From assembly GCA_029974275.1 (NCBI GenBank), contig JARKSN010000169.1, forward strand, positions 1 to 45,283: DNA of 45,283 nucleotides. Reading direction: 5' to 3'. The translations under genes were made by a program, and so were the position numbers. Numbering within the stretch: the stretch's first letter is position 1; every line of letters starts with the position of its first letter. Shown here one piece after another: positions 1 to 45,283 of this stretch. The notes beneath the pieces are model-generated. The model had not been told where the DNA came from. It was given only the letters and a program-made list of their open reading frames with translations, and made no database searches. Source of the DNA: Candidatus Hydrogenedentota bacterium. Lineage in GTDB: Bacteria; Hydrogenedentota; Hydrogenedentia; Hydrogenedentales; SLHB01.

Positions 1-3000
1 GGCGGCGGCGGCGCGGGCGGCGGCGGCGGCCAAGGCGGCGGCGGCGGCGGCGGCGGCGCGCCCGTATATTGCGGTTCGCCAAGCTACACGCAGTTGTGCG
101 GCGGTCATGGCGGACGCGGCGGCGACGGCGGCCTGGGTCAAATAGGCGGCGTTGGAGGCGCGGGCGGCATTGGCGGCGCAGGCGGCGTTGGCGGCACGGG
201 CGGCGGCGCTATCGCGCTGGCAGCGCGCGGCCTTCTGCGGATATACAACACCTCGGGAACGGTTGACATCAACATTGCTGCGGGAGCCCCAGGAGCGGGC
301 GGCGCAGGCGGCGCGGGCACGGCAGGCGGCGCGGCCTCGGGCAGTACGGCGCGCGACGACTCGCAGTTCGACAGCGGCCGCACCAGTTACGGCACGCGCA
401 CAGGCGCCCATTACTACAACTGCAATCCCGTGAATTGCAATCCCTACCAGTGCAATCCCTATAACTGCAGTCCCTACCAGTGCAATCCTACCTGCAACTG
501 GGTGACCACCGCGGAATGTCCGCCGTGCGCGACCAACTATCGCGGCCAGTGTGCCACGGCATGCAACCACTGTGCAGGCAATTCAACCACCTACAGCACC
601 TGCTACAATACCTGTTACAATACCTGTTATAATACGTGCTACAGCACCTGCACCGACAATCGGACATGGTACTCGGGCGCGGGCGCCGTGGGAAGGTACG
701 GCGGCGCGGGCGGAAACGGTTCGTCCGGCGGCCAAGGCGGTCAGGGCGGCACGGGCGGCACGGGCGGCATCGGCACGCCGGGCATGCTCAAACTGCACGC
801 CTCGGTGATCGCGGCAACGAATGCACGCCTCATTTGCGAAAATCACACGGTCAACGCGGATACCCAGTACGCTGGGCGCGTGACCTATATTTCCAACGGC
901 CACACCAATCTTAGCTACGTTGGCTCCGGCGGCGCCGCCGAGACTATTTTGGTCGGCGACGTGGCCGCTTCCACCCTTGTCGGCGACTACTTGCGCGGCG
1001 ACAGCGTCTACGAAGCATCGGGCGTCAGAATCAAATGCCCGCTGATCGGCGAATTGGTGGATATCAACTCGAACAAGGTGGCCCCTGCGGTGGCGGGATA
1101 CATCGCCCAGACCGCATGGAACATGCCCAGCTTTGGCGGATCGGGCACGGTGCGCGTCGCCCAAGCCAGCCCAGACATCTACTCAGGCTACAACCAATAC
1201 TTCCTGTGGAACCCGAGCCTGACCACGGCCGTTCCATGGGTCCAGATACAAATTGTCCATGCGGGAACGACGTACTTGTATGATCTAACGTCGGGGCTGC
1301 CGCCAAACGGATACTGGTCGACCACTGCGCCGGCCGGAGCCACGTTTACGGCCATTACCGACACGACGCCGCCGACGACCACCATCTCGGCTCCGTCGGC
1401 CTCGGGCACGCGCGGCGGCCCGGTCACTTTCACCGTCACCTATGCGGACCGCGCTCCCGACAGCGGCATCGCCAGCATCAGTCTTGCTGCGGCGAACATC
1501 ACGCTCCACAAGACCGGCACGGCCAACGGGGCGGTCTCCGTTTCGGGATCGAATCCCACCTCGCGGACCGTTACCATCTCTAGCATCACCGGAGATGGGG
1601 AGCTGAGCATTTCCGTTGCAGCCGCCACGGCGACCAACGGCGGCGGATTGGCCGCAGACGCGGCCGGCCCGAGCGCCACGTTCGTCGCGGATAACACCCC
1701 GCCCGACATTAGCCTGGGCGGACCTTCCGCGAGCATCACCAAGAGCGGCCCGATTACCTTCGACGTGACCTACGGCGCAGACGCGAGCCTCATCACGCTG
1801 GCGCCTGCCGACGTGACGGTCAACGCGACGGGATCGGTCGCCGTGGGCAATATCGCGATTTCCACCGTGTCTCCCACCGTCAAGCGCGTGACGCTGAGCG
1901 CGATCACCGGCAATGGGTTGTTGGGGATCAGCATTGGCGCCGGAACGGCCCAAGACGCCTTGGGCAATTCCTGTCTGGCAACGGGCGCCAGCGACACCTG
2001 CCAAGTCGACAACGGACAGCCGACCGTTACGGTAAGCGGACCGTCCGTTTCCCAGACCAAAGGCGGGCCGGTTTCCTTCACCGTGACCTATGCCGATCCC
2101 ACCGTTAACGGCGTCACTTCCGGCATGGATGCCATCTCCTTGGCTTCTAGCAACGTCTCCCTGAACGCCACAGGAAACGCCACCGCCGGAACGATCACGA
2201 TAACGGGAACGGGCAACGTCGCCCGGACCGTGACCTTGAGTTCGGTGACGGGCAACGGCACGCTGGGCATTTCCATCGCTGCCGGAACCGCTACGGACGC
2301 TGTGGGCAATGCGGCAGTGGCGGCGAGCCCCAGTAGCACGTTCCGCGTGGATAACACGGCTCCCGTCCTTTCCATTGACCCGCCGAGTTTCAGCGGCAGC
2401 ATTCCGAACGGCATCGTGAGCTACACCGTCAACTACGTTGATCCCAACGACGGCACCGGCTGGAACTCGGGAATCAACGCCATTACCCTGGCGTCGGGCG
2501 ACGTGACCGTTCACACCACGGGCACCGTCACGACGGGCGCGGTCGTGGTCAGCGGAATAGGAAACTCCGCGCGCACCGTCGATGTCCCCGTGACGGGCGG
2601 CGACGGCTTTGTGTGGATCACCGTGGGGACAGGCACTGCCACGGACAACGTCGGCAACCAAGCCGTTGCAGGCGGCCCCAGCGCGCAACGCAAAGTGCAG
2701 AACGTCATTCCCGGCGTAACGATCAGCGATCCCTCGACTTCCGGACCGGTCAAGAGCACCGCCACGGTGACCTATACCATCCAATACGTGGGCATGGCCG
2801 ACGTAACGCTCGCCACGGGCGATCCCAAGCTGCGCCTGTACCAGCCGGGCGGCTCAACCGCTTCGGCAACCATGACCGTGTCCGGCAGCGGCAATACCAC
2901 GCGCACCGTCACCCTCACTAACCTAACGGGCGACGGCCCCTTGGGTATCACGCTGGACGCCGGCACCGGCACCGACTATTGGGGCGATCCTGCTCCGGCG

Positions 3001-6000
3001 GCCGGTCCCAGCACAATTCTCGGCGTGGACAACACCCCGCCGACCATCACCGTGACAGGTCCGGCTCCCAATCAGACGAGCACGAGCGATGTCGTATACA
3101 CCGTCACGTATACAGGCGCCGACTACATCACGTTGAGCAATGCCGACGTGAATCTGACCAAGACCGGCACCGTAATCGGAACGCCCTCCGTCAGTGCCTC
3201 GGGCAACCCGCGCACGGTGACCATCACCGGAGTCGGCGGAAACGGTTACCTGTACATCTCCTTGAATGCAGGCACCGCTTCCGACACGGCGGGCAATGTA
3301 GCGTTGGCGACCAGCAACAGCGCCCAGTGCAAGGTCCTGAACGACTCGCCGACGGTCACCGTCGGCGCTCCGTCCAAGGCCAATGCCAAGGCCAGCGATA
3401 CGGTCACCTTCCCCGTTGCCTATAGCGAGGGCATTGCCACCGTGAACCTGACGTCAGCCAAGGTGGCGCTCAACTGCACCGGGACGGCAACGGCCAGCAC
3501 GATCAACGTTTCCAACGGCACGACACGCACCCCGACGGTGAGTCTGAGCGGCCTCAGCGGCAACGGAAATATCGGCATTACGATCCAATCCGCCAGCGGC
3601 ACGGACTACTGGTCGCAGCCCGCCCCGGCCAGCGCGCCCAGCACGACGTTCCTGCTGGACACCGCTGCGCCCACCCTCTCGATAGGCGAGCCTTCGACGA
3701 CGGGACCTGTCGGCCCCGGCGGTTCTGTCACCTATACCGTGACCTATGTCGATCCGCTCACCGGCGGCGTCGCGACCGGCATTGACGCCATTACCCTGGA
3801 GGCCAGCGACATCACCTTGGTCACCACGGGCGGCGCCTCCGGCGTTGTGAGCGTCAGTGGAACCGAAAACGCCACGCGCACGATCACCATCAGCAACGTG
3901 AACGTGGTCGGCGGCGACGGAACCGGCACCATCGCGATTGATGAAATCGCCGCGGGAACCGCCACGGACGCCGCAGGCAACGCCGCCGTTGCCGTGACGA
4001 CCAACAGCACGGCGTTCAACGTCGATAGAAACGTATCGACCGTCAGTTTCTCTTCGCCGACGGCCACGATTGCCAACACCGGCCCCGTCTCCTATACGGT
4101 GACCTACAGCTACATGAACACCGTTACTTTGGCGGCGAGTCAGGTCACCCTCAACCGCACCGGCACGGCCAGCGCCAGCGTGAGCGTGTCGGGAACCGCA
4201 CAGCCCAACGCCGGCAATTCGTACACAGTGACTCGGACCATCACCCTGAGCAGCATCACGGGCGACGGCACGCTCAGCCTGAACCTGCCTTCCGGGACGG
4301 CTAAGAAGCGCCAGGCGGGCCATGTGGACGAACCTGCGGATGCGGCGGGCCCCAGCGACGCCATCCTGATCGACAACACCAAGCCGACCGTTACGGTTAG
4401 CGATCCCAACGTCACCAAAGTGACCAGTAGCGTTTCGTTCACCGTGACCTATGCCGATCCCGCCGCTGGGTCTGTTTCGTCCGGCGTGTCGGCCATTACG
4501 TTGGCTCCCGCCAACATAACCCTGAACACCACCAACACCGCTACGGGCACGGTGACGGTCAGCGGAAGCGGGCTCACCACACGCACCGTCACCATCAACG
4601 GCATCACCGGCGATGGCACGTTGGGCATCACGTTGAATGCAGGCACGGCCGTCGACGCAGCAGGCAACGCCACCAACGCGACGGGTGCAAGCGCCATATG
4701 CAATGTACTCAACTCGCCGGTTACCGTCAGCATCGGCGCCCCAGACCCGCCCATCGTGCGCGGCGGTCCTTTGGCCTTCGATGTCACCTATAGCGCGGGC
4801 GTGGGGACTATAACCCTCGTTCCGAGCGACGTCACCATCAACATGATGAAGAAAGCGCCCGAGGTCAACGCCGCCGGAAACGCGGCAGGCACTGTGAGCG
4901 ACGTTCAGGTCACGGGCGTCCGCACGCGCCGCGTCATCGTGTCCAACATCACCGGCGATGGCATGATCAGCATCAGCATCCCTGCTTCCACAGGGCTTGA
5001 CTACTGGTATGACCCGATTCCGCCGGCACCGGCCTCACCGGCCGCGTTTGTGGACAACGTCAAACCGGTGGTCATCATCTCGTCGCCCAATCCGGCCCAG
5101 ATCGGCACAGGATCCGTTTCCTTCACGCTGACCTATGCCGATCCGCCGGGCGCAGGATCGTATGCCTCCGGCATAAGTGCCATTACCTTGGCGGAAAGCG
5201 ACATCTCCATCAACAAGACCGGGACGGTCGCAGCATCCGTGGGCAGCATCACTTCGAGCGGGCCTACAACCCGCATCGTGACCCTAACGGGCGTTAGCGG
5301 CGACGGTTGGCTTGGCATATCCGTGGGCGCAGGCACTGGCGTGGATGCCGCGGGCAACACGACAGACCCAGCCGGGCCTAGCACGCGGTGCAAAGTCCAA
5401 AACAACCCGCCTTCCATCAACATCAGCGCTCCGATCGTGCCCGGCACGCCGCCGATCAAAATCACCAAGAACACTGCCAGCTATACCGTGACCTACACCG
5501 GCATGGCCAACGTGACCCTCGCTCCGGGCGACGTCACGCTGCATGCCACCGGCACGGCCTCCGGCACGATTTCGGTGACGGGTTCCGGCACATCGACCCG
5601 GACGGTCGCCATCAGTGGCATCGCCGGCGATGGAACCCTAGGCATTTCGATTGCCTCGGGCACGGGCACGGACTACTGGGACCAGGGCGCTCCTGCGTCC
5701 GGCATGAGCGCGACGTTCATCGTCGACAATACGGCGCCCGCCGTGACCGTGACGCCGCCCAGTGATATCGATCCGAACACGGGACTCTGGCGCACGCGCC
5801 ACGGACCGCTCGTGTTCACGGTCGACTATGCTGAACTGCACATGAGCGCGATAACCTTGGCCGCCTCTTCCGTGCAACTGAACACAACCGGCACTGTGAC
5901 GGTGGGTTCCGTAACGGTTGACGGCTCCGGCCTCGCCACGCGCACGGTGACGTTGAGCGACATCAACGGCGACGGCGCGGTGGGCATCCGAATCCCGTCG

Positions 6001-7425
6001 GAAACCGCCATAGACCATGCCGGCAACCTGGCCTTGGCCTCGCCCAACAGCGCGACCATGCCGGTGGACAACACGCCGCCGACGATAGCGGTTTCCGGTC
6101 CGACTCCGATCATCAGCAACCGCGGTCCCGTGACGTACACGGTCACCTACGGCGGCGCCGATGAAATATCGCTGACTCCGGCGTTGGTGAGTCTCGCCCG
6201 GACGGGCACCGCCACGGCTGCCGTTCAGGTGACCGGTTCCGGCCTGACGACACGCACCATCACCCTTTTCAACATGCGGGGCGATGGCACGATCATCGTG
6301 AACGTCCAACCGAACAGCGCCGCCGATAAATTCGGCAACGTGGCCCCTGCGGCCTCATCGGGCGTTCAAGACGTGCTGCGCGTCGACAACACGAAGCCCG
6401 TGATCCTCCTCAATGGAAGCGAGACGGTGAACATCGAGTACACCGACTGCTACACCGATGCCGGGGCGACCGCCTTCGACGACATCGACGGCGAAATCAC
6501 CGATCGGATAGTCACGGTCAACCCCGTGGACACGCTGTATCCTGAATCCATCACCTACAGCGTGCGCTACAACGTCAGCGACACCGCCGGCAACGCAGCC
6601 GACGAAGTCATCCGCACCGTGATCGTCAGTCGCCTGCCCAAACTCAGGACGATCGTCAACCTGCTGGGCGGCACGGCTTCCTACGGAGGCAACACCTGCC
6701 AGGCCACCATTATGGCGGGTCGTTTGACCGGAACGCGCACCAACGTCGTCATCGACCGTGCGCCGCGGTTCGCGATTCCGAACAGCCCCTTGAACATTGA
6801 ATGCGGCCTGTGCTTCTCCATCGAGCCGGAAACCACCTTCGTGTTCGGCAACTTCATCGGCACCGTGACCATCTGGTACGAAGACGACGGCACCGGAAAT
6901 GTCAAGGGCAGTGGCGGCCGCGTGCCCATTTCGACCCTGAAGATGGTTCGCAAGAATGGACGCACCGGCAACGTCGAAATCTACAACGGTTCGAAAGCGT
7001 TGCCGTTGGCTCGCCACGACCCAGAAGCCAAGTCCTTCACCGTAGACGCCGAAGTCTGGGGTCTTTATGCCTTGGAGGGCGCTCCCAACTATCTGGCGAA
7101 TCCGGACGCCGACACCGATCGCGATGGCATCCTGGACATTGTCGAGGATGACAACCACGACGGTCTCTGGTCGCACGTCGACGCCAACTTCCCGATGCGT
7201 TGGCCCTATCCGGGCAACGAAACCGACTGGATGAATTGGGACACGGACGGCGACGGCGTTTCCGATGGCGTGGAAATCGCTCTCGGCACGAACCCGCTTG
7301 ATCCGAACAGCCCCACCCACGCTGGCGGCACGACAGGCGTTCCCGTAACGGTTATGCCGGGCCTTGCCGCACTCGCGGCGATGTTTGGGGCCATTGGGCT
7401 GCGCGCGATGCGACGCAAGCGCTAA
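1..7425 (+). CDS. Giant cell-surface protein or adhesin, 5'-partial. Gly-rich head with Cys-rich insert, 15 bacterial Ig-like repeats, a DUF5011-like Ig domain, TSP3-like Ca-binding repeats and a C-terminal TM anchor or sorting signal
   Basis: Frame 1 is open from base 1 (GGGGAGGGGGQGG...) to TAA at 7423-7425. ~115-aa repeats begin DNTxP and contain YTVTY, RTVT, GDG and D.AGN motifs. DNTKPVILLNG...Y.D.GATA.D..DG resembles DUF5011. DTDRDG and DTDGDGVSDGVE motifs follow. The C-terminus is GVPVTVMPGLAALAAMFGAIGLRAMRRKR. Confidence 0.9.
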   Translation, partial: GGGGAGGGGGQGGGGGGGGAPVYCGSPSYTQLCGGHGGRGGDGGLGQIGGVGGAGGIGGAGGVGGTGGGAIALAARGLLRIYNTSGTVDINIAAGAPGAGGAGGAGTAGGAASGSTARDDSQFDSGRTSYGTRTGAHYYNCNPVNCNPYQCNPYNCSPYQCNPTCNWVTTAECPPCATNYRGQCATACNHCAGNSTTYSTCYNTCYNTCYNTCYSTCTDNRTWYSGAGAVGRYGGAGGNGSSGGQGGQGGTGGTGGIGTPGMLKLHASVIAATNARLICENHTVNADTQYAGRVTYISNGHTNLSYVGSGGAAETILVGDVAASTLVGDYLRGDSVYEASGVRIKCPLIGELVDINSNKVAPAVAGYIAQTAWNMPSFGGSGTVRVAQASPDIYSGYNQYFLWNPSLTTAVPWVQIQIVHAGTTYLYDLTSGLPPNGYWSTTAPAGATFTAITDTTPPTTTISAPSASGTRGGPVTFTVTYADRAPDSGIASISLAAANITLHKTGTANGAVSVSGSNPTSRTVTISSITGDGELSISVAAATATNGGGLAADAAGPSATFVADNTPPDISLGGPSASITKSGPITFDVTYGADASLITLAPADVTVNATGSVAVGNIAISTVSPTVKRVTLSAITGNGLLGISIGAGTAQDALGNSCLATGASDTCQVDNGQPTVTVSGPSVSQTKGGPVSFTVTYADPTVNGVTSGMDAISLASSNVSLNATGNATAGTITITGTGNVARTVTLSSVTGNGTLGISIAAGTATDAVGNAAVAASPSSTFRVDNTAPVLSIDPPSFSGSIPNGIVSYTVNYVDPNDGTGWNSGINAITLASGDVTVHTTGTVTTGAVVVSGIGNSARTVDVPVTGGDGFVWITVGTGTATDNVGNQAVAGGPSAQRKVQNVIPGVTISDPSTSGPVKSTATVTYTIQYVGMADVTLATGDPKLRLYQPGGSTASATMTVSGSGNTTRTVTLTNLTGDGPLGITLDAGTGTDYWGDPAPAAGPSTILGVDNTPPTITVTGPAPNQTSTSDVVYTVTYTGADYITLSNADVNLTKTGTVIGTPSVSASGNPRTVTITGVGGNGYLYISLNAGTASDTAGNVALATSNSAQCKVLNDSPTVTVGAPSKANAKASDTVTFPVAYSEGIATVNLTSAKVALNCTGTATASTINVSNGTTRTPTVSLSGLSGNGNIGITIQSASGTDYWSQPAPASAPSTTFLLDTAAPTLSIGEPSTTGPVGPGGSVTYTVTYVDPLTGGVATGIDAITLEASDITLVTTGGASGVVSVSGTENATRTITISNVNVVGGDGTGTIAIDEIAAGTATDAAGNAAVAVTTNSTAFNVDRNVSTVSFSSPTATIANTGPVSYTVTYSYMNTVTLAASQVTLNRTGTASASVSVSGTAQPNAGNSYTVTRTITLSSITGDGTLSLNLPSGTAKKRQAGHVDEPADAAGPSDAILIDNTKPTVTVSDPNVTKVTSSVSFTVTYADPAAGSVSSGVSAITLAPANITLNTTNTATGTVTVSGSGLTTRTVTINGITGDGTLGITLNAGTAVDAAGNATNATGASAICNVLNSPVTVSIGAPDPPIVRGGPLAFDVTYSAGVGTITLVPSDVTINMMKKAPEVNAAGNAAGTVSDVQVTGVRTRRVIVSNITGDGMISISIPASTGLDYWYDPIPPAPASPAAFVDNVKPVVIISSPNPAQIGTGSVSFTLTYADPPGAGSYASGISAITLAESDISINKTGTVAASVGSITSSGPTTRIVTLTGVSGDGWLGISVGAGTGVDAAGNTTDPAGPSTRCKVQNNPPSINISAPIVPGTPPIKITKNTASYTVTYTGMANVTLAPGDVTLHATGTASGTISVTGSGTSTRTVAISGIAGDGTLGISIASGTGTDYWDQGAPASGMSATFIVDNTAPAVTVTPPSDIDPNTGLWRTRHGPLVFTVDYAELHMSAITLAASSVQLNTTGTVTVGSVTVDGSGLATRTVTLSDINGDGAVGIRIPSETAIDHAGNLALASPNSATMPVDNTPPTIAVSGPTPIISNRGPVTYTVTYGGADEISLTPALVSLARTGTATAAVQVTGSGLTTRTITLFNMRGDGTIIVNVQPNSAADKFGNVAPAASSGVQDVLRVDNTKPVILLNGSETVNIEYTDCYTDAGATAFDDIDGEITDRIVTVNPVDTLYPESITYSVRYNVSDTAGNAADEVIRTVIVSRLPKLRTIVNLLGGTASYGGNTCQATIMAGRLTGTRTNVVIDRAPRFAIPNSPLNIECGLCFSIEPETTFVFGNFIGTVTIWYEDDGTGNVKGSGGRVPISTLKMVRKNGRTGNVEIYNGSKALPLARHDPEAKSFTVDAEVWGLYALEGAPNYLANPDADTDRDGILDIVEDDNHDGLWSHVDANFPMRWPYPGNETDWMNWDTDGDGVSDGVEIALGTNPLDPNSPTHAGGTTGVPVTVMPGLAALAAMFGAIGLRAMRRKR
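421..492 (+). repeat. 15-bp coding tandem repeat, about 5 units, encoding C-N/S-P-x-x
   Basis: tgcaatcccgtgaat tgcaatccctaccag tgcaatccctataac tgcagtccctaccag tgcaatcctacc. Confidence 0.9.
598..651 (+). repeat. 12-bp coding tandem repeat, about 4.5 units, encoding T-C-Y-N/S
   Basis: acctgctacaat acctgttacaat acctgttataat acgtgctacagc acctgc. Confidence 0.9.
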
Positions 7426-7448
7426 ACGAAAAGTTGACTCCTCTTTCA

Positions 7449-7485
7449 AGGGGCGCCGATCTTCACGATCGGCGCCCCTCCTTTT
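7449..7485 (+). terminator. Intrinsic terminator after the surface-protein gene
   Basis: Perfect 13-bp stem aggggcgccgatc / gatcggcgcccct with a 5-nt loop, followed by ccttttc. Confidence 0.75.
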
Positions 7486-7547
7486 CGTACAGGGCCAGGC
7501 AGCGCCCCCCATCAGACGTCGCAGTTCCTCCGCTCAGTTCCGTGCGT

Positions 7548-7576
7548 TTGACTTGTCGCGAGCAATCTGGCATAGT
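7548..7576 (+). promoter_or_regulatory. Putative sigma70-type promoter for gap-pgk
   Basis: TTGACT, 17-bp spacer, CATAGT with an extended -10 TG. Confidence 0.5.
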
Positions 7577-7592
7577 GTTCCGGATGGGAAAA

Positions 7593-7862
7593 GGTAGGAA
7601 TTCGCCCCGCGATGGAGGACGGGGCGGAACGAAAGCCCTCCAATGGCTTGTCTTCTTACCCGCTTTTTCGAGTCCCGTGCTGCACGGGACTGCTCCGAAA
7701 AGGCGAAGTTGCCCCAGACGGCGCGTGTTTGCAAAAACGCTTGCCTCGCAACCTCCGGTGCGCAACAGCGCCCGGCGGGCAACGCTTTCCTGCCTCCAGA
7801 AACGGTATGCGCATACGCGGAGTGCGGCGGCGTACGGAATGGGCCTTTGTCCCGCTCTCCGC
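7593..7862 (+). ncRNA. Candidate structured leader RNA upstream of gap
   Basis: Hand-folded three-way junction with complementary loops (7593-7660) followed by several further stems; see findings. Confidence 0.4.
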
Positions 7863-7896
7863 ACAGGCAACAGAGCAATGAGAAGGGGAAACGAAC

Positions 7897-8895
7897 ATGG
7901 CGACTAAGATTGGCATCAACGGATTCGGACGCATTGGCCGCAACGTGTTCAAGCTGCTGATGAAGGCGGGCGATTTCGAGGTGGTGGGCATCAACGACTT
8001 GACCGACGCGAAGACCCTCGCGCATCTGCTCAAGTATGACAGCGTTTTCGGCGTCTACGATGCCGATGTCTCCTCGACGGAAGACGCGATTGTCGTCAAC
8101 GGCAAGGCCATCAAGGTGACGGCCATCAAGGAGCCGTCCGAGATTCCATGGAAGGCCGTTGGCGCGGACATGGTTCTGGAATCGACCGGCCGGTTCACCA
8201 CGAAGGAAGCCTGCTTGAAACACGTCGCCGCTGGCGCCAAGAAGGTGTTGTTGAGCGTTCCGCCGAAGGATGCGGTCGACGCGATCATCGTGGTCGGCGT
8301 AAACTGCGACACCCTGAAACCGACCGATGTGGTGGTTTCGAACGCGAGCTGCACGACCAACTGCTTGGCCCCGATGGCCAAGGTCCTTCACGAGAACTTC
8401 GGCATCAAGCGCGGTCTGATGACCACCGTCCATGCCTACACGAATGACCAACAGGTGCTGGACATGCCGCACAAAGACCTGCGCCGCGCCCGCGCCGCCG
8501 CGAACGCCATCATCCCGACGACCACCGGCGCGGCCCGTGCGGTCGGCAAGGTGCTCCCGGCGTTGGCCGGCAAGCTCGACGGTTTTGCAATGCGCGTGCC
8601 GGTGATTGACGGTTCGGTTGTCGACCTGTCGGTCGAGTTCGAGAAGCCCGTCACGAAGGAAGGCATCAACGCGGCGATTAAGGCGGCAGCGGAAGGATCG
8701 CTGAAGGGCATCCTGCAGTATTGCGAAGACCCAATCGTCTCCTGCGACGTCATCGGAAACGCGCATTCCAGCGTGTTCGACGCCCTATCCACGATGGTCA
8801 TGGGCGAGAACTTCGCGAAGGTTGTCTCCTGGTACGACAACGAGTTCGGCTACTCGAACCGTTGCGTTGACCTGTTTCGCGCGATGGCGAAATAA
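7897..8895 (+). CDS. gap: Type I glyceraldehyde-3-phosphate dehydrogenase
   Basis: GINGFGRIGR Rossmann motif, catalytic SNASCTTNCLAP, WYDNEFGYS; RBS aagggg. Confidence 0.98.
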   Translation: MATKIGINGFGRIGRNVFKLLMKAGDFEVVGINDLTDAKTLAHLLKYDSVFGVYDADVSSTEDAIVVNGKAIKVTAIKEPSEIPWKAVGADMVLESTGRFTTKEACLKHVAAGAKKVLLSVPPKDAVDAIIVVGVNCDTLKPTDVVVSNASCTTNCLAPMAKVLHENFGIKRGLMTTVHAYTNDQQVLDMPHKDLRRARAAANAIIPTTTGAARAVGKVLPALAGKLDGFAMRVPVIDGSVVDLSVEFEKPVTKEGINAAIKAAAEGSLKGILQYCEDPIVSCDVIGNAHSSVFDALSTMVMGENFAKVVSWYDNEFGYSNRCVDLFRAMAK

Positions 8896-8905
8896 CGATC
8901 GTGCC

Positions 8906-8943
8906 GGGGCTCGCGCGGGACATGCCGTGCGAGCCCCATTTTT
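8906..8943 (+). terminator. Hairpin plus U-tract between gap and pgk (partial terminator or stabiliser)
   Basis: ggggctcgcgcgg / ccgtgcgagcccc stem followed by attttt. Confidence 0.6.
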
Positions 8944-9031
8944 CGATCGAGATGGACGCGATACACCGGGCAGCGATGCCCTGTTTATCCCATTCATTTC
9001 AGACTGGTCACAGCGAAAGGGAATACGGATT

Positions 9032-10267
9032 ATGAACAAGCTGACGCTCGACAAGTTGGATGTCAACGGCAAGCGCGTGCTGATGCGCGTGGACTTCAAC
9101 GTGCCGCAGAACGCGGACGGCACGGTGCGCGACGATACGCGCATCCGCGCAGCCCTGAAGAGCATCAACTATGTCCGCGAAAACGGCGGGATGCTGATCC
9201 TCATGTCGCACCTGGGGCGCCCGAAAGACCCCAAGAAAGCCGAGACGCCGGAAGAGGCCGCGAAGATCGTCGCCAAGAATGAAACCCTGACGATGGGACC
9301 GATCGCGGATCGCTTGCGCGAGTTGGTGGGCGGCAATGTGACGAAGTTGGATGCGCTCGTGGGACCCGAAGTCTCGGCGGCGGTTGCGGCGATGCAGCCT
9401 CGCGACATCATCGTGCTCGAAAACACGCGCTTCCACAAAGGCGAGACAAAGAACGACCCCGAACTGTCGCAACAGCTGGCCAAGCTTGGCGACGTCTACG
9501 TGAGCGACGCATTCGGTTCGGTCCACCGCGCGCACTGTTCGACGGAAGGCGTGACGGCATTCATTCCCGGCCCGTCCGCGGCGGGTTTCCTGGTTGCAAA
9601 AGAAATGGAATATTTTGGCCGCGTGCTGAACGAACCGGCCCGTCCGCTGACGGCCATCTTGGGCGGCGCAAAGGTGTCGGACAAGATTCCCGTGATCGAC
9701 AACCTGCTGAACTTGGTCGATTGCCTCATCATCGGCGGCGGCATGGCCTTTACGTTCCTGAAGGCTTTGGGACAAGAGATCGGCGACTCTCTTCTAGACG
9801 AGGGCGGCATCGAGGTTGCCAAATCCGCGATGGCAAAGGCCAAGGAGAAGGGCATCGAATTGCTGCTCCCGGTCGATACGGTCGTCGCAGACGCCTTCTC
9901 GCCGGACGCCAATGCAAAGGTTGTCGAAGCGGGCCAGATCGAGGCCGGTTGGCAGGGGTTGGATATTGGCCCGAAGACCATCGCGCTCTTTTCCGGCGCC
10001 ATCAAGAAGTCGAAGACAGTCGTCTGGAATGGCCCGGTGGGCGTGTTCGAAATGGAGAAGTTCGCGGCCGGCACGAAGGCCATCGCCAATCTGCTTGCCG
10101 AGACGCCGAGCGTGACCAGCGTTATTGGCGGCGGCGACACGGCGGCAGCCGTTGTGCAGTTCGGGCTGGAAGACAAGATGTCGCACGTATCCACCGGCGG
10201 CGGCGCGTCGCTCGAAATGCTCGAAGGCAAGGAACTGCCGGGTTTGGCGGCGTTGACGAACGCCTAG
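9032..10267 (+). CDS. pgk: Phosphoglycerate kinase
   Basis: RVDFNVP, SHLGRP, LENTRF, DAFG..HRAH, GGAKVSDK and HVSTGGGASLE motifs; start ATG 9032 (MNKLTL). Confidence 0.98.
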   Translation: MNKLTLDKLDVNGKRVLMRVDFNVPQNADGTVRDDTRIRAALKSINYVRENGGMLILMSHLGRPKDPKKAETPEEAAKIVAKNETLTMGPIADRLRELVGGNVTKLDALVGPEVSAAVAAMQPRDIIVLENTRFHKGETKNDPELSQQLAKLGDVYVSDAFGSVHRAHCSTEGVTAFIPGPSAAGFLVAKEMEYFGRVLNEPARPLTAILGGAKVSDKIPVIDNLLNLVDCLIIGGGMAFTFLKALGQEIGDSLLDEGGIEVAKSAMAKAKEKGIELLLPVDTVVADAFSPDANAKVVEAGQIEAGWQGLDIGPKTIALFSGAIKKSKTVVWNGPVGVFEMEKFAAGTKAIANLLAETPSVTSVIGGGDTAAAVVQFGLEDKMSHVSTGGGASLEMLEGKELPGLAALTNA

Positions 10268-10417
10268 ACGTTATATTGGGTGTCGCCGAGGCGCTGGGTA
10301 CGGCGCAGCGGTGAGGATAGAGAACGGAAGTCGAGAGGAAGCTACCTGCCCCTCGGGCGCGCGCAACACCGACGCCGCACTGGGAGTCAGGCGCATCGAA
10401 CAAGGAAAAGGTGAATC

Positions 10418-10687
10418 ATGAGCATCACGAAAGAAAAAAAGACCGCAGTCATCAAACAGCACGCAAAGCACGAAGGCGACACGGGTTCGGCGGACGTGCA
10501 GATCGCGATCCTGACGGAACGCATCAACACGTTGACCGAGCATTTCAAAGCGCACCCGAAAGACCATGCCGGCCGCCGTGGCCTCTTGATCCTGGTTGGG
10601 CGCCGCCGCCATTTGCTGAACTACCTGCGTGCGCAAGACCTCGAACGGTATCGCGCGTTGGTCCAGACCTTGGGACTGCGCAAGTAA
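10418..10687 (+). CDS. rpsO: 30S ribosomal protein S15
   Basis: [16 protein letters not shown]...H.KDH..RRGL...LGLRK, 89 aa, directly upstream of pnp. Confidence 0.98.
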
Positions 10688-10691
10688 TCTT

Positions 10692-10736
10692 CGTTCGACG
10701 AGGCGGCGGATCCCGCATACGCCGCCTCGCCGAACG
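10692..10736 (+). promoter_or_regulatory. Long hairpin between rpsO and pnp (terminator or RNase III-type processing stem)
   Basis: cgttcg-a-cgaggcggcg pairs with cgccgcctcg-c-cgaacg. Confidence 0.55.
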
Positions 10737-10830
10737 CGTTGTAATGATCTTCGACAGGAACAAGAGCGAACAAATCGCCGGAACGAAATGGGAGTCGTTC
10801 CACACACGAAAAGAAATGGAGTGAAACAGA

Positions 10831-13100
10831 ATGACAGAACGTCTCTCCGTACAAATCGGGGACGCCGAACTCTCCTTTGAGACAGGCAAAATAGCCCGGC
10901 AGGCCCACGGTCCGTGATGGTCACGCAAGGCGAAACCATGGTGCTGTCCACCACAGTGGTCGCGCCCGAGGCAAAGCCAGGCCAGGGCTTTTTCCCCCTC
11001 ACGGTCGACTACCGTGAAAAAAGTTCGTCCGCCGGCCGGATTCCGGGCAACTTCTTCCGTCGTGAAGGCCGTCCCACCGAACGCGAAGTGCTCATATGCC
11101 GCCTGACCGACCGCCCGCTGCGCCCCTTGTTCCCCAAGGGCTTTGTCAACGAAGTCCAAGTCTTCTCCACCGTCTTCTCCGCCGACAACGAGAACGACCC
11201 TGACGTGATGTCGATCAACGGCGCCTCCGCCGCGTTGCACATCTCGCAGATTCCCTTCAATGGTCCCGTCGGCGCGGTGCGCGTCGGCATGATTGACGGC
11301 CAATTGGTTGTCAACCCCGGCATATCGCAACGCCCGGACAGCCAACTCGACGTCGTTATCGCGGGTTCCAAAGACGCCATCATGATGGTCGAAGGCCGCG
11401 CCCAGGAACTCTCCGAGGAAATGATGCTCCAGGCGCTTGAATTCGGCCACAAACACATCAAGGATATCTGCGCCTGCATCGAAGCCCTTCGCGCGAAAGT
11501 CGGCGTTGAAAAAATGACGTTTGCCCCGCCCGCGATCGATCCCGCCGTGGTCGCCGACGTGGAAGCTCTCGCCAAGGACCGTTTGCGGCAGGCCCTGGGC
11601 ATTGCCGAGAAGATCACGCGCTACGAGACCATCGGCAACTTGCGTAAAGAAGTCGAGACGACCCTCTTGGCTCGATACGGCGAAGAAGCCATCGCCGACC
11701 GCGCGAGCGAAATCAACGAGGCCTACGACAACCTCGAAAAGAAAACGATGCGCGAACAGGTTGTCAAGGAAGGCCGTCGCATTGACGGACGCGACCACGA
11801 CACCGTTCGCCCGATCACCATTGAAGTCGGTTTTCTGCCGCGCGTCCATGGGTCGTGCCTGTTCACCCGCGGCGAGACCCAGGCCATCGTCACCACGACC
11901 TTGGGCACCAGCCGCGACGAACAGCGTCTCGATGAATTGACCGGCGAGGAATTCCGGCGTTTCATGCTGCATTACAACTTCCCGTCCTGGTCGGTCGGCG
12001 AAGTGCGCCCCGTCCGCGGTCCCGGTCGCCGCGAGATCGGTCACGGAAAATTGGCCGAACGCGCCATTGAAGCCGTGCTGCCCTTTTCGACGGCTACGGA
12101 TGGCACGGACGATGACAACAGCTTTCCGTACACGGTTCGCGTCCTGTCGGACATCACCGAAAGCAACGGTTCGAGTTCAATGGCGACTGTCTGCGGCGGC
12201 ATCCTGAGCTTGATGGACGCCGGCGTGCCCATCAAGGCCCCCGTCGCAGGCATCGCGATGGGCCTTATCAAAGAGGGCGACGACGCGTGCGTGCTGACCG
12301 ACATCATGGGCGCCGAAGACCACCTCGGCGACATGGATTTCAAGGTCTGCGGAACCGCCCACGGCATCACGGCGTTCCAGATGGACATCAAAATTCAGGG
12401 CATTACCAGCGAGCTGATGAAAAAAGCCCTGGATAAGGCCCGCACGGCCCGCCTGCACGTGCTGGACAAGATGATCGAAGCGCTCGAAAAGCCGCGCGCC
12501 GACATCTCCCCCTATGCGCCGCGCATCTACACCATCAAGATTGACGTCGATAAGATTCGCGAAGTCATAGGGCCCGGCGGCAAGGTCATCCGCGAAATTC
12601 AAGCCCAATCCGGCGCGGAGATCGAAATCGAGGACGATGGCACGATCAACGTCGCAGCGGTTAACCAAGAAAACGCCGAGAAGGCCATCGATCTCATCCG
12701 ATCGATCGTCGCGGTGCCGGAAGTCGGCCAAATCTACAAAGGCGCCGTAACCCGAATCATGAACTTTGGCGCCTTTGTCAGCTTGGTCGGCAGCAAAGAA
12801 GGTTTGGTCCACATTTCCCAACTTGCCCCATACCGCGTGAACGAAGTCACCGACGTCGTCAACGTGGGCGACGAAGTGCAGGTGAAAGTCGTCGAGATCG
12901 ACAAAATGGGACGCATCAACCTCTCCAAAGTCGAGGCGGAACGCGATCTCGGCCTTCTGAGTGAAGAGGACATGGCGCGCATGGACGAGGCCGCTTCGCA
13001 GGGAGGTCACGGGGGATCGCCCCGCAGCCATGATCGCGGACGCGGCGGCGATCGTGGCGGACGCCCTCCCCGTCATGGCGGCGGACGCGATCGGCGCTAG
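10831..13100 (+). CDS. pnp: Polyribonucleotide nucleotidyltransferase (PNPase), with an apparent 1-nt frameshift at about 10909-10911
   Basis: ATG 10831 gives MTERLSVQIGDAELSFETGKIARQAHG, then P-stop. The -1 frame continues SVMVTQGET...FFPLTVDYREK...RREGRP...SNGSSSMA...GDMDFKV, then KH and S1 domains. Confidence 0.93.
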
Positions 13101-13125
13101 CTTCTTTGGGCAAATCATACGACGC

Positions 13126-13156
13126 GAAAGGCCCTTCCGTTTAGGAAGGGCCTTTC
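13126..13156 (+). terminator. Terminator-like hairpin after pnp
   Basis: Perfect 13-bp stem gaaaggcccttcc / ggaagggcctttc. Confidence 0.7.
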
Positions 13157-13395
13157 CCTCGATCGGGGCGTCACATGAGCCGCGCGCTTCCGTTGGAACA
13201 GGGCAGACGGGTTGATTTCGAGAGCACGGGCTGATACAGTGCTTCCTACTGACGGCGTAACCTGCTGTACGAGGCGATCTTGGCGAGGTTTCATGCCGGA
13301 CCGGGGCGTGCGTTCGCAATATCCGGACACTTCAGAAAAACGTTGTGCCCCTGTTGCTCGCGCGTAGCGGTGAATTATACGAAAGCCGAACTATC

Positions 13396-14406
13396 ATGCA
13401 GACCCTACTATCCATCGTCACGCAACGAAAAGACCTCAGCCGCGAACAAGCGGCCGCAGGAATGCGTCTGCTCATGTCCGGCGAAGCCACACCGGCTCAA
13501 ATCGGCGCATTTCTCGCCGCCCTGCGAGTCAAAGGCGAGACCGTTGACGAGATCAGCGGATTTGCCGAAGTCATGCGCGAGATGGCCACCCCAATCACGA
13601 CCTGCCGCCGTCCGCTCGTCGACACCTGCGGCACGGGGGGGGACCACGCCGGAACCTTCAATATTTCCACCACAGCCGCTTTTGTCGTCGCAGGGGCCGG
13701 CGTTGCCGTGGCCAAACACGGCAATCGCAGCGCAACCAGCAAATGCGGCAGCGCCGATGTCCTCGAAGCCCTGGGCGTCAATATCGACGCCAGTGCGGGA
13801 AATGTAGGCCGGACCATCGACGCCATCGGCATCGGTTTTCTGTTTGCGCGCAACCTCCACACGGCCATGAAACACGTCGCCGCCGCACGACGCGAACTCG
13901 GTGTTCCGACGGTTTTCAACATCCTCGGTCCTCTCACCAATCCCGCCGGAGCATGCGGCCAGATCATCGGCGTATTTGATATCGAGCGGGTGGAACTATT
14001 GGCATGCGTCCTCAAAAATCTGGAGACTCGCCATTCCTTCGTCGTGGCGGGCGCGGATGGCCTGGACGAGCTCACCTTGACCGGTCCATCGCACGTTGCC
14101 GAAGTCAAAGACGGGATCGTCCGAACCTATGAGGTGCGCCCCGAAGACTTTGGGTTCACGCGCGCATCCCGCGATCTCCTCCAGGGAGGCGAAGCGCGGG
14201 AAAATGCGGCAATGCTGCGCCGCGTGTTGGAAGGCGTTCCCGGTCCGCACCGCGATGTCGTGTTGTTGAACGCAGCCCCAGCGCTGGTTGCCGGCGAAGC
14301 CGCCTCCGATTGGCGCGAAGGCGTCGCGATGGCCGCGCGCGCGATAGACTCCGGCGCCGCACTGAACAAACTGGAAGAACTGACGCGAGCCTCCCATGAT
14401 TCTTGA
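13396..14406 (+). CDS. trpD: Anthranilate phosphoribosyltransferase
   Basis: DTCGTGGD, FNIST, KHGNRS..SKCGSADVLEALG. Confidence 0.97.
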   Translation: MQTLLSIVTQRKDLSREQAAAGMRLLMSGEATPAQIGAFLAALRVKGETVDEISGFAEVMREMATPITTCRRPLVDTCGTGGDHAGTFNISTTAAFVVAGAGVAVAKHGNRSATSKCGSADVLEALGVNIDASAGNVGRTIDAIGIGFLFARNLHTAMKHVAAARRELGVPTVFNILGPLTNPAGACGQIIGVFDIERVELLACVLKNLETRHSFVVAGADGLDELTLTGPSHVAEVKDGIVRTYEVRPEDFGFTRASRDLLQGGEARENAAMLRRVLEGVPGPHRDVVLLNAAPALVAGEAASDWREGVAMAARAIDSGAALNKLEELTRASHDS

Positions 14407-15178
14407 CGAAATATGCGCCCACAAGCGGACCGAAGTGGCCGACCGCAAACGCGCGACTCCGATCGCCGAAATACACGATCGCATCGCCGTTGCGCGTCCG
14501 CCGCGCGATTTTGACGACGCGGTGCGCCGTCCCGGCATGAGTCTCATCGCCGAGGTCAAGAAAGCGTCGCCCAGCAAAGGTTCTCTCCTCCACGGGGTCG
14601 ACCCGGTCAACCTGGCCTGTCTATACGAGGCGGAAGGCGCGCGCGCCATCTCGATCCTCACCGACGAGCGATATTTTCGTGGAAGTTTGGAAGACCTCGT
14701 GTCCGTGCAACAGGCGGTTTCCTTGCCGTGTTTGCGCAAAGAATTCATCATCGATGAATACCAGGTCTACGAGGCCCGCGCCGCCAATGCCGACGCCATC
14801 TTGCTCATCGTTCGCTGTTTGTCCGATGCGCAAATCAAGGAGTACATGGCGGCGGCGGCGCGCTTGGGAATGGCGAGTCTGGTCGAGACCCACGACGAGA
14901 AAGAGATCGAACGCGCGGTCAACGTCGGCGCACACATGATCGGCATCAACAACCGCGACCTGGATACATTCGAAGTCGACATCAACACGACCCTGCGCCT
15001 CAAAAATCATGTCCCCGGCGGCCATGCCTTGGTCAGCGAAAGTGGCATCCGCACGCGCGACCACGTTCGCATGCTCGAAGACGGCGGCGTCGACGCGATA
15101 CTCGTCGGCGAGACGTTGTTGACCAGCAGCAATATCGCCCAAACCATACGGGACTTGCTCGGCCTTGACGAAGGTTAA
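14396..15178 (+). CDS. trpC: Indole-3-glycerol phosphate synthase
   Basis: IAEVKKASPSKG, ISILTD..YF.GS, IGINNRDL, VSESGI. Confidence 0.97.
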   Translation: MILDEICAHKRTEVADRKRATPIAEIHDRIAVARPPRDFDDAVRRPGMSLIAEVKKASPSKGSLLHGVDPVNLACLYEAEGARAISILTDERYFRGSLEDLVSVQQAVSLPCLRKEFIIDEYQVYEARAANADAILLIVRCLSDAQIKEYMAAAARLGMASLVETHDEKEIERAVNVGAHMIGINNRDLDTFEVDINTTLRLKNHVPGGHALVSESGIRTRDHVRMLEDGGVDAILVGETLLTSSNIAQTIRDLLGLDEG

Positions 15179-15738
15179 AATATGCGGCATCACCAACCTG
15201 ACGGACGCCTTGGCAGCGTGCGAGGCAGGGGCCGACGCGATCGGGTTCAATTTCGCCATCGAGGCGAGGCCGAAGGGGCGTTACATCGATCCCGACGACG
15301 CGCAGCGAATCATCGAACAATTGCCGCCGTGGGTATACACCGTGGCCGTGTGCGTCAACGAGACGCAGGATCGCGTCACGGAGTTTCTGGAGTTTTGCGA
15401 TTGGGTCCAGTTGCACGGGGAAGAGCCCCCTGCCTTCTGCGAGCCGTTCGCCGATAGAGCCATCAAGGCCTTCCGCGCACGGCCTGGTTTCGATCCGAAC
15501 TGGATGTTTGAATACGCGACGAGGCTGTGTCTGCTCGACGCCTACGTGCCGGACATGCGCGGCGGGACGGGAAAAATGTGCGACTTGGCCCTGGCCCAGA
15601 AGGCCGTCGCCACAGGCAGGCCGTTGTTGCTGGCAGGGGGACTTACGCCCGAAAACGTGGGCGAAGTCGTCCGTACGGTGCGCCCCTTCGCGGTGGACGT
15701 AGCAGGCGGCGTCGAAAGCGGGCCCGGCGCCAAAGACC

Positions 15739-16976
<1,238 letters not shown>

Positions 16977-16980
<4 letters not shown>

Positions 16981-17777
16981 ACCGAATTGAAACCCGATTC
17001 AGCGAGTTGGCCCAACAGGGCAAGACGGCCTTCGTGGCCTATATCACGGCGGGTGATCCCGACCTCGACACGACGGCGGAAATCATCCTCGAAATGGGCC
17101 GTTGCGGCGTGGACGTCATCGAGTGCGGCGTGCCATTCTCGGACCCCGTCGCGGACGGCATCGTCATCCAAGAAGCGGCCCAGCGCGCCCTCGCGAAGGG
17201 TGCGTCGTTGCGCAAAATCCTGGCCATGCTCAAGGGCCTGCGCGACAAGACGGATGTGCCTATCCTGCTTTTCTCGTATTACAACCCAATCCTGGCGTAC
17301 GGCATCGAGCAGTTCGCCGTGGACGCCAAGGCGGCGGGCGTGGATGGCGTGCTGACGGTCGATCTGCCGCCCGAAGAAGCAGATTTCTACAAAAAATGCC
17401 TCGACGAGCAACACCTCGCGACGGTCTTTCTCATCGCGCCGACGAGTCCTCCGGAACGCATCAAGCTTATCGCGCGCATCTCGACCGGCTTTGTCTACTA
17501 CGTGTCGCGCACCGGCGTGACCGGCGTGCGTCAGGACGTGGAAGCGTCTGTCCATGGCGCGTTGGACGAAATCCGGAAACACACAAACAAACCCATCGCC
17601 GTCGGCTTCGGCATCAGTACGCCCGAACAAGCGACGGAAGTCGCCGGATATGCGGACGGCGTGGTCGTCGGCAGCGCGATCGTGCGACGGATAAGCGAGC
17701 TCGGTAAGGCGCCGGACATCGTTCAGAGAGTCGGCGCGTTCGTGAAGTCGTTAGTGGACGCGACAAAGGGAAAGTAG
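16977..17777 (+). CDS. trpA: Tryptophan synthase alpha chain
   Basis: [41 protein letters not shown]. Confidence 0.97.
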
Positions 17778-17872
17778 AAGCGACTTTGTGGTCTTTGTAG
17801 CGCCCGGTCTCTGTGCCGGGCGGTACGAGGCGACAAATTAATACGCGCTAACAGTTATGAAAGTTGGGGACG

Positions 17873-18727
17873 ATGAACGAACAAGTATTTCACACGGTAT
17901 TGTCCATTTTCGCGTTTGTGCTGGGCGGGATGGTCGGGAGTTTCCTGAATGTCTGTGTCTACCGTCTCCCGCGCAATCTCTCCGTGGTCAAGCCGCGGTC
18001 GCGATGCCCAAAATGCGAGAACTCCATCGCGTGGTATGACAACATTCCCATGGTGAGTTGGCTTCTCCTTGGCGCAAAATGCCGCCACTGCGGCGTTCCC
18101 ATCAGTTGGCAATATCCCCTCGTCGAGGCCATCACCGCCGCTCTTTTCCTCTTCGTGTATTGGCGCTTCGGAATAACCCTTGCCACGCCCGTATACATGC
18201 TCCTTTCCGCGTCGCTGGTTCTCGTCACGTTCGTAGACCTGACCGACTGGACCATCCCAAACGAAGTGACCTTCCCGGGAATTCCACTGGGCCTGGCCCT
18301 ATCTCTCGTGGCGATGTTCTATCCCGAAAGCAATCTACACGTGGAAGGAAACCTCCTCCCGGTATTCGATTCCCTGCTGGGCGTGCTGCTGGGAGGCGGA
18401 AGCCTCTATCTCTTGGACAAACTCAGCCTCGTACTCCTAAAGAAACGCGGGATGGGCTTCGGCGATGTCAAACTTCTGGCCATGCTGGGAGCCTTCTTCG
18501 GTTGGCCAAGCGTTATCGCGATCATCATGATTGCATCGATCATCGGCAGCATCGTCGGCATCGCCTACATCCTCTATCAAAAGACCAAAGGCGACACAGA
18601 AGACGCTCACTACCTTCCCTTTGGCCCCTATTTATCCGTTGCGGGATTGGTCGTCATGTTCTTCGGGCAACAGATTTTCAACTTTTACTTTGATTTTATG
18701 ATCGCGTCCCCACCGTCGATGATGTAG
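17873..18727 (+). CDS. pilD: Prepilin peptidase / N-methyltransferase (A24 family)
   Basis: GSFLNV..YRLP, two CxxC motifs (CPKC, CRHC), catalytic Asp motifs (VD, GMGFGDVKL), LPFGPYL. Confidence 0.95.
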   Translation: MNEQVFHTVLSIFAFVLGGMVGSFLNVCVYRLPRNLSVVKPRSRCPKCENSIAWYDNIPMVSWLLLGAKCRHCGVPISWQYPLVEAITAALFLFVYWRFGITLATPVYMLLSASLVLVTFVDLTDWTIPNEVTFPGIPLGLALSLVAMFYPESNLHVEGNLLPVFDSLLGVLLGGGSLYLLDKLSLVLLKKRGMGFGDVKLLAMLGAFFGWPSVIAIIMIASIIGSIVGIAYILYQKTKGDTEDAHYLPFGPYLSVAGLVVMFFGQQIFNFYFDFMIASPPSMM

Positions 18728-18753
18728 AGGTCAATCACCAGGAGGGCCACATC

Positions 18754-19929
18754 GTGCTGCGCTATCTCTCGGCGGGCGAATCCCATGGACGCGGCATTTT
18801 CTGCCTATTGGACGGATTTCCCGCAGGCCTGAAACTTCACGTCGACGATATCAACTTCTGGCTTGCCGAACGTCAAAAGGGCTATGGCCGAGGCGGGCGG
18901 CAACGCATTGAGAAGGATGAGGTCGACGTGCTATCCGGGATCCGCGCCGGCGTGACGATCGGAAGCCCCATTCTCTTGGCAGTCTGGAATCGCGATTACA
19001 AAAACTGGGAAGCGGCCATGCATCCGTGGAGTCCTTCCACAGGCGAGCGCGCCGCCAAGATCATCCAGCCGCGTCCCGCACATGCCGACCTGGTCGGGGC
19101 GATGAAATACGACCACGATGACTGCAGAAACGTTCTGGAACGCGCGAGCGCCAGGGAAACGGCAGCCCGTGTCGCAGCAGGCGCATTATGTCGTAAACTA
19201 TTGTCGGAATTTGGTGTTAAGATCGCAGCCCATGTGGTTCAAATAGGAAATGTCCTGGCGGATGTGGACAATGTGGATGATGAAGACGTTCATCCGTGTT
19301 CCATGACGTCCGAGGTGCGTTGCTGTGATGAAACTGCGGCAGCGGCGATGGTTGAGGCCATCAAAAAGGCCAAGCAAGACAAAGACACCCTGGGGGGCGT
19401 CGTCGAGGGACGCGCGTGGGGGCTTCCCCAAGGCCTTGGAACCTATACGCAATGGGACCAGAAACTGGATGCCCGCATCGCTCAATCCATGATGAGCATC
19501 CAGGCCGTCAAAGCCGTCGAAGTGGGGCTTGGTTTTCGAGGAATAGACCGTCCCGGCAGTCGCTTTCATGACGAGATATTCTACGCCGACGTTCCGCGAT
19601 GCGGCAGCCACTACCGACGATCCTCCAACAATCTTGGCGGCACGGAAGGAAGCATGACCAATGGCGAGACGGTGCTGATCCGCGTCGCGATGAAACCCAT
19701 CGCCACCCTCATGCAGCCTCTGCGAACGGTCAATATGGAGACCCACGAAGTCGCCGAAGCCGTCATGGAACGGAGCGACGCCTGCGCCGTTCCCGCCTTG
19801 GCCATCATTGTAGAGTCGGCGCTTGCGATCACGCTGGCGGAAAGCTTCATCGAGATGTTCGGTGGCGATACCGTCGACGCGATGAGGCGCAACATTGAAT
19901 CCTACTACGACAGGATTGAGAAACGTTGA
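18754..19929 (+). CDS. aroC: Chorismate synthase
   Basis: GESHG, GYGRGGR, PRPAHAD, ERASARETAARVAAGA, MKPIATL, ERSDAC; RBS aggagg, GTG start. Confidence 0.97.
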   Translation: MLRYLSAGESHGRGIFCLLDGFPAGLKLHVDDINFWLAERQKGYGRGGRQRIEKDEVDVLSGIRAGVTIGSPILLAVWNRDYKNWEAAMHPWSPSTGERAAKIIQPRPAHADLVGAMKYDHDDCRNVLERASARETAARVAAGALCRKLLSEFGVKIAAHVVQIGNVLADVDNVDDEDVHPCSMTSEVRCCDETAAAAMVEAIKKAKQDKDTLGGVVEGRAWGLPQGLGTYTQWDQKLDARIAQSMMSIQAVKAVEVGLGFRGIDRPGSRFHDEIFYADVPRCGSHYRRSSNNLGGTEGSMTNGETVLIRVAMKPIATLMQPLRTVNMETHEVAEAVMERSDACAVPALAIIVESALAITLAESFIEMFGGDTVDAMRRNIESYYDRIEKR

Positions 19930-20322
19930 CCCGCATCTCCCAGCCGCCTCGCTGAGATCTGTGCGAACTGCGGATGCCACGAATATGCCGTACGCTTTGG
20001 CATGCGCGATTTTGTTGTAACCAAACGACGCAATGCGACGTTTATCCAGAAGGATGTCCCTGCCCATAGGGTTTTCGCAAGGGCGCGTTGCGCTTTCCCC
20101 GCGAAGTTTGTTTTGTTCGATCGATCAGACGAGAAAATGCCATACTGTTGTGGTCGATGCGGAACGCTTCGTTCTCAAGAGAAGCCGTGCGCGTTGTTCC
20201 TGAATCCGCTATTTCTAAGGGCGGCTCGAAAGGATCGGAGCGGGCAAGCGTTGGAGATTCCAAACGGGAAGAATGAATCATCTGTCATGATTGTTGACGA
20301 AATGCCCCGGAAATCTTCGTGG

Positions 20323-22185
20323 ATGCCCCGTTTTCCTCGCAGCATTCGCTATACGCCGCGCTTTTGCACGCGATTGGCGCACGGCGTCGCCATCGCCGCA
20401 ATTCTTTTTTTCGCAACATCCTGCGCCACAACGCATTACAAGAAGAAGGCCGATCAGGAAGCCTACGCCCTCATCGCGGAAAAGGCGCCGAAAGTCCCCA
20501 ATATGGAAGAGGGGTTCTCCATCGAAGAGAACACGGAAGATTTCCTGACAGGTCTTCCCGTGGTTGAAGAGGTGAACGAAGCATTGGGCGAGATGGGCAA
20601 GACGGAGCAGGGGGCCGCCTGCCTCTCCTTGGAAAAAGCCCTCGCGATAGCGGTCAACCAGAGCCGCACCTATCAAAACCGGAAGGAATCGCTGTATCTG
20701 CAGGCCTTGTCGCTCACCCTCGATCGACACGCCTATACGCCGATTCTGGCGGTGAGCGCTTCGGGCAAATACGAACGCGTCTCGCGCGACGTGACAGTGG
20801 TTTCCGACACCGCCCAGTTGGCCCGGGCGGCGCCCGATCTGGCCCAACAGCTCGGACAACTCGCGGGAGCGCCCGCAGACGTTCTCAGCGCCTATGCCAA
20901 GCTGATCGAAGACGCCGCCACCGCGACCGGCGCGAACCAATCGAGCATAAAAACGCTGGACGAACGGCGCGTGACGGGCAACACGCGGCTGGGCGTCGAC
21001 CTGTTGCTCCAGGGGGGCGCGCGGATGGCGATCGATCTGAGCAGCGATTTTTTGCGTTTTCTCACGGGAGATCCCCGCGTGAGCGCCTCCTCGGCATTGG
21101 CGGCGACCTTGCGCCAGCCTCTTCTGCGCGGCGCGGGCAGATCCGTGGCCGCGGAGAATTTGACCCAGGCAGAACGCGACTTGTTGTACGAACTGCGCTC
21201 CTTTGCGCAATTTCGCAAGGAGTTCGTGACGCAGGTCGCAAGCAATTATTACCAAGTGTTGCAGACGCGGGACGCGGTGATGAACAACTACCGCGGATAC
21301 CTGGCGTTCCAGCAATCCGCTCAGCGAGAACGGGCGTTGGCCACGCAAGGCCGCAGCACGCAGGCCGGGCTGGGCCGCATTGAGCAAGCGCTGTTGAACA
21401 GCGAAAACAGTTGGGTGAACTCCATCCGCAGTTACGCCGAAGAACTCGACCGGTTCAAAATATTGCTTGGCTTGAGCACGGATGCGCATGTAGCGCTCGA
21501 TCCCAGGGAATTGGAGCAGTTGCGTGAGCGCGGTCTCATTCATCCTGCGATTTCGAGCGAGGACGCCGTCAAGGTGGCCCTGGTCACGCGTCTCGATTTG
21601 TACAGCATACGCGATCGGGAAGAAGACGCCAACCGGAAAGTGAACGTGGCGATAAACGCGTTGAAGCCGCAGCTGGATTTGGTGGTTCAGGGTTCCGTGA
21701 ACAGCATGCCGGGAAACCGTTTTCAAGAATTGGATTTTCAGCGAGGCCGTTGGTCGGCGGGGTTGGACTTTGATCCGGGGTTTGACAGAAAGGCGGAGCG
21801 CAACGCCTACCGCGCCAGCCTGATCTCGCTGGCGCGCGCGTCGCGCGAACGGGAATTGGCGGAGGACACCGCCAAGCTGGCAGTGCGCGAATCGTGGCGC
21901 AACCTCGATCAGGCCAAGCGCACCTTTGAAATCCAACAAATTGGCGTTGGCCTGAACGAGCGCCGCGTCGAGGAGCAGGCCCTCTTGTCGGAGTTGGGCC
22001 GCGCCACCGCGCAGAACCAAGTCGATGCGCAGAACGACCTCATCAACGCGCGCAACGACCTTACCGCGGCGTTGGTGCGTCACACCGTTGCGCGGCTCCA
22101 ATTCTGGCGCGACATGGGCATTCTGTTCATCAAAGAGAATGGACAGTGGGAGGAAGTCACGGATGTCGTCAAGCCCCAAGAGTGA
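20323..22185 (+). CDS. TolC-family outer-membrane efflux lipoprotein (start uncertain: 20287, 20302 or 20323)
   Basis: Lipobox-like FFATS-C, LSLEKALAIA, L.QPLLRGAG and helical OEP-like repeats; first gene of an adaptor-ATPase-permease operon. Confidence 0.8.
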   Translation: MPRFPRSIRYTPRFCTRLAHGVAIAAILFFATSCATTHYKKKADQEAYALIAEKAPKVPNMEEGFSIEENTEDFLTGLPVVEEVNEALGEMGKTEQGAACLSLEKALAIAVNQSRTYQNRKESLYLQALSLTLDRHAYTPILAVSASGKYERVSRDVTVVSDTAQLARAAPDLAQQLGQLAGAPADVLSAYAKLIEDAATATGANQSSIKTLDERRVTGNTRLGVDLLLQGGARMAIDLSSDFLRFLTGDPRVSASSALAATLRQPLLRGAGRSVAAENLTQAERDLLYELRSFAQFRKEFVTQVASNYYQVLQTRDAVMNNYRGYLAFQQSAQRERALATQGRSTQAGLGRIEQALLNSENSWVNSIRSYAEELDRFKILLGLSTDAHVALDPRELEQLRERGLIHPAISSEDAVKVALVTRLDLYSIRDREEDANRKVNVAINALKPQLDLVVQGSVNSMPGNRFQELDFQRGRWSAGLDFDPGFDRKAERNAYRASLISLARASRERELAEDTAKLAVRESWRNLDQAKRTFEIQQIGVGLNERRVEEQALLSELGRATAQNQVDAQNDLINARNDLTAALVRHTVARLQFWRDMGILFIKENGQWEEVTDVVKPQE

Positions 22186-24220
22186 AAATCCGTCTGCGCC
22201 CGTCCAACGCCGCAGCAAGCGGCGCCTGTGGTGGAAGTTAGGCGTTGTGGCCGTGGCGATCGCCGTGGGGGTGTGGTATTTCCGCGAACCCGCCCAAGTG
22301 GTGGACAAGGCAAGCGTCTGGTCCGTGAAGCGCGGCCCCTTGCCAATTACGGTGGTTGAAACGGGCAGCGTGGTGGCGCTCGAATCCCAGGAAATCAAAT
22401 CGGAAGTCAAAGGCGAAACCAAGGTTCTTAGCATCGTGGAAGAAGGATATCAGGTCACCGAAGAAGACGTGAGAGACAAAAAAGTGCTGGTCACCCTTGA
22501 CAGCGCTGATCTTGTGACCAATCTTACCCAGCAGGAGATTCAATACCAAAGCGCCTCGGCTGCCTATACGGAGGCGAAAGAACAATATGGCATCCAGATA
22601 AAAGACAACGAGAGCAACATCAAAGAGGCGCAGTTGAGCGCGAAATTCGCGCGGATGGATTTTGAAAAATATCTAGGCGTGGAACTGGCCAACAAGATCA
22701 TCACCGAGTTGGGCCTGAACACCAACCTGGATTCGGCGGAAGAAGACTTGCGGGAAATCATGGAGGCGGTCGCCGCCGGTCAGGCGGAGGCCGAGGATAC
22801 GTTGAACGGCGACGCCGAAGAGGCCCCCTCCGAAACCTCCAACGCCGTTCCCGCGCCTGCTCTTGCTTCTGGAGATGGGGATGCCGCGCCTGCGTCAAAC
22901 GCCATTCCTGCGTCGCCAATTTCCGTGTCCGGGGAACCCCAACCTCCCGCCGCCTCGCCAAGCGGTCTCACGCCCGAGCAAGTGGCGAATATGGTGGGCG
23001 CAACGCAACGCCATATCGACTTCTCCCAATATGCCGATCCCAAATTGCTAGGGGACGGCGAGGCTCAGCAAAAGCTGCGCAAGTTTGAGACCGATGCCAT
23101 GATGAGCGACGAGGAACTCAACTTGAGCAAAACGCAGCTCGAGGGAACGCAGCGTTTGTTCGAGGGGAAATTCGTGACGCAGACCGAACTCGACAACGAC
23201 ACCATGAAAGTCAAGCGCGGCGAGATCGCTTCGGAATCGGCCAAAACGGAGAAGGACCTGTTTATCAAGTATGAATTCCGCAAACAGGCGGAGAAGTTGC
23301 TGTCGGACTATGAGGAGTCCTTGCGCAAACTCGATCGGACTCGAAAACTCGCCATTTCCAAAATGGCGCAAGCCCAAGCCAAGCTGAAGTCGAGCGAGGC
23401 CCAATTTGGCTTGCAACGGCAGCGTCGCGACGATCTGCAGAAACAGGTGCGGAAATGCACCATCGTGGCGGAACGTCCGGGCCTGGTCGTGTACGCAGGC
23501 AACGATCAGCCGTGGCGCGGCGGCGAGGAAATCAAGGAAGGCGCCAAGGTCTATCAAGGGCAATCGATCATCACCATCCCCGACATGACCCAAATGGCGA
23601 TCGAGATCAAAGTCCACGAATCGGCGATCAAAAAAGTGGCCAAAGGGCAAAAGGCCGCCATTCGGATAGACGCTTTCCCCGACACGCCGTTGACAGGCGT
23701 GGTGCATCGCGTCGGCGTGCTGCCGGACTCTAGTCAACGCTGGATGAACCCCGACGTAAAGTTGTACCTCGTGAAAGTGACGATCGACGGGACGCACGAC
23801 TGGCTCAAGCCCGGCATGAGCGGCGAAGTCACCGTGAAAATCGCCGAACTGGACGATGTAGTGTATGTCCCGATCCAAGCGGTGACGCCGACCGGTGAGG
23901 AACGCGCCGTCAACGTGGTCAGCGCGCTCGGAACGACCGAACGCCGCGTCGTGAAAGTCGGCGATTTCAACAACCAGTTCATTCAGATCAAAGAGGGCCT
24001 GAAAGACGGGGAACGCGTTCTCTTGCGCGCTCCCATGGAGGAAGAGGGCAAGTCCCGAAAAGACCTCGACGCAAAGGACGCGAAAGAAGCAAAAGGCGGC
24101 GATACGGAGAGGAAAACCGAAAACGCCCGGACGAAAACGCGCGAAGCGGGCGATGGCGAGAATGGGGCCACGAAGGACAAGCCTTCTCCCCCTGCAGAAA
24201 CGTCGAAAAAAGGCGAGTAG
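22163..24220 (+). CDS. MacA/HlyD-like periplasmic adaptor, unusually long (685 aa)
   Basis: N-terminal TM, V.RG.L...V...G, lipoyl half-motifs (V.EG..V, CTIVAERPG), LKPGMSGEV, GLKDGERV; RBS ggagg. Confidence 0.88.
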   Translation: MSSSPKSENPSAPVQRRSKRRLWWKLGVVAVAIAVGVWYFREPAQVVDKASVWSVKRGPLPITVVETGSVVALESQEIKSEVKGETKVLSIVEEGYQVTEEDVRDKKVLVTLDSADLVTNLTQQEIQYQSASAAYTEAKEQYGIQIKDNESNIKEAQLSAKFARMDFEKYLGVELANKIITELGLNTNLDSAEEDLREIMEAVAAGQAEAEDTLNGDAEEAPSETSNAVPAPALASGDGDAAPASNAIPASPISVSGEPQPPAASPSGLTPEQVANMVGATQRHIDFSQYADPKLLGDGEAQQKLRKFETDAMMSDEELNLSKTQLEGTQRLFEGKFVTQTELDNDTMKVKRGEIASESAKTEKDLFIKYEFRKQAEKLLSDYEESLRKLDRTRKLAISKMAQAQAKLKSSEAQFGLQRQRRDDLQKQVRKCTIVAERPGLVVYAGNDQPWRGGEEIKEGAKVYQGQSIITIPDMTQMAIEIKVHESAIKKVAKGQKAAIRIDAFPDTPLTGVVHRVGVLPDSSQRWMNPDVKLYLVKVTIDGTHDWLKPGMSGEVTVKIAELDDVVYVPIQAVTPTGEERAVNVVSALGTTERRVVKVGDFNNQFIQIKEGLKDGERVLLRAPMEEEGKSRKDLDAKDAKEAKGGDTERKTENARTKTREAGDGENGATKDKPSPPAETSKKGE

Positions 24221-24233
24221 GGAGGTCTTCTCC

Positions 24234-24923
24234 GTGGCCGAAACCCTCATAGCTCGCGTGGACGATGTCCGCAAGACCTACCAAATGGGCGCCGTCCTGG
24301 TGGAGGCCCTGCGTGGCATCAGCATCGACTTTCATGCCGGCGAATACGTGACCATCATGGGACCGTCCGGATGCGGCAAGTCCACGCTGCTCAACTTGCT
24401 TGGATGCCTTGACCGACCGACCAGCGGACGTTACCTGTTGGGGGCAGAAGACGTTTCGCTGCTGGACGACGACTCCCTCTCAGCGATTCGCGGCGCCCGG
24501 ATCGGCTTTATCTTTCAGTCCTACAATCTCATTCAACAGCTCACGGTAATCGAAAACATCGAAGTGCCGATGTACTATCAGGGCGTGCCCGAGGAAGACG
24601 CGCGCGCCACGGCCACGGCGCTGGCGGATCGGGTGGGGCTTACGGAACGCATGTTCCACAAACCCTTCGAGTTGTCGGGCGGGCAGCAGCAGCGCGTGGC
24701 CATCGCGCGCGCATTGGCCAACGACCCGCTGATTCTGTTGGCCGATGAGCCGACGGGAAACCTGGATTCCACGTCGGGCCGCGATATTCTCGACGTGTTC
24801 GACGATCTGCACCGGCAAGGCAAAACCCTGATCATGGTGACCCACTCCGACGAAGTCGCCGAGCGCTCCAAGCGGAGCCTCCACCTTCGCGATGGACAGG
24901 TGGAACATGACATTCGCCTCTAA
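24234..24923 (+). CDS. ABC transporter ATP-binding protein (MacB/LolD family)
   Basis: Walker A GPSGCGKST, LSGGQQQRVAIARAL, LADEPTGNLDS, VTH; GTG start after ggagg. Confidence 0.95.
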   Translation: MAETLIARVDDVRKTYQMGAVLVEALRGISIDFHAGEYVTIMGPSGCGKSTLLNLLGCLDRPTSGRYLLGAEDVSLLDDDSLSAIRGARIGFIFQSYNLIQQLTVIENIEVPMYYQGVPEEDARATATALADRVGLTERMFHKPFELSGGQQQRVAIARALANDPLILLADEPTGNLDSTSGRDILDVFDDLHRQGKTLIMVTHSDEVAERSKRSLHLRDGQVEHDIRL

Positions 24924-26298
24924 ATCCTTGCCGCGCCACAATACGGGCCTGTACAGCTACACCCGGCTCAAGCGGACGGTCCGCCTCGGCATCAAGAGCG
25001 TCTGGAGTCACCGCCTCCGATCCTTGTTGACCGTGCTGGGCATCGTGTTCGGCGTATGCTCGGTCATCGCCATGCTCGCCATCGGCGAAGGGCTTAGCTT
25101 TGAAGCCCAGGAGCAGATACGCCGTCTGGGCAGCCAAAACATCATCGTGCGCAGCGTCAAGCCACCCGAAAATCAAAGCAGCACCGCCGACCGCAGTTGG
25201 GCTATCGAATACGGCATCACCTACGACGACCTGGACCGCATCCGCATGACCCTGCCGGCCGTGGAGATCGTGGTGCCCTCGCGCGCCATGCGCCGCGACG
25301 TTTGGAACCTGGGGCGACGCGTTGACTGCGACGTGATGGGCACCGTTCCCTGGCATCCCCAGATGACCAGCAGCCGCGTCGCCGCAGGCCGTTTTTTTAC
25401 GGACTTCGAATTCAGCAGCAACGCCAACGTCTGTGTGCTGGGGGCGGGCGTGGCGGAACAGTTGTTCCCGATCGACGATCCCCTTGGCAAGAGCGTGCGC
25501 ATCGGCGACGGGCTCTTCACCGTCATCGGAACCATGGCGGACGGAGGCTCCCCGACTTCCTCGACCGCGGCAATGGGAGGAGCCGCCAACGACGGCGGCG
25601 ACAAGGGGGCTTCCACTGCGGCAAACGTCGCCGCGCCCGGGACCAGCCCCGGCGCAGCCCAATACCAGGTGTACATTCCGCTGAGCACTTCCAAGGCGCG
25701 CTACGGCGAAGTGCAGGTCAAACGATCCAGCGGCAGCCGCAGCATCGAACGAATCCAGTTGAGCGAATTGACGGTCAAGGTGGACAGTCTCGACGCCGTC
25801 GTGCCCACGGCCCGCATCATCGAGGACTTGCTGGGGCGGTACCACAAGAAAAAGGACTATTCGGTGATGGCCCCCTTGGAACTGCTGCGGCAGGCCGAGC
25901 GCACCAAGCGCATGTTCAACATCGTCCTCGGCGCCATCGCCGCGATTTCGCTGCTGGTCGGCGGCATCGGCATCATGAACATCATGCTGGCCAGCGTGAC
26001 CGAGCGCACGCGCGAGATCGGCATCCGCCGCGCGTTGGGCGCGAAGCGCGGCGATATCGTGCTGCAGTTTTTGATCGAAACCGTGCTGCTGTCCGCGACG
26101 GGCGGCATCATCGGCGTGGCCTTGGGCCTGTCGGTGCCGCTGATCATCACGCATTTCGCCCACATGAAAACCATCGTCACCCTCTGGTCTCCAATACTGG
26201 CCTTTGGCATTTCGGCGATCATCGGCGTGGTGTTCGGTCTCTACCCCGCCATGCGCGCCGCCGATATGGACCCCGTCGAGGCCCTCCGCCACGAATAA
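24907..26298 (+). CDS. MacB-like ABC permease (FtsX domain)
   Basis: RSLLTVLGIVFGV, SLLVGGIGIMNIMLASVTERTREIGIRRALGA, DPVEALRHE. Confidence 0.95.
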   Translation: MTFASKSLPRHNTGLYSYTRLKRTVRLGIKSVWSHRLRSLLTVLGIVFGVCSVIAMLAIGEGLSFEAQEQIRRLGSQNIIVRSVKPPENQSSTADRSWAIEYGITYDDLDRIRMTLPAVEIVVPSRAMRRDVWNLGRRVDCDVMGTVPWHPQMTSSRVAAGRFFTDFEFSSNANVCVLGAGVAEQLFPIDDPLGKSVRIGDGLFTVIGTMADGGSPTSSTAAMGGAANDGGDKGASTAANVAAPGTSPGAAQYQVYIPLSTSKARYGEVQVKRSSGSRSIERIQLSELTVKVDSLDAVVPTARIIEDLLGRYHKKKDYSVMAPLELLRQAERTKRMFNIVLGAIAAISLLVGGIGIMNIMLASVTERTREIGIRRALGAKRGDIVLQFLIETVLLSATGGIIGVALGLSVPLIITHFAHMKTIVTLWSPILAFGISAIIGVVFGLYPAMRAADMDPVEALRHE

Positions 26299-26371
26299 CG
26301 CCGTTTCGGCCGCGCGCCTCCTCCGTGTGACATGGTACAATTCCCCTAATAGTCCCCCACGGGCGCATGCC

Positions 26372-27589
26372 ATGAAATTTTCGATTCGCGCCATAGCGTC
26401 ACGCGATGAATTGCGCGTGGTGAGCGGCCTTTTCGCCGCATCCCTTCCGAACGGCCATGCGCCGGACTGGAAACGGCTGCATGGCTGGCTGGAGACGTCC
26501 GCTTCGTGCTACCCCGGGTTCGAGAGCGAGCACACGCGCATTGCCGTGCGCCAAAAGGAAGTCCTAGGCGCGCTTCGTCTGGTCACCGACACGATCCGGA
26601 TCGGCGAGACGCGGTTGAAGGCAGGCAAAATTTGCTGGGTGGCGACAGCCGATCACACCCGGAAAAAGGGAATGGCGGGGCGACTGTTGGACGACGCCAT
26701 GGCATATATGCGCATGCGCCAGTATCACGTCGCGATGTTGTTCCATGTGCCGGGGTTGCATGAACGATGTGGATTCGCCGCCGCGTTGGGCGACTACGCG
26801 ATTGTCATGGACACCCTAGAAGCGCTGACCTTCGAGGTCCCGTACAAGACGCGGCCCGCTCGCCCGGGCGACATTCCCGCCCTGCTCCGGCTTCACAATG
26901 CGGGCGAAGCGGAGGCCTCGTGCAGCGTCGTGCGCGTGGCCGGACATTTCGCCTGTAAGTGGGAGTGCCGTTCCGACATCCACGTGTTGCTGGACGACCA
27001 GGGACGCGCAGTCGCCTATTTCATGGCATGCCGCGACGGAAACAGCCTGACGGTTTTGGAATCGGCCGTTTCCGGGTTTGACATGGCGGGCGGCGTCGTA
27101 GGCGCCTGTGCGCGCATTGCCGCGGACGCTTCGCTGGCATCGATCCGGTTTTGCGCGCCGCCGTTTCACCCGCTGGCGCGCTACCTGAGCCAATTCGACA
27201 CCCGTCACGAAGCCCACATGGGCCGCAAAGACGCCGGGATGATGGCAATCGTCAACCTCGCCGAGACCCTGGAGCATCTCGTGCCGGAATGGGAGAGACG
27301 CGTCGCCTACAGCCCGGCGCGCGACGAGCGAACCGAAGTTACGCTTGCTGTCGGCGGCCGATTTTGTTGCGTGCGAACCAATCGCGGCGCCATTGATGTG
27401 ACGTTCCGGGCCGGGAGCGGCAAAGTGAGCCTCACGGAAAGAGAATTGATGCAGCTCATATCGGGACACGCATACGTGGAAAACGTTCTCGATACCCGAC
27501 GTTGCATCGTCCCTCCCTCTGCCCGCGCCCTGCTGGCGGCGATTTTTCCCAAACGCGCCCCGTACGTATGGCCCTTTGATCGTTTCTAG
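26372..27589 (+). CDS. Eis-like GNAT acetyltransferase (tandem GNAT domains plus SCP2-like C-terminus)
   Basis: I..VAT....RKKGMAG acetyl-CoA motif, a second GNAT-like domain (RPARPGDIPAL), and a C-terminal L.QL..G segment typical of Eis proteins. Confidence 0.7.
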   Translation: MKFSIRAIASRDELRVVSGLFAASLPNGHAPDWKRLHGWLETSASCYPGFESEHTRIAVRQKEVLGALRLVTDTIRIGETRLKAGKICWVATADHTRKKGMAGRLLDDAMAYMRMRQYHVAMLFHVPGLHERCGFAAALGDYAIVMDTLEALTFEVPYKTRPARPGDIPALLRLHNAGEAEASCSVVRVAGHFACKWECRSDIHVLLDDQGRAVAYFMACRDGNSLTVLESAVSGFDMAGGVVGACARIAADASLASIRFCAPPFHPLARYLSQFDTRHEAHMGRKDAGMMAIVNLAETLEHLVPEWERRVAYSPARDERTEVTLAVGGRFCCVRTNRGAIDVTFRAGSGKVSLTERELMQLISGHAYVENVLDTRRCIVPPSARALLAAIFPKRAPYVWPFDRF

Positions 27590-27749
27590 GCGGTGACCAA
27601 TACATTCTTTTTCAATACCCGCTCGGCTTTTTAATGCGATTGCCCTGCCAAGCCAAGCCGGTTGTGCTCTTCGGCGGGTGTTGCTAGTATAGGGCGGCAT
27701 CTTTCCGGGGCGCTCTGTTCTCGCCTCTTTGCCATGCAGGATTGGATCA

Positions 27750-28541
27750 ATGGATATTGCCACCTTCATAGGATTGCTGGCCGGTTTCGGGCTGGTGATC
27801 GCGGCGATCGTCGCGGGCGGAAGCCCGCTCATGTTTGTAGACCTGTCTTCGATGGTCATCGTCCTGGGCGGCACAACGGCCTCCACGCTGATCAACTATC
27901 CACTCCGCGATATCCTGGGCGTGTTCGGCACGGTGAGAAACGCTTTTATCACTTCCATCCCCGACCCCGAAATGCTCATCGAACGCCTGGTGCGGTATGC
28001 GGCCATTTCGCGGCGAGAAGGCGTTTTGGCGCTCGAAGGACACGCCCGCCAGCCGGACGACGATTTTCTGCAAAAGGGAATTGCGCTTGCGATTGACGGC
28101 GCGCCGCCCGATCTCATCAAGGACATTCTCAGCACCGAACTTACATTTATGGAGGATCGCCACGCTTCCGGTCAGGCCATCTTGTATGCGATGGGGACTT
28201 TCGCGCCAGCGTTCGGGATGATCGGCACCCTCATCGGCCTCATCGAAATGCTCACATCGCTCAACGACCCGTCCCAGATCGGTCGCGGCATGGCCACGGC
28301 CCTCATCACGACTTTTTACGGGATGATGTTGGCCAACGTGGTTTTTCTGCCCGCCGCAGGCAAATTGCGGGTGCGCACGGCCAACGAACTGCTGGCGCGC
28401 GAAATCATCATCGAAGGAATCCTTTCAATCCGCGCCGGCGAGAGCCCCCGGCTGGTCGAGGAGAAACTAAAGGCCTTTGTCGCGCCTTCCATACGCCGGC
28501 GCGTCGCCACGGGATTGGGATATGGCGCGCCTCGTCAATAG
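27750..28541 (+). CDS. motA: Flagellar stator protein A (MotA/PomA)
   Basis: MDIATFIG, IVLGGT, RREGVLALE, APAFGMIGTLIGLI, ALITTFYG. Confidence 0.95.
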   Translation: MDIATFIGLLAGFGLVIAAIVAGGSPLMFVDLSSMVIVLGGTTASTLINYPLRDILGVFGTVRNAFITSIPDPEMLIERLVRYAAISRREGVLALEGHARQPDDDFLQKGIALAIDGAPPDLIKDILSTELTFMEDRHASGQAILYAMGTFAPAFGMIGTLIGLIEMLTSLNDPSQIGRGMATALITTFYGMMLANVVFLPAAGKLRVRTANELLAREIIIEGILSIRAGESPRLVEEKLKAFVAPSIRRRVATGLGYGAPRQ

Positions 28542-29316
28542 ACCACATCCCCGCATCAAGGAGCCTTCCGCCCCGCCATGGATTGTCACCTATGCCGACA
28601 TGATGAGTCTGTTGCTGGCCTTTTTCATTTTGCTGGTGGCGTTTTCGGCGATTGACTTGCAAAAGGCTCGCGACGCCTTGAAGTCCGTACAGGAAGCCCT
28701 GGGAACCGGCGCGCTTTTCCGAGAGTCCTCTCCGTCCGGCGCGTCTCCCAACGGAGCCCAAGCGCCGTTGGACGGCAACACAGTGGAACGCGCCGCGCGA
28801 CAACTTCGTCAACGGCTGCAAATCCTCGGCAAGGCCGAGGACGTCCGGATCGATCTCGATGAACAAGGCGGCCTGCGCATTGCGCTGCCCAGCCGGGCCC
28901 TCTTCGATTCGGCCAGCGCCGCATTGCGTCCGGACGCCTTTGATGCGCTGCGTGCTGTGGGGGAACTGTTGGCGGGACTGCCGCAGGCGGACATTCAGGT
29001 GGCGGGACACACGGACAACCGTCCATTGAAGAACAGCCCCATCTACCGGGATAATTACGATCTGAGCTTTGCGCGGGCGATGGGGGTTTGCCGTTTTCTC
29101 AGCGAACGCGCGGACGTCCCATTGACACAGCTGGAAGTTGTCGCGTATGGTCCCAACAAGCCCGTCGCCACCAACGAGACCGATGAGGGGCGCCAGGCGA
29201 ACCGTCGCGTGGAAATATACATCAGCGGCAGATTGTCCAACCGCGAAGTGGAAACCATACGGGGGCAAGCGGGTACAATGGAACAGCCGGCAACGATAAC
29301 CGCCGAAGGGCCCTGA
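28522..29316 (+). CDS. motB: Flagellar stator protein B (MotB/PomB) with OmpA-like domain
   Basis: WIVTYADMMSLLLAFFILL TM segment, GHTD, LS..RA, NRRVEI. Confidence 0.95.
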   Translation: MARLVNRPHPRIKEPSAPPWIVTYADMMSLLLAFFILLVAFSAIDLQKARDALKSVQEALGTGALFRESSPSGASPNGAQAPLDGNTVERAARQLRQRLQILGKAEDVRIDLDEQGGLRIALPSRALFDSASAALRPDAFDALRAVGELLAGLPQADIQVAGHTDNRPLKNSPIYRDNYDLSFARAMGVCRFLSERADVPLTQLEVVAYGPNKPVATNETDEGRQANRRVEIYISGRLSNREVETIRGQAGTMEQPATITAEGP

Positions 29317-29334
29317 GCCGGGGGAAAGGATATT

Positions 29335-29946
29335 ATGGCGGACGACAAGACAAAGGGGAAGGATAAAGGCAAAGAACTCGACAAGAAGGATGCCACTCCC
29401 GCGAGGACAGACTCGTTCCTCAAAACCCTCATCACGGCGGTGGTGGTCATGGTCATCGCCATGACGGGCGCATTCCTCATCTTCTGGTTCATCTTCTATC
29501 CCGCCTTGGACGGCAAGCACGCCAAAGGGGAAAAGAACGCCGCGGAAGAAGCCGGAGATTCCGCCCGCGGCGACAAGGGAAAAGGCGAGAACGAGAAGAT
29601 TCCGCCTACCGCCGTCACGGTGACCTTCGACGACGGCTTCGCCAATGTTCTCATGCCCGAACCGAGCATGCCCGCGCTTCTGCTCATGTACCAGGTGTCC
29701 TTTTTGGTTTCCGATCCGGAGACGGCGGAACTCGTCAACAAGAACAAGCCGATTTTCGAAGACATCATCACGACCCTGCACAGCTACCGATCCCGTGAAG
29801 AGCTGAACGATCCCATGGTGAAAAAAAGCATCCAAAAACAGATCCTCGAAATGTCCAATGAAAAGCTGCGCCAACTGATCCACAAGCCCGGCCCCGAAAA
29901 ACGAATCCTTTCGGTGCTGCACATCCGCTTTGCGGTGCACGAGTGA
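29335..29946 (+). CDS. fliL: Flagellar basal-body associated protein FliL
   Basis: Charged N-terminus, single TM, F.N motif in the periplasmic domain; position after motB. Confidence 0.75.
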   Translation: MADDKTKGKDKGKELDKKDATPARTDSFLKTLITAVVVMVIAMTGAFLIFWFIFYPALDGKHAKGEKNAAEEAGDSARGDKGKGENEKIPPTAVTVTFDDGFANVLMPEPSMPALLLMYQVSFLVSDPETAELVNKNKPIFEDIITTLHSYRSREELNDPMVKKSIQKQILEMSNEKLRQLIHKPGPEKRILSVLHIRFAVHE

Positions 29947-29949
29947 CCC

Positions 29950-30300
29950 ATGGCCGCCCCCAATCCTCCAGAGCCCGTCAACCACGAATTCCCGGAGATG
30001 CAACTCGGGACAGGCGCCGCCCCGGCCGATCACCTTGTCCTTGAGGACATGAGCAAAGTGCGTCTCGGCATTACTGCATCCCTTGGCCATACCTCCATGC
30101 TCGTCCGCGATATCCTCGATTTGAAGATCGGTTCTGTCGTGCCGCTCGACAAACTCGCCGGCGAAATGACGGACATCTACCTCAACGATCTGCCACTGGC
30201 GCGGGGCGAGGTGGTGGTGATCGGCGATTCGCTTCACGTTCGCATCGGCGAAATCATCGGCGCCGCCGAGAAAATGGAGGAAGATGAAGAAGAAGCATAG
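29950..30300 (+). CDS. fliN: Flagellar motor switch protein FliN (SpoA domain)
   Basis: LG.T.M.VRDILDL..GSVV.LDKLAGE...ARGEVVV...VRI.EI. Confidence 0.92.
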   Translation: MAAPNPPEPVNHEFPEMQLGTGAAPADHLVLEDMSKVRLGITASLGHTSMLVRDILDLKIGSVVPLDKLAGEMTDIYLNDLPLARGEVVVIGDSLHVRIGEIIGAAEKMEEDEEEA

Positions 30301-31084
30301 ATCCATGGCTTTTGCAGCGCTTCTTTTCCTGGCGGCTCCTCTTTCCCTGGGCGCCGCAGCCGTTCCCCCGGAAGCTCCCTTGCCGCCAGCGAGCAACGAC
30401 CGCCCCGCGGACCCTTTCCTGTCCACCGCGCCTCCGCCCATCGAGATCACCCCTTTGGCTGTTTCCCAAGGCGAAGAGGAACTTCCTGTCCCGGCGGATT
30501 CGATCGCAGCTTCCGAAACGATTGACCCCTCGCCCAGCGCCGCTAAATTGCGAGAAGCGATCGCCATCAACGATAGCGAGGCGCGCCTGCCCAACGCGTC
30601 AGACGCCCCCCCCCCGCAACCGCGGACGAACGCCTACGCCGCGTTGCAAGCCATCGGCGCGCTATGCGTCGTGATCGCCCTCATCCTCCTCTTGAGCTGG
30701 GCTTTGCGCAAATACGGCAAGAATGCGCCAATCTTCGCCCATGCCAAACTCGGCCAATTGCTGGGGCGGATATATCTGGACCGCAACGCCTGTCTCTATT
30801 ATGTGCGGACAGGCGGACGCGTTCTGGCGATCGGCGCGACCCGAAACGGGCTGAGCCTCATCGCCGAATTCGACGAGGCAGCCTTCGATCTTCGAGCGCC
30901 CCAATCCGAGATCGCTCCTTCGCCTCGCTTACGGTTCGTGGACTATTTGAAGGCCAGCGCCCAGCGCATGGAACGCGATCCAGACCGTCCGCCCATCGAT
31001 GACGCCGATCTGGCGTCATTGCGCGGCGATATCCAACGGTTGCAGGAGCGTCTTCGGGAGACGGCCGGTGACTCCAAAGAATAA
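30284..31084 (+). CDS. fliO: FliO-family flagellar export chaperone with N-terminal extension
   Basis: TM segment ALCVVIALILLLSWALRKY, then a FliO-like domain (LGRIYL...LYYVR.GGR.LAIG); lies between fliN and fliP. Confidence 0.75.
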   Translation: MKKKHRSMAFAALLFLAAPLSLGAAAVPPEAPLPPASNDRPADPFLSTAPPPIEITPLAVSQGEEELPVPADSIAASETIDPSPSAAKLREAIAINDSEARLPNASDAPPPQPRTNAYAALQAIGALCVVIALILLLSWALRKYGKNAPIFAHAKLGQLLGRIYLDRNACLYYVRTGGRVLAIGATRNGLSLIAEFDEAAFDLRAPQSEIAPSPRLRFVDYLKASAQRMERDPDRPPIDDADLASLRGDIQRLQERLRETAGDSKE

Positions 31085-31838
31085 AGTGCGTCTTCTGTTC
31101 TTTTTTCTCGCGGCTCTTGCCGTATGTTCGGATGCCCTTGCCCAAACGACGCCTGGAAATCCCCTGAACATCGACTTGGCCGACATGGCGCAACAGGCCG
31201 TTTCCCCGGCCCGCATTTCGACGACCATGACGCTCATGTTTCTCCTGACGGCCCTGTCTCTCGCGCCGGCCATCCTCGTCATGACCACATCCTTCACGCG
31301 CATCATCGTCGTGTTCGGTTTCTTGCGACAAGCTCTGGCCACGCAGCAATCCCCGCCGAACCAAGTGCTCATCGGTTTGGCGCTGTTCCTTACGGCAGCC
31401 ATCATGCTGCCCACCTACGAACGCGCCAACCGGGAAGGTCTCCAACCCTACATACGCGGCGAACTCTCCGCGCAACAATCATGGGACCGCGGCATCGAGC
31501 CGCTGCGGGAATTCATGTTCAAGCAGACCGACGCCAAATCCCTCGCGCTGTTCCTGAAAATCGGAAAACTAGGCCGCCCGAAGTCGCCCGACGACGTCCC
31601 CACGACCGTGCTGATTCCCGCGTACATTGTCAGCGAACTCCGCATCGCCTTCCAGATTGGTTTCATTATTTACATCCCGTTTCTAATCATCGACATGGTC
31701 GTCGCCAGCACGCTCATGGCGATGGGGATGATGATGTTGCCGCCGGTGTTCGTATCGCTGCCATTCAAGATCATTATGTTCGTGCTCGCCGACGGCTGGT
31801 ATTTGGTCGTGGAGTCGCTGGTGCGGAGTTTCAACTAA
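31068..31838 (+). CDS. fliP: Flagellar export gate protein FliP
   Basis: LSLAPAIL.MTTSFTRI, QQSPPNQVLIGLALFLT, MGMMMLPP, LPFK..FVLADGW. Confidence 0.97.
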   Translation: MTPKNKVRLLFFFLAALAVCSDALAQTTPGNPLNIDLADMAQQAVSPARISTTMTLMFLLTALSLAPAILVMTTSFTRIIVVFGFLRQALATQQSPPNQVLIGLALFLTAAIMLPTYERANREGLQPYIRGELSAQQSWDRGIEPLREFMFKQTDAKSLALFLKIGKLGRPKSPDDVPTTVLIPAYIVSELRIAFQIGFIIYIPFLIIDMVVASTLMAMGMMMLPPVFVSLPFKIIMFVLADGWYLVVESLVRSFN

Positions 31839-32716
31839 ACCGGTGAGGCGGAACACTCGTTTCGCACGAGTTCCAGGAAAAGGCAGGCTGCCTTTGTGCG
31901 GTACGCGCTGTGCCGGGTGACGGCAGCGATGTGGAGCGTGGGGAGGCCTGCCACGACGACTGTGGCGAGTCTTTTGTCCGAAGGCGTCACGGCCATTTCG
32001 GGAAGGAACGCAAGCCCCACGCCTTCCGCGACGTACCGCTTGATCACCTCGAAACTGCCGCTGTCGAGCGCAACCTTCGGCTCAAAAGCGGCTTGGCGGA
32101 AACATTCACGCAACAAAGCCCCCGTACGGGTCTGCGGCTGCAACAGCAATAGCGGTTCGCCTTCAAGGAGACGAAGCCCCACTTTGCTACGTTTCGCCAA
32201 TGGGTGCTTTTGCGGAGTCACGAGCACAAGGCGCTGGCGCAGGAGTTCCTGCTGCACAAGGTCGGTTTGCGAAACAGGAAGCGTTACAATGCCAAGGTCT
32301 AGCTCGCCTTGATGCACCTGTTCGGCGATGGCCTCCGACGAACGGTGAGCCAACGCTAAGTGCACGCCGGGCATCGCGCGGGAAAACGCACGCACGACAG
32401 GCGGCAAGACATACATCGCCGTCGTGTCGCTCGTGCCCACGCGCAGTTCGCCGGAGAGAGATTCGTCGAAGTCGTGCAGCTCGCGCACCAGCCCATCGAG
32501 TTCGGCGGAGATATGACGCGCGCGTGCGTACAGCAGTTGCCCTGCAGGGGTGGGTTGGCACGTGCGGCGCTCTAGCAACACGTGCCCTAACTCGCGCTCC
32601 AGAAGTTTTACCTGTTGACTGACAGCGGGCTGGGAACAGCGCAAGCGCTGGGCCGCCTTGCGAAAACTCCCTTCTTCCAATACCGCACAAAAGTGGCGGA
32701 TGCTCTCGTAGCGCAT
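31835..32716 (-). CDS. LysR-family transcriptional regulator
   Basis: SFRKAA..L..SQPAVSQQVKLLERELG HTH and a C-terminal substrate-binding domain (V..G.G.AFLP). Confidence 0.95.
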   Translation of the reverse strand: MRYESIRHFCAVLEEGSFRKAAQRLRCSQPAVSQQVKLLERELGHVLLERRTCQPTPAGQLLYARARHISAELDGLVRELHDFDESLSGELRVGTSDTTAMYVLPPVVRAFSRAMPGVHLALAHRSSEAIAEQVHQGELDLGIVTLPVSQTDLVQQELLRQRLVLVTPQKHPLAKRSKVGLRLLEGEPLLLLQPQTRTGALLRECFRQAAFEPKVALDSGSFEVIKRYVAEGVGLAFLPEMAVTPSDKRLATVVVAGLPTLHIAAVTRHSAYRTKAACLFLELVRNECSASPV

Positions 32717-32717
32717 G

Positions 32718-32732
32718 ATAAGTTTTCCTTAT
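32718..32732. promoter_or_regulatory. Putative LysR recognition site (T-N11-A dyad)
   Basis: ATAAG-TTTTC-CTTAT inverted repeat abutting the LysR start codon, in an AT-rich divergent spacer. Confidence 0.6.
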
Positions 32733-32754
32733 GAGATATATAATAACATTTCCA

Positions 32755-32783
32755 TTGACTTATTTCACGCATCCGGGTAGCGT
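32755..32783 (+). promoter_or_regulatory. Putative sigma70 promoter of purM-purL-purQ
   Basis: TTGACT, 17-bp spacer, TAGCGT. Confidence 0.5.
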
Positions 32784-32841
32784 AGCGGATGCGCAGGATA
32801 TCCGATGCGCGGGCGACGATATGAAACAGCGGGGATCCGTC

Positions 32842-33915
32842 ATGAGCAAAGACAAAAAAACGAAACTGAGCTATCGCGACGCGGGCGTGAATATCGACGC
32901 CGCCGACGAAGCATTGGGCCAGATGAAGGAAGTCGTCAAGCGGACTTTCGACGATAACGTTTTGTGCGACATCGGCTCCTTTGGGGCGATGTACCAGTTT
33001 GACCCCAGCGGTTTCGAAGAGCCGGTGCTCGTCTCCAGCGTTGATGGCGTCGGCACGAAGCTGAAGATCGCCTTCATGATGAACAAGCACGATACCGTCG
33101 GCATCGACCTTGTGTCGCATTGCGTGAACGACATTCTTGTGCAGGGCGCGCGCCCGATCTTTTTTTTGGATTATCTTGCGTTTGGGAAATTACAGCCCGG
33201 CGTGGTCGTCGACGTCGTGCGCGGTCTTGCGACCGGATGCCGGTATGCGGGGTGTGCGCTCATAGGCGGCGAGACCGCCGAAATGCCGGGCATGTACGCC
33301 GAGGGCGAATACGACGTGGCCGGCACGATTGTCGGCGTGGTGGATCGAAAAAAGATCGTTGATGGATCGACCATCCAGGAGGGCGATGTCGTCATTGGCC
33401 TGCACTCATCGGGGCTACACACCAATGGCTACAGTCTCGCGCGCAAGATTTGCTTCGATGTCGCGGGCTTGGCCCACAGCGATCCGATGCCCGGCGTGGG
33501 AATGAGCGTGGGGGAAGCGCTGCTCGAGCCGCATCGCAGCTACGCCAAGGTAATACAAGTCCTGATGAAGATCGTGCGCGTGAAAGGCATGGCGCACATT
33601 ACGGGCGGCGGCATCACCGACAATCTTCCGCGGGCCCTTCCCCCGGGGCTGGGAGCGGAAATCGATCTCGGCGCCTGGGAGGCTCCCCCGCTCTTTAAGT
33701 TCCTTCAAGAAGCGGGCGGCGTCGAAGAGCGAGAGATGCTGCGCACCTTCAACATGGGCATGGGATATTTGGTGGCGGTCGCGAAGGAAGATGAGGAAAA
33801 GGCCATGACCGCCCTCACGCAAGCATGCGAAGAACCTCGCGTCATCGGGCGGGTTATTGCAGGCGATCGAAAGGTCGTCTATCGCGGGAGTTTGCGCTAT
33901 GCCGCATCGCATTGA
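32842..33915 (+). CDS. purM: AIR synthetase (phosphoribosylformylglycinamidine cyclo-ligase)
   Basis: Y.DAGV.ID, DGVGTKL, GGETAEMPG, SSGLHTNGYSL, AHITGGG, FNMGMG. Confidence 0.97.
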   Translation: MSKDKKTKLSYRDAGVNIDAADEALGQMKEVVKRTFDDNVLCDIGSFGAMYQFDPSGFEEPVLVSSVDGVGTKLKIAFMMNKHDTVGIDLVSHCVNDILVQGARPIFFLDYLAFGKLQPGVVVDVVRGLATGCRYAGCALIGGETAEMPGMYAEGEYDVAGTIVGVVDRKKIVDGSTIQEGDVVIGLHSSGLHTNGYSLARKICFDVAGLAHSDPMPGVGMSVGEALLEPHRSYAKVIQVLMKIVRVKGMAHITGGGITDNLPRALPPGLGAEIDLGAWEAPPLFKFLQEAGGVEEREMLRTFNMGMGYLVAVAKEDEEKAMTALTQACEEPRVIGRVIAGDRKVVYRGSLRYAASH

Positions 33916-36859
33916 AGTGGGCATGAAACCGGGCTCCATTGATCCGGCGGGTCTCGATGTCAAACACCGCATTGCCGAGGACCTCGACATTCACGTCGGG
34001 GAGGTGCGCGTGGTCGACGTCTATACCGTCAACGCGGACCTGAATCGAGAAGAACTGGATCGGGTGCGCACGGAGCTTTTCACGGATCCGGTGATCCAGG
34101 TAAGCGCACTCGACAAATCGTTGCTGGCGAACTATGACTATGCAATCGAGGTCGGTTTCCGCCCAGGCGTGACGGACAATGTGGGCAAGAGTTCCGCCGA
34201 GGGCGTCGCCGACACGCTCGGACGTTCCCTGGCGATCGACGAGGCGGTGTACAAATCCACGATCTATGCCATAAGCGGCGTTGATTCAGCGAAAACCTGC
34301 GATCATATCGCGCGCGATCTCCTTGCAAACGAACTGATTCAGCGATGGGTCGTGAAGTCGCGCGACGAAATGACGGCCCTTGACGGCGTTTCTCTTTTGG
34401 GTTTGCCCATCGTTACCGATCGCAGCGATGCGACGGTGCGCGAGGTGAGTCTGGCCATTTCAGACGATGACCTCGCGCAGTTGAGCCGCGACCGCATGCT
34501 GGCGCTCGAATTGCGCGAGATGAAGGTCATTCAAGGCTATTACTGCCGCGACGATGTGCGCGCTCGTCGCGCTGTGTTGGGTCTTCCTGCGCACCCGACG
34601 GACATCGAGCTCGAGATTCTGGCGCAGACATGGTCGGAGCATTGCAAGCACAAGATTTTCGATGCGCGTATTCGGTACGACGATGGAAGCGGAAAGGCGC
34701 GCGCAATCGACAGCCTCTTCAAAACCTACGTCAAGGGAACAACCTCGGAAGTCGCGAAGCGAATCGACTGGCTGATCAGCGTTTTTCACGACAACGCAGG
34801 CATCATCAAGTTTGACGAGAACTGGCATTTCGCGCTGAAAGCCGAAACGCACAATAGCCCTTCCGCGCTCGATCCCTATGGCGGCGCGATCACCGGCATT
34901 GTCGGCGTGAACCGCGACATTCTCGGCGCGGGCATGGGCTGTAAGTGCATTTTCAACACGGACGTGTTTTGCTTCGCGTCCCCCTTTCACGACGGCGCCA
35001 TCCCTTCGCGATTGCTTCATCCGCGGCGCGTATTGCGCGGCGTGCATCAGGGCGTGAAGGATGGCGGCAACCAGAGCGGCATCCCCGATCTCAATGGCGC
35101 CATCGTTTTTCATGAACGATTCCTCGGCAAGCCGCTGGTTTTTTGCGGCACAGCGGGGCTTATTCCGACTGTCGTCGCGGGCAAGCCGAGTCACGAAAAA
35201 GGCGCACGGGCAGGCGACTGCATCGTGATGTGCGGCGGACGCATCGGCAAAGACGGCATTCACGGCGCGACGTTTTCCTCGGAAGAACTGCACGAAGGTT
35301 CGCCCGCTACCGCCGTGCAGATTGGCGACGCGATCACGCAAAAGAAGATGGCCGATTTTCTGCTCGAAGCGCGCGACCTTGGTCTGTATACCTGTGTGAC
35401 CGACAACGGCGCGGGCGGCCTGTCGTCGAGCGTAGGCGAAATGGCGCGCGTCCCTGGCGGCGCCGCTATTCATCTGGACAAGGCTCCGCTGAAGTACCCC
35501 GGTCTTGCGCCGTGGGAAATTTTCTTGTCGGAGGCGCAGGAGCGGATGACGTGTTCCGTATCGCCCGACAAACTCGATGCCTTCATAACGCTCGCAAGAC
35601 GTCGCGCCGTGGAGGCGACGGTCCTCGGCACGTTCACCGACAACGGTCGTCTCGAGTGCTATTACGAGGACAAGCTAATCGCGTCGCTTGATATGGATTT
35701 TCTGCACGACGGCCTGCCGCGCATGGACTTGACCGCCGTGTGGACAGCGCCCAAGACGGAGACCGTCGAGGTTGTTGGCAGTGCAGACCTCGCCGACGAT
35801 TTGAAGGCCGTGCTCGCCTCGTTGAACGTGTGCAGCAAAGAAACCTTCGTGCGCATGTACGACCACGAAGTGCTGGGGCAGAGCGTTCTCAAGCAATTCC
35901 AAGGCGTGATGCATGACGGTCCCGGCGATGCGGGCGTGATTCGCCCTGTGCCGGGTTCGCACAAAGGCATCGCAATCGGTTGCGGCATTGTTCCGAAATA
36001 CAGCGATCTCGACACGTATTCGATGATGGCGTGCGCGATTGACGAGGCCGTGCGCAACTTGATTTGCGTCGGCGCGGAGATGGGCACGATTGCCGGGCTT
36101 GACAATTTCTGCTGGCCCGACCCGGTCCAGAGCGAGAAGACGCCGGACGGCGAATACAAGCTCGCGCAGCTTGTGCGCGCATGCGAGGCGCTGTACGACG
36201 TCTGCGTCGCGTACGGCATCCCGCTGATCTCCGGAAAAGACAGCATGAAGAATGACTACAAAATCGGCGCGACAAAGATATCGATTCCGCCCACGGTCTT
36301 GTTCACGGCGGCATCGGTGCTTGAAGATGTGCGCAGGGTTGTGTCGATGGATGTGAAACGTCCAGGCGACCTCGTGTATGTCCTCGGCGTGACAAAGGAC
36401 GAGATGGGCGGCAGCGAATTTTTGGCGATGCGCGGTCAACTCGGCGGCGTTCCGCCCACTGTGGACACGGGAAAATTTCTCGATCTTTACCGCAAGCTTT
36501 CCGCCGCGATGAAGCAAGAGTTGGTGGCGTCGTGTCATGATTGTTCCGACGGCGGATTGGGCGCGACGATCGCGGAGACGGCCTTCGCGGGCGGATACGG
36601 GATTGTTGCAGACCTGAGCGCGCTGGGCGTCGCGAATGCGGCGGTCGCGTTGTTCAGCGAATCGCAAGGCCGCTTCGTCGCGACGGTGCGCGCGAAGGAC
36701 CAAGAGGCCTTCGAGAAAACCCTGGCGGGTTCCGCTTGCCGCCGCGTCGGCAACGTGACCGCGGAGCCGTCGCTGCGATTGACATTGCCCGGCGGCATTT
36801 GTTGCGACGCGCCTCTTGCGGAACTCAAAGAGGCTTGGCAGAAAACGCTGCGCTGGTAG
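33899..36859 (+). CDS. purL: FGAM synthase subunit PurL with PurS-like N-terminal extension (986 aa)
   Basis: AQTWSEHCKHK, KAETHNSPS.LDPYGGA, DGIHGATFSS, D.GAGGLSS, SEAQERM, ISGKDS, SCHDCSDGG; N-terminus contains PGVTDN and LLANELI. Confidence 0.95.
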   Translation: MPHRIEVGMKPGSIDPAGLDVKHRIAEDLDIHVGEVRVVDVYTVNADLNREELDRVRTELFTDPVIQVSALDKSLLANYDYAIEVGFRPGVTDNVGKSSAEGVADTLGRSLAIDEAVYKSTIYAISGVDSAKTCDHIARDLLANELIQRWVVKSRDEMTALDGVSLLGLPIVTDRSDATVREVSLAISDDDLAQLSRDRMLALELREMKVIQGYYCRDDVRARRAVLGLPAHPTDIELEILAQTWSEHCKHKIFDARIRYDDGSGKARAIDSLFKTYVKGTTSEVAKRIDWLISVFHDNAGIIKFDENWHFALKAETHNSPSALDPYGGAITGIVGVNRDILGAGMGCKCIFNTDVFCFASPFHDGAIPSRLLHPRRVLRGVHQGVKDGGNQSGIPDLNGAIVFHERFLGKPLVFCGTAGLIPTVVAGKPSHEKGARAGDCIVMCGGRIGKDGIHGATFSSEELHEGSPATAVQIGDAITQKKMADFLLEARDLGLYTCVTDNGAGGLSSSVGEMARVPGGAAIHLDKAPLKYPGLAPWEIFLSEAQERMTCSVSPDKLDAFITLARRRAVEATVLGTFTDNGRLECYYEDKLIASLDMDFLHDGLPRMDLTAVWTAPKTETVEVVGSADLADDLKAVLASLNVCSKETFVRMYDHEVLGQSVLKQFQGVMHDGPGDAGVIRPVPGSHKGIAIGCGIVPKYSDLDTYSMMACAIDEAVRNLICVGAEMGTIAGLDNFCWPDPVQSEKTPDGEYKLAQLVRACEALYDVCVAYGIPLISGKDSMKNDYKIGATKISIPPTVLFTAASVLEDVRRVVSMDVKRPGDLVYVLGVTKDEMGGSEFLAMRGQLGGVPPTVDTGKFLDLYRKLSAAMKQELVASCHDCSDGGLGATIAETAFAGGYGIVADLSALGVANAAVALFSESQGRFVATVRAKDQEAFEKTLAGSACRRVGNVTAEPSLRLTLPGGICCDAPLAELKEAWQKTLRW

Positions 36860-36879
36860 CGCGCTATAGAGGTGATTCG

Positions 36880-37665
36880 GTGAACGTACGAGCGCTCATT
36901 CTTACGGGCTTCGGCATCAACTGCGACGCGGAGACGCAGGTGGCGTTTGAACGTGCAGGCGCGCTTGCCGAGCGCGTGCATCTGAACGATCTGATCGAGG
37001 CGCCCGAGCGCTTCCGCGATTTCCAGATCATGGCCATTCCCGGAGGATTTTCGTTCGGCGACGATGTCGCATCCGGCAAGGTCCTCGCGAACCGCCTGCG
37101 TTATCGGCTGGGCGATCCGCTCAAGCGGTTTATCGCCGACGGCAAGCTGATGATCGGCATCTGCAACGGTTTCCAGGTGATGGTGAAGATGGGCATACTC
37201 CCGATGTTCGACGCCCATTTTCGGCAAGATGTTACGCTTACCCACAACAATTCCGGGCGTTTCGAGGATCGTTGGGTGAACCTTGTGAGCGCCCACGGCA
37301 ATCGCTGCATCTGGACGCGCGGCATCGATGCCATCGAACTCCCAGTGCGTCATGGCGAAGGCAAGTTCATTCCTGCGGATGAAACCGCGCTGCGCCGCTT
37401 GTGGGACAACGGTCAAGTCGCGATACAGTACGCGACAAAAAGCGGCGCACTCGCCAATGGCGCGTTCCCGCAAAATCCCAATGGATCGGTGGACGACATC
37501 GCGGGCATATGCGATCCGACCGGGCGCGTCTTCGGCCTGATGCCGCATCCCGAGGCATTCATCGAACGCACCAACCATCCCGAATGGACGCGTCTTGCTC
37601 TTCCCGAAGAGGGCGCGGGCCTGCGTATCTTCAAAAACGCCGTTGACTATGTGCAACGCCTTTAG
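36880..37665 (+). CDS. purQ: FGAM synthase glutaminase subunit PurQ
   Basis: G.NCD.ET, PGGFSFGD, GICNGFQ (catalytic Cys), GLMPHPE; GTG start after gaggtga. Confidence 0.96.
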   Translation: MNVRALILTGFGINCDAETQVAFERAGALAERVHLNDLIEAPERFRDFQIMAIPGGFSFGDDVASGKVLANRLRYRLGDPLKRFIADGKLMIGICNGFQVMVKMGILPMFDAHFRQDVTLTHNNSGRFEDRWVNLVSAHGNRCIWTRGIDAIELPVRHGEGKFIPADETALRRLWDNGQVAIQYATKSGALANGAFPQNPNGSVDDIAGICDPTGRVFGLMPHPEAFIERTNHPEWTRLALPEEGAGLRIFKNAVDYVQRL

Positions 37666-37807
37666 GCCCTTTTCTCGCCGCTACTCGGGCGGAAAATGCG
37701 AAAACCGCTCGGTCGGCTGGGAAACGGAAAATTGCGCGTGCGGGTCTTGGTGCGATATACTGTACGTTCTTGACTAGCAGGGCATTTGAACCGGAAAGCG
37801 AGCGCTG

Positions 37808-38686
37808 ATGATCCGCAGCATGACAGGATTTGGCAAAGCCGCATGCGATGTAAACGGCAGAACCGTCTCGGTTGAGGTGAGTTCGGTCAACCATCGTTAC
37901 CTGGATTGCAGCGCCCGTGTGCCGATGGCGTGGGTCGCGCTCGAACCCGTTGTGAAACAAGTGGTTCGGGAGCATCTGTCGCGCGGCAAAGTCAATGTGA
38001 CGGTGAACCGGAAACGGGCGCAGACGACCGGCCAGGCGGTCCGGCTTGACCGAGAATTGGCGCGGCAATATGTGGATGCGTCCAAAGAACTTGGGCAATT
38101 GCTGGGCGCCTGCGAACCGTTGTCGCTGAGCGTTTTGGCGCAGATGGACGGCGTCTTTTTTCAGGAAGAAGAAGACGAGGACTTGGAGACCGCGAAGGAA
38201 CTGGTGACGGCCGTGGTCGGCGAGGCCTTGAAAAAGCTGGACGCCATGCGCGCACAGGAGGGCCAGGCGCTTGCGGATGATTTGCGCCTCCGCCTGAGCC
38301 ATATGCGCACGGTGTTGGCTTCTATCGAAGAACGATTGCCCGCGCTGAACGAGCGATACGAGACGCGTCTCCGCACGCGCATTGAAGAATTGAAGAGCGA
38401 CCTCTCGCTGACCGAGGAACGCATCGCGCTCGAGGTTGCCTTGATGGCCGAGAAGGGCGATGTGACGGAAGAGGTCGTGCGCCTCCGAACGCACTTGGAT
38501 CATGCCGAGGAATTGCTGTCTTCCGGAGAGGCGGTGGGGCGACGTCTGGACTTTCTCGCTCAAGAGATTCAGCGCGAAGTGAATACGCTTGGCGTGAAGA
38601 CGCGCGATGCAGACGTTGCCAAGGAAATTCTCGGGATGAAAGCCGAACTCGAAAAAATCCGAGAACAAGTGCAAAACATCGAGTGA
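37808..38686 (+). CDS. yicC: YicC/YloC-family endoribonuclease
   Basis: SMTGFG, VNHRYLD, RGKV, D..EE..RL..H, GRRLDFLAQEIQRE.NT, LEKIREQVQNIE. Confidence 0.95.
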   Translation: MIRSMTGFGKAACDVNGRTVSVEVSSVNHRYLDCSARVPMAWVALEPVVKQVVREHLSRGKVNVTVNRKRAQTTGQAVRLDRELARQYVDASKELGQLLGACEPLSLSVLAQMDGVFFQEEEDEDLETAKELVTAVVGEALKKLDAMRAQEGQALADDLRLRLSHMRTVLASIEERLPALNERYETRLRTRIEELKSDLSLTEERIALEVALMAEKGDVTEEVVRLRTHLDHAEELLSSGEAVGRRLDFLAQEIQREVNTLGVKTRDADVAKEILGMKAELEKIREQVQNIE

Positions 38687-38711
38687 CGTGGGGGATAGGA
38701 GCGAGATAGCG

Positions 38712-39281
38712 GTGCGCGGAAAGACCTTTGTGGTCTCTGCCCCCTCCGGTGCGGGCAAGCATACGGTGCTGCGCCAGGCGCTTGCGCGCGGTTCGAAATT
38801 GCGCTACTCGGTGTCGGCGACGACACGTCCGCCGCGTGCGGGCGAAGAAAATGGCCGCGAATATTTCTTTCTCGACCGCGCGGAGTTCGAAAAGCGCGCC
38901 GCCGCCGGAGAATTCGTCGAATGGGCCGAGGTTCACGGGAACTTATACGGAACGCTCCGTCGGACCATTGAAGACATTCTGGCGGCGGGTGAAGACGTTG
39001 TCCTGGAGATAGACGTCCAAGGCATGCGCAAACTGCGCACGGCCGGTCTGGCGTTTGTGTCGGTGTTCATCGCGCCGCCGTCAATGGAAGAGCTCGAACG
39101 GCGTTTGCGCGATCGACAGACGGACAGCGAGGCGCAAATTGCGCTTCGCTTGCGCAATGCGCGCGACGAAATGGCCGCGAAGGACGAATACGACTATTGC
39201 GTGGTGAATGACGAGATAGATCGAGCCGTAGCCGAATTCGAGCACATTATCCGGCAAGAACGATCTCGACGGAATGCATGA
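38712..39281 (+). CDS. gmk: Guanylate kinase (alternative GTG start at 38688)
   Basis: SAPSGAGK, SVSATTR.PR.GE..GREY.F, EWAEVHGNLYGT, LEIDVQG, FIAPPS. Confidence 0.96.
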   Translation: MRGKTFVVSAPSGAGKHTVLRQALARGSKLRYSVSATTRPPRAGEENGREYFFLDRAEFEKRAAAGEFVEWAEVHGNLYGTLRRTIEDILAAGEDVVLEIDVQGMRKLRTAGLAFVSVFIAPPSMEELERRLRDRQTDSEAQIALRLRNARDEMAAKDEYDYCVVNDEIDRAVAEFEHIIRQERSRRNA

Positions 39282-39308
39282 GACGAAGAGCAAGAGGAGC
39301 GCAGAAAG

Positions 39309-39530
39309 ATGGCGACGTTTTCACCGGAAGATTTCGAGGGCAAAATCGACAGCTTGTACCGGCTAGTGATTGTGGGATCGCGCCGCGCCGCCCAGATATC
39401 CAAGCCCGAGGCGCGCCCCCTGGTTCCCATCCGATCCAAAAAGCCGACCATGGTCGCTCTCGAAGAGATTCTGCGCGGCAAGGTCGGGTATCGTTTGGAG
39501 ACCGGCGATGGCGACGAATTCATCGAATGA
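39309..39530 (+). CDS. rpoZ: RNA polymerase omega subunit
   Basis: S.Y.LV...SRRA.QI...KP...ALEEI..G; canonical gmk-rpoZ-coaBC order; RBS aggag. Confidence 0.92.
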   Translation: MATFSPEDFEGKIDSLYRLVIVGSRRAAQISKPEARPLVPIRSKKPTMVALEEILRGKVGYRLETGDGDEFIE

Positions 39531-40716
39531 CGAAATCGTTCTCGGCGTGACGGGCTCGATCGCGGCCTACAAGGCCTGCGAGATCGCATCGCGTCTTGTC
39601 GAGAAAGGCTTCCGGATCACGCCCGTATTGACAGACTCCGCGCTGGAACTTATCGGGGCGGCTTCGTTCGAGGCCATCACCGGCCAGCGCGCCATCACCC
39701 GCATGTTCGGCCCGCTGCCAGCCCCGGAGATCGAGCACATCGCCGTCGCACAGCGGGCGGCGCTATTTCTCATCGCCCCCGCCACGGCCAATATTCTCGC
39801 GAAGGCCGCACACGGCATCGCCGATGATTGGCTGAGCACGACGCTGCTGGCCACGCGCGCGCCGATTCTGTTTGCGCCCGCGATGAATACGAACATGTAC
39901 CGCCATCCCGCCACGCAGGCGAATATCCAGGCATTGCGCGATCGCGGTTGTCATTTCATGGGCCCCGGCGAGGGCCGTCTCGCATGCGGATCCTATGGCG
40001 AAGGACGCTTGATCGACGCCCCGTTGATCGTCGAAAAAACACTGCTCATTTTGGGCGGTCCGAAAGACCTTGCGGGCAAGCGCGTCCTCATCACGAGCGG
40101 CGGCACACGAGAACCCATCGACCCCGTGCGGTATATCGGCAACCGATCCTCCGGCAAGATGGGGCGCGCACTCGCCTGTGAAGCATTGAAGCGCGGCGCG
40201 CACGTCACGGCGGTGACCGGCCCGGCAGAGGTCCCCTTACCCGCGGACGCAGAAACAATCTCCGTCGAAACCGCCGCCCAGATGCAACAGACGATTGAGC
40301 ACATCGCGCCGCACGCGGACATCATCATCGGCGCCGCAGCGGTTGCGGACTATCGCGTTCAGGATGCCGCCACACAAAAACGAAAACGCGGACAAGGCGA
40401 CGTCGCATTGACCCTTGTTGAAAACCCCGATATTATCGCGGGCGTCGCTGCTTCGCGTCGCCCCGGCCAAGTGATCGTCGCATTTGCCGCGGAAACCCAC
40501 GACCTTATCGAAAACGCCCTCGCCAAACTCCATCGCAAAGGTGTCGACATCATCGTCGCCAATCAGATCGGCGGCGACGAATCCGCATTCGCATCCGAAC
40601 AGCTTTACGCATCGATTCTCCTCAACGATGCGCCGCCCCCTGCGCCCTCCCTTCAATCCAAAGAAATCCTTGCGGCGCGACTCTTCGATCACATCGTCGC
40701 GATCTTCAACCCGTAG
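39508..40716 (+). CDS. coaBC: Bifunctional phosphopantothenoylcysteine decarboxylase / ligase
   Basis: LGVTGSIAAYK, APATAN, APAMN, LACG, GGTREPIDPVRYIGNRSSGKMG, AAVADY, FAAET. Confidence 0.96.
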   Translation: MATNSSNDEIVLGVTGSIAAYKACEIASRLVEKGFRITPVLTDSALELIGAASFEAITGQRAITRMFGPLPAPEIEHIAVAQRAALFLIAPATANILAKAAHGIADDWLSTTLLATRAPILFAPAMNTNMYRHPATQANIQALRDRGCHFMGPGEGRLACGSYGEGRLIDAPLIVEKTLLILGGPKDLAGKRVLITSGGTREPIDPVRYIGNRSSGKMGRALACEALKRGAHVTAVTGPAEVPLPADAETISVETAAQMQQTIEHIAPHADIIIGAAAVADYRVQDAATQKRKRGQGDVALTLVENPDIIAGVAASRRPGQVIVAFAAETHDLIENALAKLHRKGVDIIVANQIGGDESAFASEQLYASILLNDAPPPAPSLQSKEILAARLFDHIVAIFNP

Positions 40717-40988
40717 TTCTTCTACGCATCCGAAGTTCTGGACGGCGAAAGTGAAAGCGAAACAAAACGCGCGGACCTCTCGCAGCGCGCCAAGCGGACA
40801 AACGCAGCCCCAGCTCCCTTCGCCGTTACAAGCCCGGATGAGCGAGGGCCCTGCCTGACCTGCCTGGTCGGGATTGGCCGGGATTGGCCGATTGATTTTT
40901 GCGCTCAGAATTGACTAAACTCACGTTTCTTGGCGCCGTCGAGACAAAAGTCGCGACATACACACGCCAAGCCTCGGCGCAAACGCGT

Positions 40989-41064
40989 GAACGGGTAGCT
41001 CAGTTGGTAGAGCATCGGACTTTTAATCCGGTGGTCGTGGGTTCGAGCCCCACCCCGTTCACCA
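40989..41064 (+). tRNA. tRNA-Lys (anticodon UUU)
   Basis: 76 nt: acceptor stem gaacggg/cccgttc, D-arm gctc-agttggta-gagc, anticodon loop cTTTTaa, T-arm gtggg-ttcgagc-cccac, encoded CCA. Confidence 0.97.
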
Positions 41065-41072
41065 AACAAAAT

Positions 41073-41104
41073 AAAGGGTTTACGAGAAATCGTAAGCCCT
41101 TTTC
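41073..41104 (+). terminator. Terminator-like hairpin after tRNA-Lys, at the island boundary
   Basis: aaagggtttacga-gaaa-tcgtaagcccttt followed by T-rich sequence. Confidence 0.65.
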
Positions 41105-41455
41105 TTGTGTCAAGCACCTGCCCGTGATGCAATTTTGATGCACTTCCCTGCAACACACTCCCCTCGTGGGTGGATTTCTTTGATTCCGGGATTCTGCTTC
41201 TCACTCCCAAAAAGACGGAACAAAACCCACAAAATGCCGCCCCATTTTGCCGCAATTGCATCATATGTGCATTATTTCCGTGATGCACTTCGGTAACATA
41301 TTGTTAATTAATGTGTTATGGCGCAATTCAAGGTGATTGTTACTCACCTGTTGACATTAGTTGCCGTTTCTGGTAGCTTTGAGAAGGACGCATATGTGTG
41401 GGTTCCATCCCAAAGTACCGGAACAAAATCCACAAAACTCCCGGAGGCTCGCGGC

Positions 41456-42577
41456 ATGGCAACGATACTCAACCGGAAGGACAAGAGCGGCAAGGTTCAC
41501 CACGCCGTGCAAATTCGCATGAAAGGGCATGCGCCTGCGTTCGCGTCTTTCGAGCGATTGACGGACGCGCGCAAGTGGGCCGTGCAAACGGAAGCCGCTA
41601 TCCGGGAAGGCCGCTACTTCACAACGTCGGAGTCCCAGAAGCACACGTTGGGTGAAGCCATTGACCGCTACGTCCGCGACGTGTTGCCGCACAAGAAGCC
41701 CAGTAGCATCTACTCGCAGACGATACAATTGACGTGGTGGAAAGAACGCCTGGGATGCTTTGTGCTTGCCGACATAACGCCGCCCGTCATTGCGGAGTCC
41801 CGCGACGCCCTGCTAAACGGCGAGACGCACCTCCATGCGAAACGCTCAAATTCTACTGTCGTTCGTTACATGGCCGTCCTCTCGCATTTGTTCACCGTGG
41901 CCATGAAGGAGTGGGGATGGGTGGACGATTCGCCCATGCGCCGCGTGTCGAAGCCCAAGGAACCACGGGGCCGCGTGCGTTTCTTGAGCGATGACGAACG
42001 CGCACGATTGTTGATCGCGTGCAAGGAATCCCGTTGCCCCTATCTCTACCCCGTCGTTGTGCTTGCCCTATCAACGGGTATGCGCAAGATGGAAATGCTC
42101 AGTCTCACGTGGGCCGATGTAGACCTGGGCCGGGCCGTGATCACGTTGCAGGAAACCAAGAACGGCGAACGCCGCGCCGTGCCGCTTGTGGGCCACGCCT
42201 TTGACCTACTGCAAGACCTCGCCAAGACACGCCGTATCGACACGCCTATGCTCTTCCCCGCGCCATTCCGTCACGGGTACGCGCCGAAACACTGCGACAT
42301 TCAATCCGCCTGGGATTGGGCCGTGAAACGAGCGGAACTCACGGATTTTCGCTTCCACGATCTGAGGCATTCCGCCGCGTCCTACTTGGCCATGAACGGG
42401 GCAAGTCTCGCGGAAATCGCCGAAGTCCTTGGGCACAAGACCTTGCAGATGGTGAAGCGGTATGCCCACCTATCCCATGCCCACACAAGCCGCGTTGTCG
42501 CGAGTATGAACGCCGCGATCTTCGCCAAGACAAAAGAAGCTCAATGCTCAGAGGAATCCACAGATGGAAGAAAGTGA
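41456..42577 (+). CDS. Site-specific tyrosine integrase (Rci/HP1-like)
   Basis: TGMR, TKNG, FRFHDLRH, LGH and RYAH catalytic residues; RBS ggagg before ATG 41456. Confidence 0.95.
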   Translation: MATILNRKDKSGKVHHAVQIRMKGHAPAFASFERLTDARKWAVQTEAAIREGRYFTTSESQKHTLGEAIDRYVRDVLPHKKPSSIYSQTIQLTWWKERLGCFVLADITPPVIAESRDALLNGETHLHAKRSNSTVVRYMAVLSHLFTVAMKEWGWVDDSPMRRVSKPKEPRGRVRFLSDDERARLLIACKESRCPYLYPVVVLALSTGMRKMEMLSLTWADVDLGRAVITLQETKNGERRAVPLVGHAFDLLQDLAKTRRIDTPMLFPAPFRHGYAPKHCDIQSAWDWAVKRAELTDFRFHDLRHSAASYLAMNGASLAEIAEVLGHKTLQMVKRYAHLSHAHTSRVVASMNAAIFAKTKEAQCSEESTDGRK

Positions 42578-43106
42578 AGAGAGCCAAGCGGGGAGGAGTG
42601 TCTGGCATGGTGTCGAATGGGTAGTGGGTAGCCCCCAAAACTCAATTGAAACTCTATGGGGTTACCTCAATGAATGGGAGAATCTGGCAAGACTCACGCT
42701 TGCAGAACCGCGTAGATGGGACTCCCATGATAATGCCTATTCCGTACTGGAAAGAGCGGAATGCCTGAGGACGTTTCTGCGAGAAGGCAATGTAGATATG
42801 AACATGGTTTGTGATGCGCTTTTCGACATGCATTTCTTGGCACGCTACGTCGATGCTCTAGAATCCACCGAGAGGATAGATGCGTTCGAAGGATGGTTCA
42901 AGATATACCGCGCTTGTAGAAAAGGGCATGCCCTAGTCCATGGAACACCGGAAGAAAAACAAGCACGTTTTGACGCCTATCGTGCGGCATTCGCCGAAAT
43001 ACGTACCAAGCATCCCCACCAGTCAAAAGAATGGTGCTACGCTAAAGTAGCCGAGCCATTCAACGTGTCGTCGAAAACCATCAAGCGCCACGTCTCGCAA
43101 AAATAG
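42564..43106 (+). CDS. Hypothetical protein with C-terminal helix-turn-helix
   Basis: Overlaps the integrase stop; C-terminus KEWCYAKVAEPFNVSSKTIKRH has HTH spacing. Confidence 0.65.
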   Translation: MEESEESQAGRSVWHGVEWVVGSPQNSIETLWGYLNEWENLARLTLAEPRRWDSHDNAYSVLERAECLRTFLREGNVDMNMVCDALFDMHFLARYVDALESTERIDAFEGWFKIYRACRKGHALVHGTPEEKQARFDAYRAAFAEIRTKHPHQSKEWCYAKVAEPFNVSSKTIKRHVSQK

Positions 43107-43209
43107 TTGGGACACTGCACTCCACTGTCCCAGTACCTACTGTGCTTTAATCCCGTTACCGGCACCGAAACACTGGGTTTTGTGCCGTAACGCAGGGAGA
43201 AAGCACCGG

Positions 43210-43353
43210 ATGTCTGATTTCGACCTTCCCCAAGAATGTGTCTTCCTGTCAGCTTCTCAACCTATTGACAGACCCCGGTACATTTCCCCAACGTACAAGA
43301 CGAACAAGGAAACTGCCGTATCGGACGGCAAGAGAAAGGAAGACAAAACATGA
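43210..43353 (+). CDS. Small 47-aa ORF below the ORF-track cutoff
   Basis: RBS-like gggaga, ATG 43210, MSDFDLPQECVFLSASQPIDRPRYISPTYKTNKETAVSDGKRKEDKT; its stop overlaps the next start (ATGA). Confidence 0.35.
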   Translation: MSDFDLPQECVFLSASQPIDRPRYISPTYKTNKETAVSDGKRKEDKT

Positions 43354-43574
43354 ACACGAACAGTAACGAGAACAGCAATCCGCGCCTTATCCCCTTGACC
43401 GATTGGCCGAATCACCACGCGTGGCCACCGATGGGAGGTCTTCGGCATTTGGTGTTCCACGCCAAAAGTAACGGCTTTGACGCCGTAATCCGTCGTGTGG
43501 GCCGCCGAATCTTGATCGATGAAGCTGCCTTTTTCCTGTGGATTGCCCGGCAGAATGAAGGGGCTCTGCGATGA
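43350..43574 (+). CDS. Small excisionase/AlpA-like DNA-binding protein
   Basis: 74 aa, WPP.GGLRHLVF....NGF..VIRRVGRRILIDE..FF.W winged-helix Xis-like pattern; near the integrase. Confidence 0.75.
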   Translation: MNTNSNENSNPRLIPLTDWPNHHAWPPMGGLRHLVFHAKSNGFDAVIRRVGRRILIDEAAFFLWIARQNEGALR

Positions 43575-43643
43575 AGCCCATCTCTTTCTCTCCGCGCTTT
43601 GACGCCGCCACAATCAAGGCCGCGATACAGCCTGTGGTTTTCT
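43571..43643 (+). pseudogene. 5' fragment of an island gene interrupted by the IS
   Basis: ATGA-coupled to the Xis-like gene; MKPISFSPRFDAATIKAAIQPVVF runs into the IS end at 43644. Confidence 0.5.
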
Positions 43644-43668
43644 TGTCCCGGTGCAGCGGGAATTGGAC
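43644..43668. repeat. IS terminal inverted repeat, right end
   Basis: tgtcccggtgcagcgggaattggac. Confidence 0.88.
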
Positions 43669-43767
43669 ACTCGCCGATTTTTCTAAGCGACTATCGTCAG
43701 TCGTAGTCGCCGGTTCAATTGCGCGTTTTTTGAGGCATAAGCGGTCTATCAATCCGATGTGCGCGTG

Positions 43768-43885
43768 AAGAGGAGTGGGGCGTCAATTGTGCACCCCACT
43801 CTATGGCGCATCGTTTTGATGAGCCGCATCAGGCTATCCCTTGACCGGGTGCTCGCCAGCAGAGCCGGCCTCCGTTTCACCCGGT
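43768..43885 (-). ncRNA. Candidate IS-encoded small structured RNA
   Basis: Promoter-like TTGCGT-17-CAAACT upstream, three hairpins, GC-rich terminal stem; see findings. Confidence 0.4.
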
Positions 43886-43889
43886 GACG

Positions 43890-44909
43890 TCAGTTTGCCA
43901 TAGCAGCCTGTAATACGCAAGCAGTTTGTGCGTAGGGCGCCGACGCCTCCTTTCTTGCAGCCTGGCGCCGCTCTTTTCGCTCGGCGCGGGCCGCTTCGAG
44001 TTTGCGGTCGCGCTCGGCAAAAATCGCCTGGTCGCGGCCTTCGAGTTTGTCTTTGGGCGTCACGAATCCGATGGCGCTGTGCAGCCGGACCTCGTTGTAA
44101 CGCGCGACGTAGCGACCCACGACGCGCCGGGCGTCGTCGAGCGACAGCGGCGTTTGCGGGCGGATGCATTCGGTCTTCAGCGACTTGTGCCAGCGCTCGA
44201 TCTTGCCGTTGCTCTGCGGGTAATACGGGGACGTCCGGACATGGGTCATGCCGCTGATGCGGATGTACTCCTTGAAGTCCTTGGCGATGAACTGCGGGCC
44301 GTTGTCGGAGATGATGCGGGGACGCGCCTGCGGGAACGCTTCCTTGGCACGCTCCAGGATGATCTCGATGTCGGCCTCGGTCATGGCCTCGCGGATATCC
44401 CAATGGACGATGAACCGGCTGCAGCCGTCCAACACGCTGCACAGGTAGTAAAAAGTCCCGCAAATGTTGATGTACGAGACGTCGACGTGCCAGTGTTCGT
44501 GCGGCGACAACGGCTGGATGAAGCCCGTACCCTTCCTGGACTCCTTGCCGTTCCAGGGATTCAATAGACCCGCGTCGCGCAACACCCGCCACACGCTCGT
44601 CGGTCCCACGGCCACCACGTCCGCGTCCAGCATCATGAACGTCAGGCGCCGGTAGCCCTCGTCCGGATGTTCCAGGTAATAGGCGATGATCGTCTGCTTC
44701 TCCCAGTCCTCGAGCCAGAAGTCACGGGGAATCTTGCCGTTGTGCTCGTTCACCTTGCCGTACCGGGCATGCCAGTTGTAGAACTTGCTCCGGCCGATGC
44801 CCAGCCAGCCGATAAACCGCCCCACGGCGATCGCCGTCTTTTCCGACCAGCCGTTCACGAAATCCATGATCGCGTCTCGCACGTCGTGTGCCACCCAGGT
44901 CCCGTTCAA
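43890..44909 (-). CDS. IS3-family transposase OrfB (DDE integrase core)
   Basis: GYRR, WHVDVSYI (D), ISDNGPQF (D), SNGKIERWH (E), YNEVRLHSAIG..TP. Confidence 0.95.
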   Translation of the reverse strand: MNGTWVAHDVRDAIMDFVNGWSEKTAIAVGRFIGWLGIGRSKFYNWHARYGKVNEHNGKIPRDFWLEDWEKQTIIAYYLEHPDEGYRRLTFMMLDADVVAVGPTSVWRVLRDAGLLNPWNGKESRKGTGFIQPLSPHEHWHVDVSYINICGTFYYLCSVLDGCSRFIVHWDIREAMTEADIEIILERAKEAFPQARPRIISDNGPQFIAKDFKEYIRISGMTHVRTSPYYPQSNGKIERWHKSLKTECIRPQTPLSLDDARRVVGRYVARYNEVRLHSAIGFVTPKDKLEGRDQAIFAERDRKLEAARAERKERRQAARKEASAPYAQTACVLQAAMAN

Positions 44910-45214
44910 GGCTCCCCAAGACTTTTTTTTAGCGCAACGTGTTCCTCCATCAGCTCCGCCAACACCTCGTCTTTGCGGTGCAGCTTCGACTCCAAAAACG
45001 CGATCCGCTGCTCCTGCGCCGACGACTGCGGCCGCCCAGGACGGTCAAAGGCCGCCGTCCCGTTCTCGAAGAATATCTGCTGCCACCTGTAGAACTGCGT
45101 CGGCTGAATCCCCGCATCCTCGCACACCTGCGACACGGGAATCTTCTCCACCAGGTGCCGCCGCAACACCCTGACCTTCTCCGCTGATGTCCAATGCTTC
45201 CGCTGCTTTTCCAT
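44906..45214 (-). CDS. IS3-family transposase OrfA (HTH)
   Basis: RKHWTSAEK...VSQVCEDAGIQPTQFYRW HTH, C-terminal zipper, ends LKKSLGEP; RBS gaggagg. Confidence 0.93.
   Translation of the reverse strand: MEKQRKHWTSAEKVRVLRRHLVEKIPVSQVCEDAGIQPTQFYRWQQIFFENGTAAFDRPGRPQSSAQEQRIAFLESKLHRKDEVLAELMEEHVALKKSLGEP
44923..44930 (-). other. Programmed -1 frameshift site (A8) fusing OrfA and OrfB
   Basis: Minus strand cta aaa aaa agt; a -1 slip reads on as aag tct tgg gga gcc ttg aac, in frame with OrfB. Confidence 0.85.
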
Positions 45215-45258
45215 GACTCCTCCTCAATGATGGTCTACACATTCTTGCCATCGGAGAA

Positions 45259-45283
45259 GTCCAATTCCAGCGCGGGCGGGACA
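45259..45283. repeat. IS terminal inverted repeat, left end; coincides with the window end
   Basis: gtccaattccagcgcgggcgggaca; reverse complement tgtcccgcccgcgctggaattggac. Confidence 0.88.

What the first reader, a model, noticed from the sequence alone, without database searches (positions are those of the whole stretch)
409..672. Symmetric 16-Cys 'stalk-and-knob' insert: a possible disulfide-ladder hairpin
Seen: five Cys at 5-residue spacing (CNPVN CNPYQ CNPYN CSPYQ CNPT; codons 421-481), then a non-repetitive core with six Cys (493-571), then exactly five Cys at 4-residue spacing (CYNT CYNT CYNT CYST C; 601-649). The two arms use different DNA repeat units (15 bp and 12 bp) yet have matched Cys counts, which suggests coordinated expansion. 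The block is visibly lower in GC and rich in Asn/Tyr/Thr compared with its flanks. Inference: the arms zip antiparallel through five disulfides and project a three-disulfide knob, analogous to bovine ultralong CDR-H3. That would be a length-tunable, exchangeable recognition tip. I know of no named bacterial domain for it.
Basis: partly seen in the sequence, partly recalled or inferred. Interest (0 to 1): 0.8.

Follow-up and report, generated by a model that had tools for sequence, protein, structure and literature searches.

The report
Matched-arm cysteine stalk on surface protein
A giant bacterial surface protein carries a small cysteine-rich outgrowth with two differently built arms that keep equal repeat numbers in related proteins, which suggests a stalk pinned rung by rung that holds out a variable binding tip.

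Summary
Frame +1 of a 5'-truncated 2474-aa ORF holds 16 Cys: five at 5-residue spacing, six irregular, and five at 4-residue spacing. They are encoded by separate 15-bp and 12-bp tandem repeats.

The block is a roughly 100-aa lineage-specific insert in a variable loop of a glycine-rich domain. Homologues, paralogues and relatives have only short loops at that site.

It is one copy of a recurrent, unnamed module, (C-N-P-Y-x)n – knob – (C-Y-x-T)n. The module occurs in phage lectin-fold tail proteins, phage Gly_rich_2 proteins, T9SS cargo, pilin-like proteins and giant adhesins.

- In 57 distinct modules, arm run lengths are equal in 35, differ by one in 18, and differ by more in 4. Equal arms occur at n = 3–9, 11 and 12.
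- A 5-period arm always partners a 4-period arm, in either order.
- Knobs range from 5 to about 300 aa.

This supports one-to-one pairing of the arms as a stalk that displays a tip. The disulfide chemistry is not shown. AlphaFold2 was not confident on the arms. This genome has no detectable DsbA, DsbB or VKOR.

No Pfam, NCBIfam, PDB or literature description was found.

The parts
1..7425 (+). 5'-truncated ORF of 2474 aa. The contig starts inside the gene. It encodes a giant surface protein.
   Evidence: ORF; window = contig C88 from base 1
1..384 (+). Glycine-rich motifs (GGxGGxGG) interrupted by a beta-strand-like segment (nt 205-285, GGAIALAARGLL...INIAAG). This is the host domain of the insert, upstream half.
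   Evidence: The same motif order is seen in homologues P0001-P0004 and in relatives.
385..420 (+). N-side aromatic collar (SYGTRTGAHYYN) leading into the first Cys.
   Evidence: Alignments A2 and A3. Similar Tyr-rich collars occur in other modules.
421..483 (+). N-arm: C1-C5, four pentapeptide units C-[NS]-P-[VY]-x, then the fifth Cys. Encoded by a 15-bp tandem repeat.
484..600 (+). Knob: NPT-C6 ... C11 (six Cys, non-repetitive), followed by a Cys-less 'TYST' unit.
   Evidence: N179S is the only non-synonymous variant seen in the insert.
601..651 (+). C-arm: C12-C16, four tetrapeptide units C-Y-[NS]-T plus the closing Cys. Encoded by a 12-bp tandem repeat.
   Evidence: Weak sub-threshold TIGR04114 match.
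652..672 (+). C-side collar (TDNRTWY).
673..780 (+). Glycine-rich motifs downstream of the insert, ending in GTPGMLKLH.
781..1380 (+). Conserved domain with no Pfam match, shared with P0001-P0004, with own-genome paralogues and with relatives.
1381..6405 (+). About 17 tandem Ig-like repeats ('TVTYAD...' units).
   Evidence: sequence. Homologue P0001 matches Big_12. The window itself has no Pfam match here.
6406..6627 (+). Bact_surface_Ig-like domain (aa 2136-2209).
   Evidence: E 2.5e-11
7240..7305 (+). Bacterial TSP3 repeat (aa 2414-2435).
   Evidence: E 2.7e-8
7336..7422 (+). C-terminal G-V-P motif, hydrophobic helix and RRKR tail. It looks like a sorting or anchor signal.
   Evidence: A similar tail occurs in P0001-P0004. 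No NCBIfam match.

Best explanation
The block is a plug-in 'stalk-and-tip' module inserted into one variable loop of a glycine-rich head domain. The host is a long surface fibre anchored at its C-terminus.

The two arms run antiparallel and pair unit for unit. One 5-residue unit (C-N-P-Y-x) lies opposite one 4-residue unit (C-Y-x-T). Each pair is pinned by its two cysteines, most likely as a disulfide once the protein is outside the cell. In the window this gives five rungs (C1-C16 to C5-C12). The stalk carries a 39-residue knob with six Cys (three further pairs).

The stalk pushes the knob beyond the other loops of the glycine-rich domain. The knob is the ligand-contacting tip. Stalk length is set by the repeat number, and only variants that change both arms together survive.

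Shown:
- the sequence pattern
- that it is an insert
- that the same module recurs in many scaffolds
- that arm unit numbers co-vary, and a 5-period arm always partners a 4-period arm

Inferred:
- antiparallel pairing
- disulfide chemistry
- the exact Cys connectivity
- a binding function for the knob
For: (1) It is an insert. Homologues P0001-P0004 found through the downstream domain have only 9-17 residues at this place. Nine paralogue or relative sequences have Gly-rich sequence with 0-4 Cys and no arms. In 41 genomes searched, 12 had matches, and none covers the insert beyond its last ~15 residues, where some alignments begin, apart from one weak hit (G008, E 8e-4, with an internal TGA stop).

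(2) The module recurs:
- P0016, by full phmmer against 1.84 billion representatives
- P0023-P0027
- a scaffold family of 230 proteins, of which the best 120 were listed
- 17 loci from genomes, 58 from metagenomes and 35 from viral contigs

(3) Co-variation. Among 122 proteins, 13 had two arm runs, and all 12 non-window cases had equal lengths. Over 57 distinct two-run modules, 35 are equal, 18 differ by one and 4 differ by two or more. Spearman's rho is 0.77. Permutation gave a mean of 10.8 equal and a maximum of 23 in 10,000 shuffles. Equal arms occur at n = 3, 4, 5, 6, 7, 8, 9, 11 and 12, so at least eight changes of n happened in both arms. Many of the 'differ by one' cases follow a fixed rule in one subfamily: N-arm gaps (5)k,4,1 opposite (4)k+2.

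(4) Pairing is heterotypic. All 58 two-run modules combine one 5-period arm with one 4-period arm. In 14 of them the order is reversed.

(5) The knob between the arms ranges from 5 aa (L016) to 298 aa (L023, a repeat-rich domain). The arms are therefore the conserved part and must bring their ends together.

(6) In arm alignments the invariant columns are the Cys residues plus one Thr in the C-arm.

(7) For P0023 with 108 aligned sequences, AlphaFold2 gives mean pLDDT 89.4. It places two long strands, E93-114 and E198-218 (pLDDT 97-98), on either side of the insert. These strands include the first and last Cys.

(8) The hosts of the module are secreted or virion-surface proteins: Por_Secre_tail, N_methyl, Ig-like, Gly_rich_2.

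(9) In solved phage adhesin tips, glycine-rich domains present their hypervariable distal loops to the receptor (PMC9608196, passages read).

(10) The insert is conserved. Contigs from four runs of four studies cover it with no indel, and 10 of 12 substitutions are synonymous.
Against: - No result shows a disulfide or any contact between the arms.
- AlphaFold2 on the window module (29-row alignment) gave mean pLDDT 46.6.
- In P0023 the arms score only 59-78, and the C-arm is drawn as a helix rather than a strand.
- The genome (100% complete by markers) has no match to DsbB, VKOR, Thioredoxin_4, DSBA or COX1. It does have cytochrome bd. It occurs in wastewater, digester and activated-sludge samples, so enzymatic oxidative folding is doubtful in this host.
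- By my count, 19 of 57 modules have an odd total of Cys.
- Four modules mismatch by two or more units, and some close relatives differ in one arm only: L009 5/5 against L037 5/4; L034 5/5 against L017 3/5; L031 5/6 against L036 5/4.
- The window lacks the inner 'CNC' and 'CxTC' caps that most modules have.
- The sequences are related to one another, so the permutation test overstates independence.
Confidence: 0.55

Rival explanations
1. The arms pair as above, but the rungs are metal-thiolate sites (Zn, Fe or Cu shared between arms) or stay reduced. The stalk would then be a metal-dependent or redox-switchable zipper rather than a disulfide ladder.
For: This host has no DsbA, DsbB, VKOR or Thioredoxin_4 and no haem-copper oxidase. 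It is found in digester and wastewater samples. Many carriers are phage virion proteins made in the reducing cytoplasm, or come from gut and rumen MAGs. Odd Cys totals occur in 19 of 57 modules.
Against: Cys4 sites would need rungs in pairs, yet by the count the Cys per arm is often odd (5, 7, 9, 11 and 13). The spacing is unlike the CxC/CxxC motifs of metallothioneins and zinc ribbons (recalled). No His or Asp co-ligands are conserved.
Confidence: 0.2
2. It is a Cys-rich cross-linking or spacer segment. It would work like high-sulfur keratin-associated proteins, bonding the fibre to neighbouring molecules or to a matrix rather than folding back on itself.
For: The pentapeptide C-x-P-x-x resembles Keratin_B2_2, which P0026 matches weakly (E 0.0035, 17.6 bits, cut-off 27). 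Odd Cys totals in some modules leave a free thiol.
Against: It does not explain why the two arms keep equal numbers, why a 5-period arm always has a 4-period partner, or why the module sits inside loops of folded domains with its ends adjacent.
Confidence: 0.1
3. There is no inter-arm structure. Each arm forms local loops between successive Cys, or the region is disordered low-complexity sequence expanded by slippage.
For: AlphaFold2 confidence on the arms is low. The DNA is tandemly repeated.
Against: Arms often have odd Cys numbers, which intra-arm pairing cannot satisfy. Equal unit numbers across n = 3-12 are unexplained. Cys are the invariant columns. No length polymorphism was seen in four runs, and substitutions are mostly synonymous.
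Confidence: 0.08
4. It is a target of a radical-SAM/SPASM peptide-modifying enzyme (TIGR04114 'Cxxx repeat' type). One source annotates a relative this way.
For: TIGR04114 matches the C-arm at E 0.03. JGI names P0024 'modification target Cys-rich repeat protein'.
Against: The score is 14.8 bits, below the 20-bit cut-off. The repeat lies inside a 2474-aa secreted protein. No radical-SAM gene was found among 27 ORFs scanned downstream in the window. The upstream side is off the contig. Some stand-alone (CYNT)n 'peptides' are wrong-frame readings of other repeats (L069).
Confidence: 0.03

Closest known systems
Bovine ultralong CDR-H3 'stalk and knob' (recalled from the literature, not read here)
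   Same: A long two-stranded outgrowth from a loop of a folded domain carries a small, Cys-rich, variable knob used for recognition. Stalk length varies.
   Different: As I recall, the bovine stalk is a plain beta-ribbon without disulfide rungs, and its disulfides are confined to the knob. It arises by V(D)J recombination and somatic mutation. Here both arms carry one Cys per repeat, the arms have different periods (5 and 4), and the variation is germ-line and evolutionary.
Cystine-ladder beta-hairpins (theta-defensins, protegrin/tachyplesin-type peptides; recalled)
   Same: Antiparallel strands are joined by a row of parallel Cys-Cys rungs.
   Different: Those are roughly 18-aa peptides with 2-3 rungs at C-x-C spacing and equal periods on both strands. 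Here there are 3-14 rungs, 4 or 5 residues apart, the periods are unequal, and the module is embedded in large proteins.
Glycine-rich receptor-binding domains of phage tail-fibre tips (Pam3 gp24, S16 gp38; PMC9608196, passages read) and Pfam Gly_rich_2 (PF21722)
   Same: The host domain of the window's insert alternates GGxGG motifs with short variable loops. In the solved domains the distal loops are hypervariable and bind the receptor. A phage Gly_rich_2 protein (L041, E 4.9e-9) carries the same Cys module.
   Different: The window's Gly-rich region matches no Pfam model, and its fold was not predicted here. The solved domains have no Cys stalk.
ConA/galectin-like lectin-fold phage tail proteins (e.g. 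mycobacteriophage Douge gp20 central fibre, phage J-1 Dit CBM2)
   Same: The largest carrier family of the module (the P0023 family, on viral contigs) is modelled as a beta-sandwich. Its best, though weak, Foldseek matches are these lectin folds (best E 2.7e-3).
   Different: No match reached E 0.001. The window's protein does not use this scaffold.
TIGR04114 tSAM_targ_Cxxx and Keratin_B2_2 (PF13885)
   Same: Both share a Cys period of 4 (TIGR04114) or a Cys-Pro pentapeptide (keratin-associated proteins).
   Different: Both matches fall below the curated cut-offs. Neither family has two arms of different period with matched numbers.

Membership tests
Unnamed two-arm module (C-N-P-Y-x)n - knob - (C-Y-x-T)n, as defined here | An arm of 3 or more pentapeptides C-[NDS]-[PAG]-[YFHV]-x | tested here: met
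   Four units plus CNPT at nt 421-495
Unnamed two-arm module | A partner arm of 3 or more tetrapeptides C-[YWF]-x-[TS] | tested here: met
   Four units plus the closing Cys at nt 601-651
Unnamed two-arm module | Equal unit numbers in the two arms | tested here: met
   4 gaps of 5 against 4 gaps of 4. Counting runs of gaps of 4-5 gives 5 against 4.
Unnamed two-arm module | Inner caps 'CNC' after the 5-period arm and 'CxTC' before the 4-period arm | tested here: not met
   The window has CNPT-C and no CxTC. Several other members also lack the caps (L010, L012, L016, L020).
TIGR04114 (radical-SAM target Cxxx repeat) | Score at or above the curated cut-off of 20 bits | tested here: not met
   14.8 bits, E 0.03
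TIGR04114 (radical-SAM target Cxxx repeat) | A short precursor encoded beside a radical-SAM/SPASM enzyme (definition recalled) | tested here: not met
   The host is a 2474-aa protein. None of 27 downstream ORFs is a radical SAM enzyme. The upstream side is off the contig.
Pfam Gly_rich_2 (PF21722) / gp38-like glycine-rich adhesin domain | HMM match above the cut-off | tested here: not met
   No Pfam family at E up to 10 on aa 1-460. The region is cut by the contig start.
Pfam Gly_rich_2 (PF21722) / gp38-like glycine-rich adhesin domain | A lattice of extended Gly-rich motifs with variable distal loops | not testable with these tools
   Alternating GGxGG motifs and variable loops are visible in the sequence. 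No structure was predicted for this region.
Stalk-and-knob (bovine ultralong CDR-H3 type), as an analogue only | An insert in a loop of a folded domain | tested here: met
   Homologues and relatives have short loops at the site
Stalk-and-knob (bovine ultralong CDR-H3 type), as an analogue only | An antiparallel two-stranded stalk | tested here: inconclusive
   Co-variation supports pairing. AlphaFold2 is not confident on the arms.
Stalk-and-knob (bovine ultralong CDR-H3 type), as an analogue only | Immunoglobulin V-domain host and somatic origin | tested here: not met
   The host is a bacterial chromosomal gene among housekeeping genes
Cystine ladder | Disulfide bonds between opposite strands | not testable with these tools
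   Needs mass spectrometry or a structure
Keratin_B2_2 (PF13885) | HMM match above the cut-off of 27 bits | tested here: not met
   No hit for the window. P0026 scores 17.6 bits.

The most novel reading that the evidence does not exclude
Bacteria and their phages share a portable, length-tunable protein stalk built from two repeat arrays of different period (5 and 4 residues) that must match unit for unit. It can be dropped into loops of unrelated surface domains: lectin folds, glycine-rich adhesin tips, T9SS cargo, pilins and giant fibres. It can carry anything from a 5-residue turn to a whole 300-residue domain. That would make it a microbial counterpart of the cow antibody stalk-and-knob and a general way to diversify what a surface protein touches.
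Probability: 0.45. Interest if true: 0.85.

Novelty: new variant of a known kind. Interest (0 to 1): 0.72.

Why it matters
If the arms pair rung by rung, this is an undescribed structural principle. Two hetero-periodic repeats would have copy numbers held equal by folding. That would give a rigid spacer whose length evolves in steps.

It marks the likely recognition tips of many uncharacterised phage receptor-binding proteins and bacterial adhesins, which helps host-range and adhesion studies.

It also corrects a misleading automatic name ('modification target Cys-rich repeat protein').

It would give protein engineers a natural scaffold of adjustable length for displaying small knobs or whole domains.

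The window adds a chromosomal bacterial case, in a glycine-rich head domain of an organism without the usual disulfide-forming enzymes. This makes the chemistry of the rungs an open and testable question.

Tried and rejected
- **Arm-arm complex prediction** (alignments A3 and A4): no answer, score 0.02 against a mark of 0.32. This counts neither for nor against.
- **AlphaFold2 of the window module**: too poor to use.
- **PDB sequence search**: only a chance-level hit, E 1.5.
- **ESM Atlas**: no usable hit.
- **PHROGs**: nothing on six scaffold proteins. P0027 matches only an unknown-function family through its pilin-like N-terminus.
- **Phage GenBank tblastn with P0104**: no match.
- **BLASTP of window aa 1-470 against all module-bearing ORFs, with low-complexity masking**: only P0001-P0004 matched, through the downstream domain. 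No homology between the window's protein and other carriers beyond the module was shown.
- **Most phmmer hits** (P0005-P0022 except P0016): these share only a C-x-P-x-x pentapeptide or other repeats and have no second arm. They were rejected as relatives.
- **Stand-alone (CYNT)n small ORFs** (L065-72, L081-83, L117): dropped. In L069 the reading is a wrong frame of a (TPAI)n repeat in a 412-aa ORF, and no radical-SAM gene was found among the 16 neighbouring ORFs of L022, L069, L081 and L117 that were scanned; the others were dropped without a check.
- **Cysteine-rich repeats of Daugavet et al.** (10.64898/2026.06.07.730663: outline and part 1 of 3 of the Results section read. PMC7379824: abstract and outline read): the spacing is different (Cx6-9Cx5-7Cx8-11Cx7-8CC), so this is not the same module.
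- **'Joints' skipping 422-441 nt**: the flanks are only 21-22 nt of Gly-codon repeat. I attribute them to other genes, not to deletion alleles.
- **Cys-for-Cys counting with arms extended through all gaps of 5 or less**: noisy where knobs are Cys-dense (30 equal, 15 differ by one, 12 differ by more). I rely on the run-length count and report both.
- **Literature searches for a prior description**: none found. About 1.7 million PMC articles and most subscription journals are not searched by this tool.
Full report
**The observation.** The window is contig C88 of a 342-contig, 4.38-Mb genome and begins inside a gene. Frame +1 is open from base 1 to 7425 (2474 aa).

- C1-C5 are five residues apart (CNPVN CNPYQ CNPYN CSPYQ CNPT).
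- C6-C11 are six irregularly spaced Cys.
- C12-C16 are four residues apart (CYNT x3, CYST, C).

Tandem Repeats Finder reports two separate arrays: 15 bp x3.9 at 436-492 and 12 bp x4.5 at 598-651.

GC drops to 0.52-0.61 across the block, against 0.70-0.81 beside it. Third-position GC is only modestly lower (0.705 against 0.755-0.86). The dip is therefore mainly amino-acid composition, together with AAT codons copied along with the repeat units.

None of 200,000 shuffles of the 88-aa block reproduced both periodic runs. A six-frame scan of the genome found the pattern nowhere else.

**It is an insert.** Searching with the domain just downstream (aa 225-460) found four long homologues, P0001-P0004. 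They have the same order of motifs: a Gly-rich run, then 'GGGAxxLxARGLL...INISAG', then a Gly-rich run, then 'G[TA]PGMxKLHGS'. Where the window has about 100 residues, they have a loop of 9-17.

A search of 41 genomes (own plus relatives) found matches in 12. All matches started after, or within the last ~15 residues of, the insert, apart from one weak hit (G008, E 8e-4, with an internal TGA stop) that reaches into its N-arm. I read the sequence upstream of the conserved motif in nine paralogues and relatives. Each showed 0-4 Cys and no arms.

The host region matches no Pfam or NCBIfam model. In the rest of the protein only a Bact_surface_Ig-like domain and a TSP3 repeat match. The protein ends in a hydrophobic helix followed by RRKR.

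The neighbouring genes are housekeeping: pgk, pnp, trp genes, chorismate synthase, prepilin peptidase, MacB-type transporter genes, exbB, fliP and purL. None of the 27 ORFs scanned is a radical-SAM gene.

**The same module elsewhere.**
- A full phmmer scan of 1.84 billion representatives gave 18 hits. Only P0016 has both arms. The others share just a C-x-P-x-x pentapeptide or unrelated repeats.
- A word-based search for longer proteins gave P0023-P0027, all with the design (C-N-P-Y-x)n - C-N-C - knob - C-x-T - (C-Y-x-T)n - C.
- A profile of five of these found 230 proteins; the best 120 were listed. They form a 260-420-aa scaffold family with a hypervariable Cys-rich insert of 6-36 Cys at one fixed site.
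- Pattern scans returned 17 loci from genomes, 58 from metagenomes and 35 from viral contigs.

The carriers are diverse:
- the roughly 300-aa family found on viral contigs
- roughly 400-aa Gly-rich phage proteins, one of which (L041) matches Pfam Gly_rich_2 at E 4.9e-9
- T9SS-sorted proteins (L013, L016)
- prepilin-like proteins (L011, P0027)
- surface proteins of 1100-3100 aa (L010, L012, L020)

By record title, the host MAGs include Cytophagales, Bacteroidia, Muribaculaceae, Bacilli, Saccharibacteria, Proteobacteria, Bradymonadia and Planctomycetia.

Among 122 proteins, 13 had two runs of three or more Cys gaps of 4-5 residues. All 12 non-window cases had equal run lengths: 4/4, 5/5 (three), 6/6, 7/7 (two), 8/8 (two), 9/9, 11/11 and 12/12.

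I pooled proteins and loci, removed identical modules and dropped one module cut by a contig end. That left 57 distinct two-run modules:
- 35 are equal, 18 differ by one and 4 differ by two or more.
- Spearman's rho is 0.77.
- Shuffling partners gave a mean of 10.8 equal and never more than 23 in 10,000 trials.
- Six further modules with three or more runs (nested or tandem) were left out of the count.

The sequences are related, so the permutation figure overstates independence. Equal arms are nevertheless seen at nine different values of n, which requires at least eight changes that affected both arms.

Many one-off differences are boundary effects with their own rule. In the Gly-rich phage subfamily, N-arm gaps (5)k,4,1 always face (4)k+2.

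All 58 two-run modules join one 5-period arm to one 4-period arm. In 14 of them the 4-period arm comes first.

The segment between the arms ranges from 5 aa (L016) to 298 aa (L023).

In arm alignments the invariant columns are the Cys residues plus one Thr in the C-arm.

Results against the pairing idea:
- Some close relatives differ in one arm only: L009 5/5 against L037 5/4; L034 5/5 against L017 3/5; L031 5/6 against L036 5/4. These are either real variants or collapsed short-read assemblies.
- A cruder Cys-for-Cys count gave 30 equal, 15 differing by one and 12 differing by more, with an even Cys total in 38 of 57.

**Structure.** AlphaFold2 on the window module with a 29-row alignment was unusable (mean pLDDT 46.6).

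For P0023 with 108 family members the scaffold is confident (mean pLDDT 89.4). Two long strands, E93-114 and E198-218 (pLDDT 97-98), run into and out of the insert and include the first and last Cys. The arms score only 59-78. The 4-period arm is drawn as a helix and the 5-period arm as short turns.

The tools return no coordinates, so Cys-Cys distances could not be read.

Foldseek placed the scaffold weakly among galectin/ConA-like lectin folds and a mycobacteriophage central fibre. The best E was 2.7e-3 and none reached 0.001.

The geometry of the stalk stays open. One option is a beta-ribbon with one bulge per pentapeptide. The other is a helix stapled to a turn-rich strand.

**Chemistry.** The genome is 100% complete by marker genes. 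It has no match to DsbB, VKOR, Thioredoxin_4, DSBA or COX1, but it has cytochrome bd. Its DNA is found in wastewater, anaerobic-digester and activated-sludge runs from 15 studies.

Disulfides would therefore have to form without the usual enzymes, or the rungs are held by something else. I keep a metal-bound or reduced zipper as the main rival.

The TIGR04114 'radical-SAM target' reading rests on a sub-threshold match (14.8 against 20 bits) and on a source annotation of P0024. It has no support in the gene neighbourhood.

**Conservation in nature.** Contigs from four runs of four studies cover nt 294-854 piecewise. None shows an insertion or deletion. Ten of 12 substitutions are synonymous. 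The only amino-acid change inside the insert is N179S, in the knob. No copy-number polymorphism of the arms was seen.

**Function.** In solved phage adhesin tips (Pam3 gp24, S16 gp38), glycine-rich motifs form a conserved stem. The loops at their distal ends are hypervariable and bind the receptor (PMC9608196, passages read).

The window's host region has the same alternation of Gly-rich motifs and variable loops, and the module replaces one such loop. The protein also has a long array of Ig-like repeats and a C-terminal anchor.

My reading is a fibre whose distal head displays the knob on a short stalk as a recognition tip. This step is inference. Membership of the host region in that domain family was not shown.

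**Novelty.** I found no match in Pfam, NCBIfam, PHROGs, PDB sequences or the ESM Atlas. Four literature searches gave no description. The 'cysteine-rich repeats' of Daugavet et al. have a different spacing.

Earlier notes of this scan describe the same design in phage lectin-fold tail proteins. I treated them as leads and re-derived the co-variation and the scaffold fold independently.

What this window adds is a chromosomal bacterial carrier, a glycine-rich host domain, and a host without the standard oxidative-folding genes.

Noticed in passing
window 7336-7422; P0001-P0004 C-termini: All five proteins end in a G-[VL]-P-like motif, a hydrophobic helix and an Arg/Lys-rich tail. This looks like a sorting or anchor signal. 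NCBIfam did not recognise it.
   Followed up: no
genome contigs C204, C174, C130, C123, C30, C135; C109 and C264: At least six paralogues of the downstream domain exist in the genome, and several are cut at contig ends inside Gly-codon repeats. C109 ends in a 680-aa open frame that could be the missing N-terminal part of this gene or of a paralogue: signal-peptide-like start, GDS(W) hydrolase-like motif, Ig-like repeats, then a Gly-rich run. C264 holds a shorter fragment of the same kind.
   Followed up: partly
L023 (Alphaproteobacteria MAG, 899-aa open frame): Five tetrapeptide units and five pentapeptide units, in reversed order, flank a roughly 300-aa segment of propeller-like repeats. The 'knob' can therefore be a whole domain.
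   Followed up: no
L031, L033, L036; P0041; L053; L079: These are nested or tandem forms. Arms switch from 5-period to 4-period units partway along, or several arm pairs follow one another in one protein.
   Followed up: no
P0005, P0007-P0010, P0013-P0015, P0017, P0019-P0022: Proteins of 674-4106 aa, most over 2,600 aa, with many copies of a 16-residue four-Cys unit (C-E-P-x-x-C-x-P-x-x-C-[DN]-P-x-x-C). Many also have a Cys-rich C-terminal tail. They share the C-x-P-x-x pentapeptide but have no second arm. Their identity was not determined.
   Followed up: no
L069 2081-3316: A seven-unit (CYNT) 'peptide' is the wrong frame of a (TPAI)n repeat inside a 412-aa membrane-anchored ORF. This is a warning for pattern-based searches for Cxxx-repeat peptides.
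   Followed up: yes
window 41318-42574 and 43890-44906: A phage-type integrase gene and an rve-family transposase gene lie at the far end of the window, after dfp/coaBC.
   Followed up: no
whole genome G000: No DsbA, DsbB, VKOR, Thioredoxin_4 or haem-copper oxidase was found, but cytochrome bd is present. The DNA occurs in wastewater, digester and activated-sludge runs. The organism is probably anaerobic or microaerophilic.
   Followed up: partly
P0003, L123 (loop at the window's insert site): Some relatives carry a short two-Cys loop (C-x6-C-G-G) exactly where the window has the large module. It could be a minimal closed loop at the same site.
   Followed up: no

Follow-up and report, generated by a model that had tools for sequence, protein, structure and literature searches.

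RNA-OUT of IS10 and the antisense RNAs of other insertion sequences (ISs) are small, stable, IS-encoded RNAs that are transcribed from promoters of their own near an element end, and mobile DNA also harbours orphan structured RNAs and small ribozymes such as twister, pistol, hatchet and ROOL/GOLLD. HEARO and RAGATH-18, relatives of the omega RNAs (reRNAs), were long orphan motifs before their function was found (described in part in PMC11061315). The bridge RNA or seekRNA is a structured RNA of ~150-180 nt that is encoded in a non-coding IS end, has a sigma70-type promoter and folds into stem-loops with internal loops, and the bridge RNAs of the IS110 group are located in the left end of their elements (PMC11208160). 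The locus analysed here, the extended right end of an IS3-family element, very probably holds a real and conserved structured-RNA gene, which suggests that mobile DNA carries an RNA accessory not described so far.

The window (the whole stretch of 45,283 nt that was analysed) ends in an IS3-family element on the minus strand, which was delimited by its terminal inverted repeats and by the homology of its right repeat (IRR) to the IRR of relatives. The IS spans 43644..45283 and is 1640 bp in length, as the preliminary description had stated: the contig stops at the left end of the IS (45283), and a second contig of the same genome has the right end up to exactly 43644. The left repeat (IRL, 45259..45283) and IRR (43644..43668), found by inverted-repeat pairing, are 25 nt long and 76% complementary, start with TGTCCCG and finish with CGGGACA. 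IS ends also form the ends of other contigs of this genome, and a pattern search of the genome found the window copy, one diverged copy on another contig and no more, because the IS was collapsed in the assembly. Two minus-strand genes were assigned from the list of open reading frames and Pfam, orfA (44906..45214; 102 aa, HTH_Tnp_1) and orfB (43890..44909; 339 aa, with the rve integrase core, rve_3 and HTH_21), which overlap by 4 nt. Two overlapping genes in this order, the first (orfA) with an HTH and the second (orfB) with the DDE core rve, together with TG...CA terminal repeats, are the organization of the IS3 family. The 3-4 bp target duplications of the family were seen as 4-bp duplications in relatives, which provide all of the duplication evidence, as the contig of the window stops at the IS and a duplication is not visible there. 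The flanks of 22 delimited IS3 relatives were unrelated to one another, and 10 of the 22 elements had a 4-bp direct repeat. From the orfB stop codon (TGA, 43892-43890) to the IS end is a tail of 246 nt, in agreement with the ~245 bp given earlier. Between the RNA and IRR, sequence and comparison with relatives revealed a hairpin, GCGACUA...UAGUCGC (43687..43710, minus strand). In most of the IS3 relatives the A run of the RNA is directly followed by another GC hairpin, and the two together have the appearance of an intrinsic terminator of the opposite strand.

A sigma70-type promoter for the RNA was read from the sequence at 43892..43920 on the minus strand, with a -35 hexamer TTGCGT (43920-43915), a 17-nt spacer, a TG (43900-43899) and a -10 hexamer CAAACT (43897-43892), the final T of which is the T of the orfB stop codon. 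The hexamers that had been proposed as a promoter are in place and in register with the family-wide -10 box, but they are weak (3/6 and 3/6 matches to consensus, plus the TG), and a strict promoter scan called no promoter at the RNA start of the window. When 125 upstream regions of the family were examined, the -10 was found to be TAnAAT at -12..-7 relative to the first helix, at a fixed distance (base frequencies of T.73, A.83, n, A.70, A.57 and T.78, with G.77 at -14), and TTGACA-like hexamers were present 17 nt upstream of the -10 in many of these regions. The earlier prediction of a +1 at ~43885, the first base of a helix, holds in the register of the whole family.

The structured RNA, as defined by homology, covariation and fold, begins on the minus strand with the first base of P1, includes an A run at its 3' end (43726..43885) and is thus ~160 nt instead of the ~120 nt first estimated. 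It is made up of three parts: a 5' domain of three helices, the internal loops of which hardly vary; a long hairpin of variable sequence; and a 3' tail, AUGCCUYNAAAA, that is invariant. Domain 1 (43828..43885), established by covariation in 139 distinct sequences and by CM R1, consists of P1 (43885-43879 / 43834-43828), the loop GAAACGGA (43878-43871), P2 (43870-43865 / 43848-43843), P3 with the loop GGCG (43861-43858 / 43853-43850) and the loop AAGGGAUA (43842-43835). CM R1 scored domain 1 of the window at 70.9 bits (E 2.4e-17); one P1 pair of the window copy is a C.A mismatch. Domain 2 (43739..43827), defined by family folds and by the MFE structure of the window, in which its fold equals the family fold, is a long hairpin, P4a-c, topped by the variable hairpin P5 (43801-43773), which had already been described as a terminal hairpin. 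The single-stranded 3' tail of the window copy, AUGCCUC plus A6 (43726..43738), is near invariant across contexts, and the conserved end of the RNA (43726) is 82 nt inside the IS end (43644). Compared to shuffles, the fold of 43768-43885 had a z of -3.7, with 0 of 200 shuffles equally good, and that of 43726-43885 a z of -4.5; the plus-strand fold was weaker (z of only -1.9).

The perfect 8-bp stem of the preliminary description, ACCGGGUG/CACCCGGU, is present in the sequence but is peculiar to the window copy, as the 5' arm of relatives pairs with CCYGGY ~50 nt downstream. Its 'mutually exclusive' switch pairings likewise proved to be copy-specific, and its local hairpin GGCUCAUC/GAUGCGCC is not a conserved pairing; the segments of both form long-range helices in the family. 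For domain 1 of the window, the computed energy was -18.4 kcal/mol for the consensus fold versus -25.3 kcal/mol for the copy-specific alternative. The observation as first described is partly confirmed: most of the fold that was drawn departs from the conserved structure, and the RNA is longer.

Comparison of the 3' ends of OrfB relatives, a check that had been recommended, revealed homologous tails and strong covariation. The whole 240-nt tail was detected by nhmmer in ~35 of 80 OrfB relatives, from several phyla, and CM R1 found domain 1 in 35 of the 80 (E <= 4e-13), on the transposase strand every time. Among the 139 distinct sequences, 90.7% of domain 1 cells were paired versus 21-44% with slid partners, and double changes were detected in 13 of 17 pairs; double-change cells numbered 348 versus 116 in shuffles, and 0 of 500 shuffles attained the observed count. 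A strand signal was found in domain 1, with 173 G.U versus 84 A.C. When domain 2 was folded for 121 family members, 112 gave a single long hairpin (mean z of -4.65), and its sense fold was below the antisense fold in energy in only 71 of the 121; thus, folding energy alone leaves the strand unfixed. At least four unrelated sequence types had a common architecture. The internal loops, YGAAACGGA and RAGGGAUA, and the 3' tail were nearly invariant; short forms without domain 2 (L155, L148, L084, L091, L192 and L207) and degenerate copies (L141, L162 and L113) were also found. A pseudoknot of AUGCCU with AGGGAU and a pairing of the P3 loop with the tail can be drawn, with partners that are invariant and rare variants that point both ways.

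Domain 1 was near-identical where OrfB identity was 65-75%, and, judged by sequence comparison, the RNA core exceeds the carrier transposases in conservation and the module of promoter and RNA evolves more slowly than the transposase. Relative to short-tailed sister elements, the module is an insertion of ~220 bp between the orfB stop and IRR. In a quick tree, RNA-bearing elements were scattered over most of the OrfB tree with the RNA at the same place, and the RNA was kept even where passenger genes were inserted between orfB and the tail. RNA-less sister elements (L017/L018) were still multi-copy, and one genome with IS3 relatives had zero RNA copies; thus, the RNA is dispensable for transposition.

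The Rfam scan suggested in the preliminary description matched no known family. With Rfam 15, the window at 43000-45283 (E <= 10) had no match in the tail and two chance-level matches elsewhere, and 20 further loci yielded ten sub-threshold matches to ten different families, none recurring. The RNA is not described in that part of the full-text literature covered by a non-exhaustive search. Stretches that by eye we took to resemble CRISPR repeats, SRP RNA and rRNA segments were given no weight. Short ORFs overlap the RNA region in the window; a small-ORF reading was rejected because any one frame was open in at most 57 of 128 sequences, and because sequence lengths fell evenly into the three modulo-3 classes. 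An intrinsic terminator, with a GC-rich hairpin and U tract on the transcribed strand, does not describe the conserved parts, which far exceed a hairpin. No terminator-like site was detected on the minus strand within 43644-43890, and no intrinsic terminator was found after the RNA on its own strand; thus, the 3' end is not fixed.

Four metatranscriptome runs were examined, and Logan contigs (depth 3-14) from RNA libraries of three studies were found to cover the tail. One contig of 203 nt is identical to 43673-43875; a pair of contigs drawn from two studies stops at 43874/43875 without loose ends, and an RNA-library contig crosses from the tail over the IS end into a different flank. Such contigs only weakly hint at transcription of the RNA, as DNA carry-over may account for them. 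The core inference that had been put forward, of a discrete, structured, promoter-driven RNA in the extended right end of a DDE IS, is supported by comparative evidence, namely the tail homology (35/80), helix covariation and fixed -10; a transcript is only weakly hinted at.

The RNA was not confined to the window clade, and its earlier portrayal as the IS3 element's 'own' does not hold: the same RNA family was found inside elements of the ISL3, IS110 and IS21 families, in another IS3 clade and in a MITE-like element (L179, 397 bp), in either orientation. In the window clade, the IS110 elements and one IS21 locus (L142), the RNA is 3' of the transposase gene and directed at the nearby end. In ISL3 carriers it is at the upstream end and directed away from the transposase gene; in two of these (L105 and L146) it is internal, with both IRs found, and at L157 the end of an ISL3 element has captured a tail of the IS3 type together with one half of the IS3 IRR. 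The IS110-family carriers, which include one on plasmid pACPOL3 of the cultured Acidisarcina polymorpha SBC82, have the RNA in the right end and retain a 238-nt left end, and the mutual homology of these copies stops 40 nt past the RNA. The RNA adjoins or sits within IS21 elements, and one copy (L128) is antisense between istA and istB. A fully delimited IS3-family element of 1657 bp with ~90-bp IRs has the RNA facing inward, convergent with orfB, and is the one element in which an inward-facing RNA is accompanied by full element boundaries. At type-B loci the RNA is convergent with IS21, IS3 and IS110 genes; type-B RNAs other than that of the 1657-bp element adjoin, and may lie inside, IS21, IS3 or IS110 elements. 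An element end that we had placed for type B at TGACCGGCAAC, ~58 nt before the RNA, was discarded, as homology reaches at least -110. A rule that the RNA is 'always outward-facing at an end' was ruled out by the inward-facing and convergent copies.

Copy number was 4-15 per long-read genome, with many copies identical. The RNA was detected in 14 of 135 genomes of the window's phylum, and its carriers were spread over many soil, sediment and wastewater phyla. By contrast, it was absent from the 5,426 E. coli genomes searched, present in only 1 of 72,556 plasmid records and nearly absent from viral contigs (1 match), a scarcity that may explain why the RNA escaped notice.

We propose that the promoter overlapping the end of orfB would initiate at ~43885, the first base of P1, and that its product would be a two-domain RNA of ~160 nt (43885 to 43726). 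Since the RNA is indifferent to orientation, position and transposase family and its loops and tail are nearly invariant, we infer that it works as a folded RNA in trans, the term trans-acting being based here on orientation independence. In this view, the unchanging core would be the binding site of one partner common to all hosts, be it a protein or RNA of the host or a small ligand, with domain 2 as a structural spacer. Carrier elements would persist or spread better with the RNA, which would be their accessory and not a cofactor of one transposase. Such action in trans as an accessory has, in our estimate, about an even chance of being correct. A bolder form is rather doubtful, namely that the RNA is a family-independent IS cofactor, exchanged among unrelated circle/tandem-forming transposons, that acts on the intermediate or on a conserved host system restraining such elements, or that it is a new ribozyme class with the same role.

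A self-cleaving ribozyme or self-processing RNA, in which the loops and 3' tail would be the catalytic core, perhaps through the AGGGAU/AUGCCU pseudoknot, and a cut would set the RNA end, is a doubtful candidate in its own right. Its appeal is in a core that is small and conserved beside a peripheral hairpin that varies or is missing (the short forms lack domain 2), in the lack of a terminator on the RNA strand, in an occurrence in mobile DNA in either orientation that resembles several bacterial ribozyme classes, and in AUGCCU and AGGGAU being pairable at 5 of 6 positions, with the variant AUUCCU (L105 and L146) converting G.G to U.G. The pseudoknot, however, is without real covariation and would be broken by the loop variants of L091 and L201, no cleavage site is nameable, the ribozyme models of Rfam gave no match even at E <= 10, and a dedicated promoter at +1 of P1 is not needed by known ribozymes. 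It is unlikely that the module is instead a cis-acting promoter and leader that drives outward transcription into flanking genes, or across abutted ends into the transposase gene, with the structure protecting or antiterminating: the inward RNA of the 1657-bp element, the convergent type-B copies, the ISL3 copies pointing away from the transposase gene and the antisense copy between istA and istB all conflict with this, and the near-invariant internal loops would be left unexplained. The copies that are downstream of the transposase and aimed at a nearby end (window clade, IS110 and L142), the missing terminator and the RNA-library contig that crosses the IS end would be accommodated by a leader, as would the fact that the families seen (IS3, IS21, IS110, ISL3 and IS30) all form circular or tandem junction intermediates. 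The same background enters a decidedly unlikely explanation, that a structured transcript or R-loop acts on the circular intermediate irrespective of orientation, priming or stabilising the circle or altering its topology. The ~25 contexts outside the IS3 clade are in circle- or tandem-forming families only, the function appears indifferent to orientation, and a conserved A-rich transcript end without terminator would fit; this explanation is, however, purely inferential, few families were sampled, RNA-less sister elements transpose, and the MITE-like form is compatible with any model.

Patchy occurrence (14/135 genomes), many unrelated elements with different positions of the RNA, the tail with half an IRR captured at L157 and the degenerate copies are what would be expected of a selfish promoter-RNA module that spreads among ISs by nested insertion and recombination without helping its carriers. 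This is quite unlikely, as the RNA core surpasses the carrier transposases in conservation, is kept at one place across most of the OrfB tree even with passenger genes before the tail, and has no mobility machinery of its own. That the region is not an RNA at all, but DNA bound by the transposase, a mere terminator or a short reading frame, is very improbable: it adjoins IRR, the GC hairpin and A run of most IS3 relatives look like an opposite-strand terminator, and short ORFs overlap it, but compensatory changes maintain the pairing with G.U in excess of A.C, the promoter is at a fixed distance, unrelated transposases accompany the module, and neither a widely open frame nor a terminator-like site on the RNA strand of the tail was found. 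A guide RNA of the bridge-RNA or omega-RNA kind, choosing the insertion target or donor ends, is extremely improbable, and with it the targeting RNA raised as an option in the preliminary description. Its location in a non-coding IS end, its two domains with internal loops and its presence in the right end of IS110-family elements would suit a guide. When loops were compared with insertion targets, as had been advised, they were nearly invariant across elements that differ in ends and targets, the flanks were diverse with 4-bp duplications, and the longest match of the RNA to its own flanks (7.47 nt, 19 elements) was no better than that of mismatched pairs (7.01 +/- 1.02). Carriers are mostly DDE transposases, no TnpB or IscB gene is present in the window element, and the 238-nt left end retained by IS110 carriers is the site of the bridge RNA in the IS110 group (PMC11208160).

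Were the bolder form, the family-independent cofactor, true, DDE and DEDD transposon families would for the first time be seen to share an RNA as a 'common good', in place of a guide that serves a single enzyme. The RNA has moved among four or more transposase families and a MITE-like element. Since it is unlike a guide, it may indicate a transposon-host interaction of an undescribed kind. The RNA is readily testable, as it is short, has a defined start and is present in at least one cultured bacterium.

Similarly to the bridge RNA/seekRNA (PMC11208160), the RNA is a structured non-coding RNA in a non-coding IS end with a sigma70-type promoter and stem-loops with internal loops. Unlike these, its internal loops are invariant in 139 sequences and not programmable, it has no complementarity to targets or ends, and insertion sites are diverse with no sequence-specific insertion. 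The window carrier has HTH_Tnp_1 and rve and not a DEDD recombinase, and most carriers are DDE (IS3, ISL3 and IS21); some carriers are of the IS110 family, and in these the RNA is in the right end, besides a long left end. With the omega RNA/reRNA of IS200/IS605/IS607 TnpB and IscB it shares a conserved RNA scaffold on the transposon 3' side, but it has no adjacent TnpB or IscB gene and no Rfam match, and the conserved RNA stops 40-85 nt inside the element and not at the boundary, so that there is no flank-derived guide. Like RNA-OUT, it is small, is encoded by an IS and has a promoter of its own close to an element end; by contrast to RNA-OUT, it does not overlap the transposase translation start (it is downstream of orfB in the window and its position varies elsewhere), the same RNA is found in IS families that are unrelated and have no mRNA sequence in common, and conservation is in loops and helices and not in an antisense stretch. 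It differs from twister, pistol, hatchet and ROOL/GOLLD in matching nothing in Rfam 15, in its dedicated promoter and in having insertion sequences rather than phages as hosts, but it is like them in its compact conserved core, its variable or optional peripheral helices, and its patchy distribution tied to mobile elements.

The RNA lies in the tail of an IS3-family element (43644-45283, minus strand, 1640 bp) that is bounded by 25-nt inverted repeats, 76% complementary, and carries orfA (44906-45214, minus; HTH_Tnp_1 domain) and orfB (43890-44909, minus; rve core). The interval from the orfB stop to the element end was found to be 246 nt, in agreement with the long tail reported in the preliminary description. 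The left end of the element is the exact contig end, and further contigs of this assembly also terminate within these IS ends, with one reaching the right end up to 43644; therefore, the IS is multi-copy and was collapsed in assembly. A gene for a 419-aa tyrosine recombinase (41318-42577, plus strand; Pfam Phage_integrase, E 2e-30), followed by small ORFs without Pfam match, was detected ~1 kb away from the right end of the IS, which may lie at the border of an integrated element.

Conservation of the tail was examined among elements with a similar transposase (OrfB relatives), of which the best 80 of 586 confirmed stretches were kept. The whole tail was found by nhmmer in about 35 of these best 80. 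A covariance model of domain 1 of the RNA likewise matched 35 of the 80 (E <= 4e-13, with one more at 2e-5), always on the transposase strand, and the carriers included Acidobacteriota, Thermodesulfobacteriota, Planctomycetota, Nitrospirota, Myxococcota, Verrucomicrobiota and others. Nine OrfB relatives were short-tailed (9-40 nt past the stop) and had a right inverted repeat (IRR) homologous to that of the window directly 3' of the orfB stop; thus, the tail is a ~220-bp insertion between stop and IRR. In a quick OrfB tree, the short-tailed elements formed one supported clade and the RNA-bearing elements were scattered across the remainder. The module predates much of this IS3 clade and is better conserved than the transposase, and the RNA is dispensable for transposition as such.

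In several acidobacterial relatives, orfB is separated from the tail by passenger DNA of 600-1200 bp, and despite this the tail stayed adjoining the IRR. Such passenger DNA, here 600-1400 bp long, was noted at L013:2460-3865, L071, L076, L083, L084, L086 and L038 and at metagenome loci L092, L101, L103, L111, L145, L163 and L164, always inserted immediately upstream of the RNA promoter; its genes included those for a SAM methyltransferase-like protein, a GNAT acetyltransferase, ParE, a sigma-70 factor and an F420H2-dependent quinone reductase. Most IS3 relatives, the window excepted, also had a GC hairpin (CCCGCCC-GAA-GGGCGG; alignment columns 213-255) right behind the A run, which on the opposite strand, with its U run, resembles an intrinsic terminator against transcription entering the IS from outside.

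The RNA in the window extends from 43885 to 43726 on the minus strand and folds with a z-score of -4.5 relative to shuffles (-3.7 for 43768-43885), compared to -1.9 for the plus strand. A pattern derived from the alignment recovered at least 119 additional loci from metagenome contigs, and the combined set contained 139 distinct domain-1 sequences along with 128 full-length RNAs. Domain 1 (43885-43828, minus; 58 nt in the window) comprises, in order, the 7-bp helix P1, the loop YGAAACGGA, the 6-bp helix P2, a CUC bulge, hairpin P3 (consensus UGCN-GGNN-NGCA) and the loop RAGGGAUA. This structure left 90.7% of cells paired, compared to 21-44% when partners were slid by 1-3 columns. The covariation proposed as a check was present, with double-sided changes in 13 of 17 pairs and 348 double-change cells vs 116 in shuffles, a value reached by none of 500 shuffles. 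P1, P2 and the fourth P3 pair (U-A 53, G-C 44, A-U 35, C-G 6) were free to vary under the pattern; some P3 and loop positions were fixed by it, which precluded variation there among the metagenome sequences. Domain 2, a long hairpin, closed in 112 of the 121 sequences folded (mean z -4.65). Its sequence came in at least four unrelated versions, the commonest with little internal variation; the hairpin noted earlier at 43801-43773 proved to be its variable cap. The 3' tail, AUGCCUYNAAAA, was near-invariant. Short forms of 81-85 nt, consisting of domain 1 and the AUGCCUUGAAAA tail without domain 2, were observed at L155, L148, L084, L091, L192, L207 and L174. A second, diverged tail copy on contig C239 of the same genome (about 30090-30170; L007:1275-1543, minus) had a ~40-nt insertion within P2 and was missed by the domain-1 model at E <= 1.

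The fold first proposed stood only in part. The perfect 8-bp stem ACCGGGUG/CACCCGGU is real in the window copy and used by its minimum-energy fold, but it is not the pairing of the family: in relatives its first arm pairs with CCYGGY past the RAGGGAUA loop. In the window copy, P1 contains a C.A mismatch and one almost invariant A is substituted; the consensus fold of this copy was computed at -18.4 kcal/mol vs -25.3 for the alternative. The local hairpin GGCUCAUC/GAUGCGCC was not retained, as the family fold has two long-range helices in its place.

The tail is a conserved promoter-plus-RNA module. Among 125 non-identical upstream regions, positions -12 to -7 from the first P1 base read TAnAAT (T.73, A.83, A.70, A.57, T.78), preceded by G at -14 (.77) and in many regions by a TTGACA-like hexamer 17 nt farther upstream. 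The elements described for the window were all located as reported (TTGCGT at 43920-43915, a 17-nt spacer, TG at 43900-43899 and CAAACT at 43897-43892, the last base of which is the first of the orfB stop codon), and they stand in exact register with the family-wide promoter, which supports the predicted +1. The two closest relatives of the window RNA had the same promoter variant. The window hexamers are weak against the consensus, and a strict promoter scan reported none here. In line with the preliminary description, an extended -10 of the TGGCAA type is common to the sequence 5' of orfA (GATGGCAAGAAT, 45241-45250, minus) and the RNA promoter (TATGGCAAACT, 43892-43900, minus). G.U pairs exceeded A.C pairs in domain 1 (173 vs 84), which together with the promoter indicates the transposase strand; domain-2 folding energy did not separate the strands (sense lower in 71 of 121 sequences). 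Type-B copies had a further conserved block, TTTGGACA ... TTCCTTAGCTACAC, ahead of their promoter at 70-110 nt before the RNA start (L150, L168, L117, L110, L203, L188), which could belong either to the module or to the end of an element.

The module has been exchanged among unrelated elements and tolerates either orientation and several positions. OrfB of the window's clade was upstream in only 26 of the at least 119 metagenome loci. Pfam analysis of the largest neighbouring ORFs (78 upstream, from 39 loci, and 50 downstream) revealed genes of IS110 (5 loci), ISL3 (6 loci), IS21 istA/istB (8 loci) and another IS3 clade (at least 3 loci), one IS30-like gene, one AAA_22/Mu-transposase pair, two group II intron reverse transcriptases and assorted ordinary genes; the group II intron reverse transcriptase/maturase genes were 0.1-1.2 kb from the RNA at L136:135-1877 and L092:2-835. 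Among loci whose element boundaries could be located, the RNA was inside two ISL3 elements with both inverted repeats found (L105, L146), a 397-bp MITE-like element with ISL3-type repeats (L179) and IS110-family elements, of which one is carried by plasmid pACPOL3 of the cultured bacterium Acidisarcina polymorpha; homology of four IS110-family copies stopped 40 nt beyond the RNA, with a 238-nt left end left over. A 1657-bp IS3-family element with ~90-bp repeats and at least six copies in one long-read genome carried it facing inward, convergent with orfB, and at L128 it was antisense between istA and istB. At L157 (oriented, about 2090-2190), a cut-off IS3-type tail, which retains the RNA, the GC hairpin and one half of the IS3 IRR, was followed by an ISL3-type terminal repeat within an ISL3 element; thus, the module moved between IS families.

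Five long-read genomes contained 10, 7, 0, 15 and 4 copies, many identical. The pattern was detected in 14 of 135 genomes of the window's phylum, often close to contig ends (reversed-pattern control, 0), once in a viral contig collection, in 1 of 72,556 plasmid records and in none of 5,426 E. coli genomes. In three studies, metatranscriptome libraries yielded contigs that cover the tail, at low depth and without DNA control, and give only a weak hint of expression; one of 203 nt is identical to 43673-43875, those from two studies stop at 43874/43875, and one crosses the IS end into another flank.

We give about an even chance to a joint reading in which the RNA would be made as a discrete molecule and, once folded, act in trans, exposing its loops and tail, which are invariant, to a partner that all hosts share, with domain 2 as a spacer, to the benefit of the elements carrying it. 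The strongest rival, still unlikely, is a self-processing ribozyme. Somewhat less probable is a cis-acting outward promoter or leader, which is contradicted by the inward and internal copies, and lower again stands a neutral hitchhiker. Action on a circular intermediate is about as improbable as hitchhiking or slightly more so; the transposase families seen with the RNA, a small sample, presumably all use circular or tandem intermediates.

A tail feature other than RNA is very improbable. The targeting RNA offered as one option in the preliminary description fared worst, and a guide is the least credible reading: the loops are constant, the flanks of 22 delimited elements are unrelated (4-bp duplications in 10, left boundary set a few bases off in seven), and the longest RNA match to own flanks averaged 7.47 nt vs 7.01 +/- 1.02 for mismatched pairs (19 elements).

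A conserved ORF was ruled out, as each frame was open in 57 of 128 sequences at most and the lengths were evenly spread modulo 3. As to a known motif or a simple terminator, the RNA matched no family of Rfam 15 and there was no terminator on its strand within the tail. No prior description was found in Rfam 15 or in the literature, coverage of which is possibly incomplete, and we rate the RNA as a new class, whose association with insertion sequences is likewise of a new kind. It works neither as a bridge RNA nor as an omega RNA, because the defining features of each were tested on it and found lacking; it is unlike the IS10-type antisense RNAs, and its likeness to the orphan structured RNAs of mobile DNA is one of general character only.
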